Source: Octopus bimaculoides (Eukaryota). Taken from it: a DNA stretch of 38,422 nucleotides. A model generated the notes under the pieces. That model ran no database searches. It was not told the origin of the DNA and was given only the letters and a program-made list of their open reading frames with translations. Positions 1 to 38,422 of the stretch are shown here, piece by piece. Made by a program: the position numbers and the translations under genes. Position 1 is the first letter of the stretch. Each line of letters starts with the position of its first letter. The DNA lies in NCBI RefSeq assembly GCF_001194135.2, contig NC_068996.1:4837046-4875467 (forward strand). Direction: 5' to 3'.

Positions 1-12260: not shown

Positions 12261-12484
12261 TCACCGAAATGCTGCGATGTGCTGGAAACAGCAGCTGGGT
12301 TACCCCTCAAATCACACCTTACTTTCACTTCTTTAGAAAAAGAGAAACAAAAAAAATACAGTCGAATTTAATATAGATCCATATAACGATGAAACGAAGA
12401 GATAGTCACGGTTGGAATCAAGGTTGGGTTTAATTATAAGGCAACTCCTTCTGAACTGACCTGGGGCGAAGCAACACCAACAAT

Positions 12485-12538
<54 letters not shown>

Positions 12539-12659
12539 TGCAGCAGCTCTACCGTCGATACCGCCATTTTGCCCCCCCCTCCCACCGCACCTCCACCTCC
12601 AACGTTATCTTTCATCGTTGTTGACGCATTAAATTATTTATTTCTTCTCCCCGCTCGTT

Positions 12660-12724
12660 CTTCCTTACTCTTTCTTTCTAGCTCTCTATCTCTATCTCTA
12701 TCTCTCTATCTCTCTATCTCTCTA

Positions 12725-12822
<98 letters not shown>

Positions 12823-12823
12823 C

Positions 12824-12881
<58 letters not shown>

Positions 12882-12890
12882 TTATCTATC
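12660..12890. repeat. (CT)n/(CTAT)n microsatellite
   Basis: Directly visible. Confidence 0.95.
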
Positions 12891-13431
12891 TGCATATATA
12901 TGTCTCTATCTACCTGCTCACAAGCCTGTTTGTTACACCGGAACCAGGCAGACGTTGGGAATTAAATGGCAATTTGTTTATTTTACCTCTCTCTCATCCA
13001 TCTGTTTGCCTGTAAGTCTGTCTCAGTATGTGTGTGTTTATGTCATTGTGCGTCTGCATGTATGTAAGTTTGTCTTCATGTGCCTGTCAGTGTGCGTAGA
13101 TTTTTCTATGTGCGACTGGATGTTTGCGTGTGTCTACAAGCATGAGTTTTTATACCTGTGGACTTATATGAGTGTATATACGTGTGTGTGTATGTGTGTG
13201 TGTGTGTGTGTGTGCTCGCACGAGTGTGTGTTCTATGTCAGTAAGAGACGCTATGTATGTGTGCGTGTAACGGTAAATATTGATGTATAAGTCATTACAT
13301 GTATGTTTGCATATCTGTGTAATTTTATGTACTTTTATATATATATACATGTATGTGCGTGTGTGTGTGTGGATATATATGCATGTATGTAAATACATGC
13401 AGACAGAAGAAATAGATAGATAGATAGATAA

Positions 13432-13476
<45 letters not shown>

Positions 13477-13526
13477 TATGTAGATAGATAGATAGATAGA
13501 TAGGTAGACAGATAGAGAGAGAGAGA

Positions 13527-13627
13527 GGGGACAGACAGGGGGGACAGACAGAGAGGGGGGACAGACAGAGAGGGGGACAGACAGAAAGGGGGGGCAGACA
13601 GAAAGGGGGGACAGACAGAAAGGGGGG
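13527..13627 (+). repeat. G-rich minisatellite of about 17 bp (GGGGGGACAGACAGAAA-like) within (GACA)n/(GATA)n arrays
   Basis: Seven G-runs of 4-7 nt separated by ACAGACAGAAA-like linkers. Confidence 0.88.
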
Positions 13628-13762
13628 ACAGACAGACAGCCACAGAGACCGACAGACAGACACATAGACAGACACAGTCAGACAGATTCATATACAGACA
13701 CACAGACAGACTGAAAGAAAAGGTAGGTAGATAGGTAGGTAGGTAGGTAGGTAAATAGATAG

Positions 13763-13815
<53 letters not shown>

Positions 13816-14609
13816 GACAGAGACAGAGACAGAGACAGATAGACAGATACTTAGTGTGTGTGTGTGCGTGTGTGTGTGTGTGTGTGTGCGTGTGTGCGTG
13901 TGTGTGTATACGTAGACAGCTACCTACATACGTAGATATAATATACGTACGGTTGTATGATTCAGTAATTTTCGTATTATTTTTGTTGTTATTTCTTTGT
14001 TGTTTTTCTTGTTGCTAGTAATGTGAATGAATATTGTTGCTGAAGTTTTATTATTTCTGATTATTCTTTCTCTCTCTCTCTCATTCTTTTTATTCTTTTT
14101 ATTCATTTTTCCTGCCAGTATTGTTATTATTACTGTTGTTCCCGTGGCGGCTGCTGCTGTTGGTGATGCTGCTGCACTCTTCGCAGAGAATTGCTGTAAG
14201 GAACGGTTAATTCTCAACTTATTGAAGACCGTCCACTCCATTCTATTTGATGCAACCCCACAAAATATTATCTATATTACTTTGTATCCAATGTGCATCA
14301 TAAATATATATGTAATGCATAGATGGGTGTGTATAAATGTAAATATATGTATATATATGTATATATAAACAACACACAAACACACACACTCACACGTATA
14401 CGTGTATGTTTCTATGAATATATGCATGCATGTATGTATGTATGTATTTGAATATGTATGTATGTATGTATGTATGTATGCATGTATGTATGTATGTATG
14501 TATGTATGCATGCATGTATGTACACGGATATATGTAGGTATGTCTATTGATTATTCAATACTCTACAACACACCCCTGAAACATTATATTACACTTATGT
14601 CATGATCCT

Positions 14610-14930
14610 CTTCGTCAACATCATCGTCGTCATCATCATCATCATCATTATCATCATCATCGTCGTCGTCGTCGTCGTCCTCGTCGTCGTCCTCGTCGTC
14701 GTCGTCATCATCATCATCATCATCGTCATCATCGCCGTCGTCATCATCATCATCATCATCATCATCATCAACATCATCATAGTCATCATCATCAACATCA
14801 TCATCACCATCGTCACCATCATCATCATCACCATCATCATCGTCATCATCATCATCATTGTCATCATCATCACCATCAATATCCTCATCGTCGTCGTCAT
14901 CATCATCATCATTATCAACAGCATTATTAT
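14610..14930. repeat. (CAT)n/(CGT)n microsatellite
   Basis: Directly visible. Confidence 0.95.
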
Positions 14931-15020
14931 CGTCGTTACCTTTTTCTGTTTCTGCGTTGTCTTTTACTTGTACTCTTACTGATGTATTATTTTTTCACAG
15001 TATTACGCGTATATATCATG

Positions 15021-15052
<32 letters not shown>

Positions 15053-15414
15053 NNNNNNNNNNNNNNNNNNNNNNNNNNNNNNNNNNNNNNNNNNNNNNNN
15101 NNNNNNNNNNNNNNNNNNNNNNNNNNNNNNNNNNNNNNNNNNNNNNNNNNNNNNNNNNNNNNNNNNNNNNNNNNNNNNNNNNNNNNNNNNNNNNNNNNNN
15201 NNNNNNNNNNNNNNNNNNNNNNNNNNNNNNNNNNNNNNNNNNNNNNNNNNNNNNNNNNNNNNNNNNNNNNNNNNNNNNNNNNNNNNNNNNNNNNNNNNNN
15301 NNNNNNNNNNNNNNNNNNNNNNNNNNNNNNNNNNNNNNNNNNNNNNNNNNNNNNNNNNNNNNNNNNNNNNNNNNNNNNNNNNNNNNNNNNNNNNNNNNNN
15401 NNNNNNNNNNNNNN

Positions 15415-15637
<223 letters not shown>

Positions 15638-15732
15638 ACCTCGGAAGACGCAAGATGCTTCACTCTGTTATGAAGGAGAGCAAAATATTTTCTTGTTAGT
15701 TCATGCATAATACCGAGGTTGAATTGCATGAC

Positions 15733-15876
15733 TATGTGCATCTCTGATCACGAGCAGAAGTAATGGAGTTGCATCACGGCCAAATGTTGAGAAGAATTCT
15801 TTGGGATTTGATTAATCCAGCTCTGGAAACACTGGTGCTTCGTCCAATATCCTTAAACAACCCTTATTCAAGGACC
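15733..15876. mobile_element. Unclassified dispersed repeat, short decayed copy
   Basis: TATGTGCATCTCTGATCACGAGCAGAAGTA...TCCTTAAACAA is shared with 21548-21677. Confidence 0.75.
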
Positions 15877-15976
15877 TAGCTATCTATCTATCTATATATA
15901 TATATATATAATATTAGGGACAAAATAATATAATATTAGGGACAAAATCCAAAATTCCCTAAAACTATATATATAT

Positions 15977-16655
15977 AAGGTCAATATAGCTCTGAGCTCC
16001 TGGATCTTAAGAACCTTCCGGTCCAGAGAACAAGGTGTCATCATTCCACTTTTCTCCTCCTTTGTACGGCCACACCTTGAATACTGCTGCCCCTTGTGGT
16101 CTCCCCACCCAAAACAAAACATCTCGAGGATTGAATCACCCCAGAGGGCACTAACCAAACGAATTTAAGGCATGACTGATCTTGATTACTGGGACCGCGT
16201 TAAAGCCTTGAAGCTCTACTCTCTCCAGCGAGGCCGCGAGCGGTACAGCATTCGTACGATGTGGAAAATATACCCCCAGCATTGCCCAAACGACCTGAAC
16301 ATTAGATTCAAGGTTCATCCAAAGCTGGGACCATGAGCCATACGTCCCCTGCCCAATTCAGGATCCCAACATATAGGTACACTGCGACATAATTTCTTTT
16401 CCTCAACAGGCCCTGCCCTGTTTAACATTGTCCCGAAACAGATAAAAGAGGAAAAGGATCCTATCAGCTTTAAACGGAGTCTAGACAGATTTCTTCAAAG
16501 AATGCCAAACAAGCCACCCATGCATGGATACAACTCACTACTTGAATGGACCATAAACAAAACTTGACTGTAAAAAGGATTTTGATAGTCCTATCAGGTG
16601 GTACTATTAAGTTAGACATGGCCTGGACCAATCTTTGGTTGAAACAAATCTAAGT
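15977..16655 (+). mobile_element. CR1/L2-group LINE, 5'-truncated 3' end (RT C-terminal region plus 3' UTR)
   Basis: SSWILRTFRSREQGVIIPLFSSFVRPHLEYCCPLWSPH...IESPQRALTKRI*GMTDLDYWDRVKALKLYSLQRGRERY...GPALFNIVP...FKRSLDRFL. The VRPHLEY..W.P, IE..QR..TK and L.SL..RR motifs are classic for CR1. There are two internal stops and a terminal TGA at 16565-16567. Confidence 0.9.
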
Positions 16656-16756
16656 TATATATATATATATATATACATATATCTGAATAGAGTCTAAAGT
16701 TTGCGTATTATTTTTTAATCATACATACGCCCGTGTAGTAGGATGAGCGTTTTAGC

Positions 16757-17020
16757 ACATCTTGTGACAAAATCTACGACGTAATTACTAATGACAAAAT
16801 CGTAGGGTGGGGCATGGAATGAAAAACATCATCCGTAAGTTATGATGTGTAAACGGAGCAGACATTTAATGTGAAAGAAACCGTTTTAGAAATTATTAAT
16901 GGAAACAACGATTATCTAGAAATAGACAAAAAGCGAAAATATGGCATTTAGTCATTTATATAGACACACCTCACTGAGACACACTCACAAACACTCATAG
17001 TTATTTATATATACTCACAT
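16757..17020 (+). repeat. Left arm of 264-bp inverted repeat
   Basis: Runs ACATCTTGTGACAAAATC...TATATATACTCACAT and is the reverse complement of 18410-18673 with about 8 substitutions and no indels by my hand alignment. Confidence 0.95.
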
Positions 17021-18166
17021 ATATAAATACGTAAATATATACACATACACACACACAAACACATACAAACGTATAATAATGCAATTGAAAGTAATGCAAT
17101 TTTAATTTGCATACTATACACATATACATATATACACACGCACGCATACATACATAAATACATACATATGTACATCTGCATGGTTTGGAGGACGTGGATA
17201 GATCCACTGGAGAGGATAATACTTTATGCAGGCGTGAGATAACGTTCTATAAGTCACGGAGCATTTAGTAAAGTTCACGACAAAAAAAAGGCCAACACTT
17301 CTGCTTAACACAGATTTATTGACCTGCAGTTATCAATTACATCTCCATTGTCGCTATCCTTTTTCAGAATCCCCGCCATTTCTCGGCTCAAATAACATGG
17401 AATTTTTCCATACTGTTGTCAGCTCCGAATAACGTCTGTCAAGAGAGAAGAGAACAAGTCTGGTATGCCGCAATATAATTCGTAATGAACATCTTGCAGT
17501 TTTGATGTTACCACTCGCACATCCGAATGTTTTTAGTCTCTGGAGTTCTTCCTCCATGACACAAGCAGAGCGTCGATATAGGCATTAAATCTTAATCTCT
17601 TTATTCATTCTGCTCCCCGATTAGTTCGTCAAAACACTACGAAAAGACAAGCATCTTAAGTTATCTTTATTGACTTTCCAAAAAATACCATATTTTTGTT
17701 CGATCTTCACAATTCACCGCGAAATTTCTTCAGTATACGTCGACTCTGTCATTCGTATCCTGAGACGTATCCTGAGACGTATACATTTCATGAACAGTAC
17801 TTCCACTTCATATGACTGAGAACGCCCAAAAGAGGCAGAAACTTTACCATGAACAAGAAATACGAGTGACACCGAGTGAAAAACCCAGTTTCCCTGCGAG
17901 CTATAACATCTGATATTACTAAACAAATGGCTCTGGTTTCAGGCATTCACCACGCTACGAACATTCAAACAATTAATCTGTTGAAATTATCGTGTGAAAA
18001 ATAGACGAGTGGAACTAGTTTTTATCTTTTTCATTCTTCTTCTCGAATGCAGGATTGAACCGAGCACAGTGAAGAAATCTTCTGGAAAGAATTACCTAAT
18101 CGTTGAAGGCGTTGTTGTTTTGGTTTTTTGTTTTTGTTGAGGACATTTAAACAGCACCGTATTTAC

Positions 18167-18217
<51 letters not shown>

Positions 18218-18224
18218 CATCATT

Positions 18225-18273
<49 letters not shown>

Positions 18274-18409
18274 TGCTTTGTTTATAATTTTTTAAACTTC
18301 CAACAACTTCATATTTTTTTTTAATAACTGTGAAGTAGAGAAACTGCAAGCAGAAAGCGACCACTCTGTGGAATGGAACATGGACCTCTTTTGGGCACCT
18401 TCATTTCTC

Positions 18410-18673
18410 ATGTGAGTATATATAAATAGCTATGAGTGTTTGTGAGTGTGTCTCAATGAGGTGTGTCTATATAAATGACTAAATGCCATATTTTCGCTTT
18501 TTGTCTATTTCTAGATAATCGTTGTTTCCATTAATAATTTCTAAAACGTTTTCTTTCAGATTAAATGCCTGCTCCGTTTACACATCATAACTTACGGATG
18601 ATGTTTTTCATTCCATGCCCCACCCTACGGTTTTGTCATTAGTAATTACGTCGCAGGTTTTGTCACAAGATGT
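18410..18673 (-). repeat. Right arm of 264-bp inverted repeat
   Basis: Runs ATGTGAGTATATATAAATAG...TTTTGTCACAAGATGT; partner of 16757-17020. Confidence 0.95.
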
Positions 18674-20001
18674 CTCCATATCAGTTTCCTCTTCGCTGTT
18701 TGTGATTAAGGGAAAGACACGACGAATGGTATCTATGACTGTATCAGAACCATATTAGAAACTTTTACTGGTTAGCACCCCTTAACAATAGCGTAGTTTT
18801 TAACCTTGCCATCCTTGTAGGGGGGCCAATAGTGTTAATGCTGTTGCAGAGTTTGTATGCTAAGATGTGGTTTACACTTCAGCGACATGCAGTGTTGTTT
18901 CTGCAGTCGTTCTTTCTCTTCTTTCTGTTTCATTCTGTTTCATTTCCAGGATAGAAATCCCTAAGGTGGTTTTTGCTGTCATACACGTAGAACACAAGCT
19001 TTCTACGAAGTACAACCAGTCTGATGTATTTAGAATCTAAACATACCTGAGATAGCAATGTGGACCTCGGCGTCACAAGGAATTAGAGTTCTATCCCAAC
19101 CACAACCAATACGCTTTTCTCACTGCCTAAACCGTTTGGAGAAAGTCACAATAAACCATAATCGCTTCCTCTGCAAGTTGAGCGAGACTTTCACCTTTAT
19201 TTCTTTTACTTCATATACAGAGACGCAAATTCATTTCTTTCGTGTATATTTTACAGCTGCCGACTGTATTTGAGCATTCTGCTTATCATCGATGTTCAAC
19301 ACACAGCCTATAGTGTCAAAGCTTTAATCTGTCCGAGATCCTAACCACAAATCACAGACCTCCAAACCTGACAGTAGAACCTTTTGAAATTCCTTTATCA
19401 GGGCTTATCAAATCTCTGGCTGTATGTGTTTTAATTTTTATTTTTAGGAATAAGAAGAGGTATGCCATTTTACTCTTTTGCTTCTTGCCCCTTGTAACCA
19501 TTCGCGAACCAGGTGTTGTCCTCTGTTCACGTACCTCTATGTCTTTTTGTTTTTTTTTCTATTCTAGGATCTTTCACTAATCCAGTTGGACTCCATCTCT
19601 GATGATGATTGTAAAGAATATCGTTGTTGGTGCTGTAGTTATTGTTGTTGTTGTTGTTGTTGTTTCGCATTTGCCGTCACTGTTGTTGAGTGTTGAGCCA
19701 CAGACGCCGATGTTTTTGTTCATATTTTGATGTTACACTTCACGTTTTTGAAAAACAAAAAAAGGGGGGGGGGGAAACAGTTTAACCTTTTTCTTTTCGA
19801 AATTCTTTTATTCTTCTTGATTTTTAATTTCAAACTAAAATTCTCTTCTGAGGAGGTGGGTTGGTAAGTAGGAAAGAATGGAGGGAGGGTGAGGTTTTGT
19901 TTGCATTTTCTTATGTAAACAAAGCTGCCGCCACCAGTAATATAGAGTACCATTGTAATCACTTTGTGAAATACATACACACATGCACACACGCGCGCGC
20001 G

Positions 20002-20098
<97 letters not shown>

Positions 20099-20314
20099 GC
20101 ATATATAAGGAGAGAGAGAGAGAGATAGAAAGAAAGCGAGAAAGAGGGACTCATATATATATGTTTGTATATATGTATGCATGTATGTTGATATAGATAT
20201 AGATTGATAGATAAATATATACATATATATGCATGTTTATATGCATTCACACACAAACACACGCACACTCACACACATACAACACACACACACACGCACA
20301 TATATAAATGTATG

Positions 20315-20388
<74 letters not shown>

Positions 20389-20398
20389 NNNNNNNNNN

Positions 20399-20462
<64 letters not shown>

Positions 20463-21314
20463 GAAAGTCTTTCATGTTCTATGGTTACGTGGCAAGGTGT
20501 TACTTCAGCACCAAATAAATAGATTCCTTTATTGATCCGCAGAAAACTAGAAATTGGAAAATTATTTCCAAGTAGATAAACCAATAATAGCATATGGATA
20601 AAATTATCAGGAATGTTAAGAAATTATTGAAACTCAAGTTATTCGAATGTAACATTAATTCATTTATAACAGTCTATATGTTTGAGAATCTTCTCGAGGA
20701 ATTCCTGGTTAATTTAAATCTAGAATTTTATACCGAAACTTTGCCATTTCTTGCTTTCTAGTAAAGCTATTTTACCTGTAGTATAATTAAATGTTTTCTC
20801 AACTTCTGTCGCTAACCTGTCAAATATTTAATTCATGCAGCATACGCTTCAGAGTTACGTACTCCAGGCTGAAATCCATGTAGATGCAAATGAATTTGAA
20901 TTCCTCAATTTTACAAGAAGTAGTCTTGCTTGGCGATTGACCCATAGCGTATGGTGCCAGTGAAGTAGAGCGATAACACAGTTTCTGCCAGGAACGTTGT
21001 CACAGCAAGGAACATGGGTAAAAATGTAAACAACACGTGGAGATGCGATATCCAATTGAATAAACAATCACCACATGTACTCCACAGGCCAGATACCCAA
21101 CACAACTCGCCATTACACACACAGCACACAATACAAACACTAATACAACAAAAGACTGAAACCGAACCCGTAACAAAACAATCTGACGCAATATAATACC
21201 GGGAAGAGTTTGCACTCACCACCAACAACCAAAAGGAACACACAATACTGTACATATCCTGGCAACACGGAGGTGTAGCAAGTGATGCAATAGGAATTTG
21301 CCTCAAACTAATGT

Positions 21315-21357
<43 letters not shown>

Positions 21358-21359
<2 letters not shown>

Positions 21360-21677
21360 GCCCGGATGGAGTACCAGGCAGTGGCTTTCATGGCTTCTGA
21401 TCTTAACTGACTGGAAGTGTAATCATGTACATTGTTTTGTCTTGGTATAAAAAGATGGGCTACAGCAAATGTTCTGCTCAATACCACAGATTTGCTTGTC
21501 AGTTGTTTGACCTTAACCAGTTGAGCATGTCCCTTGGTGGCTGACAATATGTGCATCTCTGATCACGAGCAGAAGTAGTGGGGGAGCATCATAGCCATGT
21601 GTTGAGAGGAATTCTTTGGGGTTTGAATAATTCACCTTTGGAAACATGGGTGTTTTGCTCAACATCCTTAAACAAAC
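21358..21677. mobile_element. Unclassified dispersed repeat embedded in (AAT)n, running into an N-gap
   Basis: Its right part matches 15733-15876. It is preceded by (AAT)n at 21317-21357, and (AAT)n resumes after the gap at about 21972-22083. Confidence 0.75.
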
Positions 21678-21971
21678 NNNNNNNNNNNNNNNNNNNNNNN
21701 NNNNNNNNNNNNNNNNNNNNNNNNNNNNNNNNNNNNNNNNNNNNNNNNNNNNNNNNNNNNNNNNNNNNNNNNNNNNNNNNNNNNNNNNNNNNNNNNNNNN
21801 NNNNNNNNNNNNNNNNNNNNNNNNNNNNNNNNNNNNNNNNNNNNNNNNNNNNNNNNNNNNNNNNNNNNNNNNNNNNNNNNNNNNNNNNNNNNNNNNNNNN
21901 NNNNNNNNNNNNNNNNNNNNNNNNNNNNNNNNNNNNNNNNNNNNNNNNNNNNNNNNNNNNNNNNNNNNNNN

Positions 21972-22086
<115 letters not shown>

Positions 22087-22862
22087 GCCAGATAAATCAG
22101 ATATTGTTAGAAATGAATCAGAAGTTCTTCGTCAGTGAAGTATCACCTGTAATGAAGAAAAATTATAATCGTTAATGATCAGTCTCGTCAGAAGTAAGGG
22201 TGACAAATCTTAACGTTAAATTGATAGAAACAAATTGAATAAGAATACACAAAGTGTGCTAAACAGACATGCTAGGTTCCAATTCAGATAAGAAAATTAA
22301 TTAAAATTCTTGCAAATTCGCTCAATAATTACTGTTCACATCTTTTATGAACTGTTCTTTCATTCCCGAATACTCTGTTATTCGTTTGTCTTTTTGTGTT
22401 CATACTCCTTAGTTTTCTTGTTTCTGGTCTATTTTGCTCTCAGCTTCTGAAGACCTCTTTATCAGCATCCGATAATACTGCCTTAACATACTTCATAACT
22501 TGTTACTCTCCTCCTCCATTTCTCAATTCCGCTTTAGTACGTCGCTTTCGTTTACATCTCTTTTTTTTTCCTGCACCATCACCACCAGCACCATATCACA
22601 ACTATAATACAACTTCTACCACAACACAACCAGCGTGAATATTATAAGCAACAGCGCTATAACTATAACTAACTACCACCGTACTTCTATTATAAGTACA
22701 ATCACGGACTCTGTTACCTTCAAAGCTATCACTACCAGTGACAACTTAACACCGCCACAACCATCTTTGTATCAGGTCGGGTCAGCTTTCGATTCATGTT
22801 CTGTTATAATGCCTCGCTGCATTCACATTTTGGCAGTATTTTGCTTGGGTCGTCCCGGTGCA

Positions 22863-23178
22863 GGCGCATGGCTAAGTGATTAGGTTATTCACCTCACGAT
22901 AGTAAGGTCGTGAATTCGATACACGGCGGTGCGGTGTGTCCTTGAGCAAGACACTTTATTTCACGTTGCTCCAAGCCACTCAGCAGACAAAAATGAGTTG
23001 TACCTGTAATTCAAAGGGGGCCAGCCTTGTCACATTCTGTGTCATTCTGAATCTCCCTGAGAACTACGTTAAGGGTACATGTGTCTGTGGAGTGCTCAGC
23101 CACTTGCACATCAATTTCATGAGCAGGCTGTTTCGTTGATCGCTTCCACTGGAACACTCGTCGTAAGTGACGGAGGAC
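22863..23178 (+). mobile_element. tRNA-derived SINE with CORE-like central box (family A)
   Basis: A-box-like TGGCTAAGTGA, B-box-like GAATTCGATAC, then GTGTCCTTGAGCAAGACACTTTATTTCACGTTGCTC, which resembles the CORE-SINE domain. Confidence 0.75.
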
Positions 23179-23179
23179 C

Positions 23180-23410
23180 ATCGCTGCCTCGGGCAATTCT
23201 CCGAGCAATGTCCCAATCAGTCCACATCCCCACAAAATACTTATCATCCGCCGTGACCATGGGGCATGTGGCTGACCAACACGAGTAGTTGCCCCAGCTG
23301 GATCCTCAGAGACGAGAACACAAACTCGCTGGATCCAACAGGAGTAACGTGACCAAACAGTCCGAGCTGACGTTCCCGAGCCATACAAATAAAAGGAAGC
23401 ATCTTCTCCA
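23180..23410 (-). mobile_element. RTE-clade LINE 3' remnant
   Basis: Minus strand across frameshifts: CMARERQLGLFGHV, LDPA, EDPAGATTRVGQPHAPWSRR. These match the RTE C-terminal pattern RxRQLxxxGHV...DPA...DPxG....GxPxxxWxR. Confidence 0.62.
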
Positions 23411-24130
23411 CATCAACCCTTCAAAATTTCTACCACCACCACACCGCCACCACCACCACCACCACACAACCACCACCGCCGCCACCACCACCACCACCAC
23501 CNNNNNNNNNNNNNNNNNNNNNNNNNNNNNNNNNNNNNNNNNNNNNNNNNNNNNNNNNNNNNNNNNNNNNNNNNNNNNNNNNNNNNNNNNNNNNNNNNNN
23601 NNNNNNNNNNNNNNNNNNNNNNNNNNNNNNNNNNNNNNNNNNNNNNNNNNNNNNNNNNNNNNNNNNNNNNGAACTGAAACAGCAACTACCACTGTGGCTA
23701 CCGCCATTACCATCACCATATTACCGGTACTACCATCGCTACCACCACCTTCATAAAATTCACCATTGCTACAAAACTGCGACCACTAAACACTGCAGCC
23801 ACCACGATGTCAATCACCACCAACCCCTCCTCCGCCACCACCACCACCAACAACAGCAAAACTGTCAATCAGCACCACAACCACCGTCTTTTCTCGTCCT
23901 TCACCGCTGTCACAACTACTATCACCATTACCATTAATATAACTAGATACCACCATCACTGTAGCAACTACCATGTCACCACTGACACCACCGCCTTAAT
24001 TCTACGAACACTGCTACCACTACCATCATAACGCTACCACCATCAACACTACGCTTACCACACCAAAACCAGATTCACCGTTACAATTAATACCTCCATC
24101 ATCATGATTATTGGTTTCAAATGACACTTG

Positions 24131-24272
24131 GTTCAACTGACACTTATTTTATAGACCCCGAAAGGATAAAAGACAAAGTCGACCTCAGGAGAATTTGAAC
24201 TCAGAATGTAAAAGCGAAGTGTCGCTAATCCTTTTTCCCGGCGCGCTAACGATTCTGCCAGCTCGCCGCCTT
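24131..24272 (-). mobile_element. tRNA-derived SINE family B (5' half)
   Basis: Minus strand GGCGGCGAGCTGGCAGAATCGTTAG (A box)...GAGTTCAAATTC (B box)...GTCGACTTTG...CTTTCGGGGTC. Homologous to the copies at 29746, 32152 and 35299. Confidence 0.85.
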
Positions 24273-24581
24273 TTCCACCATCATGATTATTAACGCAACC
24301 ATCATCCAGAGTTATCTTAGCAACATCATAGGCCCCAATGCTCTGGGTCCTATAGAATCTATTTATCATCAGCAAGTCACAGCACACATATCAGAAATGG
24401 TCCTTAGACACGTGAGGCCTCCTCCCTGGGCGGGTCTATGCATTGGACTCTTATATTTATTAAGATCAAGCCATAGGATACATAGATCAGAATTTAGCTC
24501 CTAAGATTGTGAGACCTCTTAGCCAGGCAAATCAATAATTTTTCCTATAGTATTTATTAATTGATAATAAGTCATATCATA

Positions 24582-24797
24582 CAAGCGTGGGCTGAAAAGT
24601 TCTTGGCTTTAAGGGTGTCGCGAGAGGCCTGGTTGGAGGCCCAACCTTCCGAGTTCTTTTACAGGGCTCAGAAAAACTGAAAGACCACTACAATAAGTGT
24701 GTGAATCTGAGAAGAGCAAATATTGAATAAAAGCACAACAACTGATCTTTCTGTATTTTCTTTTACCCAAAGCCAGATTCTTTTCAGCACCCTCTCG
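24582..24797 (+). mobile_element. Tc1/mariner-derived MITE (216 bp) with TA target-site duplication
   Basis: TA at 24580-24581 and 24798-24799. The 29-bp imperfect TIRs are CAAGCGTGGGCTGAAAAGTTCTTGGCTTT and, reverse-complemented, CGAGAGGGTGCTGAAAAGAATCTGGCTTT. The interior encodes the mariner C-terminus EAWLEAQPSEFF...EKLKDHYNKCVNLRRANIE*. Confidence 0.85.
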
Positions 24798-37487: not shown

Positions 37488-37654
37488 GTAAATAATTCCT
37501 GATGAGGTTATAATAAGGCCTACTATGTTGCACATGTCGAAATAATTTAAACAACATTACACAAAAACTATTTTTCCTCACCACTTTTATTAATTTTTTT
37601 GACGCACCATGTATAGATAAGAAAAAGGTAAATCACACCTTAATGATTATACAG

Positions 37655-37848
37655 GTAAAACCTCTTAGTTATCACTACTTCAAAAAGTATGGTAAATGTT
37701 TCGTTGATGAAGTCATAATGATACTGAACGATGAGTGCCAATATTCAGTTGAAAATGTGAGAAAGAACGGGAAGAAGAGTAGAGATAAACAAATAATCTC
37801 TGAATTGCGTGAATCTAAGTATTTATGGAGCGGAACTTATAATTTCCT
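37655..37848 (+). CDS. Candidate internal coding exon B (phase 0-2) of the same gene
   Basis: Acceptor TTATACAG|G and strong donor CT|GTAAGT. 194 bp open: VKPLSYHYFKKYGKCFVDEVIMILNDECQYSVENVRKNGKKSRDKQIISELRESKYLWSGTYNF. In frame with exon A across a 167-bp GT-AG intron. Confidence 0.5.
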
Positions 37849-37863
37849 GTAAGTGAGACTGCC

Positions 37864-38180
37864 TCATGGCCCAGCAGACAAAGAGGAAAAGGCGCTGCCC
37901 CAGAGGATAGCGAGGGAAATGCGCTGGAACAGCCACTCTGACTCACGAGGCTCACACTTATGGGCAGCAATCTCCGTCCCGATAGCAGTGAGCAGGGATA
38001 TGGTCCGGGGACCAAGAACGCCGGAGGCTTGACTCTAAACCTGTTGGAGAGCGACCGATACCATGACAATCTGACGAGCAGCGGAGCCTGGGCTGGTAGC
38101 TGAAAATACCAAATTGCCGCTGAAGAGGGTGTTTCCACATGTGACATCCCTAATGAAGGGCCTACCATAACGGAAAGGGT
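37864..38180 (-). mobile_element. CRE-clade (restriction-like endonuclease) non-LTR retrotransposon 3' remnant
   Basis: Minus strand across frameshifts: PFRYGRPFIRDVTCGNTL...SATSPGSAARQ...YRSLSNRF...GRRL...EPRESEWLFQRISLAILWGSAFS. This matches the CRE C-terminal pattern P..GR...WDxTC...GSAA...GRRL...FLxQRxSxAxxRGNA. Confidence 0.68.
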
Positions 38181-38422
38181 AAATTTCTCACTTCAAGTTG
38201 AATGGATCAAAATAATAATCGTCATTATTTAATATATTTTCGTTTATTCTAGCATAATTATTACCTATTACTATCTAATCGGTAGCAACATAAGAGGTCT
38301 TAGGTCAACAAATTTTGGGGATCTGACGAAACGCTATAAAACTAAACCCTTTATGGAGGGAAAACCTAAGGTAATCCCATAAACCGGCCTTATCTACTTC
38401 AACATATATATATATATATATA

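What the first reader, a model, noticed from the sequence alone, without database searches (positions are those of the whole stretch)
16757..18673. 264-bp, ~97% identical inverted repeats around a 1.39-kb spacer with no TSD or transposase
This is the clearest large-scale structure in the window. The arms are far longer than mariner or hAT TIRs, are not SINE-derived, and carry internal substructure: a twice-repeated TGACAAAA near the end and a small hairpin ACATCAT-N9-ATGATGT. Three explanations are open: an unclassified foldback/MULE-like element; an inversion with staggered-break duplication; or, if intronic, a long dsRNA stem that could be an ADAR substrate, relevant because coleoid cephalopods are known for extensive A-to-I editing.
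Basis: partly seen in the sequence, partly recalled or inferred. Interest (0 to 1): 0.72.

Follow-up and report, generated by a model that had tools for sequence, protein, structure and literature searches.

The report
Isolated 264-bp inverted repeat pair
Two nearly identical 264-base stretches face each other across 1.4 kb of non-coding DNA in a repeat-rich animal genome scaffold; this is most likely a one-off local inverted duplication with no evident function, which is an ordinary kind of feature.

Summary
The inverted repeat is real and lies exactly where stated: 16757-17020 and 18410-18673, 264 nt, 8 mismatches (97.0%), 1389-nt spacer. It sits in one gap-free stretch of a gap-ridden, microsatellite-rich eukaryotic scaffold.

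It has no target-site duplication, either around the pair or around each arm. It has no coding remnant, no Rfam or tRNA-like match, and no third copy in the window. No searchable collection holds a relative, but none holds the source genome, so genome-wide copy number is untested.

The claimed substructure is weak. The 7-bp hairpin is expected by chance (P~0.28). The 10-bp direct repeat is borderline (P~0.04).

My own idea, that the arms are 3' ends of the LINE just upstream, failed: that LINE ends 57-100 bp before the arm.

- **Best reading (~0.45):** a one-off local inverted duplication, from a micro-inversion with staggered breaks or a replication template switch, now neutral.
- **Rivals:** a non-autonomous long-TIR transposon that lost its duplication (~0.25); two copies of a young interspersed repeat (~0.15); an assembly artefact (~0.08).

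If co-transcribed, the arms would form a ~264-bp duplex, a textbook ADAR/Dicer substrate. Such repeats are reported to be unusually common in octopus. Low interest.

The parts
16757..17020 (+). Left arm of the inverted repeat (264 nt)
   Evidence: 97.0% reverse-complementary to 18410-18673, gapless
18410..18673 (-). Right arm of the inverted repeat (264 nt)
17021..18409 (.). 1389-nt non-coding spacer. It contains TA/CA-rich low complexity (17021-17175), about 985 nt of unique sequence (17176-18160), (TTA)n(TTG)n (18163-18272) and 137 nt of unique sequence (18273-18409).
   Evidence: TRF. Six-frame translation has no Pfam hit and no hit among 5.8 billion proteins. It is unique in the window.
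16765..16801 (+). Two copies of TGACAAAATC (16765-16774, 16792-16801), 27 bp apart, 9-45 nt from the outer end of the left arm
   Evidence: chance P about 0.04
18629..18665 (-). Mirror copies in the right arm, both reading TGACAAAACC (18629-18638, 18656-18665). Two of the 8 arm differences fall on the same motif position.
16826..16848 (+). Small hairpin ACATCAT-N9-ATGATGT, mirrored in the right arm
   Evidence: read; not more than chance (P about 0.28)

Best explanation
This is a one-off local inverted duplication, not a mobile element. A 264-bp piece of unique, non-coding DNA was copied in reverse orientation about 1.4 kb away.

Two routes could do this. One is a small (about 1.65 kb) inversion whose breaks were staggered at one end, so that the staggered stretch was filled in on both sides. 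The other is a replication template switch onto the opposite strand (FoSTeS/MMBIR type).

The two copies have since drifted apart by 3% (about 1.5% each). The breakpoints lie next to TA/CA-rich low-complexity DNA, which is prone to breaks and fork stalling.

The structure most likely has no function. Its consequences are physical. It can extrude a hairpin or cruciform. It can flip its spacer by recombination between the arms. If both arms lie in one transcript, it forms a ~264-bp RNA duplex.

**Shown:** the anatomy of the repeat; the absence of a TSD, of coding sequence and of other copies in the window; and the folding potential. **Inferred:** the duplication mechanism, the neutrality and the age.
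For: - There are exactly two copies in 38.4 kb, 1.4 kb apart, at 97% identity. The true interspersed repeats of the same window are 73-90% identical and occur 4 or more times.
- Both boundaries are sharp, with no TSD around the pair and none around either arm.
- The arms are not built of subrepeats.
- There is no tRNA-like head or Rfam family.
- Neither arms nor spacer contain a protein remnant.
- The spacer and both flanks are unique sequence.
- The inner ends of the arms abut or lie near microsatellite tracts.
- Inverted duplications flanking inversions are the documented product of staggered breaks (Ranz et al. 2007, PMC1885836, found).
- The 3% divergence argues against a chimeric-read artefact, which would give identical arms.
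Against: - Genome-wide copy number, the decisive test, could not be run. The source genome is in none of the collections.
- The subterminal 10-bp direct repeat near each outer end (P about 0.04) looks like a transposase-binding arrangement.
- Porath et al. 2017 (PMC5625713) state that most such dsRNA-capable structures in animals come from neighbouring inverted copies of repeats, so the prior favours transposable elements.
- No ancestral, single-copy arrangement was seen.
Confidence: 0.45

Rival explanations
1. It is a non-autonomous cut-and-paste DNA transposon of 1917 bp with 264-bp terminal inverted repeats (long-TIR, foldback, MULE or P-Galileo-like). Its target-site duplication has been lost or exchanged, for example by recombination between two copies or by aberrant transposition.
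For: - The inverted-repeat ends are sharp and symmetrical.
- A 10-bp motif is repeated twice within 45 nt of each end (P about 0.04).
- The interior is non-coding and the overall size is typical of a non-autonomous element.
- High identity between arms is expected within a single element.
Against: - There is no TSD of 2-10 bp in any register (and direct reading of the flanks). At 3% divergence it should still be visible.
- The termini (ACATCTTG...) do not match the hallmark ends of hAT, Tc1/mariner, PIF, piggyBac, CACTA, P or Transib, as far as I know them from memory.
- The arms are not made of tandem subrepeats, as true foldback arms are.
- There is no other full or partial copy in the window and no transposase trace.
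Confidence: 0.25
2. It is two independent insertions, tail to tail, of the same young short interspersed repeat of about 264 bp.
For: - The same window holds a SINE-like family whose members form inverted pairs.
- The literature says this is the usual origin of such structures (PMC5625713).
- Both arms have identical start and end points, as complete elements would.
- The left arm is followed by a microsatellite-like tract, like a retroposon tail.
Against: - Neither arm has a TSD of 7 bp or more.
- There is no pol III-type head, tRNA or Rfam match.
- The right arm has no tail.
- There are no other copies or fragments in 36 kb.
- Two random members of a family landing 1.4 kb apart at 97% identity requires a very abundant and very young family.
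- Specifically tested and rejected: the arms are not the 3' end of the adjacent LINE.
Confidence: 0.15
3. It is an assembly artefact. A divergent allele or paralogue of one arm was joined in the wrong orientation in a short-read scaffold.
For: The window is a draft scaffold with ten N gaps. The longest identical run between the arms is 92 bp, which is hard for short-read assemblers to resolve.
Against: There is no N gap within 15415-20388. The arms differ at 8 sites, so this is not a simple chimeric or palindromic read. Both junctions read through unique sequence.
Confidence: 0.08

Closest known systems
Inverted duplications flanking inversions made by staggered breaks (Drosophila; Ranz et al. 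2007, PMC1885836)
   Same: Two inverted copies of unique sequence bracket a segment. There is no TSD and no mobile-element features, and the copy number is two.
   Different: Those inversions are kilobases to megabases long and were proved by comparison with outgroups. Here the putative inversion is only about 1.65 kb, only one breakpoint shows a duplication, and no outgroup was available.
Long-TIR / foldback DNA transposons (Drosophila FB, Galileo of the P superfamily, PMC3573991; MULEs)
   Same: They have inverted terminal repeats of hundreds of bp, a short non-coding interior in non-autonomous copies, and repeated motifs near the ends.
   Different: Those elements have 7-10-bp TSDs, arms built of tandem subrepeats (FB, Galileo), and many copies. 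None of these was found here.
Neighbouring inverted repeats that form long dsRNA and are hyper-edited by ADAR (Porath et al. 2017, PMC5625713)
   Same: The pair is a near-perfect inverted repeat within 2 kb that can form a long duplex. That paper reports such loci to be exceptionally frequent in Octopus bimaculoides (4.4e-3 of random 50-bp loci).
   Different: Most of those pairs come from interspersed repeats. Here the arms look single-copy, and transcription and editing are untested.
DIRS1-like tyrosine-recombinase retroelements
   Same: They have inverted terminal repeats of a few hundred bp and no TSD.
   Different: They carry RT and YR genes and an internal complementary region matching the repeat ends. 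Neither is present.
Drosophila hairpin-RNA (hpRNA) endo-siRNA loci (from my own knowledge)
   Same: They are long inverted duplications with a loop, created by local inverted duplication.
   Different: hpRNA arms derive from target genes. Here the arms show no coding or gene similarity, and no small-RNA data were available.

Membership tests
Cut-and-paste DNA transposon with TIRs (foldback/MULE/P-like) | Terminal inverted repeats with sharp ends | tested here: met
Cut-and-paste DNA transposon with TIRs (foldback/MULE/P-like) | Target-site duplication flanking the element | tested here: not met
   and direct reading: the flanks are ...TTTTAGC | CTCCATA..., with no match at lengths 2-10 and no shared 6-mer within 80 bp
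Cut-and-paste DNA transposon with TIRs (foldback/MULE/P-like) | Multiple genomic copies sharing the same ends | not testable with these tools
   The window holds only the two arms. The source genome is absent from all collections.
Cut-and-paste DNA transposon with TIRs (foldback/MULE/P-like) | Transposase, or similarity to an autonomous partner | tested here: not met
   There are no Pfam or protein-database hits for the spacer or the arms. Non-autonomous elements may lack this.
Foldback elements specifically | Arms composed of tandem subrepeats | tested here: not met
   TRF finds no array inside the arms. There is only one 10-mer, present twice.
Local inverted duplication / micro-inversion with staggered breaks | Exactly two inverted copies of otherwise unique sequence, close together, without a TSD | tested here: met
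   (tested within the window only)
Local inverted duplication / micro-inversion with staggered breaks | Ancestral or outgroup arrangement with one copy, and the spacer inverted (inversion) or in the same orientation (template switch) | not testable with these tools
   No related genome is reachable.
SINE / short retroposon pair | Pol III-type head (tRNA-, 5S- or 7SL-like) | tested here: not met
   ARAGORN finds none. Rfam finds none at gathering score, and only microsatellite noise at E<=1.
SINE / short retroposon pair | Each copy has its own TSD and 3' tail | tested here: not met
   There is no direct repeat of 7 bp or more around either arm. Only the left arm is followed by a simple-repeat tract.
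3' ends of the adjacent LINE (one full, one 5'-truncated) | The arm sequence is contiguous with, and homologous to, the LINE 3' UTR | tested here: not met
   The LINE ORF2 C-terminus lies at about 15990-16567. By DNA homology to L002, the element ends in a short-unit/TA tail at about 16655-16700, before the arm.
DIRS1-like retroelement | Internal complementary region matching the repeat ends, plus RT/YR genes | tested here: not met
   There is no arm-like sequence in the spacer and there are no domains.
ADAR / Dicer dsRNA substrate | Long, near-perfect intramolecular duplex | tested here: met
   The MFE of 16757-18673 is -711 kcal/mol. 259 of 264 arm positions pair with their mirror partner, and the arm duplex is about -436 kcal/mol.
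ADAR / Dicer dsRNA substrate | Both arms in one transcript, with A-to-G RNA-DNA differences or small RNAs | not testable with these tools
   No RNA data or gene annotation are available, and the organism is not identified.

The most novel reading that the evidence does not exclude
The structure is one member of an undescribed family of mobile elements that carry long inverted ends and integrate without a target-site duplication. Alternatively, it is a transcribed hairpin locus that the host uses as an ADAR or small-RNA substrate. The two TGACAAAAYC motifs at each end would then be protein-binding sites. The fact that both motifs read ...ATC in one arm and ...ACC in the other would reflect selection or conversion rather than chance.
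Probability: 0.06. Interest if true: 0.5.

Novelty: new member of a known kind. Interest (0 to 1): 0.17.

Why it matters
As it stands, this matters little. Isolated inverted duplications and inverted repeat pairs are routine in repeat-rich animal genomes. They are reported to be especially common in octopus, where they supply the bulk of ADAR hyper-editing substrates (PMC5625713).

The locus would gain some value in three cases:
- as a clean example of a micro-inversion with a staggered-break footprint, if an outgroup confirms it;
- as a hotspot for spacer flipping or fragility;
- as a defined, near-perfect 264-bp dsRNA, if it proves to be transcribed.

Tried and rejected
1. **Arms as 3' UTR of the LINE just upstream, with the right arm a 5'-truncated copy.** This was attractive because it would explain the sharp ends without a TSD. 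It was rejected. The RT C-terminal region ends at 16567. Homology to a related element (L002) shows that the LINE stops in a short-repeat/TA tail at about 16655-16700, which is 57-100 bp before the arm.
2. **Six-frame 'chimeric protein' of the arms, and then of the spacer, against 5.8 billion predicted proteins.** The aim was to catch ORFs called on other copies. Nothing was found.
3. **Exact 26-mer and 20-mer of the arm in JGI metagenome contigs and IMG/VR.** The result was 0 real hits and 2 chance hits that extend to only 20-24 bp.
4. **Exact look-up of ten window ORFs, to identify the source assembly.** None is in the collection, so the organism remains unidentified and 'cephalopod' is unverified.
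5. **Search for a TSD at any offset, for the pair and for each arm separately.** None was found.
6. **LTR, DIRS, Penelope/hammerhead and Tc1 IR/DR readings.** There are no TG...CA ends, no internal complementary region, no ribozyme, and no inner or outer direct-repeat layout.
7. **An extension of the repeat to 266 nt, with 2-bp junction microhomology.** I briefly believed this, but it was an indexing slip and is withdrawn (note 4).
8. **A-to-G bias between the arms as a trace of retroposed edited RNA.** The differences are mixed across strands (3 T/C, 2 A/G, 1 C/T, 2 transversions). This is not significant.

Full report
**Observation.** The inverted repeat is exactly as described. The repeat finder and blastn give arms 16757-17020 and 18410-18673. 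They are 264 nt, gapless, with 8 mismatches (96.97%) and 1389 nt between them, at E about 1e-126. The differences are 6 transitions and 2 transversions, scattered along the arm. The window is a draft eukaryotic scaffold with ten runs of N and very dense microsatellites. The whole stretch 15415-20388, which contains the repeat, has no N. Sensitive searches (blastn word size 7, nhmmer) find no third copy of the arm in the window and no second copy of the spacer or of either flank.

**The claimed substructure.**
- TGACAAAATC does occur twice, 27 bp apart, near the outer end of the left arm. A perfect direct repeat of 10 nt or more within 60 nt arises in about 4% of Markov-shuffled arms.
- The ACATCAT-N9-ATGATGT hairpin is no better than chance: about 28% of shuffles have a 7-bp stem.
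- One oddity stands out. In the right arm both motif copies read TGACAAAACC, so two of the eight differences fall on the same motif position with the same change. With so few sites I treat this as probable coincidence.

**What is absent.**
- No direct repeat flanks the pair. The flanks are ...GCGTTTTAGC | CTCCATATCAG..., they do not match at lengths 2-10, and they share no 6-mer within 80 bp.
- No direct repeat of 7 bp or more flanks either arm taken as a separate insertion.
- The spacer has no real ORF. The longest are translations of (TTA)n/(TTG)n and CA/TA tracts. There are no Pfam domains in six frames.
- Rfam finds nothing at gathering score in the whole window. At E<=1 it finds only sub-threshold matches inside microsatellite. 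ARAGORN finds no tRNA-like sequence.
- TRF finds no tandem array inside the arms, so they are not foldback-type arms.

**Surroundings.**
- Just upstream, at about 15990-16567 on the + strand, lies the C-terminal part of a non-LTR retrotransposon ORF2 with two in-frame stops. It has 91 database relatives at E<=1e-5. The best are 65-69% identical, and several carry PF00078 or the name 'reverse transcriptase'.
- This suggested that the arms might be two copies of that LINE's 3' end, one of them 5'-truncated, which would explain sharp ends without a TSD. I fetched the contigs of the two best relatives.
- DNA homology to L002 runs through the stop codon to window position 16655. There L002 ends in (TATCAAAG)3 TATATA and the window in ATCTAAGT(TA)n. 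The LINE therefore ends 57-100 bp before the arm, and the idea is rejected.
- Further right, at 32.4-36.0 kb, a family with a tRNA-like B-box motif has four or more copies. Some form inverted pairs of up to 370 nt, at 73-90% identity. That is what repeat-derived inverted pairs look like in this window. The pair under study differs: it is 97% identical and two-copy.

**Search for relatives elsewhere.**
- An exact 26-mer and an exact 20-mer from the arm gave nothing in IMG/VR. In JGI metagenomes they gave only two chance matches, extending to 20-24 bp.
- Six-frame chimeric translations of the arm and of the spacer found nothing among 5.8 billion predicted proteins.
- Ten exact window ORFs are not in that collection.
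Genome-wide copy number, which is the decisive test, remains undone, and the organism is unidentified.

**Interpretation.** Two explanations naturally account for two near-identical inverted copies 1.4 kb apart: a single element with terminal repeats, or a local inverted duplication.
- A cut-and-paste insertion should still show its TSD at 3% divergence, and it does not. The termini resemble no superfamily I know, and nothing else marks mobility except the borderline 10-bp repeat.
- Two independent insertions of a young repeat would each need a TSD and, to land 1.4 kb apart, a very abundant family. No head, tail (on the right arm), TSD or further fragment is seen.
- A local inverted duplication predicts exactly what is observed. 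It could be a small inversion with staggered breaks at one end, as documented for Drosophila inversions (Ranz et al. 2007, PMC1885836), or a replication template switch. The arms' inner ends lie next to break-prone simple repeats.
- I rate the local duplication at about 0.45, a long-TIR non-autonomous transposon at about 0.25, two copies of a repeat at about 0.15, and an assembly artefact at about 0.08. The 3% divergence and the N-free context argue against an artefact.

**How it would work.**
- As DNA, the arms can extrude a hairpin or cruciform, and they can invert the spacer by recombination. Their longest identical run is only 92 bp.
- As RNA, if both arms are in one transcript, the minimum-energy fold of 16757-18673 (-711 kcal/mol) pairs 259 of 264 arm positions with their mirror partner. 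The arm duplex is about -436 kcal/mol. This is an ideal ADAR or Dicer substrate.
- Whether the locus is transcribed cannot be told here.
- Porath et al. 2017 (PMC5625713) report that 4.4e-3 of random 50-bp loci in Octopus bimaculoides lie in such long near-perfect structures. If the window is from an octopus, one such pair in 38 kb is about what is expected.

**Verdict.** This is a real, well-delimited inverted repeat of an ordinary kind. It is most likely a neutral local inverted duplication, the transposon reading is weakened but not excluded, and the dsRNA reading is possible but untested and unremarkable. Interest is low.

Noticed in passing
window 15990-16700 (+): This is a 5'-truncated non-LTR retrotransposon. 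It has the ORF2 C-terminal region ('VRPHLEYC...FKRSLDRFL') with two in-frame stops and a stop codon at 16565-16567, followed by a short 3' UTR ending in ATCTAAGT(TA)n. The best database relatives are only 65-69% identical.
   Followed up: yes
window 32398-35995: An interspersed repeat family with a tRNA-like B-box motif (GGGACTGAACCCGGAACC) and a (TG)n tract has four or more copies in both orientations, at 73-90% identity. They include an inverted pair, 32398-32756 / 32921-33285. A stretch at 32642-32727 and 33493-33578 is 100% identical.
   Followed up: partly
window 16773 and 16800 versus 18657 and 18630: Both TGACAAAAYC motif copies read T in the left arm and C in the right arm. Two of the eight arm differences therefore fall on the same motif position with the same change. 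This is probably coincidence, but it is unexplained.
   Followed up: partly
window 15733-15860 and 21548-21675: This is a 128-nt direct repeat at 84% identity. Each copy lies near an (AAT)n tract or an N gap, which suggests another interspersed repeat.
   Followed up: no
window 1672-2553 (-) and 1-330 (+): ORFs of 134-135 aa contain 'LQIYFMGD', which is reminiscent of the Helitron N-terminal region. An ORF ending '...AKECIWWTRLKG' is reminiscent of a LINE ORF2 tail. Both resemblances are from memory only, and Pfam found nothing.
   Followed up: partly
L002 640-1037: In the JGI metagenome contig fetched for comparison, the related LINE is followed directly by sequence that translates to a GIY-YIG-like motif ('...YCIRCLACDALYVGQTGRRLADRF'), as in Penelope-like elements. 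This resemblance is from memory and was not tested.
   Followed up: no
window 15906-15948: This is a perfect 22-bp tandem duplication, ATATAATATTAGGGACAAAATA x2. It contains GACAAAAT, the core of the arm motif. GACAAAAY occurs 12 times in the window against 3.75 expected, but duplicated copies largely drive that excess.
   Followed up: partly
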